Assembly (NCBI GenBank): GCA_963813715.1
Contig: CAWFAK010000007.1
Span: forward strand, 1-64,000
DNA length: 64,000 nucleotides
Source: an uncultured Planctomycetaceae bacterium
GTDB lineage: Bacteria; Planctomycetota; Planctomycetia; Planctomycetales; Planctomycetaceae
Reading direction: 5' to 3'
Shown here: one piece after another, positions 1 through 64,000 of the stretch
Position numbering within the stretch: position 1 is the first letter of the stretch
Layout: the number at the start of each line of letters is the position of its first letter
The notes under the pieces: generated by a model
What the model saw: the letters and a program-made list of their open reading frames with translations, nothing else
Database searches by the model: none
What the model was told of the DNA's origin: nothing
Translations under genes and position numbers: made by a program

Positions 1-276
1 TGGGACGAACCGAACGAGGAGACGCAAAAGCAGATCTTCGGCCGGACCGGTTTGACGGGAGCAGCGCTGCTCGACTACTGCCTATGGCATCAAGGGCTTT
101 CCGCGTCGGAGAAGAAAGAGTGGGAAGCATTTCTTCCGACGATCAAAGACAATCAACCTGCGAGTCGACTGAAGGCTTTCCATTTTTCCAACGAGCCCAC
201 TGATCGCAAAGGCTATCAAGCCGTAGCGTCCGACGTAGCTCCGATTCTTACGGACGTTTTCTATCCGCAGAAGTGA
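1..276 (+). CDS. hypothetical protein, 5'-truncated at the window edge
   Basis: Frame open from base 1 (WDEPNEETQK...) to TGA at 274-276; no motif recognised. Confidence 0.5.
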   Translation, partial: WDEPNEETQKQIFGRTGLTGAALLDYCLWHQGLSASEKKEWEAFLPTIKDNQPASRLKAFHFSNEPTDRKGYQAVASDVAPILTDVFYPQK

Positions 277-343
277 AATGCGATCGAATTGGAATGGAAT
301 TGAGGCGGCGCCAAAAACGCCGACTCCGACTCGTCCCCAGCCG

Positions 344-642
344 CTAAAAGATCCCCAGCTGGTCTCGCGCTCGTCCGTCATGCGGTCGGGCGACCAGGGC
401 GGGCTCATCACCAGCTTGATTTCGGCCTCGGAGACGTCGGCCAGTTTTTCCAGGGCCATTTTGGCCTGCTGGATGATCTGCGGGCCGGCGGGGCAAGCCG
501 GGCTGGTGAGGGTCATGTTCACCGTGACTTTGTTGTCGACCTGCTCGACGTCGTAGATGAGCCCCAGGTCGACAATGTTGATCATCAGCTCGGGGTCGAC
601 AACATCCCGCAAGGCGTCCAGCAAGGCGGCGTCATCGGCCAT
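344..642 (-). CDS. metal-sulfur cluster assembly factor (DUF59/SufT-like)
   Basis: DPEL..NIVDLGLIY, MTLTSPACP and PPWSP motifs; a 1-nt frameshift near 370 restores the C-terminus ARDQLGIF*. Confidence 0.85.
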
Positions 643-1067
643 CGTTTTGTCCTTTTCAATTTAGCCCAAAACAGTCGCATCACAATCGTACGCCGCGGGC
701 CAGGACGGGGTCAAACCGCGGGTAGCGATGCCGTTTGGCCGAATTGTTTGGGCAAACAGAAAACCCAGCTTTTGGCGAACTGGCACGCGAGCTAGCGGCC
801 GGCTGATTCAGCCACGATTCGCTAGTTCATCCACGATCCCTAAGAGCCACCACAACAGGCCCGATAGGCCGATAATAGACGCGGCCACCACTCAACCAGT
901 CCATTCCGGATAGCGGGCTTTAGGCGTGAGGATTCGGCGCATCGAGTTTTCGCCGCCTGTGGCTTACCAATAGTTCGGACGGCGGGGGAAATGTCAGCAT
1001 GCCACCATTCTAGCGGCGGATTCGGCGCAAGCAAAAACCCGTGGTATTTCAGGCGGGTTCCCGTCGA

Positions 1068-3189
1068 CTATTGCGCCTCCGAATCTTCCAATCGCACCAA
1101 GAGCCAGTCCTCGACCTTGTCCGGGCCGAAGTGTACCAGCGCGGGGGCTTCGTTCTGCGTGAGGTTGTACAGGCCCGTTTCGACGACGATGTTCTCCTTG
1201 TCGCCGATTCGCATGGCCACGCGTTGCGTCTCCTTGTCGACGCGCCCCTGCACCGTTTCGGCTTCGTTGGTCTGCGTGTTGAAAAGCGTCCCGCTGACCA
1301 CTCCATCCTTGTCGACGGCCAGCTGCATCACGCGCGACGGGTCGGTTTCCTTCTCGTTGGACGAGACGGCAAACGTCCCCAGCGCCATCCACTCCACGTC
1401 CTCGGCCGCTTCCGGGGTCGGTGGTGGCGGGACGGTCGCCAGGTCGGCCGCGCTCATCGCGAATTCGGCCGCGCTCGCCACCTGTTGCCCGCCGACGTAG
1501 ACGTTGTTGTTCTGGTAGACCACGTTCCCACCGGTCCCGTAGTCGTAATAAACCGGCTGAGCCCAGACGACGCCCGGCCGCGTCCAGGTGAACCACGTCG
1601 ACAGCCCGGCCCACGTCGGCACGCCCCACCAGTAGCTCGGCGGGTAGCGGAAGCGGCTGTAGTGGTAATGCCAGCCGCCCAGCGCGTGGTAGTGCAGGTT
1701 CCACCAACTGGTGTTGAACCAGCCGCGATAACCGGGATGGGCCCAGTGGGTCCGCACGTGGTTGCCCCAACCGCGCCAGTAGTTGTAGCGGTTCGGGTAA
1801 CGATCGCCCCAGCGATAGCAGTTGTCGAGACCGCCGCGCCAGCGGTTGTTGATGTTGTTGATTTGCGTGACGTTGAGATTAGCCCACTGCGGACGCCGAT
1901 TGATGTCCTTGTTGCCGCCGTTCGGGCGGTTGTACCAGGGGCGATCGGCATAGTCGGGACGCTGGCCCGGACGATCGGGACGATTCGGCTTTTCGCCTTC
2001 GCCCGGACGACCCGGTCGGTCGGGCCGCTCGCCTGGGCGACCCGGGCGATCATCTTCACCGGGACGATTCGGCCGATCAGGACGCTCCGGTCGATCGCCG
2101 TCTCCGGGACGGCCCGGGCGGTCACCTGGACGGCCGGGGCGGTCGCCCTCGTCCGGACGTCCTGGTCGATCGGGCCGAGTACCGGGGCGACCCGGCCGAT
2201 CACCTTCGTCAGGACGGTCGGGTCGTTCGCCTCCCGGTCGACCCGGACGGTCAGGACGCTGCGGACGATCTTCGTCGCCGGGCGCGGTCGATCGGTGCCC
2301 GGGCGACCGGGTCGACCGCCGTCGCCAGGACGCGTCGGACGATCGATCGAGGGACGATCGGTGCCAGGTTTGCCCGGACGGACGTCGGGCTGCACGGGAC
2401 GAGGAATGCCGATGAAGTCGCCAACGTCGCCCGGAGTGGGACGACCGCCACCCGGTCGACCGGCTCCCGGCTTGCTTCCGCCCGGCCGGTTATCGCCGGG
2501 TTGATTCCCTCCCGGCCGATTACCGCCAGGAGAATTTCCGCCACCGCCTGTACCCCCACCCGGACGACCGCCACCGGTGCCGGGCAATTGCGGCCTGCCG
2601 GTGCTGGGACGATCGCCCGTGCCCGGACGGTTGCCGCCGGGCCGTGTTGTGTCGCCCGGTCCACCCGTTGATGGCGAACCCGGACGAGTTGTCGGACGGC
2701 CGCCACCCCCCAGGTTCGGCACGCTGATTGAGGGCGCGCCGCCCGGCCGTGGCGAAGCGTTGCCGCCGCCGGCTCCCGGGCGCGTTCCGACATTGGGATT
2801 GTTTTGTTGAGGCGGATTGCCGCCGCCTGGATGCGAGGGACGCATGCCTCCGCTGGGACGATCGGGCCGGTTGGCCCCGCCATTCGCCCCACCGGCCGGC
2901 TTGCCGGGATTCGCCTGTGGGCCGCCACCGCCTTGCGGACGAGTTGCAGGCTTGCCGCCGCCGCCCAAGTTGGGCGCGCTCGTTTGCGGTTTGGCGGCCG
3001 GGCGTGCCGCGGGCCGATTGCCGCCGGCTCCGCCGCCTCCACCGCCCCACCGCGTGCCGCACCACCTCCGCGATTGCCCCCCGCCCCGCCCTTGCCCGGA
3101 CCATTGCCCTGGCCGGGAGCGGCGGGACCAAGTGCCAGTTCGACAGCCACGATCGCGACGAGCGCGATCAGGCGTTTGCCTGTGATCAT
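1068..3189 (-). CDS. secreted Gly/Pro/Arg-rich low-complexity protein with Trp/Tyr-rich region and planctomycete protocadherin-like C-terminal domain (frameshifted)
   Basis: Signal-peptide-like MITGKRLIALVAIVAV; ATG overlaps the upstream stop; long xRP repeats; C-terminal PVYYDYG...WMALGTFAV...ETGLYNLTQ; at least 2 frameshifts. Confidence 0.7.
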
Positions 3190-4232
3190 GGCCGCTTCTC
3201 CTGCTCTTCGGTCGGTGCGGCGGACGGCGTGACCGGGGTCGTAGCAGGCTTCTCGTCCGGCACTCGCACGACCGTGAGCGGATCGCTCGCCGGTTGCGGC
3301 TCGCCGTCGATTTCCTTGGCGATCAATTCGACGCTGGTCGTGTTGTCGTCGACGCGCGTAATCACTTGGGTGCCCGACGCGCTGCGGCCGTCGCCGAGCG
3401 TTTGCGTGCCTTTCCGCGTCCAAGTGTTGCCGTCCTTGGTCCACGTGGCCTCGCCAAACGCGCCGTCGGATAAAAATGTCCACGAACGGAGCTGCTTGGT
3501 GTGCGGGTCCCAGCCGATGATCTCGGTTCCCTGATCGGGCTCGCTGTCCTGACCGGTCTTGATCGTGAACGAGCGGACGAGAAACGCGCGTCGCGGCGAC
3601 CAGCGGACCACCGTATCAACGCGGGCGTCTTTCGATTTGTCGACCCAATGCCCGACCATCCATTCCAGATCGGCCAGGGCCGCCGTCTCGGGTTGCGGCG
3701 GCGGGAGGTCGCTTTCCTGAATGCTGTCGATCATCCAGCGGCCGTCCTGCTGCACAAAGATGGCCGAGAACGCCGTGCGATTCGACGCGGTCTCGGTTGA
3801 ATTCGGCGATTCGACGGCTTCACCCTCCGCCGAGACGACGTCCGGGCGAATGAATCGCACGCTCTTGAGAGTGCCGGAGAGCTGCGCGTGCGGCTTCTCC
3901 TTGAAGGTGGCCGCGAAGTCCTTCTCCAGCGCGGCCCGCCCCGCGACGCGCTCACCCGTGCTGCGATCGACGTAGACGCCCTCGGGCATCCAGAGCGCGG
4001 CGACCGCCTCGGCATCGTGCTTGTTGAAGGCTTCGAGATAACCACGCAGCGCCTGCCAGATCGGCGCGGCTTCGGGACCGAGGTCGGTCGACGTCGCCGT
4101 TGTCGCACCGGACCGACTGGTCTCGGTCGAACTCGTGTCGGCCGGACTCGGCTTTGTCGTCTGAACTTCCTGGGCGACCAGGCCGACGGCCGCCAGCACG
4201 ATGCAGCCACACAGGCACAAGGATTTCGTCAT
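3186..4232 (-). CDS. SgcJ/EcaC-family (DUF4440, NTF2-like) secreted protein
   Basis: YLEAFNKHDAEAVAALW, GRAALEKDFA and LEWMVGHW motifs; signal peptide; GAGG before the ATG. Confidence 0.75.
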   Translation of the reverse strand: MTKSLCLCGCIVLAAVGLVAQEVQTTKPSPADTSSTETSRSGATTATSTDLGPEAAPIWQALRGYLEAFNKHDAEAVAALWMPEGVYVDRSTGERVAGRAALEKDFAATFKEKPHAQLSGTLKSVRFIRPDVVSAEGEAVESPNSTETASNRTAFSAIFVQQDGRWMIDSIQESDLPPPQPETAALADLEWMVGHWVDKSKDARVDTVVRWSPRRAFLVRSFTIKTGQDSEPDQGTEIIGWDPHTKQLRSWTFLSDGAFGEATWTKDGNTWTRKGTQTLGDGRSASGTQVITRVDDNTTSVELIAKEIDGEPQPASDPLTVVRVPDEKPATTPVTPSAAPTEEQEKRP

Positions 4233-4502
4233 GCCACGCACCTCGGAAACGAAATTGGGAAGATCGATTGGCGAGCGAGACTACACCCGCGGCAAAGCGG
4301 CACCGCCGGACTAATTTGGCGACGGGCAGTTCGGTAACGACGGGCTCTCAGGAACCAACGTTGGGTCAGGCCCGAAGATCAGCAGCGCCCGCAAAGAAGA
4401 ATCCCCGCGCCCAGCGGCGGAAGGCGGCCCTGCCTCGCAATCCTGGAATCGACAGCATCAGACTATCCCCTAACCGCCATGCCGACAAGTGGCCACCGAG
4501 GC

Positions 4503-4621
4503 GAGAATGACGAAGCACGAATGACGAAAGAATGAACAAATGATCGAAGCACAAATTCTGGCGTTTACCTTCGTGCTTCAGGCATTCGTGCTTCCTTCGT
4601 CATTCGGAAATTCGTGCTTTG
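4503..4621. repeat. imperfect palindrome built of GAATGAC/GAAGCAC units
   Basis: gaatgacgaagcacgaatgacgaaagaatga...ttcgtgcttccttcgtcattc; same family at ~51128 and ~53199. Confidence 0.8.
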
Positions 4622-4664
4622 CAAAGCACGCGCAGCACTGCCCGCACATTGCACGACTATGCGC

Positions 4665-5393
4665 TCACCACTTGCCCGCGTGAGAGCCGCCGTCGACGTG
4701 TAAGATCTCCCCCGTCACCGTGGCGGCTTCAGACAGGTAGACGATGGCATCGACGACTTCGCTAACGCTCACGAGCCGCCCCATTGGGGAGAGGCCCTTC
4801 AGCACGTCCTTGTTGTCGCTCTCGTGCATCGGCGTATCGACGACGCCCGGCGCGACGGCGTTCACGCGAATTCCCTGCTTGGCGTATTCGATGGCCAGGC
4901 AGCGAGTGACCGACTCGAGACCGCCTTTGGTGATCATCGGCACCGTCGAGGGGATGCCGGCAATCGGATGTTGGGCCATGGTCGTCGTGACGTTGATGAT
5001 GCTTCCGCCCGAATTCTGCGCCAGCATCTGCTGAACCGCTCGTTGCGTCACGTAGAGGAAGCCGGCAACGTTCGTGGCGATGAGCGACTCGAAATCGGCC
5101 TTCGTGTATTCGACGAACGGCTTGCTGAAGAAGATGCCCGCGTTATTCAACAGCACATCGATCGTGCCGAAACGAGCGACGGCGGTCTCGGCGATTTTGG
5201 CGGCCGTCGCTGGATCGCCGATGTCCCCGTCAATGAGGACCAAGTTGTCCGACGCCGAAAACGCGCCCGACTTCGTAATGTTCCGCGAATTGGCCACGAC
5301 CCGATAGCCGCGCTCCAAGAACGCGTTCACCGCGCCGGCGCCGATCCCTTGCGAAGCTCCCGTCACGATGGCCGTTCGTAGTTTGGCTGCCAT
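4665..5393 (-). CDS. SDR family NAD(P)-dependent oxidoreductase
   Basis: TGASQGIG, NNAG, IRVNAVAPG and VDGG motifs. Confidence 0.92.
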   Translation of the reverse strand: MAAKLRTAIVTGASQGIGAGAVNAFLERGYRVVANSRNITKSGAFSASDNLVLIDGDIGDPATAAKIAETAVARFGTIDVLLNNAGIFFSKPFVEYTKADFESLIATNVAGFLYVTQRAVQQMLAQNSGGSIINVTTTMAQHPIAGIPSTVPMITKGGLESVTRCLAIEYAKQGIRVNAVAPGVVDTPMHESDNKDVLKGLSPMGRLVSVSEVVDAIVYLSEAATVTGEILHVDGGSHAGKW

Positions 5394-5615
5394 GGTTCCG
5401 CTCCTAGTGGTGTTGCTCGATGTGGTCCGAATGCCAACGCGCCGGGCCTAAGGCGTATTGTGCCATATGGGCGACATGCCCGTCCCGCTCGCGGCACGCC
5501 GCCGCGCTTCTTGGCGATAAGCGCGCGTCGCTCGGCAGCCCGTTTGGCTGCAGCACCGCGGTCACTGTGGCTACAATCTCGGGCTCACCAAGCAAGGAAT
5601 TCAGGATGAAGCAAC

Positions 5616-7283
5616 ATGAGTGAACCGCTGCGGTTTGTTCCCGCCGAGAGCCTGGTCAGCGGCTGGGATTTCAGCACGGGCAGCGTCAAGTGCCTGGCCT
5701 TCGGCCTCGATGGCAAGCCCGTCGCCGAGGTGCGGCTTCCCACGGATCTATCAAACGGCGATCCGCCGAACCCCGCCGTCAGCGAGCTCAACTTGATGCA
5801 GCTCGAAGGGCAGGCGCGGGCCAGCGTGCGCGCGGTGGCCGCCGAACTCAAGGCGGCGGGACGACTCAACGACTGGATTGCCGGCGGCATCTCGGCGACG
5901 CATCACACGGCCGCCCGCATCGACCGAAACCACAACCAGGTCCGCCGGGCCATCTGTTGGAACGATCAAACGCTGGCGACGTTTCGCGCGCGGGGCGAAC
6001 GCCGCGTCGGCGGACCGAAACACGTCCGCGAACTCATCGGCGGTCCCTGGGCCGACCGCTACACCCTGAGCCACCTGGTCAAGGATGAAGATCCCGACTA
6101 CTTCCCCGCCGAGGGCTGGCAGCGGACGTATCGCATCCTGCCGCACGGGCCGCTGGCGGCCGGTTACCTCACTGGGCACTTCGACGTGATCAGCATTTCG
6201 TCCGCCGCGTCGACCGGAATCATGGATCTGCGAAATTGCGTCTGGTGTCCGGGCATGCTCAGCGCGCTGGCTTCGGAGGAGCACCGCCGGCTGGCCCTCT
6301 CGCAACTGCCGCGGATCGTCGATCACCTGGAGCCGATCGGCCCACTGTCCGAGAATTTGGCGCACGAAGCTGGCCTCGATCTCGCGCATCGACCGCTGCT
6401 CTTCCCGACCTCTGACGATCAGCAGGCGGGACTTGTCGGTGGAGGAGCCGTCGATGCTGGACAGATGGCCGTCATTCTCGGCAACTCGGCCGTCGTCAAT
6501 TCGTCGTCCGACGCGCTGCCCGGCTCGGACCGCGCGGCGGGCGGCGGCCTCGACCTGATGCGGCTCAACTGGGGCCCTTATTTGTGGATGCGCTGCTACA
6601 ACAACGGCGCACAATTCCTCGATTCGGTCGTCGGCCCGCGGCCCGACTGGAAGGCGCTCGAGGATCGCGGGCGACGCGTGAAGCCCGGGTGTGACGGCAC
6701 GTCGGTCATGCCCTTCGCCCGCTCCGAGCCGTCGCTCAAGCTGACGTCGGCCCCCGGCCTGCAGTGGTCGCCCAAGCCGCCCGCCGATCGCGGCGCGCGG
6801 TTCCGCGCGTCGCTCGAGGCTCTGGCATTCCTGATCGCCCGCGGCGTGGAAGAGCACGAGCGCTCCGGCCAACGGATTTCGCGAATCACCGTTTCGGGCG
6901 GCATCGCGCGAAGCGATCTGATGTGCGAGATCCTCGCCTCGGTGCTTGATCGTTCTTTGGAACGCCTCGAATCCGACGAAGGACCCGCATTGGGCGCGGC
7001 CGTGACGGCGCTCGCGGCGATCGAAACCCAGCTGCGACGCCGCCACCAGGTCGACACGCCCTACACCGTGGCCGACGCGGTGGCCCAACTCGTCCGCTTT
7101 CGCGCCCCCGTCCAACCCAACGCCGCCTGGATCGAACCGTATCGTCGCTTGCGAATCGAATTCGACAAGCGGCTGGCCCGATTGCAGGGCGGTTCGACGC
7201 GGATAGTCGCAACGAGTAAGCGAAGGGCCGTGCGACGACTAAACGGCGCGAAACGCGCAAAGGCAGCCAAACGTCGGCGTTAG
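5616..7283 (+). CDS. FGGY-family carbohydrate kinase (xylulokinase-like)
   Basis: GWDFSTGSVK, AICWND, DQQAG, SGGIARS and GPALGAA motifs. Confidence 0.85.
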   Translation: MSEPLRFVPAESLVSGWDFSTGSVKCLAFGLDGKPVAEVRLPTDLSNGDPPNPAVSELNLMQLEGQARASVRAVAAELKAAGRLNDWIAGGISATHHTAARIDRNHNQVRRAICWNDQTLATFRARGERRVGGPKHVRELIGGPWADRYTLSHLVKDEDPDYFPAEGWQRTYRILPHGPLAAGYLTGHFDVISISSAASTGIMDLRNCVWCPGMLSALASEEHRRLALSQLPRIVDHLEPIGPLSENLAHEAGLDLAHRPLLFPTSDDQQAGLVGGGAVDAGQMAVILGNSAVVNSSSDALPGSDRAAGGGLDLMRLNWGPYLWMRCYNNGAQFLDSVVGPRPDWKALEDRGRRVKPGCDGTSVMPFARSEPSLKLTSAPGLQWSPKPPADRGARFRASLEALAFLIARGVEEHERSGQRISRITVSGGIARSDLMCEILASVLDRSLERLESDEGPALGAAVTALAAIETQLRRRHQVDTPYTVADAVAQLVRFRAPVQPNAAWIEPYRRLRIEFDKRLARLQGGSTRIVATSKRRAVRRLNGAKRAKAAKRRR

Positions 7284-7475
7284 TCCACGTCTCGGCGAAT
7301 CTGGCCACCCGTGCTCCAGGGCCGGTTTGAGCCTCCGTCCAGGACCTTAGAACCTCGCACCCTTCGGGGGCTAAGCCCTCCTCGTCGCGACCCACCCGAG
7401 GCACGCAAGGGATCATGCAAATTTCCGAAATGCTTGTCGCAAAACCGAGCTGAACTCCGTCTGTTTCTAGAGAGC

Positions 7476-8042
7476 GTGAGCGGTTCCAGTAGCCTGAGCG
7501 ACGAAAACGTGCTTTCCGATTCGGAACTCGTGGATCTTGTGCGGCGCGGCGATTTGGAGTCGTTTAGCGCCCTCTGTCGGCGCTACGAGCGAAGTGTCTT
7601 AGCGGTCGCGTTGGCCGGACTGCGCGACATCCACGCTGCCGAAGACGTCGTCCAAATGACGCTTTTGGCCGGCTTTCAACGATTGTCGACTTTGACCAAC
7701 CCTTCGAAGTTCGGGCCTTGGATTCTGCAAATCGCGCGTCGCCAGATCATTGAGTCGGTTCGAAAGCGGCAAATGGCGGTCGCGGTTCCGGGAGACGATG
7801 CGATCGAGCTGGCGACGGATGATCCGCCGGTGCCGGATTGGATCGACACGGAACACCTGCTCAATCTGATCGATCGGCTGCCGACACGCGAACGAGTTTT
7901 GATTGGCCTGCGCTTCTTCGACGGTCACAGTCTGGCCGACATCGCCGAAATTACAACCCGCCCGCTGGGGACGGTGAGCAAACAACTGTCGCGCGCGACG
8001 ACGCGGCTGCGCGCCTGGTTGGAAAAGGAAGACAAGCAATGA
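7476..8042 (+). CDS. ECF RNA polymerase sigma-70 factor
   Basis: AEDVVQ, FGPWILQIARR and region-4 HTH (SLADIAE...LGTVSKQLSRA); start codon uncertain. Confidence 0.9.
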   Translation: MSGSSSLSDENVLSDSELVDLVRRGDLESFSALCRRYERSVLAVALAGLRDIHAAEDVVQMTLLAGFQRLSTLTNPSKFGPWILQIARRQIIESVRKRQMAVAVPGDDAIELATDDPPVPDWIDTEHLLNLIDRLPTRERVLIGLRFFDGHSLADIAEITTRPLGTVSKQLSRATTRLRAWLEKEDKQ

Positions 8043-9740
8043 GCCCGAGGAACGTACTTGACGAACGTCTGGAACAGCTCGGCTCGGCGCTGCGGGAGCG
8101 CCCGTCGGTCACCGACCACGTCATGCACCAGCTCCATCAATCGCTGGCCGATGGTTCCCTCGTGAAGCCGACAGAGTTCGTCGGCACGGCCAAAGTGCGT
8201 CGCCGTTGGCCATTCGTGATCACGACGGTTGCGGCCGTTGCCGCGCTGGCCGCGCTTGCGCTCTTCATGGTTCCGGCACGTTCGGTCGGATGGGAAGAGA
8301 TCAATCGGGCGATTAAGTCTCAAAAGTGGATTCGCGCTTCGGTGAGCTATGCGGAGGGAGGGCGAGGGACGATCTGGCTCTCCCCCGAACACGGGATTTG
8401 GGCCTACAAGAATGACGATCGGATTGAGTTCGACGACGGTCTCCACAAAGTCGCCTACGATTACAAAACGGGCGCCAAGCAAATCACGAAGCGACGGCTC
8501 AGCGACGAAGATCAGCAACGCGTCTTCCCCGTCGACTTCGGTTCGAAGGACGTGCTCCTGAGCGGATGGCTGTTCGGCGAGAAAGTCGTCGAGCAACATC
8601 GACAGGAAGTGACGGAGGGGGGACACAAATGGATCGAGTTCCAGCTCGTCTTTTGGCGCCCTGTGGGGAATGGCGGCACGTTGCGAGTTGACCCCAAGAC
8701 GAATCTTCCCGCGTCGTTGGTCGTCGCCACTCCCGACGGCAAAACTTCCGTGAAATGGACGTTCGACTATCCGTCGAGTGGACCTGGCGACGTCTATGCA
8801 TTGGGAGCACCGGCAACGGCGACCATCGAGGATCGCACACCGTCGAACGAGGGTGCCCGCGCGCTCGACGGGATGGCCGCCAGCCGCGCGGATCGGCGAT
8901 TTTCGCCTCGACGCGGCGACGTTCTCGCATTCGGCCCAGTTACGCATGATTCCGGCCACGAACTTGTATCGCGTCTGGCGTCGAGGAAGTCGGTGGCGCA
9001 TCGACCTCTATCTGCCCCACCAAATCGACGTCCCGCTTGCCGAACCAACCACTGGGGAGAGTTTCGGCGAGTGGTTCGAGAAGCAATTAGCGACGTGCGA
9101 TCGGATTCCCAGGTTTATCTGCGACGGCGGAACGGTCTACGAGCAAACCCCGTCCTGGACTGGCGGGAAGCCGACGCCGAGTGGCTGGCACGTTTCCCGG
9201 CACGTCGCGCCCGGCGATTTGTTGGCCGCCACGGGTGCCAGCGGTTTTCCGCGCGACCCGGATCTGCTCGGCAAAGTGTATCCCGATCGGTTCGGCACTC
9301 CGGGCTTTCAATATGAGTTCGATCCCCACCCGTCGGGCACACCGGGCTGCGTGTTGTGGAAGCTGTCGGCGCGTCTGGCGACAGCCCAGCCCTTGGTCGG
9401 GCACGAATGGTACTACCTCTCGCCTGAAAAAGGCGATGCCGTCGTGCGAGTCGAGTCGTTTAGTAACCCGCCCGACGCGCCCCCCGACCCGGAGTCGACC
9501 CCATTTCGCTCGACGCGCGTGATGGACGACTTCCGGCAATCGTCGAGCGGATTCTGGTATCCCACCCGGATCCGCGAGACAGACTCAAACGCGGACCCGA
9601 ATGCGCGACGCAAGCCGGCGGAGAAACCGGTCACGACGACCCGAGTGATTCGCTATCACATGGATTTCAACGCGGCGCTGCCCGATTCGCTCTTCGAGAT
9701 TGACGATGCTCGAAATCCCAAAACCGAGCCGAACGAATAA
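8039..9740 (+). CDS. single-TM putative anti-sigma factor / hypothetical protein (frameshift ~8885)
   Basis: ATGA overlap with the ECF gene; TM segment WPFVITTVAAVAALAALALF; two ORF halves join by one indel. Confidence 0.65.
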
Positions 9741-9756
9741 TGCATCGCGGGCAGGC

Positions 9757-10980
9757 TTATACGTTCTCCAACCCCTGGAACTTGCCCACGCGTTTGAGCT
9801 CTTTGAGGAGCAGCGACGCGTTGCCGAAGCGGTCGTCGCGGTTCTTTTCCAGCATCTTCAGCACGATCCCCTCGAAGAGCGGCGGGATCGAGAGTTGGTA
9901 CTTGGTCGGCTTGGTCGGTTTCTCCCCCTGGATTTTGCGGATCGTGTCGGCGGCATTTTTGCCTTCGGCCGGCGCGTGCCCCGTGAGCACCCGATAGCAG
10001 GTCGCTCCCAGGTTGTAGATGTCGCTGCGACTGTCGATCTCGTCGGATCCCAGCGTCTGCTCGGGAGACATGTAAGGCAGCTCGCCCACCATCTCGCCGG
10101 AACGCGTGATCGATTGCACCATCGGCCCTTCCATGGCCTTCGCGAGCATCAGGTCGGCCAGCTTGGCGACTTTGTCCTTCGAGCGGATCAGGATGTTGCT
10201 CGGCGTGATGTTGCGGTGCACGAACTTGTGCTGCTCGGCCACTTCCAGGGCTTCCGTGATGTCGACGGCGGCCCGGAAGACCGTCTCCCACTCGAGCATG
10301 CCGCCGATGCCCAATCGCTTGATCACGTCGGCCAGGCTCTCACCCTCGACCAGCTCCATCGCCATCCAGCAGTAGCCGTCGGTGACGCCGGCGCCGTACA
10401 GGCGGACGATATTCTCGTGCTGCACGGGGAGCATCGTTTTGATCGCGCGGATAAAACGGTCGAGCTCGCGCGAGTCTTGCGTCAGCTCGGGCCAGAGGAC
10501 TTTGAGTGCGACGGGGCGTTCGTTCTTGGTGTCGACGGCGCGAAAGACGGCCCCCGAGCGACCGCTATCGATCTGCGAACCGATCGTATAGCGGACCAGC
10601 GTCGTGCCGACCAACTTGCTCAGCGGATTGTCGCGTTGCCCGTCGGGCCTGGGAGTTTTGGCTGCTCCGGGCGGCAGCGTTTCGGTGCCCGAGCCGAAGC
10701 GAATTTGCGTTTCGCCCAGCTCGAAGACATCGCCCGCCTTGAGCTTTTGCTGATCCTTGACCGGGTTGCCGTTGAGCCGCGTCCCCCAGGTGCTGCCGGC
10801 ATCGGCGAGGATCACGCCGTCGTCGGAGACCTGGAGCTTGCAGTGCACGCGCGAGGCCCGCGGGTCGGCCAGTTGCACGTCGCAGTCGTCGCCGCGTCCC
10901 AGGAGGAACGTTTTTCCCGGCGGAAGCTCGACCGTCCGCCCCTTTTCCGGCCCGTTACAAATCACCAGCTGGAAAGCCAT
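9757..10980 (-). CDS. FHA domain + Ser/Thr kinase-like protein (probable pseudokinase)
   Basis: FHA motifs GR...SRVH...STWGT.LNG; kinase VALK and YMSPEQ, but HRN and DLM replace HRD and DFG. Confidence 0.85.
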   Translation of the reverse strand: MAFQLVICNGPEKGRTVELPPGKTFLLGRGDDCDVQLADPRASRVHCKLQVSDDGVILADAGSTWGTRLNGNPVKDQQKLKAGDVFELGETQIRFGSGTETLPPGAAKTPRPDGQRDNPLSKLVGTTLVRYTIGSQIDSGRSGAVFRAVDTKNERPVALKVLWPELTQDSRELDRFIRAIKTMLPVQHENIVRLYGAGVTDGYCWMAMELVEGESLADVIKRLGIGGMLEWETVFRAAVDITEALEVAEQHKFVHRNITPSNILIRSKDKVAKLADLMLAKAMEGPMVQSITRSGEMVGELPYMSPEQTLGSDEIDSRSDIYNLGATCYRVLTGHAPAEGKNAADTIRKIQGEKPTKPTKYQLSIPPLFEGIVLKMLEKNRDDRFGNASLLLKELKRVGKFQGLENV

Positions 10981-11136
10981 GCCCGCCTCGTCTGCCTGTA
11001 TCGGCCTGATCGGACCCCTGCGAAGTGCCACAGGCCAGAATAGTCCGGCCGTCAACGGGCATCAAGCAGTTAACCGGCGGCTCATGGCGGCTGCCGGCGA
11101 CTGCGATCAACTGGTTGCCAATCAGCCGGATAGCGA

Positions 11137-13001
11137 TCAACCGGATTTGGACGGGGCGGACTCGATCGACAGGTCGGGCAAGGTGATCTTGAGCTTGTCG
11201 CGCTCTTTGGGCGTGAGCACCGATTTGGCAACCACCAGCCGCTTGAGCGAACGGACCTGCAGCAGCAGTTCAAAGGTCGACGCGGGAAGGGGCGTCTCTT
11301 TGGGCAGCTGAATCTCGGCCAACTCGATCTTGGGCGGGAGATCCTCGAATTTCTCGAACGTCGTGCCGTCCATGAGCACCACTTTGCCGCCGTGCAACAA
11401 GACCCATTCGGCCACCACGCGGTGCAACCGCTTGCGAATGAACTGGTCGTTCTCGTAGACGGCGAAGTGGGGCTGATCGTCCCCCTTGGGCACCACCAGC
11501 GTGCCGATCGTCGTCTTGGTGCTGGCGTCTCCTTCGGTCACGCTGAGTTCGTTATTTCCCTCCTTGAGCGGAATCGGTTGCTTGAGTTCGTCATGCGTGA
11601 CTTCCTTGTCGCCGATCGTGATCTTCGCCTGCCCCTGATCGATGGCCTTGCCGGTCTGGGCGCTGACTTTGATTTCGTCGGCCCCCGCTTGCTGCTTCAT
11701 CATCGTGGTGATCAGGCCCCACGTGACGCCGAAGCCCGCCACGACAATCAACACCGCCGTCGCCAGCATCCACGGAGCGATCACGATGCCGCGGCTCGGC
11801 GGAAGCGCGTCGAGCGATGGCATGGTGGCGGTGCGATCAATCGCAGGTAACGCCACACCCGTCGGCCGGCCGGCCGCATAAGCGTCGAGCGCGCGGACCA
11901 CGTCGGTCATCGTGGTGAAGCGGTCTTCGAGCCGCTTGGCGATCATCTTGAGGCAGATCGCCTCGAGGGCCGGATCGATGCCTCTTCTGATGCTCGACGG
12001 TTTGCGCGGCGCGGACCCGATGATCTGCCCCATCACGGAGGCGATCGAGCCTTTGAAGGGGACTTCGCCGGTCAATAGTTCGTAGAGAATGATGCCCAGG
12101 CTGTAGATGTCGCAGCCCGGGCCCATTCGCTCCATGTCTCCTTCGACTTGCTCGGGCGACATGTAGGCAGGGCTGCCCATCAACATGCCTTCCTGCGTGA
12201 GCCGCGAATCCTCTTTTTTGTTGGTTTGCCGCGCGAGGCCGAAATCCATGATGATCGGCTCCTGGTGGCCGTCGATCATGATGTTGGCCGGCTTCAAATC
12301 GCGATGAATCACGCCCCGCGCGTGGGCCGCCTCGATGCCCGGGCCAGCTTGAGCACAAACGTCGCGGCGTCGCGACCGTCGAGCGGGCCGCCATCGGCGA
12401 GCACTTCCGAGAGGGGCCGGCCCTCGATGTAAGCCATCGACAGGTAACGAATGCCGTCGATCTCGCCGACGTCGTAGACCGGGCACAAATTCGCGTGGCG
12501 GAGCATGGCGGCGGCGCGGGCCTCGCGGTAAAACCGCGCCGTCATTTCAGCGTCGTCGTCATCGTCGGCGAATTTCGGAATCTTGAGGGCGACGGGCCGC
12601 TCGAGCTGCGTGTCGTCCGCCAGGTAAACGGCTCCCATCGACCCCTGCCCCAGGCAGCGGACGACCTTGTACCGGCCGAACTGCTCCGGCAGCGAACAGG
12701 AACGCACGGGCGTGAAGGCCCGCGGCGGAACCGTCGTCTGGCTGGAGCGAGGACGGTACTCGGTGCCGTGATCGGTTTGCGGGATGCTGGTGGCCGTGTC
12801 GCTCTCCGCTGGAACGGGCGTTTGTCCGGCGGATTCGTCAGCGGCGAAATGCGAGCGCAGGGCGTCGGCCAACTGCGGATGACGAGACAGCAAGTCGTCG
12901 AGCGCGATCGATTCGCCCGCCGCGCGGCGACGCGAATAGTCCGCGAGCACCTGGTCGAGACGCGATTCCGACGACAGATGGGACGGGCCCGGCTCGCCCA
13001 T
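11137..13001 (-). CDS. membrane-anchored Ser/Thr protein kinase (frameshift ~12345)
   Basis: LGQGSMG, VALKIP, HRDLKPAN, DFGLA and YMSPEQ motifs; TM helix; C-terminal LRR-like segment. Confidence 0.88.
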
Positions 13002-13147
13002 CGCGAGTCCTTGTGAACGGGGGAACGGGGAATCGTGGGACGGCAATTCGGAGCTGCGCCCCTGATTCAACCAGTTTCCCCGGATCGATGCAACGCGAAT
13101 GATGAACGGAGCTTAAAGGTCGGAACGCAGACTGGCTGGGCAAATAC

Positions 13148-13188
13148 GCCCTCACCCCGGCCCTCTCCCATCGGAATGGGAGAGGGGG
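13148..13188 (+). repeat. DUF559-associated palindromic repeat (CCCTCACCCCGGCCCTCTCCC...GGGAGAGGG)
   Basis: 41 bp identical to the reverse complement of 62260-62300. Confidence 0.9.
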
Positions 13189-13193
13189 AAGAA

Positions 13194-14183
13194 TTAGTAG
13201 CTGCGCTGCGTCGCGAACTCGGTGATTTCGACCAGCATTTGCTTGGCCGACGAGTTGTTGAGGCACTCGAGGTGCGAGCGGGCGGCGGCGGCAAATTCCA
13301 GGGCCCGGTGCCGTGCGTATTCCACCGCGTCGCTACGGTGCAGCCAGCGGACGACCTCACCCCACGCATCGTCGTCCGCCTGCGTGAGCAGTTCGCGGAG
13401 CCGCTGGGCGTCCGGCTCTTCCGTTTGGGCGAGCAGGCGGATGATGGGCAGCGTCAGCTTTTGCTTCTTGAAGTCGGTGCCGAGCGATTTGCCCGTTTGA
13501 TCTTCGGAGCCCAGGATGTCCAAGAGGTCGTCGGAGATCTGAAACGCGATCCCCAGCGTGCGGCCGTATTGCTCGAGCGACTTGGCGACCGTTTCGTCCG
13601 CGTCGGCATAGTGCGCGCCGAGGAAGCAGGAGACGGCGCACAGCTCGGCCGTCTTGCCGTCGATGATCCGCAGGTAGGCGTCCTCCGACAGGTCGAGGTT
13701 GCCCCGCTCGCGGGTCTGCGTCAGCTCGCCCTCGCAGACGATGTTCGTCGCCCGGCCGATCAGGCGGCAGGCGAGCGTCGTGTCGAGGCTGCTGGCGAGA
13801 TGAAACGCGTGCGTGAACAGGTAATCGCCGAAGAGCACGCTCGTTTCGTTGTTCCAGCGAGCGTTCACCGTGGCGACGTAGCGCCGCGTCTCGGCTTCGT
13901 CGAGCACGTCGTCGTGCACGAGGGTGGCCGTGTGAATCATTTCGACCACGGCCCCGAGCACGCGATGCGCCTCGTTGATCGGGCCGGCGGCGGAAGCGGA
14001 GAGCAGCAGCAACATGGGCCGCAGCCGCTTGCCGCGAAAGTGGGCGACGTGGGCAAAGATATCGGCGACGTAAGGATTCTGGCTTTCGAGCTCTTGTCGA
14101 AAGATCTGCTCGACTTGCCGCAGGTCGTCGCCGATGAACCGTTCGACTCGCGACGGCAAGCCCGCCAAATCCCGGCCGCCCAT
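13194..14183 (-). CDS. polyprenyl diphosphate synthase (IspB-like)
   Basis: GKRLRP, LVHDDVLD, GKTA and FQISDDLLD motifs. Confidence 0.92.
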   Translation of the reverse strand: MGGRDLAGLPSRVERFIGDDLRQVEQIFRQELESQNPYVADIFAHVAHFRGKRLRPMLLLLSASAAGPINEAHRVLGAVVEMIHTATLVHDDVLDEAETRRYVATVNARWNNETSVLFGDYLFTHAFHLASSLDTTLACRLIGRATNIVCEGELTQTRERGNLDLSEDAYLRIIDGKTAELCAVSCFLGAHYADADETVAKSLEQYGRTLGIAFQISDDLLDILGSEDQTGKSLGTDFKKQKLTLPIIRLLAQTEEPDAQRLRELLTQADDDAWGEVVRWLHRSDAVEYARHRALEFAAAARSHLECLNNSSAKQMLVEITEFATQRSY

Positions 14184-14205
14184 CTTCGCTGTACCTCGAA
14201 ACTGC

Positions 14206-14703
14206 TTACTCGCGTCGTGCGTCCGGCGGCAGTGAACGCCGAAAGGGGCCGCTCTTGCCGCCCGTCTTCTCGACTAATCCAATCGGGCCGATCGTGATCG
14301 CGCGATCGGACGATTTGCACATATCATAAACGGTGAGGGCGGCCACGGAGACGGCGGTTAACGCCTCCATCTCCACGCCCGTTCGAGCTTGAACGCCGAC
14401 TTGTGCTTCGATCTTCAGCGTTCGCTCGTCCACCACCTCGAAGTTGACTTCGGCCTTGTCCACGGGGAGCGGGTGACACAAGGGAATCAGGTCCGCGGTC
14501 CGCTTGGCTGCCATGATGCCGGCCAGCCGCGCCACCTCGAACACGTTTCCCTTGAGCACCTTGCCGTCGCGGATTTGGGCCAAGGTTTCTGGCGCCAGGC
14601 TGACGTAGGCGACGGCCCGCGCGAGCCGCTCGGTCACATTTTTCCCGCCGACATCCACCATGCGGCTCGCGCCGGCTTCGTCAAAATGGGAAAATTGCGA
14701 CAT
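14206..14703 (-). CDS. moaC: cyclic pyranopterin monophosphate synthase
   Basis: [27 protein letters not shown] and KTGGKSG motifs. Confidence 0.97.
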
Positions 14704-14782
14704 GGGCGTGCGTGCTGCCGAGTCGGTCAGCGATGGCTACAGCACTATAGTCCTGGCCCAAGGTGCCGACAACCCAGTTGAC

Positions 14783-14833
14783 GAACATCGCCGCGTGATC
14801 GCAACCCCAAACGAGCTTTGCATCTGAGAGTTG
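14783..14833. repeat. ~51-bp direct repeat, copy 1
   Basis: gaacatcgccgcgtgatcgcaaccccaaacgagctttgcatctgagagttg; near-identical to 16279-16330. Confidence 0.9.
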
Positions 14834-14896
14834 CCTGCGCGAGTCGGAGCCGTCCCTGCATATGGCTTTGTCGAAACGATCCGGCGCGATCGAAAG

Positions 14897-16153
14897 TCAA
14901 TCAACGGACCCTTTTTCCGGAGAGCCGTTCCTGGCGATGGGGTCCGCCGCGTTGCCGACCGACGTTTGACCCCCTGGCTTTTCGGAAAGCGTCTTCTGCA
15001 GGAGAGCGATGCCCTCGGGTCCCGGATGAAGCATGTCCACCAGGTTTCCACGACGATCGATCAACAGCATGGTCGGGTACGACTGAACGCCGTAATCCTC
15101 CGAAGCCGCCGACCCGACTTCCTCCACGGGCTGTGCGACGGCCACCGGGAACGGCAGGTCGCGACCGTGCCAGAGTTTCTTCCGCGTGTCGACCAGATGC
15201 GCATCGAGCTTTGTGACCGAATCGATCTTGTCTGGCGTTAAATCGACGTGCACGCCGATCACCACCAGCCCCTCCTTTTTGTATTCGTCAAACAGCTTGA
15301 ACGTTTCCGGCATCCGATAAACGCATGGCCCGCACCAGTATCCCCAGAATTCGAGCAGCACGCACTTTCCCTTTAGGTTGGCCAATTTGAGCGGCGGGCC
15401 GTTTTTCCATTCCGCAATATCGCGCAGCTCCGGTGCCGGATGCCCCATCAACAAGGCGAACTTTCGGGCAGGAAGGGGCAGCGTCACCTCGATCTCGCGC
15501 TTCGCCCCGGGAACGGTCACTGCATCCTTTTTGTGAGCCACGTACGTGCCGTAGCTATACAGCTCATAGCGGCCGGGCGGCACGGCGAAATGAAACTCAC
15601 CTTTTTTGGAATCGCAACTCATCAGTCGAGCCCGACCAAGACTGAGATACACGTTGGTCCAATCGATGTTTCGACCGAGTTTGGCTAGCTCCGCACAAAC
15701 GAGCTTTCCCGAGATGTGGCACTCCGGAACGAGCGTCAGCTCAACCGGCTGATGGAGGTCTTTCGAATCGAGATCGGCCAAGGCGATCAGGCCGCGTCCC
15801 GTGTGGCGGGCGATGATTTCGACATGTCCCCAGAGGTTAATGAGGTTGCCGCGCTCTGACGTTAATTTGGCCAAGCCGTTCTTGTCCGAGACACAATGAT
15901 CCACGTACATCAGCCCGCTCTCATCGGCGATTTGCGGGTGCCGCGATTTTTCTTCTTCCCGGAAAAGAGTCGATGTGCCGACGTGTGCCCCCGAAACGGG
16001 CTTGTGATCTGCATCAACCAGACGCACGGTCAATGTCTTGATCGGCTCTGCTTTGCCCAGCTTGGGGTCCGCACCACGCGCAGGCAGAACGATGAGGAAG
16101 GCCACGGTGAATGCGACCGAAAGCGATCGAGCGGCGTGACAAGAGCGTTTCAT
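14897..16153 (-). CDS. secreted TlpA/redoxin-family thiol-disulfide oxidoreductase with N-terminal carboxypeptidase-regulatory-like domain
   Basis: LLEFWGYWCGPC and YGVQSYPTMLLIDRRG motifs; signal peptide. Confidence 0.85.
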   Translation of the reverse strand: MKRSCHAARSLSVAFTVAFLIVLPARGADPKLGKAEPIKTLTVRLVDADHKPVSGAHVGTSTLFREEEKSRHPQIADESGLMYVDHCVSDKNGLAKLTSERGNLINLWGHVEIIARHTGRGLIALADLDSKDLHQPVELTLVPECHISGKLVCAELAKLGRNIDWTNVYLSLGRARLMSCDSKKGEFHFAVPPGRYELYSYGTYVAHKKDAVTVPGAKREIEVTLPLPARKFALLMGHPAPELRDIAEWKNGPPLKLANLKGKCVLLEFWGYWCGPCVYRMPETFKLFDEYKKEGLVVIGVHVDLTPDKIDSVTKLDAHLVDTRKKLWHGRDLPFPVAVAQPVEEVGSAASEDYGVQSYPTMLLIDRRGNLVDMLHPGPEGIALLQKTLSEKPGGQTSVGNAADPIARNGSPEKGSVD

Positions 16154-16278
16154 AAGGCAGCCTCGCGCACGGAGCGGAAAACCAGAGATTCGTTCAGAGG
16201 CTTCCAAATTTTATCGCAAGCTGCTCGGAACCGGTACGCTATGATCGGGTCTGCCCTTAGGCGCAACTCAATGAGCGA

Positions 16279-16330
16279 GAACATCGTCGCGTCATCGCAA
16301 CCCCAAACGAGCTTTTGCATCTGAGAGTTG
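16279..16330. repeat. ~52-bp direct repeat, copy 2
   Basis: 2 substitutions and 1 indel relative to 14783-14833. Confidence 0.9.
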
Positions 16331-16406
16331 AATCGGTGTTCCAACGGCCGATCGGAAACCTCTGCGGGGACGCGCTGCGATACGATAGGGTGTGAGGGAG
16401 GTTGCC

Positions 16407-16781
16407 ATGCGGCACAAGAGAGCGATCGCGGTCACGACGTTCCTGGCAGCGCTGTTTGGGTCGTTGGTGTGGGTCATCGGTTCGCTCGGCGACAACCCGC
16501 CCCTCTTCCTGCTGTGGAACCTGTTGTTCATCGTCTGGGCGCTCGCAATTCGCTGGTGGCTGGTCACAGGCGGATTGATCGGTCTCCTGGGGGCCGTGCT
16601 CACGCCGGTACTTGACTCGGACAACCTCGATCGGATCGTGATTGGGATCATGTGCGGGGTCGGCATCGCATGCGCCATCGATTATCTCCGCCGGCCTGAT
16701 CCGGCATTGGCCGCCCCGATCGAGCCACAATCTCCCCTGTCAGCCTCCGCGGCGCAGCCGAGCAGTCGGGACATGCGATGA
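16407..16781 (+). CDS. hypothetical membrane protein (about 4 TM)
   Basis: GGAGG RBS; hydrophobic helices; stop overlaps the next ATG. Confidence 0.65.
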   Translation: MRHKRAIAVTTFLAALFGSLVWVIGSLGDNPPLFLLWNLLFIVWALAIRWWLVTGGLIGLLGAVLTPVLDSDNLDRIVIGIMCGVGIACAIDYLRRPDPALAAPIEPQSPLSASAAQPSSRDMR

Positions 16782-18508
16782 ACCGCGATGCGGAAATCGA
16801 GCCGGCAGCGGGAAGGTCCGATTCGGGTGCGTCGGATCGCGACGCGATGGTCCTCCGGATGCTCGACGAAGTGACGTCAGAAGCGCGCGGCGGGAAAACG
16901 CCGGACTTTGAAGCGCTCGCTCGGCGGCATCCCGACCTTGTCGACGAGGTCCGCATGCTCTGGGCGACGGCCATGGTGGCCGAGGATTTTGCCAGCGTGT
17001 CGCAGGTGCTCGATTCGGTCGAAGCGCGCCGCCAGCGCTCCCAGCCGGCCGCCTACCTTCGAGCCTCGGCAGCGCGTCGGCGATTACGAGATTCTCGAAG
17101 AGATCGGTCGCGGCGGCATGGGTGTCGTGTTCCGCGCGCGGCAGATCAGCCTCGGACGGATCGTGGCCCTCAAGATGATCCTCCGCGGCGAGCTGGCCTC
17201 CGCGGCCGATCTCACGCGGTTTCGCGGCGAGGCCGAGTCGGCCGCCCGGCTGCACCATCCGCACGTGACGGCCGTCTATGAAATCGGTGACCACGAGGGG
17301 CAGCCGTTCTTCAGCATGCAGTTCGTCGAGGGGACGACGCTCGCCCGCCGCGTCGCCGAAGGGCCGCTGCCCGCCGCGAGGCGGCGAGTCTACTGCTCCC
17401 GGTCTGTCGGGCGATTGCCGAAGCGCACCGCCAGGGTTTGTTGCACCGCGACCTCAAGCCCTCGAACATTCTCATCGATCGCACGGGCCATCCGTTCGTG
17501 AGCGATTTCGGCCTGGCCAAGCGGGTCACGGCCGACAAAGCCGACGAAGATGAGCAGACTCGCTCGCTGCTCACGCACAGCGGGGCGATCGTCGGTACCC
17601 CCGGCTACATGGCTCCCGAGCAGGCGGCCGGCAACCGCGGCGAGGTCGGCCGCGCGACCGATGTCTACGGCCTGGGCGCCCTGCTCTACGCGACGCTGAC
17701 GGGCCGCGCGCCGTTTCAGTCGGCCTCGCCCGTCGACACGGTGCTGCAAGTGCTCGAGCAGGATCCCCTCCCCCCGCGGCTGCTCAATCCGGGCGTCGAC
17801 GCCGACCTGGAGATGATCGCCCTCCGCTGCCTGCAAAAACCGGCCGAGCTGCGCTACGCGACCGCCGACGAGCTGGCCGACGACCTCGAGCGATTTCTCG
17901 CCAACGAGCCGATCGCCGCCCGCTCGTCACGATTCGACCAGGTGCTGACGCGGGCCTTTCGCGAGACACACCACGCCGTTGTCTTAGAAAACTGGGGCGT
18001 GCTCTGGATGTGGCACAGCCTCGTACTCATCGTGCTGTGCGTCGTCACGAACGCGTTTCAATGGGACGGCATCACAGCCCGCCTGCCGTACGTCGGCCTG
18101 TGGACAATCGGCCTTGGGGTGTGGGCCGTCATCTTTTGGAACCTCCGCCGCCGCAGCGGCCCGATCACGTTCGTCGAACGCCAGATCGCCCACATCTGGG
18201 CCGGCAGCGTGATCTGCAGCACGCTCCTCTTCGGCATCGAAGCCCTGCTCGACCTGCCCGTGCTCACGCTCTCGCCCGTGCTCGGCCTGGTGAGCGGCAT
18301 GGTGTTCCTGGTCAAAGCCGGCATCCTGAGCGGCGCCTTCTACATCCAAGCGGCCGCCCTCTTCGCCACGGCCGGCGCGATGGCGCTCTGGTCCCGCACG
18401 GGCCTGCCGCCGCTGGGCATCTCCCTCTTCGGCATCGTCTCCGCCGTCTGCTTCTTCGTGCCGGGCCTCAAATACTATCGACAGCAACGCTCGCGGCTCC
18501 GGGGCTAA
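16778..18508 (+). CDS. Ser/Thr protein kinase with C-terminal multi-TM domain (2 frameshifts)
   Basis: [26 protein letters not shown] and [10 protein letters not shown] motifs; about 6 TM helices. Confidence 0.9.
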
Positions 18509-18861
18509 GTCGCTTCGTTGAGCTTGCCCAGCAAGCCCCGCGGCCGGCGGAGGCCGATCTGAGGATGCGGGATAGGCGGCTGGGTGCATTCCGCCAGGCT
18601 TTTCCCGGGCTCCCGGCCACCGCCCCGCATCTTTCATCCGGTGCGTACTCGTTCGTTCGCCTGGAAGGGTCGATAAAGGGTGTATGGTCGCGTCCGTCGG
18701 ACCGTGCCATCGCCGTGCAAGGGCCTTGGGCATTTTGAGGCGGAGTGAGAAACTGCGTCCTCTGCATCTAAGGTCGTCGAAATCGCCTACAATGCAGAAT
18801 CCGCGTTGAGGCGAGGTCACGCCGAGAATCCGAACCATTCCCACTACCGGAGCTGCACTGA

Positions 18862-19197
18862 ATGCCACGTCGTTATAAGGGCTGGGCGAGTTGGACGATC
18901 GAACTCCGCAAACGCATGTATCGCGACAACTGTCCGGAAGCCACGTTGACAATCGACGAGGTCGCTCAGGGAATCGGCGCCGAGACGCCAGGCGTCATCG
19001 ACAGCAAACGATTTTGGGATGCGTGCCGGGAATGCAGAGGCGGTTTTGACGCGATTGCCAAACAAGGGCTTGAGATCGAGTTTGAACCGACCGCCGACAA
19101 ATCCGTGGAGCGGGTGACGTTTCGGCTCAACGCCAAGTGGCTGGAACATTTTGGCAGGGTGCGCGAAAAAGTGCTTGGCAAAGTCACCTCGATCTGA
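18862..19197 (+). CDS. hypothetical protein
   Basis: 111-aa ORF with GGAG upstream; no motif recognised. Confidence 0.5.
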   Translation: MPRRYKGWASWTIELRKRMYRDNCPEATLTIDEVAQGIGAETPGVIDSKRFWDACRECRGGFDAIAKQGLEIEFEPTADKSVERVTFRLNAKWLEHFGRVREKVLGKVTSI

Positions 19198-19372
19198 TTG
19201 AACGTCCTTGCTGTCCAGGAGGCGCCAGCGCACGGCGTTTGGGGCCGGTTAGAGGCCCGTCGTGCAAACGCGCACCGTCCTGCAAACGCGCAATTGATCG
19301 CTGATTCGGTTGCGGCACCGCACGCCACATCGCCCCCTCGCACTTCCACAGCAGTTGTGGTCGGCGAGAGAA

Positions 19373-21124
19373 TCAATACCGCCAACTCGTGAGATCCGCT
19401 CCCGGCGGGGCTGACTTGAGAATCCGTGCCAGGATCTTCGGCGCGTGCATCTGGTGGTAGCGGAGGCGGGAGAACGCGTTCGGCCGCGTGGGGTCGCCGT
19501 TCCAGCAGTGTTCCGCGCGGTCGCCGTACGCGACCTCGCCGTCGTAATGCGGGTCCTTCGTGGTTTTCAAAAACTCTTCCACGAGGTAGACGGCGTTGTT
19601 GAGGTAGTAGTTGTCCATGTCGCCGCAGTAGATGTGAATCTTGCCCTGCAGCTTCTTGCCGATTTTGGGCCAGTCGCGCTGGAGGATGTGGCCCAGGTCG
19701 TAATGCTCGCGCCAATACTCGGCGACCGAGTGGTCGATCTGGCCGGTGGCTTTGTCCCAGATCGGCTTCGGGTAGCCGTCGTCGCCCGTGGGTGAATAAA
19801 CGGCCTGCCAGATGTCCCACTGATCGCCCGAGCGCGAGTTCGTGCCCAGCACCAGCTCACGGCGATTGGAGTCTTCGAGCGTGATGCCGACTTCGCCCAA
19901 ATAGTTGCGGCTGCCCGGGCGAGGCGTTTTGGCGAACTGGCTGTCGGCGTAGTACGCGTTCTTGTGCTCGTACAAGTTGACGACCGTGTACGAGCGAAAA
20001 TCGATCGGATCGGGGCACGCCACCCAGCAGCCGTTGTATTGGTCAGGATAGAAGATCTGCACCGCCAGCGACTCCCAGCCGCCGGTCGAGCCGCCGTAGA
20101 GAAAGCGGGCCCAGCCTTCGCCGATGCAGCGAAATTGCTTTTCGACCTCGGGGACGAGCTCGTAGGTGATCGCGTCGCCGTACGGGCCGAGGTTGGCCGA
20201 GTTCACCGCGTAGGAATCGTCGTAGTACGGGTTGGCGTGCTGGATTTCGATCATCACCATCCGCGGGAAACCGGGCCCGGTCCAATCCTTGTAGAGCTGG
20301 TGGGCGTATTCCTGCTCGATCTTGTTGTAGCCGTGCAGCTTGAATCGCTTGTTGTAATCGGGCTTGAGATTGGGATCGGCCGGCGTCTCGCGAAAGCCGT
20401 CGATCGTCGCGGGAAAATGGCCGTGAAAGATCGCCAGCGGATAGCGGGCTTTGGGATGTTCCTCGAAGCCGTGGGGGAGTAGCACGCAGGCGCCGAGATG
20501 CATCGGCCGGCCCCAGAATTCCGTCAACAGCTTGCTTTGGATCTTGATGTGCTTGATGTACTTGGTGTCCTTCGGCGGCTCGATGGGGGGAATCTCCTGG
20601 TCGAGCACCAGCGTCTCGACCGCCCCGTGCTGCGGATCAAAGTGGATCTTTTTCGGCGTGCTGAAGAGATTGCCCGGCGCCTTATTCCATTGCTGCCCCT
20701 CGCCCCGATCCATCGGCAGCTTCACGGTGTGGCCGTTTTTCAGATGAAACGTTTCGTACTTGTGCAACAGCGCCTGGACCCAATACTCGCCGGCCGGCAC
20801 GTCCGCGAGACTCTTGATCGGGTAGCCCAGCACCGACCGATCGACGACGGCCGCCTCGCCCGGCTTCAATCCGTCGACATTGATGCCAAACACCAGCTGC
20901 GTGTTGGCGTCGCCCGTGATTTGAAACCGTGGCTCCTGGGCGTTGTCGGTCGAGAGCATCACCAACAGGCGACCGTCGAGCGGAGCGGCGCTTTTGGCTG
21001 CCGGGAAACTCACATGGAAACTCATTCCGGCGTCCTTCTTAGTGTCTTGAGCGTGGGAGCACTGGGAGCGGAGCGAGGCGACGCACAGCAGAATAAACGA
21101 AGAAGCAAAGCGGGTGCGCGTCAT
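19373..21124 (-). CDS. secreted alpha/beta-hydrolase (putative esterase family)
   Basis: GGSTGG nucleophile motif, YAVNSANLGPYG and GDMDNYYL; signal peptide. Confidence 0.8.
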   Translation of the reverse strand: MTRTRFASSFILLCVASLRSQCSHAQDTKKDAGMSFHVSFPAAKSAAPLDGRLLVMLSTDNAQEPRFQITGDANTQLVFGINVDGLKPGEAAVVDRSVLGYPIKSLADVPAGEYWVQALLHKYETFHLKNGHTVKLPMDRGEGQQWNKAPGNLFSTPKKIHFDPQHGAVETLVLDQEIPPIEPPKDTKYIKHIKIQSKLLTEFWGRPMHLGACVLLPHGFEEHPKARYPLAIFHGHFPATIDGFRETPADPNLKPDYNKRFKLHGYNKIEQEYAHQLYKDWTGPGFPRMVMIEIQHANPYYDDSYAVNSANLGPYGDAITYELVPEVEKQFRCIGEGWARFLYGGSTGGWESLAVQIFYPDQYNGCWVACPDPIDFRSYTVVNLYEHKNAYYADSQFAKTPRPGSRNYLGEVGITLEDSNRRELVLGTNSRSGDQWDIWQAVYSPTGDDGYPKPIWDKATGQIDHSVAEYWREHYDLGHILQRDWPKIGKKLQGKIHIYCGDMDNYYLNNAVYLVEEFLKTTKDPHYDGEVAYGDRAEHCWNGDPTRPNAFSRLRYHQMHAPKILARILKSAPPGADLTSWRY

Positions 21125-21158
21125 GAGGGGTGTCTCTGGGAGTGAGAAGCGGGCGGTA

Positions 21159-21198
21159 GGTGTGGCACGCCCTGCTAAGGGCGTGGCGGCCGTCTCGG
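21159..21198 (+). repeat. REP family A (GTGTGGCACGCCCTGCTAAGGGCGTGG)
   Basis: Hairpin CACGCCCT/AGGGCGTG; 37/40 identical to 21913-21952. Confidence 0.88.
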
Positions 21199-21234
21199 AA
21201 TTACCCTCTGTTTCGACGGTTCCGAACCTCTCGG

Positions 21235-21828
21235 TCACGAGTCGTACATCATCGGCAGCGTCGCATCGATTTGGAACGGCACTGGCCGCATTCCTGCATA
21301 CCATCGCGCACTGGACCATTCCCAGTCTGTCGCGCGTTCACACAGGCGACGCCGAACCGGGTTGTGGTGAATGTAGTCGATCATCGATTCGAGCGTCTGT
21401 TCATTGGATACGTTGCGGTCGTATCCACCTCCTGGCTGCCAAAATCGGCGACGGGTGACGTTCCCTTCAACGACTGTGATTTTCGCCAAGAAGTCTGGAG
21501 CATTGTCTTTCAGCCAGCGGATCGCCGGCCGCGCCGTCTGTTCCTTGACGAAACCAGCGAAGCGACCGAGGTCGAGTTTTGGCTCGCGTGGACTGACAAG
21601 CAAATGGACGTGCTCGGGCATCAGGACGTAAGCCCAAACATCTACGGGCCAACGTTGGCGGCCTTTCTCCAGCGCCGCGATGAACCATTCTCGCGTCCGG
21701 TCACGCTCAAGGAATCGGAACCGATGATAGCAGGAGAAAGTGAACTCTCTCGGCTCGCGATTGACTTCGTATCGCTTACGGCGTTTACGGAAGCAGGATT
21801 GCGCGGAGCTGGGATCGTGGATGCGCAT
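21235..21828 (-). CDS. REP-associated tyrosine transposase (RAYT; Y1 HUH)
   Basis: FTFSC, AYVLMPEHVHLL (HUH), FWQPG, YIHHNPV and WEWSSA motifs; flanked by REPs. Confidence 0.92.
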   Translation of the reverse strand: MRIHDPSSAQSCFRKRRKRYEVNREPREFTFSCYHRFRFLERDRTREWFIAALEKGRQRWPVDVWAYVLMPEHVHLLVSPREPKLDLGRFAGFVKEQTARPAIRWLKDNAPDFLAKITVVEGNVTRRRFWQPGGGYDRNVSNEQTLESMIDYIHHNPVRRRLCERATDWEWSSARWYAGMRPVPFQIDATLPMMYDS

Positions 21829-21912
21829 GAGGGAGGCCCCAAAGGTGCCCCCATGCTACCCAAAGTCGAACGAATCTCCCGCATGGAAAATGAAAATCAC
21901 GCGCAAGACGGC

Positions 21913-22020
21913 GGTGTGGCACGCCCTGCTAAGAGCGTGGCGCACGTCTCGGGCGCGACTTCTCAGATACATTCGCCGAACACCCACCACGCCCTTCCTG
22001 ACGTCAGGGCGTGCCACCCG
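21913..22020. repeat. inverted REP family A doublet (REPIN-like)
   Basis: + copy at 21913-21942 and - copy at 21985-22020 with an expanded loop. Confidence 0.85.
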
Positions 22021-22021
22021 A

Positions 22022-22122
22022 CCGCGACGCGGAGCGCCCGGCCACACGCCAACCCGAGAGTTGAATGGCGGAGTGGCGCAAAAGTCTGGGGGCGAACCGC
22101 AGACGGTTCGACCCGAGCCACC
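22022..22122 (-). repeat. two further REP-like palindromes (families C and B)
   Basis: Reverse complement GTGTGGCCGGGCGCTCCGCGTCGCGG (22022-22047) and GGTGGCTCGGGTCGAACCG..CGGTTCGCCCCCAG (22086-22122). Confidence 0.7.
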
Positions 22123-22185
22123 GACGCTCAGATTACCCTGGAGTTGGCGCGGGTTCCATGACAGGGCTTGGGCACGAAAGCAGGA

Positions 22186-23584
22186 TTATCTAGTCGCTGC
22201 AGAGTGGTCAGGCGGCTCCCAGGCAATCTTGTCGAAGACCTGTTGGAGTTTCGCCCCCGCTCGCGCTGCGTCATCGCCACATAGGCGATCTTTCCCTGCA
22301 GATGTTCGCGAAAACGCGGGTGGTCGCCGCGGTTTTGCGATTCCGGTCCGAAGCGACAGCAATTGTGCAACGTCGCCTTCAGCCGATCGTATTCGTCGCG
22401 TGGCACGTTGATCCGGCGGTTGACGACCAGCCCCGCGATCGATTGCTGGGCGCCCGACCGCATGACGCGCGTCTTGCGATGCCGAATCGCGAATCCCTCG
22501 TCGAGCACGATTGCGCAGACGAAGACTCGAAAGCGGTGCAGACTCCGCTCGAAATTGGAGTCGCCTGAAAAGATCAAATCGTCGGCATAGCGCGTGTAAT
22601 TCGCATCGACACTGCGTGCCAGTCCCGTCAATCGGCAGTCGAGGCGATAGGCACAGAAGTTCGCCAAAGCCGGCGACGTCGGCGCCCTTGGGGCAGATGC
22701 GGCTGGCGAAAGATCTGCCAGAGTTCGTGTCGGCGACCGGTCGCGTCGTCCGGCAGAAAGAAACTGTCGTCAACTGCGTTCGTGCAGAGCGCGGCCAGCA
22801 ACCTCGCGACTCCTTCGGGATAGCCGAGAGTATGAAACAGCGCATGAATTCGCGATTGCCGAATTCGCGGAAAAAAGTCTCGCAGGTCGATCCGCAGGAC
22901 GACGCGCTGCCCGACATGAGGCGCGGCACAAGTAATTGTCGAACGTTGCGAACGGAACGCGTGCGCGGACGGATGCGGAGGAATGACGCCCAGAATTTCG
23001 CCGAGAATCTGCCGCTGAATCTCCTTCAGCCGCGGCTTGGGGCTTTCGACGAGCCGCTGTCGTCCGCCCGACTTGGCGATCCAGCGGTAGCGATAATGCC
23101 CCAGTTTGCTGTCCGCTGCGCTCCGGCCGTATCGGCGACAACCGGCAAACCAGTCGAGCTGGCTGATGGTAATCCCCAGCCAGTCGGCCAACTCGCCGGC
23201 GGTGACGAGTCCGGGAAGCTCATCCATTCCGACGATCGCCGGCGCCGGAGCCATCTCCGGACGAGGAAGGCCGAGGACATTCGTGACCAACGTCAATTGG
23301 AACTGTTCCAACGGCTCTTGTCGCTGAGCTTTTGCGACGAGACGCTCGATGGCCCGACAAAACTTTCGATCGGCCGCGAGGAAACTCGTGAGCGCGGCGT
23401 GTCGCGGCGTCGGAGGATGCAAGCCGAACCGCGCGAGGACACGGGCAACGAGCGGATCAATCCATCGCGGGGAGCGCGACAGCTCAAAGACCTGCATCAA
23501 ACGGGCGCTGATGCCGGCGCCCGTCCAATCGCCGGCAAGCAAAGCCGTCGCTGCATCACGTGCGATGGAGACCGATGGGAGCAT
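22186..23584 (-). CDS. retron-type reverse transcriptase, ~466 aa after repairing 2 single-base deletions
   Basis: K.GG..R.VESPKPRLK..QR, AHAF, region-X-like CAAPH, DLRDFFP, LPQG(A)PTSP..AN, YTRYADDLIFS, region-Y IAGLVVN; indels in C runs at ~22685-22687 and ~22254-22258. Confidence 0.92.
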
Positions 23585-23591
23585 AAGAACG

Positions 23592-23762
23592 GGGAACGGA
23601 GCGTCTCGCGAAGACTCGTCGGGCGCGAGCAGTACTGCGCCCTCGCGCAGTGACGCTCACGCTGCGAATTGGTCAAAGTCCAGTGGGTTCGTCGGGGTAA
23701 CCCCGACAAGGCGGACACAACCGAAGGCCGGTCGAATCGCCAACCTGAGACGCCCCGCCCCC
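23592..23762 (-). ncRNA. retron msr-msd non-coding RNA
   Basis: a2 (23762-23747) pairs with a1 (23607-23592) over 16/16 nt including 3 G-U; AG follows a2; stems at 23741-23710 and 23707-23691; msd hairpin at 23662-23623. Confidence 0.85.
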
Positions 23763-23769
23763 GACATTG

Positions 23770-23799
23770 ACGCTAAGCCGGCAACCCCACGAGGGTCAA
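23770..23799 (-). promoter_or_regulatory. candidate sigma-70 promoter of the retron
   Basis: TTGACC-N18-TAGCGT, ending 7 nt before a2. Confidence 0.5.
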
Positions 23800-23857
23800 G
23801 CACCCTCTGCAGGCAACTCGTGATGCGGCCCAAAGCGTGCCACCGCACTCAGGCCAG

Positions 23858-23888
23858 GCCGCACCGGGTGCAGGGGCACGCCCCTGCT
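23858..23888 (+). repeat. 31-bp REP-like repeat, copy 1
   Basis: gccgcaccgggtgcaggggcacgcccctgct; identical to 24858-24888. Confidence 0.92.
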
Positions 23889-24633
23889 AGTTTCGGCTGC
23901 CGCCTTGCAGCTTCGACAGCAAGCGGAGGATTTCGAGGTACATCCAGACGAGCGTCACCATCAGGCTGAAGCCGCCGTACCATTCCATGTACTTGGGGGC
24001 CTGCATCTGAACGCCGCGCTCGATGAAGTCGAAGTCCAAAACCAGGTTCAGGGCCGCGATGACCACGACGACCAGGGAGAAGCCGATGCCGATATATCCC
24101 GACTCATGGATGTACGGGATGTGTGCCCCGAAAAACGAGGCGACGATGTCCACCAAATAGACCAGGCAGATGGCGCCGGTCGCCGCCACGACTCCGATTT
24201 TGAATTTCTCCGTCACGCGAATGATGCCCGTCCCGTAAACGAAGAGCATCGTGGCCAACACGCCGACGCTCAGTCCGACGGCCTTGATTGCGATACCGTG
24301 GTAGCGGGCCTCAAAGATCGCGGAAATCGCGCCCAGAACCAGCCCTTCCAGGGCGGCATAAACCGGAGCAGAAAACGGAGACGCCTTCGGCATGAAAATC
24401 GTCAACAGCGCCGTGGCGAATCCGCCGATCGAGCCAACCATCAGCAGCCCGTACGTGAGCGGCGACCCGGCCATTGCCTGAAACCACGTGTAGACGGCCG
24501 TGGCCATCAGGATCATGAGCAGGCCGGCCGTCTTCACCACCGTCCCCTCGAGCGTCATCACCGAGCTCGATTCGAACGCGCGCCCGGCCCGATCGTAAAC
24601 CGCAGTGTTCATCGCCGGATTGGCGGTCGCCAT
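23887..24633 (-). CDS. Bax inhibitor-1/YccA family membrane protein
   Basis: MTLEGTVVKT, PVYAALEGLVLG, NLVLDFDFIE..V...APKYMEWY..FSLMVTLVWMYLEILRLL; about 7 TM. Confidence 0.9.
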   Translation of the reverse strand: MATANPAMNTAVYDRAGRAFESSSVMTLEGTVVKTAGLLMILMATAVYTWFQAMAGSPLTYGLLMVGSIGGFATALLTIFMPKASPFSAPVYAALEGLVLGAISAIFEARYHGIAIKAVGLSVGVLATMLFVYGTGIIRVTEKFKIGVVAATGAICLVYLVDIVASFFGAHIPYIHESGYIGIGFSLVVVVIAALNLVLDFDFIERGVQMQAPKYMEWYGGFSLMVTLVWMYLEILRLLSKLQGGSRN

Positions 24634-24745
24634 AGCTCGTTCTCCGTGGGATTTTCAACAAGTCAACGGTCAGATTAACCAACGCGGCAGCGGAACGGCA
24701 ACGTGGGGTCAAGCGGTCAGGCGAACCACCCAGTCGGTGGTCACC

Positions 24746-24780
24746 CTGGGGGCGGCGAAAACGCCGACCCCAGCCACCCG
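24746..24780 (-). repeat. REP family B palindrome
   Basis: Reverse complement CGGGTGGCTGGGGTCGGCGTTTTCGCCGCCCCCAG; related to 22086-22122. Confidence 0.75.
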
Positions 24781-24841
24781 ACGCCCATCGTCCAGAGCTC
24801 AGCCGCACGCAGAGTCAGCGTGAAGCGGCAAAAGCGCTCCA

Positions 24842-25276
24842 TCAAGCGTCCGGATCAGCCGCACCGGGTGCAGGGGCACGCCCCTGCTGGTGGAATTCGG
24901 GCCAGCGTTGCCAGGCGTAGGTCCACTCCATCCACAGCCGCATCACCGACCAGAGCAGACGCATCCGCGCCAGATGTTCCTGCGGCAGACGCTGCTTGTT
25001 GGCGAACGATTCGCGGGCCGCGTCGGCCAGGTTCCATTGCTCGGCCAGGCTGCGGCAGACGGAATCGGGGGTGAGGTCGTTTTCGGGCGGTTCGCCGGGC
25101 TTGGGTTCTTTCAGCAGATCGGCCCCGTCGGCCATCACAAACAGCTCGAATAGACGGCTGCGGAGCGGATCGAGCTCGAGCGGACGCTGTGTTTCTTCGG
25201 CTTCGCGGACGAGCAGGTCGATCTGCGACAGAATGCTTTTGGCCAGCGACGGCTCGATCGAAGTGGGCACCGACAT
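24842..25276 (-). CDS. conserved-looking hypothetical protein
   Basis: GAGGAGG RBS; LFELFV...LWSVMRLWMEWTYAWQRWPEF; 3' end formed by a repeat. Confidence 0.7.
   Translation of the reverse strand: MSVPTSIEPSLAKSILSQIDLLVREAEETQRPLELDPLRSRLFELFVMADGADLLKEPKPGEPPENDLTPDSVCRSLAEQWNLADAARESFANKQRLPQEHLARMRLLWSVMRLWMEWTYAWQRWPEFHQQGRAPAPGAADPDA
24858..24888 (+). repeat. 31-bp REP-like repeat, copy 2
   Basis: Identical to 23858-23888; lies in the last codons of the 24842-25276 CDS. Confidence 0.92.
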
Positions 25277-25372
25277 GTCAGCCTCCTCAGCCCTCCATCT
25301 TAAGCTTCGAAACAAAGCGAGGACAGGCCCTGGCAGAGCCCGTCCCCGCTTTTTGTCAGCTGAAACTTGCGA

Positions 25373-26483
25373 TTACGGAGTGGCGATTCCGCCGGCGGTG
25401 GACCACGCCGAGTGCGGGAACAGGAAGTAGACGCCGGCAATTGAGCCGGCTTCCACGGCGGCCGCCTCGGTGTTCCACGGAATCTGATAGAAGAGCTTCG
25501 GAGCACATTCGCCCGGGCGATAGAAACCGAGAGGATAGACTCGGCAACAGCAGGGATCGATCGTCATCTGGTACGGGATGCCGATGGACTGCACGGTGAA
25601 TCGCAGGGACGACACGATCGGCTGGATGAAGAACGGCCACGCGTGACCGTAACGCTCCAGGTCCGGATCCTCGAAGTACAGCGGCTGATAGAAGACGTTC
25701 GAGGCCTGCCACGTGTAGGTGCTGGCCGGGAAGACGCGCGGCTCAAACGGCCCATTCGAGAGCTGGACTTCGTTCGGACACTCGGGCCCCTTCCCGTCGG
25801 CGGTCTTGCAAGGCGCGCCGTCCGGACGCGGGCACAAGTTCTGGCACGGATCCTCGGCCGCCACTTTCGGATCCGGCTCGTAATCCAAAAAGGGCATGAT
25901 CTGCGTTACTTTCGGCAGCTGGCTGGGCGTTTTCGACCTGCTCGGCTTCCGGCAGATTATCGGGAATCACACCCGGGCGGGCGGTGCTCGAGTTGAACCG
26001 ACCGGAGAACGGCAGACGCTGACTCGCCTGGGCCATGTACGCGCCGTTGGCGGCCGGTGCCATGTAGGCACCGTTGGTAGCGGGCGTCGGGTAGACGCCG
26101 TTCGGCTGCGGCGCGGGCACCATCTGCGGACGATAGCCGTTGGCCGTTTGCGTGGCGGCAGGCGAAAGGTCCATCGGCTGCTGTGGGCTGGCGACCGGCT
26201 GTTGCGCGTAGCCGGCGTACTGCGGCGTGCCCATCGTCCCCTGAGCGGCAGCCGCCTGCATTTGCTGATTGCGCTGTGCCCAGCGGGTATTCGCGGGAGC
26301 GGCGGCCGGAGCCGGCGGGACATCGCCCGTCGGGAAGTTGGCTGTCACCGCGGGGTCAGCGGCGGCCGGCAGGGGCAGTTGGAACTGTTCGTCGCCGGCA
26401 CGCAGCCCGGTAAGGTCGGCCGCCAGCAACAAAGCCGCGGCCGCTCCGCCCAGCAGCCGGCTAGCCGACTTCGACCGGAGCAT
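25373..26483 (-). CDS. secreted hypothetical protein with PLYFED..LERYG motif (frameshift ~25900)
   Basis: Signal peptide, Pro/Ala/Gln-rich linker, C-terminal [16 protein letters not shown]...[11 protein letters not shown]. Confidence 0.65.
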
Positions 26484-27951
26484 GCTCCGCCGTGTAATTG
26501 GGTGCTTCTTGGGTGATGGCGATGTCATGTGGATGGTTCTCCCTAACCGTTGCCGGCGATACCTGGATGAAGCGCGTTTTGGTTCGCAGTTCATCGATGG
26601 TGCCGACGCCGAGATATCCCATCCCGGCCCTCAGCCCGCCGATCAATTGATACATGAAGGGTCCGAGCGAACCCTTGTAAGCAACGCGGCCTTCAACTCC
26701 TTCGGGCACCAGCTTGCGTGCCCCCCCTTTGACGTCTTCCGAGATTCCTGGCTGGCGATAGCGTTCGCTGCTTCCCTGCACCATCGCGCCCAGCGAACCC
26801 ATTCCTCGATAGCGTTTGTAACTGCGTCCTTGATACAGAATCATTTCGCCCGGACTTTCGTCCAGGCCGGCCAACAACCCGCCCAGCATGACGATCGAGG
26901 CTCCGGCCGCCAGGGCCTTCGTCACGTCGCCGCTGTAGCGAATGCCGCCGTCCGCGATGATCGGCACGTCCGTGTCGGCGGCGGCCTGGGCGGCGTGGGC
27001 GATGGCGGTCAACTGCGGCACTCCGACGCCGGAAATAATCCGCGTCGTACAAATGGAACCGGGGCCGATGCCCACTTTCACCGCGTCGGCACCCGCCCGA
27101 ATCAGGTCACGCGCTCCTTCCGTGGTGGCGACGTTGCCTGCAATCACGTCGATTGTCCAGCGGCTCTTCACGTAACGGATCGTGTCGATCACGTTCCGCG
27201 AATGGCCGTGGGCACTATCGACGACCAGGACATCGACCCCTTTTTCCATCAGGCACGAGATGCGGTCGTAATCGCCAACTCCGACCGCCGCTCCCACCCG
27301 CAGCCGTCCGCGCGGATCCTTGCATGCCAGCGGAAACCGCAGGTTCTTATCGATGTCCTTGATCGTGATCAGACCCTTCAATCGATATTCATCGTCAATC
27401 AGCAAAAGTTTCTCGACTTTGTTTTCCAGGAGGATCCGCTGAGCTTTTGCCAAATCGGTATTTTCGTTGGCGGTTACCAGGTTTTCCTTGGTCATCACTT
27501 CGGAGATTCGCGTCTCCCTCGACTCAAGGAACCGAAGGTCCCTGCGCGTCAAAATCCCCTTAAGTATCCCATCTTTCGTGATGGGGACGCCGCCGATGTT
27601 CCGCTCGTCCATGATCCGAGCCGCTTCGCCCACCGTGGCTTCCGGCGGAAGCGTGACCGGATCGACGATCACGCCGTGCTCGCTCCGCTTCACCCGGTCG
27701 ACCTCGAGGGCCTGCCGCTCGATCGACATGTTCTTGTGAACGACGCCCAGCCCCCCTTCCTGCGCCATGGCGATGGCCATTTCGCTTTCGGTGACCGTAT
27801 CCATGGGGCTGGAAATAATCGGCACATTCAGCCGAATGTTCCGCGTGAGGGGCGAGCTGACGTCCACCTCCGACGGGAGCGATTCGCTGTATGCCGGCTC
27901 CAACAAAACGTCGTCGAACGTCAGGCCGCGATATGCAATGCGATCGTCCAT
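26461..27951 (-). CDS. guaB: IMP dehydrogenase
   Basis: [11 protein letters not shown] pair, [14 protein letters not shown] and [10 protein letters not shown] motifs. Confidence 0.98.
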
Positions 27952-27967
27952 CAGAACCTCCGCGCAG

Positions 27968-28966
27968 TTATGTGTTGGCCGCGGCGGGCAAATCCCCGTC
28001 GGCGACTGTGCCCACGAGCTGAGAAAAGTCGTTCGACAAATTGACCAGTTGAGCGGGAGACAGTTGCTCGGCCCGCGCGTCGGCCTTGAGGCCGTGCGGG
28101 ACCAGCACGTCGTCGATTTGTGTGCGGTTGAGCTGGCGGCGATACATCGAGATCAACACGTTCCGCAATAATTTACGCCGCTGCTGAAAGACTTCGCGGA
28201 GAAATTGGTGCAGGAATTCGCGGTCTTTGATTTTCGCCCGCAACTCGGGATCGGGATCGAGGCGGATCATCGCCGAGGCGACTTTCGGCCGCGGCCAGAA
28301 GACATCGGGCGGCAAGTGCTTAAGCACTTCGAGCCGACACTGCGCCTGCAGCCAGACCGAGAGCGCGCCGTAGTTCGACGTCCCTTGCTTTGCCGCCATC
28401 CGCTGCGCCAGCTCGTACTGAATCGTGACGACCATCCGTTCCCACGGATACTCGCTCGCCAAGAGATTCGAGATGACGGGCGTGGCGACGCCATAGGGCA
28501 GATTGGCGACGAGCTTGAGCCGCTTGATCGGCCCGCTCGAATCCTCTCCCCTCTCCCCTTGCGGGAGAGGGGCCGGGGGTGAGGGGTCCTGCGCCTCCCA
28601 GCCCCCGCTCAATCGCCTCGAGCACGGCCAGCGAAAAGCGATTCTTGTTCTTCAGCACGTCGGACCGATAAGCGTGACGTTCGTGAAGCCAGCCACCGCT
28701 TCCGCCGTCAGCTGCTGCATCCGCGAGTCGACCTCGACGGAAATCACCGCGCCCGCCTGCGCCGCCAGACACGCGGTCAGGCTGCCCGTGCCCGAGCCGA
28801 CTTCCAGCACGAGATCGTCGGGGCCAAGTTCCGCTTGCGCGATGAGGAACTCGAGCAGATTCAGATCGATGAGGAAATTCTGGCCCAGGTCATGTCGCGG
28901 TCTCAGTCCATGGCGCGCGAGCAGCTCGCCGATGTGAGTCCGCGTTTGGCGTACGACCTGGTTCAT
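27968..28966 (-). CDS. rsmA: 16S rRNA adenine dimethyltransferase (frameshifted; contains a repeat insertion)
   Basis: [30 protein letters not shown] and QRRKLLRN motifs; 2 frameshifts. Confidence 0.93.
28548..28586 (-). repeat. DUF559-associated repeat inside the rsmA coding sequence
   Basis: Reverse complement CCCCTCACCCCCGGCCCCTCTCCCGCAAGGGGAGAGGGG. Confidence 0.85.
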
Positions 28967-29611
28967 TTCCCCTGCTGGATTGCGCCCAGATATTTCTGGA
29001 TGTATTTGCCGATGATGTCCGTTTCGAGATTCACACTGTCGCCCGGCTTCCGCACGCCGAGCGTCGTCACTTCTAGGGTGTGCGGCACGAGCGCCACGCT
29101 GAAGCGGCCGCGCTCGACGTTCACGACCGTCAGGCTCACGCCGTCGACCGCGACGGATCCTTTCGGCACGAGCTGAGCGACGAGCGGTTCCGGTGCGCGA
29201 AACCACATCGTGACCCATTCGCCCTCGCGCTCGGAGCGATCGACGTGTCCCACGCCGTCGACATGCCCCTGCACGAAATGTCCGCCGAGCCGCCCGTCAG
29301 CCGGCAACGCCCGCTCGAGATTGACGACGTCGCCGGTTTGAAGCGTGCCAAGATTCGTTTTGGACAGCGTTTCGCTGCCGGCCTGAAAGGCCCACTGCTC
29401 GCCCCTGCCCTTCGAATGCGACCGCCGTCAGGCAGCAGCCGTTGATGCAGACACTCTCGCCCACGCGACCTGCGCCGCCAAAGTCGGCGGGAACGCGAAT
29501 GGTGAGCCGGATCGGTTTGTCGATCGGGGGGAGCGCAGGAGAATCGGGACCGGCCGCATCCGGCCGGACATCGTTCACAACGCCGCGGCCTGCCACCAGC
29601 CCAGTAAACAT
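28963..29611 (-). CDS. ribE: riboflavin synthase alpha chain (frameshifted)
   Basis: MFTGLV, GESVCINGCCLT, GGHFVQGHVDG, KGSVAVDGVSLT and VNLETD motifs. Confidence 0.93.
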
Positions 29612-29756
29612 CAGCACCCTCGGCGCAGAAGACTCACACGAGGAAGCCGGTCAGCCTGAGCATGGCAGCGGCAGGAGACGAAGAGAGTAAGGTGCTCCAT
29701 CGTCCCACTATGGCAAATCAAGCGCGGCGCGTCAATTTCGTCGTGATTCCATTTGG

Positions 29757-29856
29757 GGGTGCCCGGGCGCTTCGCCCCAGCGAAAGCCCCGGAACTTCAC
29801 CTCGACCAACTAGCGCTCAGCAAGAACGGGGGCTTCCGCTACGCGGAGCGCCACCC
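29757..29856. repeat. inverted REP family C doublet
   Basis: gggtgcccgggcgcttcgc..gcgaaagccccggaac (29757-29795) and inverted copy at 29827-29856. Confidence 0.72.
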
Positions 29857-29870
29857 AGGCGCTAGCTAGC

Positions 29871-30179
29871 TCAGCGAACCTTTTCAACTCTTGCCGTTGC
29901 GAAAGGCACAAATTCCGTCGCCGATCTAGACATCTTCGCGAGAGCGAAGGCCGCAGTGAGCCTCGAACGAAAGACGACGGCTTTCTCTCTTGAGACAAGC
30001 ACCAATCGACCCGCAGCTTTTCCTGCCCATGAAGTCTGTCCGTCAAGCGACGTTAATTTGATGGCGAATTGAGGCTTGCCGGTGATCCGCGAGACCGCGC
30101 ATTCGGTGAATGCTGCGATCCATGCAAAGACAAGGGTCGGCAGTGGAACTTGAGGAAGGCCAGTTCGTTCGTCGCTCAT
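29871..30179 (-). CDS. small hypothetical protein
   Basis: Starts MSDER, preceded by TAGCAT-N6-ATG. Confidence 0.4.
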   Translation of the reverse strand: MSDERTGLPQVPLPTLVFAWIAAFTECAVSRITGKPQFAIKLTSLDGQTSWAGKAAGRLVLVSREKAVVFRSRLTAAFALAKMSRSATEFVPFATARVEKVR

Positions 30180-30233
30180 GCTGTCATGCTAGCGGGCATG
30201 AAAGACCCGCCCACGGGAGCTCAACTAAAATGG

Positions 30234-30455
30234 TTAAATGTGAACTCTGACCCGAAGGACCGACTCGCCAAACAGAATGAGGGGCAAATAGACGACGTAG
30301 AAAATCACACCGAGTGTGTCGTTGTGCGGCAGAACGTCCGCTTTGGCGAGCGACCACAGCAGGAGCCAGCTACACAGATAGCCCAATAACGCGATCGTTC
30401 CCCACTTGCGCCATCCCGGCCGCCGCACGACTGTCTTTGCGCGTTCGTCGCTCAT
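30234..30455 (-). CDS. small 2-TM hypothetical protein
   Basis: Starts MSDER, preceded by TAGAAT-N6-ATG; two hydrophobic helices. Confidence 0.6.
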   Translation of the reverse strand: MSDERAKTVVRRPGWRKWGTIALLGYLCSWLLLWSLAKADVLPHNDTLGVIFYVVYLPLILFGESVLRVRVHI

Positions 30456-30520
30456 GCCGGCATTCTAGCACGCAGCAGCGGGTGACCGAGCACACGGAGA
30501 ACGTCGCGCCGCGAGAAGTT

Positions 30521-30549
30521 CACCACGCCCTTGTCAGGGCGTGCCACAC
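30521..30549 (-). repeat. dispersed REP family A copy
   Basis: Reverse complement GTGTGGCACGCCCTGACAAGGGCGTGGTG. Confidence 0.85.
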
Positions 30550-30562
30550 TGCCGAATGTAAG

Positions 30563-30805
30563 TCAAGAGTTTCTCGATCGAAAGTGCCTCAACCCGATGT
30601 GCGCAAGGGCTCCGGTGACTCCGCCAGCCAACCACAAGAGTAGAGCGGCAGCGAGGTAGGCCCCAAATTCATTGTCCTCGCTGGTCGGGCCGTTCAGGTG
30701 GAGGAACAGATTGCCGAGCGGCTGGCTTAGCAGAATGGCGGCCGAGAAAGCGCCGATGAGCGCGCTCAGCATCCACGAGCTCGAGGTGCGTTGTCGCTTG
30801 TTCAT
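30563..30805 (-). CDS. small 2-TM hypothetical protein
   Basis: Two hydrophobic helices. Confidence 0.55.
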   Translation of the reverse strand: MNKRQRTSSSWMLSALIGAFSAAILLSQPLGNLFLHLNGPTSEDNEFGAYLAAALLLWLAGGVTGALAHIGLRHFRSRNS

Positions 30806-30959
30806 GGTCGGTCCCGCCTGCATTCGTCGCGAATGGCAACCATTCTAACAACGCGCATGGATAAGCGGCCCCGTTTCCAGTTCAATCCGACCCCCTCGAG
30901 ACGCTGCACTCCCTCCTGCCCCTCTGCTACAATTCCGCCGCAAAACCAAGGGAGAAACC

Positions 30960-32479
30960 ATGGCCAAGGCGGCAAAGACAGCGATCTCGCCCACGCGAGG
31001 AAGATTATCCCGAGTGGTATCAGCAGGTGATCAAGGCGGCCGAGCTCGCCGATGTGTCGCCGGTGCGCGGCTGCATGGTCATCCGGCCGTGGGGCATGGG
31101 CATCTGGGAGAACATGCAGAAAGGCCTCGATCGCCGGTTCAAAGAGACCGGACACGAGAACGCCTACTTTCCGCTCTTCATCCCGATGAGCTTTCTCGAG
31201 AAGGAGGCCCAGCACGTCGAGGGATTCGCGAAGGAGTGTGCCGTCGTCACGCATCATCGCCTCGAGCCGGGGCCGGATGGCAAGTTGCAGCCAGCCCCGA
31301 GCGCGAAGCTCGAAGAGCCGCTGATCGTGCGGCCGACGAGCGAGACGATCATCGGTGCGATGTACGCGAAGTGGGTGCAGTCGTACCGCGACTTGCCGAT
31401 TTTGATCAATCAGTGGTGCAACGTCGTGCGGTGGGAGCTGCGGACGCGGATGTTCCTGCGGACGGCCGAGTTCCTCTGGCAGGAAGGACACACGGCCCAC
31501 GCGACCGACACCGAAGCCGTCGAAGAAACGATGAAGATGCTCGACGTCTACGCCGACTTCGCCGAGACCGAGATGGCGATGCCCGTCATCAAGGGCGAGA
31601 AGACGGCCGGCGAGCGGTTCCCCGGCGCGGTTTCGACATACTCAATCGAAGCCATGATGCAGGACCGCAAGGCCCTGCAGGCCGGCACGTCGCACTTCCT
31701 CGGCCAGAACTTTTCGCGAGCGCAGGAGATCAAGTTCCAGGACGCGGCCGGCGGCGAGTCGTTCGCCTGGACGACGTCGTGGGGCGTTTCGACGCGACTT
31801 GTCGGCGCCCTGATCATGACGCACAGCGACGACGACGGACTCATCCTGCCGCCGCGGTTGGCTCCCAAGCACATCGTGATCCTGCCGATTTATCGCGGCG
31901 ACGACGACCGCGCGAAAGTCCGCCAGTATTGCGATCAACTCGCGAAGGATCTCGAACAGCGCGACTACGCCGACGGCAAGATTCGCGTCCAGATCGACGA
32001 CCGCGACCTGCGCGGCGGCGAAAAAGCCTGGCAGCACATCAAGAAGGGCGTGCCCCTGCGAGCGGAGATCGGCCCCCGCGACATCGAGAAAGACGGCGTC
32101 TTCCTCGCCCGCCGCGACACGGGGACCAAGGAACCGATCGGCCGCCCACAACTCATCGAGACGGCCCCGCAGATCCTCCAGGAGATTCAGAGACTCGCTC
32201 TTTCAGCGGGCCCTCAAACTCCGCGAGGAGAACACCTGCCAGATCGACACGCTCGACGAGTTCAAGGCCTACTTCACGCCGAAGAACGATGCCAAACCCG
32301 AAATCCACGCCGGCTTCGCCTACTGCCACTGGTCCGAAGACCCGGCGATGCACGAGCTGCTCAAAGACCTGAAGGTGACCGTCCGCTGCGTGCCGCTTGC
32401 CGGACCTCAAGAACCGGGCAAGTGCATCTTCACCGGCAAACCAAGCACCAAGCGGGCGATCTTCGCGAAGGCCTATTAG
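30960..32479 (+). CDS. proS: proline--tRNA ligase, archaeal/eukaryotic type (2 frameshifts)
   Basis: VRPTSET, NQWCNVVRWE, EFLWQEGHT, QAGTSHFLGQNF, SWGVSTR and C-terminal FAKAY*. Confidence 0.96.
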
Positions 32480-35400
32480 AGCGGTTTTCGCTCGACGAAC
32501 AGCATCTTCACCGGCCTCGTCTCTTTGGTGAAGTGCAGGCTGGTTTGCTGCTCGACGTTGTGCAGTACGAGCGCCGGGTCGTGAGCTTCGCGTTTCTCCG
32601 CATCGGTCGCCGGCCGGGCCACTTTTCCGGCCGGCTCATGCAGACGCCACAGGAGCTGCTGCGGATGAGCTTTCACTTCGCTGACGATGGGCATATCGAT
32701 CCAGCGGCCGGCCCAGTTGAGGAACTCGCCGAACGTGCCGTAGCCTCCGCCACCATTGGGGCTCAGCACGCGGCCGTAGATTTGGACGCCGCGCGATTTG
32801 CCGGTCTTGTCGTCTGGCAGCGGAGTGAAGTGATAGTCGCCCCGCGCCACGTAGACCTCGCGTTTGACTTGACGGAATTCGAGATGGATGGGCAGCTGCA
32901 ATTCCTGCCGTAGAATCGCCTCGAATTGTCTCGCAAACAACTCGTCCGGCACTCCCTCCCGATAGACCCAGTCCCCCGGTAGAGAAGTCTGGAGAAGCTC
33001 CGGCGGTCCACTGATCTGCTGCGATTTGATGCGATGAACGGAGTCGCAGACGCCGATCAAGGGCCAGCGATCGGACCCCGGGGAGAAATCTTCGCAATGG
33101 AGTTTCCCATCCCAACGGTAACTTGCCACGAGCTTCGGCTCATCGCCGCCCGCTGGCACACCGAACTCGTTCGGTAGCGCAACGCGCCAGTATTCCGGCG
33201 CAGGGATGGGTAAGGGGGCGCAATGTGGCGTAAGACCTGCCCCGGCGCGAGGCTGTACCCCGGCTTGTTCGCCAACTCCGCCAGGATCGCCTCTTTTTCT
33301 TCTCGGATCTTGCGGAGCTTTTCTCCCCGTTGTCGGAGACCATCAACCGGCGCATTCGTTGGTATCCACTCGAACGCAAGCTGATTGACGACATTCAACT
33401 CCGGCATCCAGAAAGCAACGCGATCCGCCTCAGCGAGCTGCTTCTGCATCTCGATTTGCACGCGGTTTCCCTTGCGTCGGAGAGTGGCCTCTTTGCCCCG
33501 CCCAAATATCAGGGCGCGGCCGGCGTGGGCATCGATGTCCAAGGTTCCCGTATTCAGGCGGGCCGCGCGGAGTTCGACACCCCGCGCACTTCGAACGACC
33601 AATTCGCCCGCTCCGAGTTCGATCCGCTCCGCGGCGCCCGGCAGCCGCAGACGCAGGTGGTCATCTTGGACGTCGGCGACCAGGGGTTGGTCGAACTGTC
33701 GCAGAATCGACGGCTCAAACACCGCGCCGACCGGTTGACCGGTCAGTTTGGGAACGTCCGGATCGCGGACCAATTCGTAATCGAAGCACATGGAGTTCCG
33801 TCCGCGGAACTCGAATGAATAGAGAGTGATCCAAAACGTTCCCAGGCCCCCCTCGCGCGTGATAAACGGATTCTTTTGGCCGAACGAACTCTTCGAGAGT
33901 CGCCCTCGCAGCGAGATCCATTCTGGCCGTTGGAAGTCGGCCGTCGCGACGAGTTTTGCGACAAAGGATGCCTCAAGACGTTGATCGGGGGGAAACACTT
34001 TGCCAACCCGCAGGTCGAATCCGACGAGCGTAATGCCCCGGCCGTCGGTTTGCGCGGCCAAATCGATGCCGTTGCTTTGCACCCAGCGCTTCAATGGCTC
34101 CGGGAAAACCCATTGGTCCACCGGTTTGCCCTGATTCTCGACTGCCAATAAGTCGGGCGGCGGCGTCATCCAGCGGCCTGTGTCGATGTCGATGAACACT
34201 GGTTCGGTCTGGGCGCCCGTCAGCACTCGCTCAAAGATATTTCCATCAAATGGCAGGTGGGACTGGCTCAATTCGGGTGCCGGCAGGACGGGACGAGACG
34301 TCGGGTGCGGAGCCGCGGGGGCCTTGTCCTGGCTGGCGACAAGTCTCGTGCTGCAGATGACGGCGCTGGTTGCGCCAAAGAGCGTGAATAACGCGCCGGC
34401 CGCCAGCAGACCGCCTGTTTTCTGCCGATTTCGCCGCGAGCTGAACAGCCCCTCGATCCGCGTCTCGAGGCTCCCGCGCCAGTGGAGAATCCCCGTCGAC
34501 GCGGCCAACGGCGGCCGGCCGTGGGCCAATTGGGCCAGGCGCAGCAGCGTTTCGCCGTAACTGACCGGGTCGCGTTCGTCCAACACGAAGTTGTCGCACA
34601 CCTCCTCGCGCACAGACCAGGTGCCGATTGAGCAGATGGATGGTCACGATCGGCCAGAAGATCGCCTTGGAGGCCAACTGCAGCGCGACGACGAAATGAT
34701 CGCCGCGCAGAACGTGCGCCATCTCGTGCACCAGCACGTCGCGCAACTGGTCACGTGTAATCTGCGGCAGCGACGATTCGGGCAGAACAATCACCGGCCG
34801 CAGCCATCCCACCGCCAGCGGTGTGAGGACCTCTGCCGAGACGCCGACGTGCGGAAGCCGCCTGATCTTCATCCGCCGCCCCACCTCAGCGAGCGCGCAT
34901 CTGAAACGAAATCGTCCCTCGCCGGCTCGAGCGAAGCGCGCAGCCGGCGGAGCCGCAGGCAGCATCGGACGATGCCAACGAGCACCAAAATCGTGCCGAC
35001 GGCCCAAACGAACGTTGCGGCACTCGCGAGGCGGCGGAGCCCAGCGTTTTGCGGCTCCGATTGGGCCTCGTTCGTGTTCGATCGAATCGGGGAAGCTCGA
35101 GTGACGGCGAGAACCGTGGCAGGCACTCCGTTTGACCTCTCAATCGCTGGGGCTTCGGCCGGCAACACAAAGTCGTGCGCACCCGTCGATCCCGACGATT
35201 CGGCTCGTTCGCGCGGGCACTCTGCCACCGGCTCCGAAGCCGCCATTGCGACGCCCGCCTTGGTCGCGCTCGGCGAGAACAGCGGCAGCTCGATCAGCGC
35301 GATCTTGAATTTGAGAACGGCAGCCGCCGACAGAGGGGACAGCAAACAGCAGAGCAAGGCGGACAACAATAAAGAATGCCGCAGCGCGGCCCGTGACCTG

Positions 35401-35513
35401 AACGCGCGGGCCGCAACCACCGCGACTGTGGATACGACCAACACGGCCGCGACGACCAGAAACAGGCCAGCCACCACCTGGTCACCAGGATAAAATCGGT
35501 CGAGAGCGGCCAT
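32476..35513 (-). CDS. BlaR1/M56-family metallopeptidase with C-terminal extracytoplasmic domain (frameshifted)
   Basis: PLAVGWLRPVIVLP, HEMAH and REEVCDN...YGETLL motifs. Confidence 0.85.
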
Positions 35514-35537
35514 CGGTCACCCTCCTCGCTGCAGCTT

Positions 35538-38500
35538 CTACAACTTCCCGAGCGAGCCCGTCCGCGTGGGCATCGCCTTGTTGTCGTTCGTCGTGCGCCG
35601 TTCGGGATCAAACTTGAAATCGATGTACCGGGCTTTGGGATCAAAGTGCGCGACGACCGTGCCCAGGTCAATCTGCTCGCCGGAGTGGACGTCGAGTTTT
35701 TCGCGGATCGCCGGCCACGAGTGCGCCGAGCCGCCGACCACCAATCGGACCGGTTCGCCGCCGGGACCTTCGATGCGGAATCGTCCGTCGGCGTCGGTGA
35801 GAATGATCGGATTCGGATTGATCGGCGAAGTGGGCAACCACCAGTCGAGCCGCATGTCTCGCAGGGGCTGTTTCTGCGGGTCGACCAGGCGACCGACGAT
35901 CACCGCAGGCGGCTCGAGCGTAATCGTCCGCTCGGTCTCGCCCGGCCGCGGTGTAAAGCGAAGCGATTTCGTCAACCCGGTCGCCGTGTGCTTGAACCAG
36001 ACGACGCGAGTCTCGTCGGGCCCCGTTGCGGCGACCACTGCGGTGTCAGTGTCAGTGTGGCGGCGGTAGCTTTGCGGCTCGATCCCATAGGCGTCAACTC
36101 CGGACAACCGATTGCCGGCTCGGTCGACGAATTTGAGGGTCACGTCTTGTCCCGGGTCAACCGGAACGTCGATTTCAACCTCAGCGGCGCCGGCCGGGGG
36201 ATTGAGCTCCCGCAGAGCGCCGAACTAGGTTATCGACACACTATCGAAGGTTGGCTCGTGGGCCATGGACCGATTAGGACCGAGATTGGCCAGTTCCTTG
36301 ATCTGGGCCACGCCGAATCCGGGGCGGAAATGGCCGTCCCAGGTTTCAGGCAAATCACGCCGCGGCCCGGAATCATGGGAATGCGAAAGCGGCCATCGGC
36401 ATCCGTCTGACCGAAGGGGACATGACTCACCATGCCCATCGACTTCGTTGTGTACCGCGCATAGCTTCGCGTTTTCGTTCGAACGGAACGGCGTGTAATA
36501 CAGCGTCCCCTGCACGGGCTGGCCGGTTTTGAGGTTGAACGCTCGTCCCACGGCCCAGAGACCGCGCCGCAGCTTTTGATCGCGGCGAATCGGATCGAGC
36601 CCGTGAGCTTTCGGCAGGCTGATGTAGTCCATCTGCAGATACGGGCCTTCCGGCACGACCTTCAAAGTGCTCTTGGCGATGGGGTTCACCCCTTCGATCC
36701 GGTAGTGGCCTCGCTCGTCGGTCGTCGTCGACAGGAACTCCTGGTTGCCGCCCCAAAGTCCCTCAGCGGCCTGACACTCGATGGCGACGCCGCCAAGGGG
36801 AGCCGAAGAATCTTCGTCGGTGACGGTGCCTTCGAGCGTGATCCCCGGCCCGGCCGCAAAGTCAAACGTCGACCTGTAAATGAAATCCTGCCCGAGACCA
36901 ACGACGTGCTCAAAGCGCAGCTTTTTTCCGGGTCTGGTGAGCACGCGGACCTCGGAGGTGGCGAGCGACGGCCCTGCTAAGCGGAAGAAGATCAGCCGGT
37001 CGCGGCCCAACCCGAGAATCTCGAACCGGCCGTCCGCGTCGGTCATCGCCACAGGGATCACTGCATTCGAGGGTGTGCAGATGCCTCCGGGAAAGTGCGG
37101 CGTGGACCCGATCCCGTACATGAGCGGGGCCTCGTCGCCGTTGACGGACCCGTATCCGCCGAAGACCGGCTTCGGCGGCAATGCCGCCAACCAGCGATCG
37201 ACCAAGCGAGGCGTGCTGCAACAGATTCGGCGGATATCGAGCCGGGCACCCGCGACGGGGCGTCCTTGCAGATCGAGGACGCGGCCGCGGACAGGCTCAT
37301 CCGCCACAAGCCTCAGCTCGAGCGGACGATTGTAAGCCGGAGCAAACGAAGTCGGACATCGCGAATCCGTAACCGGGCACAGCGCGGTGACGTCGATGCG
37401 CGAATGCTCCTCGGCTTCCAGTCTCGTTCGATGCTCTGACTGAACCGGCCCTCGGAATCGGTGATAGATCGACGCCAGTGGCGTCCATGTGCTTCAGCAA
37501 GTCGGCAGGCGCAAACCTCGCCGTTTCGAGTCGAACTGGTAGAGGTCGATCTGCACGCGGGCTCCCGCAGCCGGTCGACCGTCGGGCAGAAGCACGCGGC
37601 CCGCAAGCGCAAGAGCTTCGGTCTTTTGAGCCGCCTGTTTGGGGACGTTCGTCGGCGCGGCGCCCCGCTGCCTTGCTCCGCCACGATCCGCGCCCCGCAC
37701 AAGAGGCCGCTCGCCGTGAGGAACAGTCCGAGACTCGCTAGGGCCGTCAGCCGCCCCGCCCGTTGGCGCGTGTCTCGTTTGGCGCTGACCAGGCTTTCGA
37801 TTCGCTCTTCCAAAGTGCCGCGCCAGTGCAGGATGCCCATCCCGGCGACGACGGGGACCGCACCGCGGCTCAGTTCCGCCAGCCTCAGCAGCGTCTCGCC
37901 GTAGCTGAGGGGGTCGCGCGTGGCGAGCACAAAGTTGTCGCACGCCTCCTCCCGTGCACAATGAAGGTGCCGGTTGAGCCAATGAATCACCACGATCGGC
38001 CAGAACAAGGCCTGGGCCAACAACTGCAACGGCAGCACCAGCGGATCGCGGCGCACAACATGCGCCAACTCGTGCATCAACACGTCCCGCAACTGCTCGC
38101 GAGTAATCGAGCCCAGCGAGACCTCGGGAAGAATGACAAGCGGCCGGATCCAGCCCGCCACGACGGGAGTGAGCACGCGCGTCGACACGACGATCGTCGG
38201 CCGTCGCACGATGCCCAGCCCTCCGCACACTTCGCCGAGCAGTTCGGGCAATCGGCCGTCGGTCGCTGGTCGTATGGCCCGCCGGATGCGACGCACGGCC
38301 CAATAGCTCCGAACCACGCCCAACACGAGCAGCAGCGTTCCCACAAGCCAGACCAAGATGGCCGAGATCGCGATCTCGATGCGCGGATTCGAGAGGAAGG
38401 GTTTGGGCTCGCGCGGTTCCGCGAACGCTGGAAGGGTCGGCGCCTGGTCGACGACCGGAGAGCTCTGCACGCCCGGCTCTGGTTGCGCCTCGCTCTGTGT

Positions 38501-38859
38501 TCCAGAGACTTCACAGCGTGCGCCGGGGGAACTTGCTCGACGGAGTCCTTTGCACGAGCGAAATCTGGCGCAGACTCTACGACGACAGGGGCGACTGCTC
38601 GATCGCCTGTTCGAGCCGACGGGAGCCAGCCCAGAGAGACCGTCGAACATCCTGCGGCAAACCACAGGGCCGCGAGAATCGGCGTCGCCAGGTCGCCGAT
38701 CAAGGCGGACAGCAACACGCAATGCCGGAGCGCCGCTCGGGCTTTGAGCCCCTGCGACAAGACGAGTGCGACTGTCGAAAGCAGCGTCACCGCCAGCACG
38801 ACGACGAGCAGGCACGCGAGGATTTGATCGCCGGGATACAATCGCTCAAGCGGAAACAT
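35538..38859 (-). CDS. BlaR1/M56-family metallopeptidase with carboxypeptidase-regulatory-like repeats (several frameshifts)
   Basis: HELAH and REEACDN; repeated GRV.D..G.P..GA and TDADGRF motifs. Confidence 0.82.
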
Positions 38860-38862
38860 GGC

Positions 38863-39282
38863 TCAATCTCCTCTCTTCGTCGGCTGGCTGGCTTTCGCTT
38901 TGTCGAGCATCGCGCGGATCCGCGCCAACTCGTCCGCGGTCACCCCGCGATGATCCAGGAGCGCCGTCAGCAGGACCTCCGGCGACCCGCCGCAGACGTG
39001 ATCGACGACGTTGAGCACGGCCTGGCCGATGGCCGCGGGGCGCGGCTGGGCTGCCGAATACAGATAGGTCCGCCCGTCTTCGCGGTGTTTGAGCCAGCCC
39101 TTCTGCTCCATCCGCTCCAAGAGCGTGCGAGCTGTGTTGCGGGCGAGCTCGCGAGTTTGCGAGAGGATGGCCCGCACGTCGCTGGCGGAAAGTTCACCCC
39201 GCTCCCAGACGATCTCCATGATTTCGCGCTTCGCGGGGGACAATCCCGGCAAACGACGCGTCCTTCGAGTCTTTGATCCCAT
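38863..39282 (-). CDS. BlaI/MecI/CopY-family transcriptional repressor
   Basis: EIMEIVWERG, LARNTARTLLERMEQKGWL and GRTYLY motifs. Confidence 0.93.
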   Translation of the reverse strand: MGSKTRRTRRLPGLSPAKREIMEIVWERGELSASDVRAILSQTRELARNTARTLLERMEQKGWLKHREDGRTYLYSAAQPRPAAIGQAVLNVVDHVCGGSPEVLLTALLDHRGVTADELARIRAMLDKAKASQPTKRGD

Positions 39283-39298
39283 GCCGGAGCGCCTCCAA

Positions 39299-39346
39299 TG
39301 GCTACATGATGTAGCCAATAATGGCGACGCTCAGTAGCCGTGTCAA
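39299..39346 (-). promoter_or_regulatory. sigma-70 promoter with palindromic BlaI-type operator
   Basis: TTGACA-N17-CATTAT followed by the palindrome TGGCTACA-N3-TGTAGCCA (39299-39317). Confidence 0.75.
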
Positions 39347-39609
39347 GCATTTTCGCGAGCGATTTTCGAGGCTCCGCTTTTTACGCGGCGCTCAAGCCAC
39401 TCTGGCAACTGCCGGGGTTAGCGGCCGCGGCGGCATGTGTCAGCCGTCGCTGAACCGCGGGACGACACTTTTCGGGACGCTCGAAAGCGGGTACGCTCGT
39501 CGGTTGGCTCGCCAAAAAAGCGGCAATCGGCGGGGCGGCTCTCTGATAAGTCGGGCCGTCGCTCGTAGACGAACCAGGCTGACATCGAAGGCAATCAACT
39601 GAGGAAATC

Positions 39610-40044
39610 ATGATGTTCGACTCCCAAGACTTAAGCCGTCGTGAATTTGCACGGCTATCCGTGGCGGCGCTGGCCGGTTTGTCGGTTGGCGGCGCGGCCG
39701 TGTTCGCCGACGACACCAAGAAAGCCGAAAAGAATCCCCTGCTCAGCGATCCGCACGTCTGCCGCGGGCTCAACACTTGCAAGGGCAAAGGGGCGGACAA
39801 GAAGAATAGTTGTGCCGGCACCGGTACCTGCGCGACGGCCAAGAGCCACCCGTGTGGCAGCGCCAACGAGTGCAAGGGGCAAGGCGGCTGCGGCGACACG
39901 CCGGGCGAGAACGCCTGCAAGGGCAAGGGCGATTGTCACGTCCCCCTTGCCAAGGACGCTTGGAAGAAAGCCCGCAAACGGTTTGAGGTGCTGATGAAGG
40001 CCGACAACAAAACGTTCGGCGACGCTCCGAAGAAGAGTGCCTGA
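39610..40044 (+). CDS. Tat-exported Cys-rich protein with repeated NxCKGxG (bufferin/BufA2-like)
   Basis: SRREF Tat motif; NTCKGKG, NECKGQG and NACKGKG repeats. Confidence 0.75.
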   Translation: MMFDSQDLSRREFARLSVAALAGLSVGGAAVFADDTKKAEKNPLLSDPHVCRGLNTCKGKGADKKNSCAGTGTCATAKSHPCGSANECKGQGGCGDTPGENACKGKGDCHVPLAKDAWKKARKRFEVLMKADNKTFGDAPKKSA

Positions 40045-40111
40045 GCCTCACTCAACTCGCTCCTTCTTCTCAGGCTCTCGCCTTCGCCTCAGCAGCCGAG
40101 CGTGCAAAACG

Positions 40112-40142
40112 AAAAAAGCCGCGAGTCACCCTCGCGGCTTTT
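40112..40142. terminator. bidirectional rho-independent terminator
   Basis: A6-GCCGCGAG-TCACC-CTCGCGGC-T4 between convergent genes. Confidence 0.8.
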
Positions 40143-40297
40143 CTCATCGATCAGAGTATCTATGTTGAACGGAAGAGCGAGGCTTGTGCCGAGCCGCTGC
40201 AGGCCATCGGGCTCAGCAGAAGGCTCGCTCTTCGCGGTTTTCCCTGGTTGTTCGTTTCTCCGTTGCAGTGCTTCCTTTGATTCGATGGCCGACCGTT

Positions 40298-40790
40298 TTA
40301 TTCGGTCGCCGACTGCCCCTCGGTGGTTTCGCCCGTCGCTTCCTTGATTTGACGGATGCCCAACAGCAGCTGCTTGAGCGCTTGACCCACCATCGCCATC
40401 GGCACAACGGCGAAGTGCACCGTCACGTGCGGCTCAGCCTCCCCCTCTTCGGGCTCGACTACGAGGTCGCTGTTGACGACCAGGTCGGCGATCTCGGCCA
40501 GCTCCGGGTGTCCGGTCAGCCGATAGCACTCAGACATTGAGCGCCACGCCGCGCTTATTGAGCGGCGCGGGAATCGTCGTGGCCGCCTGTTTGAGCGGGA
40601 CGAGGGCTTCATCATAGCGCGCCTGGCTCTTGAGGGCTTCGCCTCGGAGCAAAGCGACAGCCGGTTCGAAGGGCCCCGCATCGACGATGGAATTCAGTTC
40701 ACCAATGGCTCGATCCGGGAGCTCTAACTCGAGATAGCCTTCCGCCCGCTGCAGAAGCCGGATCGTTCGCGGGACTTTATTGCTGTCCAT
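40298..40790 (-). CDS. tetratricopeptide-repeat protein (frameshift ~40535)
   Basis: AEGYLELELP, LRGEALKSQARYDEAL and AWRSMSECYR segments. Confidence 0.7.
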
Positions 40791-41350
40791 GGCAAAGACC
40801 GTTTCTGTTGTGTCGTTTGCACCCAAAAAGCTGAGAGGTTCTTTCCCCGGGTAAGCAGTGTCGTCACGAGGGTGTCGTCACCATCTGGTGGCGGTCATTG
40901 GGAACTCGAGTCAGGCCCCTCCTTCTATTACTTCTTCTCAGGCGACTTTTAACGGCGTTTGTTACGGGGATTGTGGATCGTTCGTCAAATCTGTCAAAAC
41001 TCATTACGAGCCTTTGATTAGCAAACGTCATTCCATTTCCGGGCCATGCGAACGATTCGTCGCATCTCCTTGGTGCCGCGGAGGCACCGTCCGCTCCGGT
41101 CAAATTGCGGACGGGGCCATTTGTGTGCCCAACGGAGCGAAAACGCGCTCAGCCGGATGTCGGCTTGCACCGTGCAAGGCGCGGCTGCGCAAGCCGAGTC
41201 TGCATCGGCCTTAGGATGAAGCACGTCTCGCGATCGCGCTGTCCGGCGGGGACTCAACCTGATTGCCGGCTGCTTGATCGCGGCAGCAGCCGCTCGCATG
41301 ATAGGCCGCTGGCCGCCCCCCGATTGACGCCCCATTTCGAGCGAAGAGAC

Positions 41351-42904
41351 ATGCTGTTTTCTCGCCCCGGTCAGACAACTTACACCGTCGCACTTGTGCT
41401 CGTTTTGACTGCAGCGATCGCGTCGCGCGCGACAGCGACCTCGCCTACTGCCCTAGCGCGGCCGAACATCATCTTTATCTTTTCCGACGATCATGCGGCC
41501 CAGGCGATCAGTTGTTACGGCTCGCGGATCAACACGACGCCCAATCTCGATCGCATCGCGGCCGGCGGGATGCGGTTTCGCAACTGCTTTTGCACGAACT
41601 CGATCTGCGGTCCCAGCCGGGCCGTCGTGCTCACCGGCAAGCACAGCCACATCAACGGCTTTCTGGACAACAGCAACTCGCGGTTCAACGGCGCCCAGCA
41701 GACCTTTCCCAAACTTTTTCAAGCGGCCGGATACCAGACGGCCATCGTCGGCAAGTGGCACCTCGTCAGCGATCCGACCGGCTTCGACACGTGGAAAATC
41801 CTGGTCGGCCAGGGAACGTACTACAACCCCGTGCTGATCGAGAACGGCCGCCGCGTCCGCCACGAAGGGTACGTCACGGACATCATCACCGACCTCGCGC
41901 TCGACTTCCTGAAAGGTGGCCGCGACCCGCACAAGCCCTTCGTGCTGATGTATCACCACAAGGCGCCGCATCGCGAATGGGAGCCAGCCCTGCGGCACTT
42001 GCACCTTTTCGACGACGTCGACATTCCCGAGCCGGCGACGCTCTTTGACAACTACAGCGGACGCGGGACGGCGGCCCACGTGCAGCAGATGGAAGTTGTG
42101 CGGGATCTCAACAAGCTCGATCTCAAACTGACCACGCCCAAGGACCTGAACCCGGCCCAACTCGAGCAGTGGAACGCCGCCTACGAGCCCAAGAACCGGG
42201 CTTTCCGCGACGCCCACCTGACCGGCCGCCAACTGGCGCATTGGAAGTACGAGCGTTACATCAAGGACTATCTGCGGTGCGTGGCCGGCATCGACGAGAA
42301 CGTCGGCCGCCTGCTCGATTACCTCGACCAAAGCGGATTGGCGAAGAACACCGTTGTTATTTATTCGTCCGACCAGGGATTTTATTTGGGCGAGCACGGC
42401 TGGTTCGACAAGCGATTCATGTACGAGGAGTCGTTGCGAATGCCGCTCCTCGTCCGCTGGCCCGGCGTGACGCAGCCCGGAACGGTGAGTGACGCGCTCG
42501 TGTCGAATCTCGACTTCGCCGAAACATTCCTGCAGATAGCCGGCCTGCCCGTCCCAGCCGACATGCAGGGACAAAGCCTCGTGCCCGTGCTGACGGGAGA
42601 CGGTGCGACGCCGGCCGACTGGCGGAAGAGCCTCTACTACCACTACTACGAGTACCCGGCCGTGCACATGGTCAATAAGCACGAAGGCGTGCGCACGAGC
42701 CGCTACAAGCTGATCAACTTTTACGAGCTGGGCGAATGGGAGCTGTACGACCTCGAAAAAGATCCGCACGAGATGCACAGCGTCTACGCGGACCCGGCCT
42801 ACGCAACGACCGTCCAGGACCTCAAAACCGAACTCGCGCGACTGCGCGACGTCTATCGAGTCCCTCCCAACAGCGTCGCGAAGCGGCCCCGATCCAGCCA
42901 CTAA
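41351..42904 (+). CDS. sulfatase (formylglycine-dependent)
   Basis: [25 protein letters not shown] and [11 protein letters not shown] motifs. Confidence 0.95.
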
Positions 42905-43031
42905 GGGCTGGCGTTTGGAGACCGGGTGAAGCTATGAGGAGCGGTAAGAGGTAGGCCGAGCCGGTTGGTGGTTGTGCTTGAACGTGGTAAACGGAGTTTG
43001 TTGCAAACCGTTTCCACAAAAGGACACCGCC

Positions 43032-44051
43032 ATGAAATTTGCCGGCTGCGACCTACACAAGCAGACTATCACGATTTGCGTCGTCGACCAATTGCGGCGG
43101 GTCTTGGAGCGTCGGACCGTGCGTTGTGGCGAAGAGCGGAGCATCCTCGCATTTTTCGAGAGGCTCGGGGAGTTCGAGGCTGTCGTGGAAGCGACCGCCA
43201 GCTACGAATGGTTCGTGCGATTGATCGAGCCCGTGGCCCATCGCGTGTTGTTGGCTCACCCCAAGAAGCTGCGTGTGATTGCCGAGAGCACGCGTAAAAG
43301 CGATCGGCTCAACGCGCAAATCCTCGCGGAGTTCCTGGCCTTGGACATGATTCCGACGTCTTACCGGGCGACTCCGCGGCAGCATGAGCATCGACGACTG
43401 GTGCGTCAGCGGGGCGGCATTCAACGGCGATTGACCTCCGTCAAGAACCGTCTGCGCCGCATTCTCTGCGACTACAACGCGGATCGCCCCAGTCTGTTCA
43501 CCGTGGAGGGGTTGGCGTATCTCCCCCAAGTGCCCCTCTCGGGAGCGGATCGGTTCGCCGTGGATCAAATGGTCGAAGAGTTGCACTTCGGGAGGCGTCA
43601 GCTGCTGGCCGTCAACGCCCGGCTGAAGGAGTTCGCCGAGGCGGCGCCGCTCCGCGAGCAGGAAGCGCGGACGCTGTTGCGGACGATCCCCGGAGTGGGC
43701 TTCGTGACCACCGAAGTTGTGCTGGCCGAGCTGGCAGACATTGATCGCTTCGGTTCGCAAAAGCGGGTCGTCGCTTACGCAGGGCTCTCACCGGGTCAAC
43801 GCGAGAGTGCGGGCAAGAGTCGGGAGCTGCACCTGGAGAAGAACGGTTCGACGCTGCTGCGCTCGACGCTGGTCGAAGCCGCCTGGCGGCTGGTTCAGCA
43901 CTCGTTACGTTGGCGTCGGATTTATGAACGATTGAAGTTGCGCGTGCGTGCCAAGAAGGCGATCGTCGCCGTGGCCCGCCGGTTGTTGTGCCTGATGACA
44001 GCGATCTTGAAGACGGGCCAACCCTACTCGCTCAGCCAGCAACCGACTTAA
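43032..44051 (+). CDS. IS110-family DEDD recombinase/transposase
   Basis: GCDLHK, VEAT, KSDRLNA, IPGVG, AYAGLSP..RESAG and AIVAVARRL motifs. Confidence 0.95.
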   Translation: MKFAGCDLHKQTITICVVDQLRRVLERRTVRCGEERSILAFFERLGEFEAVVEATASYEWFVRLIEPVAHRVLLAHPKKLRVIAESTRKSDRLNAQILAEFLALDMIPTSYRATPRQHEHRRLVRQRGGIQRRLTSVKNRLRRILCDYNADRPSLFTVEGLAYLPQVPLSGADRFAVDQMVEELHFGRRQLLAVNARLKEFAEAAPLREQEARTLLRTIPGVGFVTTEVVLAELADIDRFGSQKRVVAYAGLSPGQRESAGKSRELHLEKNGSTLLRSTLVEAAWRLVQHSLRWRRIYERLKLRVRAKKAIVAVARRLLCLMTAILKTGQPYSLSQQPT

Positions 44052-44300
44052 ATCCCTGACCTTGGCAGGAGAGCACAAAACAAAACATCGATCGAAAGCG
44101 CTGCGACGACCCACAGACGACCCCGCCCCCGGCCATGAAGGCGTTCCCTCAAAAGAGCGACCTTCGAAGGGTGAATGGGGCGTCTCTCGAAAGTCGGCTT
44201 CCTGGCGACATCGACGGACCTGTTCCAGACCGTTGGTGATCCCGAATAGATGGTTGAGCGTACCGCATCGCCCAGATCACCACTTCAAACGCAAAAACCA
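44052..44300 (+). ncRNA. putative bridge/seek RNA
   Basis: Stem-loop with internal loop carrying matches to the target flanks, plus segments matching the element ends. Confidence 0.65.
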
Positions 44301-44549
44301 ACCCTTGACGCTACCCTTCTCATAGATGGCCGGGGCGCTCCGCTTTGCGGAAGTCCCGGAACATGCAGTAACCTGCTGCGCTGCCAATAAGCAGGCGTCA
44401 CCGGCACTCAATTAACGCGACTGGAGACGCCCACGAAATGACCTTCCGCTGTTTTTTCCGTTTTCAAACGGGGGCTTCCGCTGCGCGAGCGCCCCCGCCA
44501 CCCGCCCGAACGAGAACCTCTAGCGACTGTCTGGTGGCCTATGTTCCCA

Positions 44550-45041
44550 ATGAGCACGCTCATCCTGCCGCTGGTTCTCGCGGCGTCGTTCGCCTGCAGC
44601 GGTTCGGCCAATCTTTGGGTGTACTTTCAGACCAAGCGGTCCAAACCGCACCTCCTTTATCTCGGCGTGTGGATCTTGTGCCTGGTCCCATTCGGTGTCT
44701 CAGCGGGCCTCGCGGACTTTAATGACTCTCCAGCCGTCCGATTCGGCGCCCTGAATCATCAGGTCCAAGAGCTCAAACAGGAATTGATCCGCAAGCAGAG
44801 CCAAGGCACGGGCGATCCGCGGGTGATGAAAGAATCTGCCGAGGGAATCCGGAAGATCGAAAGCTCGCTGGCCACCGAAAAAATGAGTGAACCGATCTTG
44901 CCGCAAGTTCCCTGGAAAGCGGTAGCGGTCGCCAGTCTGATTATCTCCGTGGTCGTCCCGGTCGGCATTTATCTGGTGCGATCCGGACGCCAGCGTCGCG
45001 CTTCGACGGGAAATGGAGTTTCCGATCAGCCGAGGCAATGA
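44550..45041 (+). CDS. hypothetical membrane protein
   Basis: 3 hydrophobic helices and a coiled segment. Confidence 0.55.
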   Translation: MSTLILPLVLAASFACSGSANLWVYFQTKRSKPHLLYLGVWILCLVPFGVSAGLADFNDSPAVRFGALNHQVQELKQELIRKQSQGTGDPRVMKESAEGIRKIESSLATEKMSEPILPQVPWKAVAVASLIISVVVPVGIYLVRSGRQRRASTGNGVSDQPRQ

Positions 45042-45302
45042 CGCCCGCCAGCTGACTGTGGCGCTCGGCCACCCATTCCTGGTTCACTGGCCGATTTCGG
45101 CCAACGCCCCGTCGGGTCCGTTCGTATCAGTGCTGCTGTTCGTCCCAGTTAGGGTGAGATTGCGCCAGACGGGCCGAACGGCCGTGTTTTCGCGGACTGG
45201 CCCCCTTTTCGCCGATGGGTGGGGTGTGACAGACTAAATGAACGCCGCTCGTCCCGTCTTCCGGGCGGGGCCGCTTTCGATTCATCGCCCTTTGGCTTCT
45301 CG

Positions 45303-46427
45303 ATGATCTTTTTTGTTCTGGCCTGCGTCGTGCCGTCGTTTGTCATCTCGCTGTGCATGACGGCGGCGATGCGGGTGATCGCGCCGCGGATCGGGCTGAT
45401 CGATCAGCCGGCCGCGCGGAAAGTGCACAAGGTGCCGACACCGCTGGGGGGCGGGATTGGCATCGTGGCGGGAGTCGTCATTCCGCTGTTGGGGGCCGAG
45501 GTGGCCGCCCGGTTTCTGCTGCAACGAAACGATCTCCGCGAACGGCTGCTGGGAGACGCCGGCATCTCGCTCGAAGGCGTGCTCGAACGCAGGTTTCAAC
45601 TCTGGTGGATTCTGGGAGCCGGCGTCGTCCTCTCGGTGATGGGGCTGATCGACGACCGCAAAAACTTGCACTGGGTGCCCCGGCTGATCGTGCAAATCGT
45701 GGTCGCCTGCGGCCTGGTTTTCGGAGCGGGCGTCCACGCGACCGTCTTCGCTCCCCAGCCGATCATCGGCCAGGTGCTGTCCGTTTTTTGGATCCTGGTG
45801 CTGGTCAACTCGTTCAACTTTCTCGACAACATGGACGGGCTGTCGGCGGGCATCGCGCTGATTGCCGCCACCGTGCTGGCCAGCTTGATGCTCAACTCGA
45901 CCGAAACGCCCCACTGGCTGGTGGCCGGACTGATGCTCGTGCTCGTCGGCTCGCTGGTCGGGTTCTTGTGCCACAACTGGCACCCGGCCCGCATCTTTAT
46001 GGGAGACACGGGGAGCTACTTCATTGGCCTGTTGATGGCCTGCGCGACTTTGCTGGGGACGTATTATGAGTACGACGACGCGCCCGAAAGTTCGCACCTG
46101 GTGCTCGCCCCGTTGTGCATCCTGGCGATTCCGCTTTACGATTTTTGTTCGGTGATGATCATCCGCAGCCTGCAGGGGCGCAGCCCGTTCCATGCCGACA
46201 AAAGTCACTTTTCCCATCGACTGGTGGAGCTGGGACTGCGCACGAAGGGCGCGGTGTTGACCGTCCATTTGGCAACACTGACCACGGGGCTGGCCGCGCT
46301 GTTGCTTTATCGAGTTCACGATTGGCCTGGAGCCATCTTGATCCTGGCGCTGGTCGTCTGCATCCTGGCGATCATCGCCATCCTCGAGACGGCCGGGCGC
46401 AAAGGCAACGGCGGAGGACCGGGCTGA
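45303..46427 (+). CDS. undecaprenyl-phosphate GlcNAc-1-phosphate transferase (WecA/MraY family)
   Basis: RKVH..PTPLGGG, GLIDD, NSFNFLDNMDG, IFMGDTGS and HFSHRL motifs. Confidence 0.92.
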   Translation: MIFFVLACVVPSFVISLCMTAAMRVIAPRIGLIDQPAARKVHKVPTPLGGGIGIVAGVVIPLLGAEVAARFLLQRNDLRERLLGDAGISLEGVLERRFQLWWILGAGVVLSVMGLIDDRKNLHWVPRLIVQIVVACGLVFGAGVHATVFAPQPIIGQVLSVFWILVLVNSFNFLDNMDGLSAGIALIAATVLASLMLNSTETPHWLVAGLMLVLVGSLVGFLCHNWHPARIFMGDTGSYFIGLLMACATLLGTYYEYDDAPESSHLVLAPLCILAIPLYDFCSVMIIRSLQGRSPFHADKSHFSHRLVELGLRTKGAVLTVHLATLTTGLAALLLYRVHDWPGAILILALVVCILAIIAILETAGRKGNGGGPG

Positions 46428-46529
46428 TGCCCGCGCGTCCGACGCACCATACGCACGCGACGAACGAGCAGACCGTTCAGGTTCCTAACCGGCGAGCAGA
46501 TCGCAACCTCATGAGCTCGATGCTTTCTC

Positions 46530-48806
46530 ATGAGCAAAGCTAAGCGAAAGGCGGCCGCGCCCACGGCTCCGTCGCGGGACGTCGCCCTCAGCACAGAGAG
46601 CGACCCATTTGCCGGGCTGCTCCGCATCCTGGTGAGCGGGCTCGTCGTCGTGCGGTGGCTCATTCCCGCCGAGTCGGCCGCCAGCGGAGACACGCTCTGG
46701 GTCGTGCAGCTCGACCTGGCCATTGTCATCCTTTGGGCGTGGGCCGGCCTTCGCAGCGGTCGCTTTGTCGTTCGCTGGAGTCTGTTCGACTCGGCCCTGT
46801 GGGCGCTCGTGGCCGCACATGGACTGTCGGCCGCTGCCGTGTTCGTCACCGGCGGCGATCGGCGGGCCGCCCTCAACATGGCCTGGGAATGGGTCGGGCT
46901 GGGAATCACGTTCTTTCTGGTGCGGCAGACGATTCAAAACGCGCTGGACGCGCGCCGTTTGGCCGCCATTCTCGTCGCCATCGCCGTGGTGCTGGGCGGC
47001 CTGGGCATCTGGCAACACTACGTCTTCTATCGATTGGCAACCCGCGAATACACGGAGATGCTCAACGAGATCGATTCGCTGGAGAAGAACCCGGGCGCGA
47101 ACGCACGGCGGTTGGGCGAGCTGCAGCTCAAACTCGAGTCGCAGGGCATTCCGACCGATGAAATGGGCGCAAGCAGTACATCAATCGGCTGCAGTTCAGC
47201 AACGAGGCGCTCGGACCATTTGCACTCGCCAACACGTTTGCCGGCTACTTGCTGGTGATGCTGCTGTTGGCGGCCGAACTTTTCCGTACGCTGGCGGGCC
47301 CGCGGGCGAAGAGCACCATCGCTGCCTGGGCGGCCGCCTTCCTGGTGCTCGTCTACTGCCTGATCCTGACCAAGAGCCGCACAGCCTGGGTCGGCCTGTT
47401 CGTCGCGGGCGCGCTGTGGGGGATCACGCTCTTGGTCCGCAATCGGCAGCGGCTCAGCCGGCGGCTGTTGTTGGGGATGGGATTGGGCGTCGTCGGCATC
47501 GGCGTGCTATTTGGGATCGCCGCGGTGGGAAAGGGCTTCGATGCGGAGGTGGTATCCGAAGCGCCCGAAATCGCTGGCCTACCGCTTTCAGTATTGGAAC
47601 GGCGCGGTCCGGACAGTCGCCGCCGCGCCTCAGACTGTGATCCTTGGCACGGGCCCCGGCAACTTTCGCCAGCACTACTTGCGGCACAAGGTCCGCGAAT
47701 CGAGTGAAGAAATTGCCGACCCGCACAATTGGCTGCTCGATCTGTGGGCCAGCGGCGGCATTCTGGCCGTTGCTGCCTTCGTTGCATGCCTGGTGTTGGC
47801 CGTCATCCCTGTGCACAGGCGGCGACTCGCCAGTGAACCGGCGGACGCCGCACCGGAACGCCTGCCGCCGTGGACATCCGATTTGCCCGGTCCGGCCCTG
47901 GGCTTCTTGCTGGCGCTCATCGCACCCGTGGCCGGGGCAAATGGCAACTTCGATTTTTCGCAGTTGGCGCTGTTCGCGATTTGGATCGTCGTCTTTGCCG
48001 TGCTCCGTCGCGGCCTGGGCACCGCGCGGCTGGCCCCCATCGCGGTGGGCGCGGCGGCCCTGGGGCTGATGATTCATCTGAGCGGAGCCGGCGGCATCGA
48101 AATGCCGGGCATGATGCAACTGTTGCTTGTGCTCGCCGCCCTGGCGTTTGCCACCGTCGACCGGCCGACCGACGCCACCGTGTCGCTGCGGCTGGTGATC
48201 GGCATCGCGGGGGTCGGCGTGGTGTTGTTCGTCGCGCTCTTTCTGACGGGAACGCTGCCCGTGCTCAATCGTCGCGCCGCGATCGCCCAGGGAGAGCAGG
48301 CCTTGTTCCTCGATGGGAATTTTGACCAGGCGAAGGACGACTTTATCCAGGCCGCCTTCCGCGATCCGCTCAGCCCGGAGCCGCACGCCAAGCTGGCCGA
48401 CGCCTTGTTCGCTCGCTGGCAGTCGAGTCCGCCCGGACTCACCGGCGACAACTTTGCCAAGGCCTGCGAGGCGTTGAAAGAAGCCATGCACCAGGATCCG
48501 CTGAACCCGTCGCACTATCGGCGGTTGGGCGAGTTCTATCTGGCGCGATTCAGCCGCACGCACGACCCGGCCGATGCCCAGGCCGCCGCCGACGCCTACC
48601 AACGAGCCATCGAGCGCTATCCGAACGACGTCGCGCTGCGCAGCGCCGACGCCCAGGCCCTGGCTGACGCCGGCAAAACCGCGGACGCCAAACAGCAGGC
48701 CAAGCAGGCGCTCGAACTGGACGAGATTAACCACCGCTGGGGCCATACGGACCGCTATCTGCCGGACACGACGCTCGCTCGGCTCAGGACGTTGGCGGGG
48801 ACGTAG
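46530..48806 (+). CDS. O-antigen ligase family protein with C-terminal TPR (frameshifted)
   Basis: LTKSRTAW, GTGPGNF and ADPHN motifs; many TM helices. Confidence 0.82.
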
Positions 48807-48844
48807 GTGAGCTAGTCGGTCGAATTAACGAGGGCCAAGGCGCG

Positions 48845-48881
48845 CCTCACTCGGTCCCTCTCCCCATAAATGGGGCGACAG
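48845..48881 (+). repeat. degenerate DUF559-associated repeat
   Basis: cctcactcggtccctctccccataaatggggcgacag. Confidence 0.6.
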
Positions 48882-49119
48882 TGATCGCCACCGTCCGGCC
48901 AGGGTTATACGTTTTCCAACAGAGTGTGGCACCAAAACGTATGAGGACAGGCGGCCGCGGGATGTCCTCGCAGCCCAACGGCCGATTCACTATCATCCCG
49001 CCATCGATCGGTCGGGTCGTTTTGCGGGCCGGTGGGCGTTCGTTCTCTCGCTCGTTTGTCCGCCTGTTGATCACTCTGTTTATCACTGCCCGGCCTTGCC
49101 GTTTCTCGAGGATTGCCGC

Positions 49120-50790
49120 ATGTCGAAGGATCTGCTGAAGGCCATCCCCTTCGCGGTCGGGCTGATTGGAATTGCCCTTTTCGTCGGGCTGCCGTCGGGT
49201 TGCGGCGATCAGATCAACCAGACCGACGCCCCGCCCCACTCGTCCGACATCCCCAGGGCCGAGCTCCCGCCGAAGATTGAAAAGGCCGGCGGCCCCGCGA
49301 AGCAGGCGTCGGCCACCACACCGCACACCAAGCCGGCCCCGCCGACGGTCAAGCCGCTGCTCAAGGGCTGGGAAAAGCCAGCCGCCACGCTCATCTTCTC
49401 CGGCGAGCAGCACGGATACATGGAGCCCTGCGGCTGCTCGGCCACGCAATCGGGCGGCTTGTCGCGACGCGGCGATTTGATCCGCCAGCTCACCGAAAAG
49501 GGCTGGCCCTTCGCCGGCTTCGACCTGGGCGACCTGGTGAAGAAGGACAATCAACAGAACAAAATCAAATACCAGGTGATGCTGACGGCGCTCAAAGACC
49601 TGGGCTACAAGGCGATGGGCCTCGGCCCCGAGGAACTGGCGCTCGAGCGGCTCGAGCCGGGCTTCTTGGTGACGCAGGGCCCGGGCCCCGGCGCCGATCC
49701 GAATCAAGATGGTCTGGGCTTCGTCAACGCGAACGTCGAATTCACGTTGTTCAAGGATCCCGGTCTTCGCCCGGCCCAGATCGCGAAGGTCGTCACGATC
49801 AACGGGCATCGCATCGGCGTGACGGCCATCTTCGGCAAGACGCTGGTGGCCGCCCTCTTCGGCGACGCGGGCGATCCGCAGATCAAGGTGAACGATCCGG
49901 CCAAGTCGCTCCCGGCCGCTATCGCCGAGCTGAAGAAGCAAAAGGCCGAGGTGCTGGTGTTGCTCTCGCACGCCGAAAAATCCGAGTCGGTCGAGCTGGC
50001 CAAAAAATTTCCCGAATTCCAGCTCGTGGCGACGGCCCGCGGTCCCGAGGACGGCGAAGACAACTTCGAACCAGTCGGCAAGTCGCTTTTGGTGATTGTT
50101 GGTGCTAAGGGAAAACACGTCGCCGTCGTCGGCTACTACCCGGACGATAAGGCGCGTCCGTTCCGGTACGAGCTGGTCGATCTCGATAAAGAACGGTTTC
50201 ACGACACGCCCAAGATGATCGACCGCATGCGCGAGTATCAGCACATTCTCACCGGCAGCTACGATGCGATCCTTAAGGACTTCGCCCAACCGCAGCATCC
50301 GAGCGGCGACACGTTCGCCGGCGTCGAAACGTGCAAGGACTGCCACACCAAGGCCTACGAAATCTGGAAAGACTCGAAGCACGCGCATGCCTACGAAAGC
50401 CTGATCACGGGTCGCGAGGGAGCGAAAAATGTCGTCCCCCGCAATCACGATCCCGAGTGCATCAACTGCCACACGACCGGCTGGGACCCGCAGGGCGACT
50501 TCCCTTACGTCTCCGGCTTCTACAGCCTGGAAAAGACGCCGAAGCTCAAGGATCAGCAGTGCGAAAACTGCCACGGTCCGGCCGCCAAGCACGTCGCGCT
50601 CGAGCTGGCCTGGAAGAAGGATCCCAAAGCGGTCAACAAGGCCGATCTCGACGCCGCCCGCAAGCGGGCCGTGCTCAAAGTGGCCGAGGTCGAAAGGACT
50701 GTCTGCGACAAGTGCCACGACTACGAGAACGATCCGAACTTCAACTTCGCCAAATACTGGCCGGAGATCGAGCACAAGGGCAAGGATTAG
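49120..50790 (+). CDS. tetraheme c-type cytochrome (c554-like) fused to a 5'-nucleotidase/metallophosphoesterase-like domain
   Basis: Four CxxCH motifs (CKDCH, CINCH, CENCH, CDKCH); EPCGC..GGL.RR, DLGD and LLSH in the N-terminal domain. Confidence 0.85.
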   Translation: MSKDLLKAIPFAVGLIGIALFVGLPSGCGDQINQTDAPPHSSDIPRAELPPKIEKAGGPAKQASATTPHTKPAPPTVKPLLKGWEKPAATLIFSGEQHGYMEPCGCSATQSGGLSRRGDLIRQLTEKGWPFAGFDLGDLVKKDNQQNKIKYQVMLTALKDLGYKAMGLGPEELALERLEPGFLVTQGPGPGADPNQDGLGFVNANVEFTLFKDPGLRPAQIAKVVTINGHRIGVTAIFGKTLVAALFGDAGDPQIKVNDPAKSLPAAIAELKKQKAEVLVLLSHAEKSESVELAKKFPEFQLVATARGPEDGEDNFEPVGKSLLVIVGAKGKHVAVVGYYPDDKARPFRYELVDLDKERFHDTPKMIDRMREYQHILTGSYDAILKDFAQPQHPSGDTFAGVETCKDCHTKAYEIWKDSKHAHAYESLITGREGAKNVVPRNHDPECINCHTTGWDPQGDFPYVSGFYSLEKTPKLKDQQCENCHGPAAKHVALELAWKKDPKAVNKADLDAARKRAVLKVAEVERTVCDKCHDYENDPNFNFAKYWPEIEHKGKD

Positions 50791-50827
50791 CAGGCCCAAC
50801 ATCGACGGCGCGAGGATTGACGGGCCC

Positions 50828-51166
50828 ATGAGCGACGAGCAGCCGACGGCGATCAAAGCCTTCCGCGATCAGGGCGTGCTCGAAGTCACCTGGCCGCGGC
50901 TGGGCGTGCGGCGGATCGCCTTTAAGACGCTGCGGGCTAACTGCCCCTGTGCCGGCTGCGTCGACGAGTTGACGGGCGTCCGCATTCTCAACGTCGACGC
51001 CATCCCGGCCAACATCGCTCCGGCCCGCATCGAGCTCTGCGGCAACTACGCCCTCAAGGTCGAATGGAACGACGGCCATTCGACCGGACTGTATACTTGG
51101 CAGAGGCTCGCTGAGATGGGAAGCGCGAATGACTCAAGCACGAATGACGAAAGAATGACCGAATGA
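50828..51166 (+). CDS. DUF971 / GBBH-like N-terminal domain protein
   Basis: LR..CPCAGC, GNYAL and W.DGHSTGLYTW motifs. Confidence 0.9.
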   Translation: MSDEQPTAIKAFRDQGVLEVTWPRLGVRRIAFKTLRANCPCAGCVDELTGVRILNVDAIPANIAPARIELCGNYALKVEWNDGHSTGLYTWQRLAEMGSANDSSTNDERMTE

Positions 51167-51240
51167 CCTAAGCCCGAATCGGGCTCCATCATTCGTGCTT
51201 CGAGCTTCGTGCTTCCTTCGACATTCCTGCTTCGTCATTA
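51128..51240. repeat. GAATGAC/GAAGCAC palindromic element
   Basis: aagcacgaatgacgaaagaatgac...ttcgtgcttc; overlaps the DUF971 stop codon. Confidence 0.8.
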
Positions 51241-51288
51241 GGGTTTTCGTCACCGACTCTCTTTCGCTCAACACAACCCCGTGGGCGC

Positions 51289-51888
51289 ATGAACTCTGCC
51301 GAGACATTTGAAGTCGAGCTGAAGTTTCCGATTTCCGACGCCGACGACATGACCCTCCAGCTGTTAGCTCGCGGCGCGCGGCGGGGTGGGATCGTCGAGC
51401 AGAGCGATCTCTATTTCCAGCATCCGTCGCGCGACTTTCGCCAAACGCACGAGGCCCTGCGGCTACGGAAGACACGCGACGGCGTGCGGATCACCTACAA
51501 AGGGCCAATCATCGACACGCGAACCAAAACCCGCCGCGAGATCGAGCTGCCCGTCGGCCGCGGGACCGGAGACTTCGATCAGCTTCGCACGCTGCTCACG
51601 GTGCTTGGCTTCGAGCCGGTCCGCGGGGTCGACAAGGTTCGCGCCATTTATGAACTCATGTGGGAAGGTCGCGAGCTGGAATTGGCGGTCGACTCGGTCG
51701 AGGGCCTGGGGACGTTTCTGGAGATCGAATCGCTGGCCCAAGAGCACGATCGCGAGACGGCCCGCGACGCGATCCTGCGGCTGGCGGAAAATCTCGGCCT
51801 GAAAAACTCGGAACGCCGTTCCTATTTGCAGCTCTTGACCGAGCAGTCGGAGGCCGCAAAGTCTGCCGGCGAGAAACCGGCGGAATAA
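51289..51888 (+). CDS. cyaB: class IV adenylate cyclase / CYTH domain protein
   Basis: EVELKF, DLYF, ALRLR, ITYKGP, LG.FLEIE and RRSYL motifs. Confidence 0.88.
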   Translation: MNSAETFEVELKFPISDADDMTLQLLARGARRGGIVEQSDLYFQHPSRDFRQTHEALRLRKTRDGVRITYKGPIIDTRTKTRREIELPVGRGTGDFDQLRTLLTVLGFEPVRGVDKVRAIYELMWEGRELELAVDSVEGLGTFLEIESLAQEHDRETARDAILRLAENLGLKNSERRSYLQLLTEQSEAAKSAGEKPAE

Positions 51889-51948
51889 AGTGGCGACGTC
51901 GGCTTTTGCCCGGGATTTTGGCTCCTGAAAAGACTTGTCAAAAGCCGA

Positions 51949-51976
51949 TTGACAATATAGTATCTTTTTGTACACT
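51949..51976 (+). promoter_or_regulatory. recA sigma-70 promoter
   Basis: TTGACA-N16-TACACT in an AT-rich stretch. Confidence 0.65.
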
Positions 51977-52024
51977 AGTGCGAGCTCGGGATGAGACCAT
52001 CGCAAAATTCGGACCAAACGCAGG

Positions 52025-53189
<1,165 letters not shown>

Positions 53190-53198
53190 CAAACAGGC

Positions 53199-53310
53199 TG
53201 ACGAAGCACGAATGACGAAAGAAGCACGAAGTCCGAAGCACGAATGGATGTCACTCCTTCGTGCTTAGGTCATTCAGTCATTCTTTCGTCATTCGTGCTT
53301 CGGATTTTTC
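53199..53310. repeat. GAATGAC/GAAGCAC palindromic element
   Basis: gaagcacgaatgacgaaagaa / ttctttcgtcattcgtgcttc inverted arms. Confidence 0.82.
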
Positions 53311-53363
53311 GCTTCCGGGATGCTGCCCCTTGGGTGTTGTCGCCGGCCCGCTACCATTACGGG

Positions 53364-54945
53364 ATGCTGCCGCTCAGCCTGTTTGGTCGACTGAAGCCCT
53401 GTTTTCGCCGGGGATCCGTCGGTCGTTCGACTGTTGCTGGAACGGCCGCCGTCGTCCTGTGCGGCTTGTTCGCGTCTGCGGCGCGGGCCGATGATCCGTC
53501 GGGAATCGGCGGCGGCCGCTTCGCTCGAGCACACGCTGATCGACGTGATTCGTCGCGTCGAGCCGTCGGTCGTCAGCATCGCCCGCGTCCGTCCGAACTC
53601 CGGCGTCGGCCGCTTCAACGCCTTCGATATCGATCCGGAAAATCGCCAGGAAATCGATCGGCCGGAGAATCCCGACTTCGTCCCGAACGAATTCGGCGCC
53701 GGCGTGATCATCACGCCTCCCAGCGGCGGCGGCCAGCGTTACATCCTCACCAATTATCATGTCGTCCACGGCGGCCCGAGCGCCAAGGCCGGCGACAGCC
53801 AGATCTACGTCCGCTTTGCCGATCGCCGCGGTTACTATGCGCAAATTCTCGCCGGCGACCCGCGGAGCGATCTGGCCGTGCTGGCCATCGATTACAACGG
53901 CGCTGGGACTGAAGCCGGCGCGACCTCAAGCCGGTGACGCTCCGCTCCGAAACGTCGCCCCTCACCAAGGGGCAGCTCGTGATCGGCTTGGGCAATCCGT
54001 ACGCCATCGCCCGCGACGGATCGGCCACCGCCAGCTGGGGCATGATCAGCAACGTATCGCGGCGTCCCGCCCCCTCGCGGCAGCGCGAATTCGGCATGCC
54101 CCAGGCCGACAGCAGCATTCACCAGTTCGGCACCCTCTTGCAGGTCGACACGCGGATGGAGCTGGGGACGAGCGGCGGAGCCCTGGTCAATTTCCGCGGC
54201 GAGCTGATCGGGGTCACCACGTCGCTGGCCGCGCTCGAGGGTTACGAACGGTCGGTCGGCTTTGCCATTCCCATCGACGAATTCACTCGCCGCGTGATCG
54301 AAACGCTGTGCCACGGCTACGAGGTGGAGTACGGATTTCTCGGCCTCACGCTCAAAACCATGCTGCCCGAGCAGCTCCGCCGCCGCTACGGCGAACTTCA
54401 AGCAGGCCTCGGCTGTCGAAGTCAAGATGATCGTGCCCAACTCGCCCGCGGCCATCGCCCAGGTGCGGCAGGAAGACCTGATCCTCGATATCGAGGGGCA
54501 TCCCCTGCTCGACCAGTTCGACCTGATGCGCTACGTGGCCCTTTACGGTCCGGACACGACCGTGCGAATGCGGATCTGGCGGCCGGGCGAGGCCAGCGAG
54601 TTGACTCTCGCCGCCAAACTCGGAAAATGGCCCGTCTCGGAGGAGGACGCGATCATCGCGACGGCCCGGCGCTACCCGCCGTGGCGCGGGTTGATCGTCG
54701 ATTATCCGACGGGGCGCTACAAATATGTCGGCTGGCCGTTTCAGTTCCGCGATGCGGTCGTCGTCGCGTCGGTGGCGTCCCGCAGTCCGGCGCAGGCGGC
54801 CGGGCTGGCCGAGGGAGACTTCATTTACAGCGTGAACGGCGTCCCCGTTCGCACGCCGGGCGAGTTTCAGGAGGCCGTCCGCGGAGCCGACGGGCCGGTC
54901 ACCCTCGAACTGGGCGACCATCGCAAAGTGACTGTGCAGAGATAA
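53364..54945 (+). CDS. HtrA/DegP-like trypsin serine protease with PDZ domains (frameshifted)
   Basis: TNYHVV, SDLAVL, LGNPY and GTSGGAL motifs; two PDZ-like segments. Confidence 0.85.
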
Positions 54946-55090
54946 AGACTGTGCAGAAATGACGGTCCGGAAGTGACCGCTTCCCCGCCAAATCACGACC
55001 GAAGCACGAACAGAACACGGCCCAAGCACGCCGAGCGACTCACCGGCGATCCATCGGACGGACCGACCGACACCAGTCAGAGGAAGGCTG

Positions 55091-57722
<2,632 letters not shown>

Positions 57723-57750
57723 ATGACGTCTGCGACAGCCGGAGGGGGGA

Positions 57751-57905
57751 TTTTCACCACAAAGACACGAAGGAATTTTTGAACAGGAGGTAACGGAGGA
57801 AACAGAGAAAATCAAAAGGTGCGATCCTCGTCTTCTCTGTTTCCTCCGTTACCTCCTGTTCAACGTATTGTTTTTCTTGTTGTCTTTGTGCCTCGGAGTG
57901 GAAAA
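57751..57905. repeat. nested inverted repeats (perfect 31-bp inner IR inside a degenerate outer IR)
   Basis: 57779-57809 is the exact reverse complement of 57833-57863; outer arms share CACAAAGACA. Confidence 0.85.
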
Positions 57906-57925
57906 CACCCGCTTGTTGCGCCCGC

Positions 57926-58955
57926 CTATGTCAGCCCGCGGCGGCGGAGCTCGGCGACCACCGTCTGCACGATGACATTCACTTGTCGCGGGGTCGAAGC
58001 CGTTCGGGCCGCTGCCGGCGGGGCAGCCGCCGACTGGTTCGTTCGTGAAGCCGTGCTCGGCCAGTAGGCACTGCAGCGTTTTGCTCAACGTCGTCAGGTC
58101 GGTTTGCTGCTCGGGCGAGAGGGGCTGACGGCCGGTGCCCATCTGGAAGCCGCGGAGCTCGACGGCCGCGCGGAAGCCTTCGGGGAACTCGGCCGAATAG
58201 ATCATCGTGTCGAAGAGCGTGATCAGGTCGTATTGAATCTTGCGGGCCGCATCGAGCTGGCCGGCGAGCGTGAGGTCGTAGAGCCGCCGCGTCAGTTCGG
58301 GGACGACGCCGGAGCTGGCATTCGTACCGCCGTCGCAGCCGACCAAGAGCATCGGCATCAGCGCCGCGTCCCAGCCGGTGAGGAACGCGAAGTCGGGCCG
58401 GTTCGGCCGCACGGACTTGATCATGCGGATCATGTGCGGGATGTCGCCGGACGAATCCTTGATCGCGACGATCCGTTCGCACTCGTCGGCCAGCCGCTGC
58501 ACGGTGTCGACGTCGATCGGGCTGGCGAACATCGGGATGTTGTAGAGCGTCACGTCGACCGGCGTGTTGCGGCCGATCTCCTTGAAGTACGCGTAAACGG
58601 CAGCCGGGCTCAGCTTGTAATAAAACGGCGCGACGATCGCGACGGCCCGCACGCCCAGCCGCGCGTAGTGCTCGCACGCCGCCAGCGTTTCCTTGACGTT
58701 CGCTTCGGCGGCGCCGGCCAGAATCGGCACGCGGCCCCGCGCCTGATCGACGATGATCTCGGTGATTCGCCGCCGCTCGTCGGCCCGGAAGCGGGTGAAT
58801 TCGCCCGTCGAGCCGTTGGGATAAAGGCCGTGGACGCCGCGATCGATCAGCCAGTCGATGTAACGCCGCAGTTCCGTTTCCTGAATTTCGCCGGCGTCAT
58901 CGAGGGGGACGAGGTTCGGCGTAAAAATCCCCCGCAGCCGTTCAGATTGTGCCAT
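57926..58955 (-). CDS. dihydrodipicolinate synthase family protein (C-terminal frameshift)
   Basis: NGSTGEF, LYNIP and AIKDSSGD motifs; TATAAT at 59002-59007 upstream. Confidence 0.9.
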
Positions 58956-59175
58956 CGCGGACCGTCTCTCCCCGAGTTCGTGCGTCAAAAGCGTGTGTCG
59001 TATTATACAACCCAAACACCCCGCCCTGCCCGGCGGCGGCGGTCAAGCGAGGTCGGCGGGGAACGGCCGCCCGCAGTTCCTGAGAGAATTGAGCGTTGCA
59101 CCAACGGGCGGCTGTCGCGCGCGATCGGCAGATTGAGCACATTCGGAGCGACGAGATCGCGGGGGGCCGGGCGAC

Positions 59176-61318
59176 TCAGGCCTTCGCAGCGCCGGCGGCG
59201 GCCGGCTGACGTGCGTCGGCCGGACGACCCGGGGCCTTGCCGTCGGCCGGCTCGCCGGCGTCCGCCTTCTTCTCGGTGGGCGGCAGGCGCGGCAGCGGTC
59301 GCAGCGGTTCCTTCCGTCACGACTGGGCGGCCGCCGAACTGCAGCAGCAGGATCAGCACGAGCGTCGCCACGGGCAAGAGAGCGACGGGCGAATAGCCGT
59401 AAGCGACGGGAGCATAACCGAACAGCACGACTACGCCGCCCACGCAGAGCGCGTAAGGCAACTGCGTGAAGACGTGGTCCAGGTGGCTGCAGGAGGACGA
59501 CGCCGAGGCGAAGATCGTCGTGTCGGAAATCGGCGAGCAGTGGCGGCCGAAAACGGTGCCGCCGATCACCGCGCCGATCGTCGCCAGGAAGAGCGGGTGC
59601 GTCGCGTCGGGCTCGTTGAGATCGACCAGGAGCGCGTGCGTCACGGAAAGATACGTCGGGAAGCGCCATCGCCAGCGCTGCCCAGGTGCTGCCGAGCACG
59701 GCCGTCATCAAGCCGACGGTGACGAACGCCACCAGCGGCAGCCACTCGAGCGTCACCCGCGGCTGGCCGATCTCCGCGAGGAAGCCGGCCGTGTTCAAGT
59801 GATCGGCGTCGCACACGCGTTGAAACGACCACGAGAGAACTAGAATCAGCGCGGCCGGCACCATCCGCTGCAAGCCCGAGACCCACGCGCTCAATCCCTG
59901 TTGCAAACTCAGCGAGCGCGACCAAACGGCCAGTGCCACGGCGGCGACCGACGCGATGAACGCGGAAAAGAGCATCACCCGCGACGGGTTCGCGTGTTCG
60001 AGCGCGTCGAGCAGCCCGGGCTCGCCGGCCTGGTCGCCAACGAGGGTCAAGAGTTCGCTTCGCCCCGTCCACCACAGGCCGACGGCCGCCAGAGCGAACA
60101 ACAGGGCCAGCGGGATGACGGCATTGCGGGCGCAGCTTGATGCCGCTGGGCGGATCAGGCTCGACGGGCGGCAGCACGGCCGGGTCCGAGAGGTCGGGCC
60201 GGCTGAGGTGGCCCTGCGTTGCCGCCCGCCCTTCCGCGCGGAGCATCGGTCCGAAGTCGTGCCCCAAAAAGATGACGAGGGCCGCGAAGGTCAGCATCAA
60301 AATCGGGTAGAAGCAGTAGGGCAGGCTGGCCAATAGCGTCGCCGTCGGGCTGCCGGCAATTCCCAAGTCCTCGAAGACCACGCGGAGCGTGCCGCGCTCG
60401 GCCGCGATCCACGTGGAGACGACGGCCAATGCCGCGACCGGCGCGGCCGTCGTGTCGACGAGGAACGCGAACTTCTCCCGCGAGATCTTGAGGCGATCGG
60501 AGAGGGGCCGCAGCGTTTTGCCGACAATCAGCGCGTGGGCGTAGTCGTCGAGGAACATGAAGATGCCGAACAGCAGCATCGCCAGCTGGCCCCGCTCGCG
60601 GGTGTTTGCGCGGAGTGCCAGGCGGTCAGTCAGTGCCGAGAGCCCGCCGCCGGCCGTCAGCACCGCGAACAGCGAGCCAAAAAAGAGCATCACCGCCAGG
60701 ATCGACAGGTGCGCCCCGCCGAGTGTGCCCGGCTGTTCGCCGTCGAAACTGACGAACGAGTCGATCGTCTGCACGAAGGCGTGGAACAGGTTGCCGCCGT
60801 CCAGAATGGCCAGCCCGCTCCAGATGGCCACGAACATCGCCAGCACGAAATTCCGCGGCCAGAGGCAAAGCACCAACGCGACCGCGGCCGGCACCAGCGC
60901 CAGCCAGCGAAACGTACGCGGCACCGAGACGCTGGCCGACTTGCGGTCGCCACCGTCGACGACGATCTCCGGCGCCGAGATATAAATCTTGCGGCCTTCG
61001 TGCTGGTCGGTCGTCAGCTCGAGCACGCCGTTGTGAAACGGTCCGAGCTTGGCGTCGTCACTTTGCGGCAGCGCCAGGCGGATCCCCGAGATCAGCGGCT
61101 GCTCGTTGTACGACAGGTCCGGCTTGCCGGCCGCGTCGTAGGCTCGGATCACGATCCGCCGCACGGGCACGTCGGTGAGCACGATCGGCGGAACTTCGAT
61201 CGAGAACCGCGGATGCTCGACGAGTTTTTCTTCCGCTGGCGCGGTCGCCGCTCATGGCGCTGCCGGGTGCGGCTAGCAGCACCGCCAGCAGGAACGCGAT
61301 CGCACGTCCGTTGAGCAT
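59176..61318 (-). CDS. Na+/H+ antiporter NhaC family protein (frameshifted; ends approximate)
   Basis: FLDDYA, KISREKFAFLVDTTAAP, HCSPISDTT and HVFTQLPYAL motifs. Confidence 0.85.
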
Positions 61319-61324
61319 CGGCAA

Positions 61325-62223
61325 CTATCCGTTCGCACAATCGGTGGCGGAGCCGGGCCGGCGTTCGCTCGCGTCATTTGCCGCCGGCATCACTACATCC
61401 GGCGTCACTTCACTCGGCACCAGCGGCGCGGGCCAATAGACGTCAAAGGTCGAGCCGGACCCCGCCGTCGTCGCGACGTCGATCCAGCCGCCATGACCGG
61501 TGACGATCCGCCAACACTTGCACAGTCCGAATCCCAGCCCCCGCCCGGCCGCGCGGCCTGAATAAAACGGATCGAAGAGATGCGCCCGGTCCAGTTCTGA
61601 AAGTCCGCTGCCGTTGTCGGCCACGCTCGTCACGGCGTAGGGCTGGCCGTCGACGTTGGCTGCGGCGACGCTGACCTGAATCGTGCCGGCCGCGGGTCCG
61701 ACCGACATCGAGGGCATTTCGCACGAGCTCGCTCACCACGATCGCTAACTGCGTCGGATCGATGCTGGCAAAGACCGCCGACTCGGCGCGGAACGTCAGG
61801 CGACAGGCCCGCTCGCGGGCCGCGTCCTGAAAGCGGTCGACGACCGCGGAGACGGCGTCGTTAACGAGCAGCCGCTCGGGGACCGGCGCCGGCGGCCGTG
61901 CGAAGACCATCAGGTCGCCGATCATGTCGCGGATGCGAAATGCCTGCGCGGCGATCGTCGCCAGGCTCTGCCGCCGACCGGGATCGGTCTCGTGCTTGAG
62001 CAGCGCCTGCGCGCGGCCGACGATCGTCGCCAGCGGATTGTTGATTTCGTGCCCGGCGCCTGCCGCAAACTCGGCGAGCGCCGCCAGCTTGGCATCCTCG
62101 AGAGCGCGCGCCGAAGTGGCCTCACCCGGCCCGATCGCGAAGGGAATGGGACGCGGGTTGGCAACCGAGCCGCGGGTCTGCCGAAAGGGCGACGACCGCC
62201 GCAGTGGGCGCTGCTGCCTCCAC
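61325..62223 (-). CDS. sensor histidine kinase, HisKA/HATPase (frameshifted)
   Basis: AGHEINNPL, ELVRNA, DNGSG, FDPFYS and GLGFGL motifs; AAGGAGG + GTG at 62223. Confidence 0.85.
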
Positions 62224-62259
62224 GAGGGGCCTCCTTGCCTGCCCCGGACGCCTGTCTTA

Positions 62260-62300
62260 CCCCCTCTCCCATTCCGATGGGAGAGGGCCGGGGTGAGGGC
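62260..62300 (-). repeat. DUF559-associated repeat downstream of the endonuclease
   Basis: Identical (reverse complement) to 13148-13188. Confidence 0.9.
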
Positions 62301-62321
62301 TCTTTTCGCGCCCTCACTCAG

Positions 62322-62676
62322 CTACTCGGCAATGCCGCAAACCCGCAGCACCGCTACGACGATGGCGTCCAAGTCCTTGATCACATCGTCGTTGCCAAAG
62401 CGGAGGACTCGATAGCCGGCGTTCTCGATGTGCTGTTGACGCTCGCGATCGTAATCCGCGCCGCCCGATATGGCTGTCGCCGTCGAGCTCGATCACCAAC
62501 TGATGGTCCAAACAGACGAAGTCGACAATGTACGGCCCGATCGCGTGCTGCCGCCGCACCTTGAGTTTTGCGGTGCGGCGCGACCTCAACGCCGACCAGA
62601 GCCGCCGCTCAGGAATCGTGAGGTCTCGTCGCAGCCGGCGGCACGTCTCGGTTTGTTGCGGACGCCGCTGTGACAC
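62322..62676 (-). CDS. DUF559 / Vsr-like endonuclease domain protein (frameshift ~62465)
   Basis: LRR..T.PERRLW..LR, RRQHAIGPYIVDF, VIELDGDSH and GYRVLRF.N motifs. Confidence 0.9.
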
Positions 62677-62683
62677 GGGAACA

Positions 62684-62723
62684 CCCCTCACCCTGCCCTC
62701 TCCCCATCGGAATGGGGCGAGGG
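62684..62723 (+). repeat. DUF559-associated repeat upstream of the endonuclease
   Basis: cccctcaccctgccctctccccatcggaatggggcgaggg. Confidence 0.85.
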
Positions 62724-62793
62724 TGTGCAGTGACGCCCGCTTTCAACACGCCGACGCGAGCTTTCGAATCCCCACGTCAGTCAGGTCAAGAAA

Positions 62794-63378
62794 CTAACGG
62801 GCCGTCTGGGCCGGTTCCATGTCGAGCAAGTGGCACATCCGTTCGACGAGTTTTTCCACCTCGAACGGCTTCTGCAGAAAGTCGTTGGCTCCCGACGCCC
62901 GCAGTTCGGTGATCTTGTCCGGCTCGACCATGCCGCTGATGCAAATGATTTTGACGTCGTCCAAAGCCGAGTCGCTGCGGACCCGCTGGCAGACTTCTTT
63001 GCCGTTGATATCGGGGAGCATCACGTCCAGGACGATGACGTCCGGATGGTACTCCTTGACCATCATGCCGGCGTCGAACCCGTTGTTGGCCACGCGAACC
63101 TCGAAGCGGCCGTCCGATTCGAGCACGTCGCGGATCAACTCCACCAGTTCCTCGTCGTCGTCGACGATCAGGCCCTTGCGCTTGCCACTTTCCAGGGCGT
63201 CGGTCGGGATGCTGTTTTCCTTCATGAACTTATAGAGAACATCCCGAGGGATACGGCGAAATCGTGAGCCAGGGACGCGGAAGCCTTTGAGCTGTCCGGA
63301 GTCGAAACAGCGAATGATCGTCTGCTGGCTAACCTTGCAGATCTTCGCTGCTTCGCCCGTCGTAAAGACCGTTTTCAT
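62794..63378 (-). CDS. response regulator with N-terminal excisionase/MerR-like HTH
   Basis: FTTGEAAKICKVSQQTIIR followed by a receiver domain (IVDDD, LDVMLP, KPF). Confidence 0.92.
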   Translation of the reverse strand: MKTVFTTGEAAKICKVSQQTIIRCFDSGQLKGFRVPGSRFRRIPRDVLYKFMKENSIPTDALESGKRKGLIVDDDEELVELIRDVLESDGRFEVRVANNGFDAGMMVKEYHPDVIVLDVMLPDINGKEVCQRVRSDSALDDVKIICISGMVEPDKITELRASGANDFLQKPFEVEKLVERMCHLLDMEPAQTAR

Positions 63379-63815
63379 AACGCTCGTCCCATTCCTTCGA
63401 TTCTGAGCAGTGTGTCGTGAACGGAGACCCGCCGCGGGTCTCGGAAATCCCTCGACAAGAGGGGCTCCTCCCTGGTGGCGCAAGCTCATCCGCGCCGCGC
63501 CACTCCTTTGATCGCTCACATCCTTCCGGAAAATCGGCCCTCACGAGAGTTAGATTGGGAAGCAGACTCCTCCAGTGAACTTGAACCGACCGGGGGGGCC
63601 GGCTGCTCCGCTCGCCCAGAACTGGACTGAGCACGAGCAACTCCGTTCACACGCTTGCTTAATTGATATTCTTTAGCGCGTCAAGACAACTTGCCAGCCT
63701 TATCAGAGACCCCGTTGATGGCCAATCTGTGAAGTCGTTGCGGTAAGTTGGGATCACGACCGATCTTGGGATGTCTCACAGTATATCAAGGTCCGAGCAT
63801 GTGTGGCGCCAAGGT

Positions 63816-64000
63816 TCACTCGGCACGTAGTGAAACCAAGCGATCCGGCTCCTTTAGGTAGAGGGCCAGGACCGCCAAATCGGCCGGCGTGATGCCGCTG
63901 ATCCTACCCGCTTGACCCAGGTTTCCGGGTCTCACTCGGGTGAACTTTTCCTTGGCCTCCGCCCGCAGTTGGGGCAAGGCCACGTAGTCGAACGTGGGAG
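63816..64000 (-). CDS. mnmG: tRNA modification enzyme MnmG, C-terminal fragment (absent from the ORF track)
   Basis: Manual translation [38 protein letters not shown]. Confidence 0.88.

Follow-up and report, generated by a model that had tools for sequence, protein, structure and literature searches.

Retrons are currently viewed as three-part anti-phage systems in which a complex of reverse transcriptase (RT) and msDNA restrains a toxin. Lineages that lack a toxin gene fall outside this picture, and what they do has been a question ever since the 2020 catalogue. The same question is raised by a locus in the 64,000-nucleotide stretch of planctomycete DNA analyzed here (the window), in which a sequence-only reading had recognized a retron-type RT, preceded by an msr-msd RNA and a candidate promoter, but no recognizable effector gene. 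Is a partner hidden next to the RT or fused to it, or does the cassette stand alone? We find that the locus is a self-contained retron, consisting of its own putative promoter, a structured RNA, and an RT, without a partner gene. It is probably a functional stand-alone cassette of an effector-less lineage, in which the breaks in the RT reading frame are errors of assembly. The locus leaves the wider question of effector-less retrons unanswered, but it supplies a clean, well-delimited example of 1.6 kb.

The cassette occupies the minus strand from 23800 to 22186, where promoter-like boxes (23770..23799), an msr-msd-type RNA of ~175 nt (23590..23763), and a retron-type RT gene (22186..23584; 466 residues once read across two 1-base gaps) follow one another in that order over ~1.6 kb. 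Only 5 nt separate the a2 arm of the RNA from the RT start codon. The analysis confirms the observation made in the sequence-only reading. Its limits are also visible from outside, as homology with the orthologous locus of genome G007 begins at ~23799, at the −35 box, and is confined to ~23799–22193, i.e., to the stretch from the promoter through the stop codon.

The structure of the RNA is well supported. As a single sequence, the region 23585–23800 folds at −107.7 kcal/mol (z = −4.05), with the a1 arm (23763–23747) pairing with the a2 arm (23607–23590) in a 17-bp long-range stem, two msr hairpins at 23741–23710 and 23709–23689, and an msd region at 23674–23613 that contains a long hairpin. 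An RNAalifold consensus from five sequences supports this structure, and in all 12 of the other orthologous loci a match to a covariance model (R1) immediately precedes the RT. In an alignment of 16 loci that was fitted to the model's structure, and hence favors it, 91.8% of cells pair, and compensatory changes affect both sides in 53 of 60 pairs; none of 500 shuffles reaches the observed level, and slid controls are at most 47% paired. Orthologous RNAs share 81–96% identity at synonymous divergences of 0.4–1.4. Searching the genome with R1 at E ≤ 0.01 recovers only the window's own copy, and a search of Rfam with the region 21000–25500 at E up to 10 returned no retron family (including the msr family) or other credible family. 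The guanosine at 23744 on the minus strand, three bases 3′ of a1 and invariant in five close orthologues (alignment column 30), is a candidate for the branching (priming) residue by analogy with characterized retrons.

Upstream of the RNA, a −35 box TTGACC (23799–23794) and a −10-like box TAGCGT (23775–23770) are separated by an 18-nt spacer, and the element stops ~7 nt upstream of the position where a1 begins. Both blocks are invariant in five orthologues while the spacer varies, and in 16 of 24 loci the RNA is closely preceded by the pattern TTGAC-N17-20-TAnnnT. A strict sigma-70 scan returned zero promoters. From their sequence and conservation, we infer that the boxes constitute a dedicated promoter. 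A terminator scan gave a single terminator-like site, which lies inside the RT open reading frame and is at chance level. Contigs from two RNA libraries, X15 and X16, span 23590–23945 and 23588–23917, respectively, together with parts of the RT gene; they are uninformative on strand, ends, and level, and DNA may have been present, so no conclusion on expression is drawn from them.

Could the missing effector be part of the RT itself? The sequence-only reading had raised the possibility that the long N-terminal extension is a fused effector, and had suggested modeling it and searching for its fold. We used P0001, an intact 466-residue homologue with 95% identity to the window RT, whose full-length AlphaFold model has a pLDDT of 91.6 and a pTM of 0.88. 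Residues 1–92 (23309..23584, minus strand) form a bundle of five helices (residues 3–16, 22–32, 42–53, 62–71, and 73–89) that is specific to this RT lineage, followed directly by a poorly ordered linker, residues 93–125 (23308–23210). If the ~92-residue bundle were an effector or sensor, the single protein would be a complete two-part system comparable to the RT-fused types I-C, VII-A1, XI, and XII. Consistent with this, the bundle is conserved under purifying selection (dN/dS 0.20–0.37) and is confidently placed in the full-length model, no other effector is encoded nearby, and the paralogous lineage described below carries a different N-terminal extension, which shows that this protein end is modular. 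The domain is small, however, and resembles no enzymatic or pore-forming fold: nothing rose above noise in the fold searches of the N-terminal model, where the best Foldseek match had an E-value of 2.5 and the best match in a fold search with VIA had a Z-score of 5.6, which for helical bundles is quoted as lying within the noise. The best ESM Atlas score for residues 1–125 was 0.80, a value reached by shuffled sequences a third of the time. Among Pfam and PADLOC profiles, only those of RT families match the N-terminus, and the PADLOC models RT_other and RT_outgroup already extend over it. The bundle is never found alone (no matches among proteins of 30–255 residues) or with other domains, since all 16 proteins that match it belong to the RT family (13 with PF00078 and three short forms), although this search was word-based and distant relatives could escape it. 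Moreover, the known fused retron effectors in Table 1 of PMC7736814 are C-terminal. A fused effector is accordingly improbable, and nothing marks the bundle as one. It is probably an accessory part of the RT, peculiar to this lineage, for which binding of RNA, msDNA, or a partner is more likely than catalysis.

A second possibility is that the cassette is simply dead. The RT gene runs on the minus strand from the ATG at 23584 to the stop codon at 22186–22188 and is spread over three frames. A tblastn search with P0001 places the breaks after residue 300 (between QG and AP) and residue 444 (between ERG and AK), and in a nucleotide alignment the window is one base short at exactly two columns, where four of four orthologous genomes have the base. 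If both deletions were real, as they stand in the window sequence as given, the RT would be a true pseudogene in this strain and the cassette would be decaying; a RAYT/REP block just downstream, which is a strain-specific insertion of ~1 kb relative to genome G002, does show that the locus has been disturbed. Against this, the RT has no further lesions and no in-frame stops within any of its frame segments, and the comparison with G002 reveals purifying selection on that branch, with dN/dS of 0.20–0.27 outside the 33-codon linker (the linker itself gives 1.03, on very few changes). The same kind of break affects recA, alaS, a Ser/Thr kinase gene, and ribE in the same window as well as the genome's second RT, and the completeness of the genome, 82.6%, is low for an assembly of 18 contigs. 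Near-identical short-read contigs from close relatives point the same way: a base is inserted at 22254 in all three runs that cover the site and at 22685 in both runs with a bridging contig (X2 and X16), while a further run, X1, has no bridging piece among those listed and shows no insertion. Because the orthologues and the relatives' short-read contigs carry the base, and because other genes of the window are broken alike, the two 1-base deletions are most likely assembly errors rather than features of the lineage, as the sequence-only reading had supposed; a pseudogene is distinctly unlikely. At the two sites themselves the comparison is with sequences of relatives, and the deletions may yet be real in this isolate. 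The earlier description of the two sites as homopolymer deletions is only approximate: the missing bases adjoin 22686 and 22255, each at or beside a run of G, and the closest metagenome contigs have an additional C there on the coding strand. More generally, in an assembly with this many single-base indels, genes that appear broken should not be read as pseudogenes.

That leaves the neighboring genes. Directly upstream, on the same strand as the RT, lies a YccA/BaxI gene (23887–24633; Pfam BaxI_1, 9.4e-77), and downstream of the RT there is an IS200/Y1-type transposase ORF (21235–21828; Pfam Y1_Tnp, 4.7e-6). On the YccA side, the cassette is bounded by a REP-like repeat (23859..23887, minus strand), which belongs to the context rather than to the retron; it has an exact second copy at 24859–24887, where zero matches are expected by chance, and many unrelated metagenome contigs match this stretch alone. 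The repeat sits between the YccA/BaxI gene and the promoter-like boxes, so the earlier observation that a REP and a candidate promoter separate that gene from the RNA is correct. YccA/BaxI is a multi-pass membrane protein by its Pfam family and is encoded directly upstream on the same strand in three of 13 orthologous loci (the window, G002, and G007), which could suggest a tripartite retron with a transmembrane effector as in type IV, where a membrane protein gene is linked to the RT. It is missing, however, from the other 10 loci, and in five of five genus members tested (G003, G009, G010, G011, and G005) it is present at 70–85% identity with no RT after it; in G005, the RT lies ~2 Mb away. 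In addition, BaxI has no PADLOC match, the REP and a separate promoter-like element intervene before the RNA, and homology with G007 resumes only at the −35 box. We therefore reject BaxI as the effector, a role that is very unlikely for it; the adjacency is a matter of genus-level synteny only, without a specific link to the RT. In none of the genus members without the RT does synteny extend past BaxI, so that neither an insertion scar nor a target site can be made out downstream of it. Within the genus, 5 of 12 genomes have an RT of this lineage.

Across the 13 orthologous loci, the neighbor clusters held in common reflect genus-level synteny or belong to families abundant in planctomycetes (DUF1501, DUF1559, and PSCyt), and no neighboring gene is conserved. 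Pfam detected no known retron effector family among 47 flanking proteins of 12 loci, and PADLOC gave only generic kinase matches among 50 ORFs of the window. The claim that the locus has no recognizable effector gene thus survives the comparison of homologues.

The RT carries the hallmarks of retron RTs. Sequence reading identifies region X as CAAPH (22916..22930, the equivalent of NAXXH), the catalytic YADD motif (22578..22589), and region Y as IAGLVVN (22419..22439, the equivalent of VTG), all on the minus strand. In 95 homologues, H223 of region X, all of Y333, A334, D335, and D336, and G385 and N389 of region Y are invariant, while the N of NAXXH is replaced by C or another residue and the T of VTG by A. 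The two pieces of the RT match the PADLOC model RT_other best (6.7e-71 and 6.4e-62; 237.9 and 208.3 bits), followed by RT_outgroup (217 and 198.3 bits) and, with a total ~150 bits below RT_other, by RT_XIII (1.2e-44 and 2.3e-42; 151.2 and 143.6 bits); other retron types score lower. Retron families of NCBIfam match at 3.7e-54 to 8.4e-50, versus 4.2e-10 for group II and 3.7e-7 for Drt2. A profile search of the PDB ranks the Ec86 RT first (4.5e-50), with the best group II intron RT at 8.9e-8, and the Ec86 RT is also the top Foldseek match of the P0001 model (9.8e-23). A non-retron RT (group II-like, DGR, or UG/Abi/DRT) whose upstream hairpins serve another role is extremely improbable, for although Rfam yields no msr match and Pfam RVT_1 stays below its gathering threshold for each piece, retron RTs lead those of group II, DRT2, DRT9, and DGR by 30–40 orders of magnitude in all family and structure searches, regions X and Y are present, and the RNA has the a1/a2-msr-msd layout and ends 5 nt ahead of the start codon. 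By the rankings in PADLOC, NCBIfam, the PDB profile search, and Foldseek, as distinct from an RT tree, the protein sides with the retron RTs and not with RTs of the group II, DGR, UG/Abi, or CRISPR classes.

Where among retrons does it belong? The RT is most likely a member of clade 11 sensu Mestre et al. 2020, an assignment in which RT_other and RT_outgroup are equated with clade 11 on the basis of the model names and of the designation 'OutgroupA/B' in the available text of PMC13712802. Clades 2 and 11 have been described as containing stand-alone (msr-msd)-RT cassettes (Mestre et al. 2020, NAR, PMC7736814, available text). As in clade 11 cassettes, the window RT has regions X and Y, is preceded by an msr-msd RNA, and lacks a protein cluster specifically associated with it, and its pieces fit best to the two PADLOC models, whose profiles also cover the N-terminal extension. 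Unlike clade 11, which is essentially actinobacterial according to the same catalogue text, the host is a planctomycete; in the available text of a 2026 SPIRE survey (PMC13712802), however, clade11-B candidates are concentrated in Planctomycetota, with these members classed as low-confidence, i.e., divergent. This survey was the one relevant work found in the literature on planctomycete retrons, and a retron census preprint (PMC10849725) makes no mention of clade 11, an outgroup, or planctomycetes. Neither the N-terminal bundle nor the family-wide paralogue comes up for clade 11 in the available portions of PMC7736814 and PMC13712802.

The nearest typed RT model is that of type XIII (RT clade 10; Retron-Mxa1/Mx162, Mxa2/Mx65, Sau1/Sa163, and Nex2/Ne144), which agrees in part with an earlier placement near Mx162 and Sa163. 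Like type XIII RTs, the window RT is long, with an N-terminal extension of at least 100 residues, and both seem to be passed on vertically within a bacterial lineage (for type XIII, available text of PMC7736814). The placement fits less well beyond this: RT_XIII scores clearly below RT_other and RT_outgroup, its profile positions 1–107 fail to align with the window N-terminus, and the SWIM Zn-finger/winged-helix protein (cluster 114) that defines type XIII, usually with HEAT/ARM accessory proteins, has no counterpart in the 13 loci (Pfam) or in the window (Pfam and PADLOC). In RT clade 2, most RTs of the Retron-Eco5 (Ec107)-like branch likewise have no associated protein (PMC7736814, available text), but the relation is distant (PADLOC RT_Ec107-like, 2.6e-24 and 5.3e-24), and these RTs, from Gammaproteobacteria and Bacillota, are short and have no N-terminal extension (profile length 307). 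Finally, the RT of Retron-Eco1 (Ec86; PDB 7v9u and 7v9x), the best sequence-profile match in the PDB, shares the RT fold (TM-score 0.80–0.83 normalized to the target, 26–27% identity), whereas Ec86 is a tripartite type II-A3 system with an NDT-like effector and an RT of 320 residues without the 125-residue N-terminal extension. Since stand-alone cassettes are already described in the available text of PMC7736814, the locus is a fresh example of catalogued, functionally unexplained stand-alone retrons, not a new system.

How might such a cassette work? The dedicated sigma-70-like promoter would transcribe the ~175-nt RNA, whose ends would pair as the 17-bp a1/a2 stem. By analogy with characterized retrons, the RT would bind the msr hairpins, prime from the 2′-OH of the guanosine next to this stem (the candidate at 23744), and copy the msd hairpin region into branched msDNA, with no cis-encoded gene acting as an effector. 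Tentatively, and with the odds somewhat against it, the cassette may serve as an accessory phage-sensing module, whose output would come from the RT–msDNA complex itself or from an unlinked host factor. Along with its intact orthologues and the paralogue shared by the family, the module could serve to test msDNA production and the role of effector-less retrons, and the compact RT and RNA could interest those who use retrons for genome editing.

Every one of the 24 complete genomes sampled in the host's family carries the paralogous cassette; the host's copy is on contig C12, and its lineage looks vertically inherited. Directly downstream of the paralogous RT, 12 of 17 loci encode a conserved membrane protein of ~240–290 residues that matches nothing in Pfam or PADLOC. 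We rejected it as a dedicated partner: it is single-copy in 24 of 24 complete genomes sampled from the family, and many of these (e.g., G016, G179, and G148) encode it well away from the RT, whether on the same contig or a different one. It is conceivable, though doubtful, that the retrons of this family are effector-less altogether and do not act by classical abortive infection, with the paralogue inherited vertically, the window lineage mobile as a bare promoter–RNA–RT module, and the msDNA–RT complex with its lineage-specific N-terminal domains as the functional unit. If so, that unit could have a regulatory function, act as a nucleic-acid decoy or sensor, or amount to a new kind of self-contained defence, and retrons would have a role that needs no toxin partner. 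The base composition of the RT gene also sets it apart, with a third-position GC of 0.69 compared to ~0.8 in the neighboring genes, which is consistent with recent acquisition and also with weak selection.

The cassette is a compact module on the minus strand, between 23800 and 22186, in which a candidate promoter, an RNA of retron architecture and a retron-class reverse transcriptase (RT) with all catalytic and retron-specific motifs follow one another. Both the RNA and the RT are under selection, no neighbouring gene is conserved with them, and the observation made in the sequence-only reading is confirmed. The RT gene extends from the ATG at 23584 to the stop codon at 22186–22188 and is split across three frames, which residues 1–300, 301–444 and 445–466 of P0001, an intact 466-residue homologue with 95% identity, match successively (tblastn). 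In a nucleotide alignment, the window is one base short relative to all four closest orthologues (G002, G007, G006 and G005) at exactly two columns, one adjoining 22686 and one adjoining 22255, both of them at or beside G runs of the coding strand; these are the two deletions repaired in the sequence-only reading. The motifs recognized at that stage, CAAPH (22930–22916), YADD (22589–22578) and IAGLVVN (22439–22419), are all present on the minus strand, and H223, Y333-A334-D335-D336, G385 and N389 are invariant among 95 aligned homologues.

The 216 nt 5' of the start codon are predicted to fold with −107.7 kcal/mol (z = −4.05 relative to shuffled sequences). The consensus structure common to the five closest orthologues comprises a 17-bp terminal stem formed by a1 (23763–23747) and a2 (23607–23590, ending 5 nt ahead of the ATG), two short hairpins (23741–23710 and 23709–23689), and a branched region with a long hairpin (23674–23613), all on the minus strand, and this predicted layout is that of a classical msr-msd. 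R1, a covariance model built from these five RNAs, has a full-length hit immediately 5' of the RT in each of 12 further orthologous loci (E 6.7e-23 to 6.4e-10), and among more distant paralogues it hits 11 of 18 loci. Among the 16 best sequences, standard pairs occupy 91.8% of cells and 53 of 60 pairs vary on both sides; this level was matched by none of 500 shuffles, and pairing falls to 38–47% when the partners are slid by 1–3 columns. The alignment was fitted to the structure of the model and is biased towards it, but the margin over these controls is large. The RNA is 81–96% identical among orthologues, and the synonymous divergence of the adjacent gene is 0.4–1.4. Rfam holds no match for it. 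The msr-msd RNA proposed from the sequence is borne out by fold, terminal stem, R1 matches and covariation, and the invariant G at 23744, three bases past a1, is a candidate branching G. Contigs from X15 and X16, two metatranscriptome libraries from different studies, both start at 23588–23590, where the 3' end of the RNA is predicted to lie, 4–6 nt from the RT start codon; within 23588–23945 they cross the RNA and reach the last part of the BaxI gene. Because another X16 contig covers 23455–23617, the shared start is no more than a weak hint.

About 7 nt upstream of a1, invariant TTGACC and TAGCGT blocks flank a variable 18-nt spacer, and a TTGAC-N17-20-TAnnnT pattern occurs at the equivalent place in 16 of the 24 loci examined. 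Since a stricter sigma-70 scan reports no promoter, the dedicated promoter suggested at first reading remains a candidate, supported by its phylogenetic footprint. Homology between the window and G007 resumes at ~23799 and ends at ~22193, a span bounded by the −35 box and the stop codon. On the upstream side, a REP-like element (23859–23887) separates the module from the YccA/BaxI gene; as had been noted, both this element and the promoter-like blocks lie between that gene and the RNA. An exact 29-nt copy of this element lies at 24859–24887, each of the two copies being placed after one of two consecutive genes, and the same element is found on many unrelated metagenome contigs. Downstream, a block of ~1 kb (roughly 22128–21090) is missing from the closest relative, G002, where the next gene follows ~130 nt past the RT. 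The block contains an IS200/Y1-type transposase ORF (21235–21828) flanked by 40-nt direct repeats that are 92.5% identical (21158–21197 and 21912–21951), and looks like a RAYT/REP insertion.

The RT is a retron RT, as four kinds of search agree. In PADLOC, the top model for the two RT pieces is RT_other (237.9 and 208.3 bits), followed by RT_outgroup (217 and 198.3 bits) and RT_XIII (151.2 and 143.6 bits), with every other retron type lower. NCBIfam retron RT models match at 3.7e-54 to 8.4e-50, compared to 4.2e-10 for group II and 3.7e-7 for Drt2. A 95-sequence profile finds Ec86 (4.5e-50), Ec67 (1.2e-40) and Ec78 (1.4e-32) in the PDB, the best group II entry being at 8.9e-8, and the predicted model of P0001 (pLDDT 91.6, pTM 0.88) retrieves Ec86 with Foldseek (9.8e-23, TM 0.80–0.83 on the target) ahead of other RT classes. 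Retron RTs top all of these searches, rather than group II, DGR or UG/Abi RTs. Mestre et al. 2020 (PMC7736814) sorted retron RTs into 11 clades, of which clade 10 corresponds to type XIII (Mx162, Mx65, Sa163 and Ne144). The Mx162-like placement suggested earlier was close, but RT_XIII aligns only from residue 121 and ranks below RT_other and RT_outgroup, which we read as probable models of clade 11. A 2026 survey (PMC13712802) splits clade 11 by two RNA models, Outgroup A and B, and its low-confidence clade11-B candidates are concentrated in Planctomycetota. As (msr-msd)-RT cassettes lacking an effector were already published in 2020 (Mestre et al., PMC7736814) and the 2026 survey includes planctomycete members, the cassette belongs to a known, still unexplained kind. 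The planctomycete-retron literature searched, whose supplementary lists may include members, gave no dedicated account of this RT lineage, its N-terminal domain or the family-wide paralogue described below.

Neighbourhoods of up to 9 kb on either side of 12 orthologues were compared with the window. Apart from the RT itself, only DUF1501 proteins are common to more than three loci (four, at varying positions); DUF1559-type proteins occur in three and PSCyt proteins in two. Planctomycetes carry all three of these families in abundance. A BaxI gene ahead of the RT is confined to the window, G002 and G007, all from one genus, and five members of that genus have BaxI at 70–85% identity with no RT after it. 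By Pfam, the 47 flanking proteins are housekeeping and assorted (for example, FolD, phosphoglucomutase-family, peptidase M17, BirA, prephenate dehydrogenase, CobW and thioredoxin), and no member of an effector family from any of the 13 retron types is among them. Among 50 ORFs of the window, PADLOC gives only generic Ser/Thr-kinase matches, to PD-T4-6/mad6 kinase models (9760–11055, 11140–12486 and 17438–18505; down to 7.8e-64). In a phylum rich in kinases, these probably reflect general resemblance of the kinase domain and not defence genes. These comparisons support a stand-alone retron of unknown function.

RTs matching at E ≤ 1e-20 are found in 42 of 61 relatives, including 33 of 36 same-family genomes, and fall into two lineages. 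The window's lineage, in which the N-terminus aligns, is 74–91% identical within the genus and 42–56% elsewhere; it occurs in five of 12 genus genomes (G000, the window's own, and G002, G005, G006 and G007), in at least three different genomic contexts, and in scattered other genera and families. The paralogous lineage matches only from residue ~125 (43–50% identity), has a different N-terminus starting MGLFDFLRRLF, and is present in almost every family genome. In the own genome it is found on contig C12 (G000:C12:266530-267520; L002:1038-2497), with its own upstream RNA (R1 match of 27.3 bits) and a TTGACC-N17-TAGGAT promoter-like element. In an even phylum sample of genomes at least 90% complete, RTs match at E ≤ 1e-40 in all 24 family genomes, mostly through the paralogous lineage, and in 34 of 276 genomes outside the family. 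Third-position GC of the window RT (22186–23584) is 0.69 vs about 0.75–0.88 in flanking genes, consistent with horizontal acquisition or low expression. Taken together, the scattered versus family-wide distribution and the lower third-position GC suggest an accessory, mobile copy in the case of the window's cassette and a long-standing family resident in that of the paralogue. In 12 of 17 loci, the gene immediately after the paralogous RT encodes an uncharacterised membrane protein of ~240–290 residues (G000:C12:267542-268258, L002:2516-3229, plus 11 further loci); elsewhere this gene is distant from the RT. Pfam, PADLOC and NCBIfam gave no match for the protein; its motifs include ELEKDLxEWFRG, MPDQELF..IHPGPP, RSSPVFAI and QYLIIGLVTS, and it is single-copy in all 24 sampled family genomes, with no copy found on searching the phylum's 276 other genomes in the sample.

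By analogy with characterised retrons, the RT would bind the msr hairpins, prime on the 2'-OH of the G beside the a1/a2 stem and copy the msd hairpin into msDNA. We tentatively propose that the cassette serves as an accessory phage-sensing module, whose output would come from the RT-msDNA complex together with its N-terminal domain, or else via an unlinked host factor. The main alternative is a non-defence, domesticated role, which is more attractive for the family-wide paralogue.

The idea that the N-terminal extension is itself a fused effector found no support. In the structure model, residues 1–92 form a five-helix bundle, followed by a poorly ordered linker to residue ~125 and two short helices leading into the RT. 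Folded alone, the bundle reaches pLDDT 76 (above 80 for residues 1–88), and it is under purifying selection (dN/dS 0.20–0.37, vs 0.10–0.18 for the RT core). A PDB structure search gave no match (best Foldseek E 2.5), the best VIA-align Z of 5.6 falls below what is, according to the tool, common among helical bundles, and a protein atlas returned nothing useful; fold, atlas and family searches revealed no enzyme or pore signature. In a word-based search, no protein of 30–255 residues contains the domain, and all 16 matches among proteins of 256–816 residues belong to the RT family of the window. Since the alignments to RT_other and RT_outgroup start at residue 6 or 11, the extension is part of an already modelled family. 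Our conclusion is that the RT carries the bundle as an accessory domain specific to its lineage, and we consider an effector function unlikely.

That the RT is a real pseudogene in its own strain is very improbable, and keeps some probability because the frameshift comparison used sequences of relatives rather than the isolate's own reads. Short-read contigs of near-identical soil-metagenome relatives (in X2, a contig of 3,475 nt with 41 differences across 1,765 nt) carry the extra base at both sites: at 22254 in all three covering runs (X1, X2 and X15), and at 22685 in X2 and X16, X1 having depth but no listed bridging piece and X15 no coverage. Genes for recA (52025–53189), alaS (55250–57552), a Ser/Thr kinase (16908–18508, pieces 16908 and 17438) and ribE (28963–29617, pieces 29297 and 28963) are each likewise split among at least two frames by indels of one base; recA, for example, starts at 52025, loses its frame after ~75 real residues and picks up at 52548 in a different frame. 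Such split housekeeping genes, together with a completeness score of 82.6% for a 7.49-Mb genome in just 18 contigs, indicate a long-read-type assembly left unpolished. Genes of this genome that look like pseudogenes are not to be trusted, and its second RT, on C12, is also frame-split. The intact close relatives, the similarly broken genes, the genome-level signs and purifying selection make assembly errors, rather than real indels, the most likely origin of both RT frameshifts. Relative to G002, dN/dS of the window RT is 0.20–0.27 outside the 33-codon linker, as expected under purifying selection, and 1.03, from very few changes, within it.

Follow-up and report, generated by a model that had tools for sequence, protein, structure and literature searches.

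A putative stand-alone retron in an uncultured planctomycete: comparative evidence for its msr-msd RNA

Introduction

Bacterial retrons encode a structured RNA from which their reverse transcriptase (RT) makes small single-stranded DNA. The RTs of retrons were divided into 11 clades by Mestre et al. in 2020, and msr-msd structures were described for eight of these clades, clade 11 included (PMC7736814). Stand-alone cassettes, i.e., those composed of an msr-msd RNA and an RT, were assigned in that work to clade 11, where two or three consensus structures of the non-coding RNA (ncRNA) are distinguished, and to a branch of clade 2, and the possible domestication of such stand-alone retrons was raised by the same authors (PMC7736814). 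Both clade-11 ncRNA models, OutgroupA and OutgroupB, are used in the SPIRE survey of 2026, which reports clade11-A to be enriched in Pseudomonadota, Actinomycetota, Acidobacteriota and Bryobacterales, places the low-confidence candidates of clade11-B mostly in Planctomycetota, reports no recurrent accessory gene for either of them and rates both low in novelty (PMC13712802). On the experimental side, retrons of each RT clade were tested by Khan et al., who obtained almost no RT-DNA from clades 3 and 4 in E. coli and intermediate levels from the clades other than 2, 9, 10, 3 and 4 (10.1101/2024.01.25.577267). The retron lineage dealt with here and its ncRNA families are, as far as these sources describe them, already published (PMC7736814, PMC13712802), and the lineage is a catalogued but experimentally neglected one.

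The locus described here lies in a stretch of 64,000 nucleotides of planctomycete DNA, hereafter the window, in which an initial annotation made from the letters had proposed an msr-msd RNA on the minus strand, just upstream of an RT gene. The comparative analysis presented below indicates that the RNA at 23765-23590 of the minus strand is very probably the msr-msd partner of a retron RT.

The reverse transcriptase and its interrupted reading frame

The gene downstream of the RNA occupies 22186-23584 of the minus strand and would encode some 466 residues when whole; as delineated by tblastn and PADLOC, it reads in three frames in the window. Its product is a retron-type RT. The PADLOC models that match the two RT pieces best are RT_other (6.7e-71 and 6.4e-62), RT_outgroup (1.2e-64 and 6e-59) and, in third place, RT_XIII (1.2e-44 and 2.3e-42), and the best 25 families listed for each piece are all retron RT models. 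The scores against the retron models of NCBIfam were far below their cut-offs (e.g., 81.9 bits for St85, against 235), and Pfam RVT_1 gave 25.9 and 17.1 bits for the pieces taken singly, with a cut-off of 29.6. Of 8000 candidates scored in a homology search, 1576 proteins reached E <= 0.001, and the best of these homologues are nearly all 430-470 residues long, many of them labelled Planctomycetota. The top one, P0001, is intact, with 466 residues, and the window RT is 95-98% identical to it apart from two indels.

The structural comparison points in the same direction. Modelled by AlphaFold with 95 homologues, P0001 reaches a pLDDT of 91.6, and the best match of this model in the PDB is the RT of Ec86 (7v9x_A, E 9.8e-23, TM 0.80), the two Ec86 structures 7v9x_A and 7v9u_A giving E values around 1e-22, TM 0.80-0.83 on the target and 26-27% identity. 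Eco2, Eco7, Ec78, Ec83 and Eco8 come next, the 17 best-ranked structures are all retron RTs, and the enzymes of group II introns, DRTs and DGRs rank below them. Across the 95 homologues the catalytic YADD is invariant. Region X reads CAAPH instead of NAxxH, with its A and H kept and the H invariant, and region Y reads IAG instead of VTG, with an invariant G; this H and this G are the most conserved residues of the two regions according to Mestre et al. (PMC7736814).

The RT carries an N-terminal extension of about 160 residues; in the model, a domain of five helices (residues 3-89) is followed by a disordered linker and then by a small helical unit that precedes the RT fingers. Residues 1-122 match no Pfam, NCBIfam or PADLOC family of their own. 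The searches with the N-terminal domain gave a best score of 0.80 in the ESM Atlas (below the meaningful level), a best E of 2.4 with Foldseek against the PDB and a best Z of 5.5 with VIA-align against 48,161 chains, a value that is noise for helical bundles, and the lack of matches in these searches does not make the fold a new one. At the other end of the protein, the AlphaFold model shows no extra C-terminal domain.

The initial annotation was silent on the two interruptions of the RT reading frame. The open reading frame that starts at 23584 has 318 codons for amino acids and stops soon after the residues HLPQG, a second frame holds the stretch from ANFCAYRLD to RYADDL, and a third one holds the C-terminus, so that in tblastn residues 1-300, 301-444 and 423-466 of P0001 are matched in three frames. 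Relative to P0001, one base is missing after QG (22685/22686) and another one after RERG (22254/22255), and the extra base present in related soil contigs restores the transitions from QG to APTSP and from RERG to AKLQ. The contigs in question, close matches of the window, come from soil metagenomes and metatranscriptomes. The extra base at 22254 was found in three sequencing runs (X1, X2 and X15) and that at 22685 in two (X2 and X16), and one soil DNA contig that spans 22125-23887 differs from the window by 41 substitutions and by only these two gaps.

Most likely, the two frame breaks are errors of an indel-rich assembly and not a sign of gene decay, since rpoB and rpoC are split in the same assembly as well (the former into four frame pieces, the latter into at least four) and close relatives have both of the missing bases. 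The alternative is that both deletions are real, in which case this would be the same retron but dead in this strain, with neither RT nor msDNA being made. This reading appears improbable, even though the window RT does lie in three frames in the sequence as given and the RT of a second retron in the same genome, on contig C12, is split too. Both RT breaks drop the C of a GGCGCG context, and an assembly-wide error deleting this motif was considered and rejected, as its 12,975 copies genome-wide show no depletion with respect to other G/C hexamers, which leaves the real-deletion reading without the objection of a motif-wide systematic error. However, genes as essential as rpoB and rpoC are broken in the same manner, and so is a Ser/Thr kinase gene of the window itself, frameshifted near 17365, the split paralogous RT on C12 counting among the indels of this genome as well; the genome completeness is only 82.6% for as few as 18 contigs; the soil contigs that have both missing bases are 97-98% identical to the window; no stops occur in the correct frames of an RT that is so close to the intact P0001; and in four sister species the orthologous gene reads without a break over residues 1-465, 8-465, 15-466 and 1-456, with the RT under purifying selection there. 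The apparent RT pseudogene is thus most likely an artefact of an indel-rich assembly that splits even rpoB and rpoC, and in this respect the case is a practical warning.

Anatomy of the msr-msd RNA

The whole ncRNA (23590-23765, minus strand) is matched by a covariance model built in this work, R1, with 110.3 bits and an E value of 1.6e-18. It is closed by a stem between its 5' arm, a2 (23747-23762), and its 3' arm, a1 (23592-23607), which pair at all 16 positions. Three of these pairs are G-U (G23759-U23595, G23758-U23596 and G23754-U23600), and the stem is strand-specific, because the opposite strand would have A-C mismatches in their place. The RT start codon follows at 23584-23582, with 7 nt between it and the end of a1 at 23592. 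Within the closing stem there are two msr hairpins: an irregular one, variable in sequence and length among relatives (msr hairpin 1, 23710-23741), and the compact GUCGGGG-UUA-CCCCGAC (msr hairpin 2, 23691-23707), with the core GGG-YUA-CCC. A linker at 23663-23690, where reverse transcription probably stops, judging from its position, separates them from the msd hairpin (23623-23662). The latter has an upper stem of 7 bp (23651-23645 with 23640-23634) capped by the 4-nt loop GAGG and a lower stem of 8 bp (23662-23655 with 23630-23623), with a 3x3 internal loop between them, and is followed by a 3' linker (23608-23622) whose G23609 or C23608 would be the first templating base, as suggested by its alignment column. 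All the elements that the initial annotation had pointed out were recovered at the same coordinates: the 16 pairs of a2 and a1, three of them G-U, the two hairpins of the msr and the one of the msd, and the distance of 7 nt to the ATG. The plus-strand letters that it gave from 23608 onwards are likewise correct.

The thermodynamic folding agrees with this arrangement. RNAfold, which had been proposed as a check of the initial annotation, gives -96.8 kcal/mol for the 176 nt of 23590-23765 (z = -4.94), a stability that none of 200 shuffles reaches, and the centroid structure contains exactly the four helices described. When the predicted msDNA was folded as DNA, its stability was unremarkable (z = -1.38), 25 of 200 shuffles folding equally well. 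Rfam 15, searched with permissive thresholds over 21000-26000, returned nine weak matches, none of them at the ncRNA.

Relatives and covariation

Relatives of the locus were collected from a scan of one genome per species, in which 594 of 598 candidate stretches were confirmed. The best 80 of these 594 loci are spread over Planctomycetota, Acidobacteriota, Pseudomonadota, Actinomycetota, Myxococcota and Verrucomicrobiota. With a plain inverted-repeat search, most of the best 80 show a repeat of 12-19 bp that spans about 160-175 nt and ends 5-20 nt before the RT start, while the sequences of the arms vary from locus to locus. The window and 50 of the loci were aligned with MAFFT, and this seed alignment, the source of R1, yields an RNAalifold consensus of 32 pairs, 28 of which have compensatory changes. 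R1 has a single match in the 64-kb window, at 23590-23765 of the minus strand, and two in the whole genome of 7.5 Mb, each directly upstream of an RT gene. Among the best 80 related loci it matches 77, with a single hit per locus that always lies on the RT strand and immediately ahead of the RT, and 27 of the matched loci lay outside the seed; the three misses are two loci that lack upstream DNA (L030 and L070) and one with no match at E <= 0.01 (L077).

Covariation among homologues, whose absence would have spoken against the architecture put forward in the initial annotation, is clearly present. Over the alignment of the 78 R1 matches, 95.9% of the cells are paired, against 74.4% in shuffles (none of 500 reaching the observed value), the pairing falls to 43-47% when the partners are slid by 1-3 columns, and the covariation score is 0.579 against 0.170. 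This 78-sequence alignment was fitted to R1 and is biased to its structure in consequence, and the result of MAFFT and RNAalifold, which is independent of it, agrees. As for the individual elements, compensatory changes are found at 13 of the 13 modelled pairs of a2/a1 (helices 1 and 2, 93.7% and 96.5% paired) and at 11 of the 11 modelled pairs of the msd hairpin (helices 4 and 5, with 93.6% and 97.9% of the cells paired). Msr hairpin 2 (helix 3, 99.0% paired) is the most conserved element, with three invariant G-C pairs around the YUA loop and four pairs with compensatory changes, and it retains a U-G pair in 67 of 77 sequences; since such a pair is workable on one strand only, the strand of this hairpin is fixed. 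By analogy with other retrons, it is likely to be the recognition site of the RT. The consensus model could not capture the variable msr hairpin 1. Taken sequence by sequence, that segment forms a single hairpin in all 77, with at least eight pairs in 72 and z < -2 in 65.

The junction and the candidate priming guanosine

The initial annotation had located a candidate branch guanosine right after a2, at 23745. A guanosine does stand at this junction; its exact position was probably one base off. On the minus strand, a2 is followed by A23746, G23745 and then G23744, so that 23744-23745 holds two candidates. In the column of G23744, 69 of the 78 family members and all eight close relatives have G, whereas that of G23745 contains A in 63 of 78 and, among the eight aligned relatives, A in two and C in L087, an orthologue from a sister species. 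Because of the conservation of the former column and the variation of the latter, G23744 is favoured over G23745 as the priming base.

On the opposite side, the column directly 5' of a1 is G in 76 of 78 sequences, and in the subgroup of the window that G appears one column later, as G23609, the base in the family G column of the window being a C. The family norm is thus an a2 that ends in CCAA followed by G, and an a1 that begins with TTGG preceded by G, while in the window and its closest relatives the 5' half of the junction is (A/U)(G/C)G and the 3' half CGC. In the window, both G23744 and G23745 face G23609, the latter across an A-C mismatch. The opposing guanosines of the family (69 and 76 of 78) agree with the published descriptions of retron transcripts, in which "two opposing G residues" are marked (PMC7736814, Figure 2 legend) and G predominates both at the branch and as the first base to be copied (10.1101/2024.01.25.577267). 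The window differs from the retron norm in having no TTA before the G, a motif reported as common by Khan et al. (10.1101/2024.01.25.577267). The first copied base would be G23609 or C23608, within one base of the start given in the initial annotation, and the msDNA is predicted to be about 55-82 nt long.

A proposed promoter and the start of transcription

A consensus scan for promoters and terminators over 23500-23950 found none, and the promoter proposed here therefore builds on positional enrichment across loci. A -10-like TAGCGT (23770-23775, minus strand) lies 18 nt after a -35-like TTGACC (23794-23799), which would together make up a promoter of the ncRNA's own. Of 76 loci, 62 have a TANNNT that begins 16-12 nt ahead of the first modelled pair of a2 and 65 have one within -22 to -5, whereas seven equally large control windows placed further upstream contain it in 2-7 of the 76. 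TTGAC begins 33-40 nt ahead of a2 in 19 of these loci. The same promoter layout is seen at the second copy of the genome, on contig C12. From the family-wide position of the -10 element, the transcript start is predicted at about 23763-23762, that is, at the 5' end of a2.

As for expression, metatranscriptome contigs indicate that the region occurs in RNA libraries. Contigs from RNA libraries of two studies cover the segment from 23588 or 23590 to beyond 23900 and end just after a1, and these ends at 23590 and 23588 are only a weak hint, since a third contig bridges the site and contigs cannot show the ends of an RNA. The stretches of the RT that no RNA contig covers are uninformative.

Proposed route to msDNA and alternative readings

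Put together, the locus is likely a stand-alone retron that synthesizes msDNA and whose RT owes its frame breaks to assembly errors. The ncRNA would be transcribed from its own promoter, starting around the first base of a2, and the covariation shows that it folds into a pair of msr hairpins and a single msd hairpin, closed by the a2/a1 stem. By analogy with described retrons, the RT would bind the invariant GGG-YUA-CCC hairpin and the 2'-OH of the junction guanosine, with G23744 likelier than G23745, would prime the cDNA. Starting on G23609 or C23608, the synthesis would copy the msd hairpin and end in the linker 23663-23690; in the retrons studied by Khan et al., the stop typically lies ahead of an AT-rich stretch (10.1101/2024.01.25.577267). 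The product would be a branched msDNA, joined 2'-5' to the RNA, of the size range given above.

Could the conserved RNA instead be a cis-acting leader, or a regulatory RNA that binds the RT without being reverse transcribed, or be used in some other non-canonical way? The end of a1 only 7 nt before the ATG would suit, e.g., a control of RT translation; the msd hairpin is short and the junction departs from the usual pattern; there is no effector that would need the restraint of an msDNA; and in E. coli almost no RT-DNA came from clades 3 and 4 (10.1101/2024.01.25.577267). Nevertheless, all the hallmarks of an msr-msd are present and covary (the inverted repeat, both guanosines, the msr and msd hairpins), the RT has a retron fold and an intact catalytic YADD, and the clades outside 2, 9, 10, 3 and 4 did give RT-DNA at intermediate levels in the same study (10.1101/2024.01.25.577267), all of which makes a purely regulatory role quite improbable.

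The closing stem, considered by itself, could be expected in DNA of this composition. Gapless stems of at least 16 bp, with G-U allowed and arms 100-300 nt apart, occur six times on the minus strand and three times on the plus strand of the GC-rich window, and 20 dinucleotide shuffles of one strand have 2.0 on average (range 0-6), so that the a2/a1 stem alone is not significant. What goes beyond chance is the position of the stem with respect to a retron-type RT, together with the family-wide covariation. That the repeat is a product of chance in GC-rich DNA or a REP/MITE element beside the RT gene, as these counts and the REP-like hairpins and transposase gene nearby might suggest, is barely credible given that the only R1 match of the window and the only two of the genome lie directly upstream of RT genes, that 77 of the 80 best related RT loci have the RNA in the same place and strand, that the arms vary between loci and yet stay complementary, that neither the conserved U-G pair nor the three G-U pairs would hold on the opposite strand and that MAFFT and RNAalifold argue independently against covariation as an artefact of model fitting. 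The msr-msd architecture first proposed for the window is upheld by the comparison with relatives, with 77 of 80 loci matched, compensatory changes at 28 of 32 pairs and a -10 element at a constant distance from a2.

Neighbourhood and distribution

No conserved neighbour emerged when the open reading frames of at least 90 codons within 3.5 kb of the RT were clustered over the best 80 loci: beyond the RT and its overlapping frames, the largest cluster is present in four of the 80. In the window, the retron is flanked by a gene for a REP-associated tyrosine transposase (RAYT, 21235-21828) and by one for a BaxI-family membrane protein (23887-24633), and the flanking open reading frames have no PADLOC match. 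An esterase-like protein and a 157-residue open reading frame with no family match are also encoded in the vicinity. REP-like hairpins and the RAYT gene lie close to the ncRNA.

R1 matches 18 of 41 genomes, that of the window included. At least one match is present in each of the 11 further genomes of the genus, compared with five of 13 genomes in other genera of the family and one of 16 in other families of the class. The genome of the window carries its second copy at C12:266072-266246, with different a1 and a2 arms and a longer msd. In four sister genomes the orthologous ncRNA is 81-96% identical to that of the window, and the orthologous RTs show a dN/dS of 0.15-0.20 at a dS of 0.5-1.1; judging from these sequence comparisons, purifying selection acts on the RNA as well as on the RT. 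The BaxI gene lies upstream of the retron in two of the four, and the retron looks vertically inherited in this genus.

Since the element is toxin-free, present in at least one copy in every sampled genome of the genus, under purifying selection and at a partly conserved site, it may be domesticated. Tentatively, then, its msDNA might have a host function other than defence by abortive infection, or the N-terminal five-helix domain might act as a sensor or effector; this would be an unlikely outcome.

Several points make the locus worth attention. A retron ncRNA could be recognized from the sequence alone, without tools, and a covariation-backed RNA model is now at hand for a stand-alone retron lineage with little experimental study. 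With 594 confirmed loci among representatives of one genome per species, the lineage is widespread, and it has been kept across a planctomycete genus with an RT that carries an unexplained N-terminal domain, so that it bears on what retrons without an effector do.

Comparison with known retrons

Retron-Eco1 (Ec86, type II-A3) provides the best structural match of the RT and has the same overall RNA plan. It works with an effector that resembles nucleoside deoxyribosyltransferases, and its RT is some 310 residues long and lacks an N-terminal domain, whereas the window RT carries an N-terminal domain of five helices, for which the PDB searches gave no fold match.

Type XIII retrons (RT clade 10: Mx162, Mx65, Ne144 and Sa163), whose RTs are N-terminally extended, resemble the locus in an msr-msd closed by a1 and a2 and in the RT itself, RT_XIII being the third-best model. 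However, RT_XIII aligns only from residue 121, and the first 120 residues of the window RT fall outside this likeness. Vertical inheritance of type XIII has been reported in myxobacteria (PMC7736814), and the type is defined by a SWIM/winged-helix protein and HEAT/ARM-repeat partners (PMC7736814, Table 1). The window locus has no SWIM/winged-helix or HEAT/ARM neighbour, and its msd is short. Despite the third-best RT match, membership in type XIII was rejected for the lack of a conserved partner gene. The tripartite types I-XIII of Mestre et al. as a whole were rejected too, since the locus has neither an associated effector gene nor a fused effector domain.

Among effector-free cassettes, the Ec107-like branch of RT clade 2 shares the plain msr-msd-RT composition (PMC7736814). 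It differs from the locus in a much weaker match of the RT (RT_Ec107-like, 2.6e-24), and its lineage is described in the SPIRE survey as mostly Bacillota and host-associated (PMC13712802).

A cassette with no effector gene travelling along would correspond to the stand-alone "clade 11/outgroup" retrons, and the likeness to these extends over several traits. The best PADLOC models of the RT are RT_other and RT_outgroup, and the clade-11 ncRNA models of the SPIRE survey bear the names OutgroupA and OutgroupB (PMC13712802); the msr-msd lies directly upstream of the RT, with no associated effector gene; the best 80 related loci share the host range of Acidobacteriota/Bryobacterales, Pseudomonadota, Actinomycetota and Planctomycetota (PMC13712802); and signs of vertical inheritance are common to both (PMC7736814). 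The planctomycete subgroup to which the window belongs stands apart within its family by its deviant junction, with xGG opposite CGC where the family has CCAA-G opposite G-TTGG. Judging from the model names, the layout and the host range, the locus would thus be a member of the stand-alone clade 11, and its ncRNA would presumably be identified with one of the two families, A or B, already described for it.

Assembly quality and the interrupted RT gene

Single-base indels are abundant throughout the assembly of the window's own genome (GCA_963813715.1; 18 contigs, 82.6% completeness), both in the window, around 17365, and elsewhere, for example in C9:452772-460787. In this assembly rpoB reads as four pieces in different frames, rpoC is broken into four or more, and the Ser/Thr kinase gene of the window changes frame near 17365, between ...EGPLPA and a stretch given as 15 residues. 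Reads are required before any "pseudogene" call in this genome is accepted. In the retron RT gene (22186-23584, minus strand), the bases absent at 22254/22255 and 22685/22686 are each the C of a GGCGCG motif on the coding strand. This shared context could reflect a context-dependent base-calling error or be a coincidence; a genome-wide search for depletion of GGCGCG found that the motif is not depleted.

The N-terminal region of the same RT (residues 1-122; window 23584-23219, minus strand) contains a five-helix domain kept across the RT family, with A12, G18, R28 and W41 as near-invariant residues. For this domain, neither a family assignment nor a convincing structural relative was found.

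Repeats, non-coding matches and strain variation near the retron

On each side of the BaxI-family membrane protein gene upstream of the retron (23887-24633) lies one copy of a 33-nt REP-like element (23855-23887 and 24858-24887), whose hairpin is G/C-rich and 8 bp long. Genome-wide, this hairpin pattern is present 15 times, and the 33-mer is also found in several unrelated soil contigs, in which both flanks differ. A gene for a REP-associated tyrosine transposase is located at 21235-21828 (NCBIfam, 89 bits; cut-off, 80). In the intergenic region upstream of the BaxI gene, naRNA4 of Rfam matches weakly and below threshold (24710-24775, minus strand; 26.1 bits against a gathering score of 59.5, E 0.13); this match is probably just a GC-rich hairpin. 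Within the retron ncRNA itself, contigs from the RNA libraries of two soil runs (X15 and X16) carry, compared with the window, one extra base at 23687, in the msr-msd linker, and those of the DNA runs X1 and X2 are without it; the region is unpaired, and the difference is one between strains.

A second retron in the same genome

A further retron in the genome belongs to the family of the window's retron; its ncRNA (52.6 bits) lies at C12:266072-266246 (plus strand; L082:1501-1675), downstream of a promoter-like TTGACC/TAGGAT pair. The RT paralogue located 3' of this ncRNA shows 45% identity and is likewise frame-split in the assembly. The junction of the second ncRNA is the classical CACAA-G/G-TTGTG; this RNA shares the GGGG-UUA-CCCC hairpin with the ncRNA of the window and has a longer msd.
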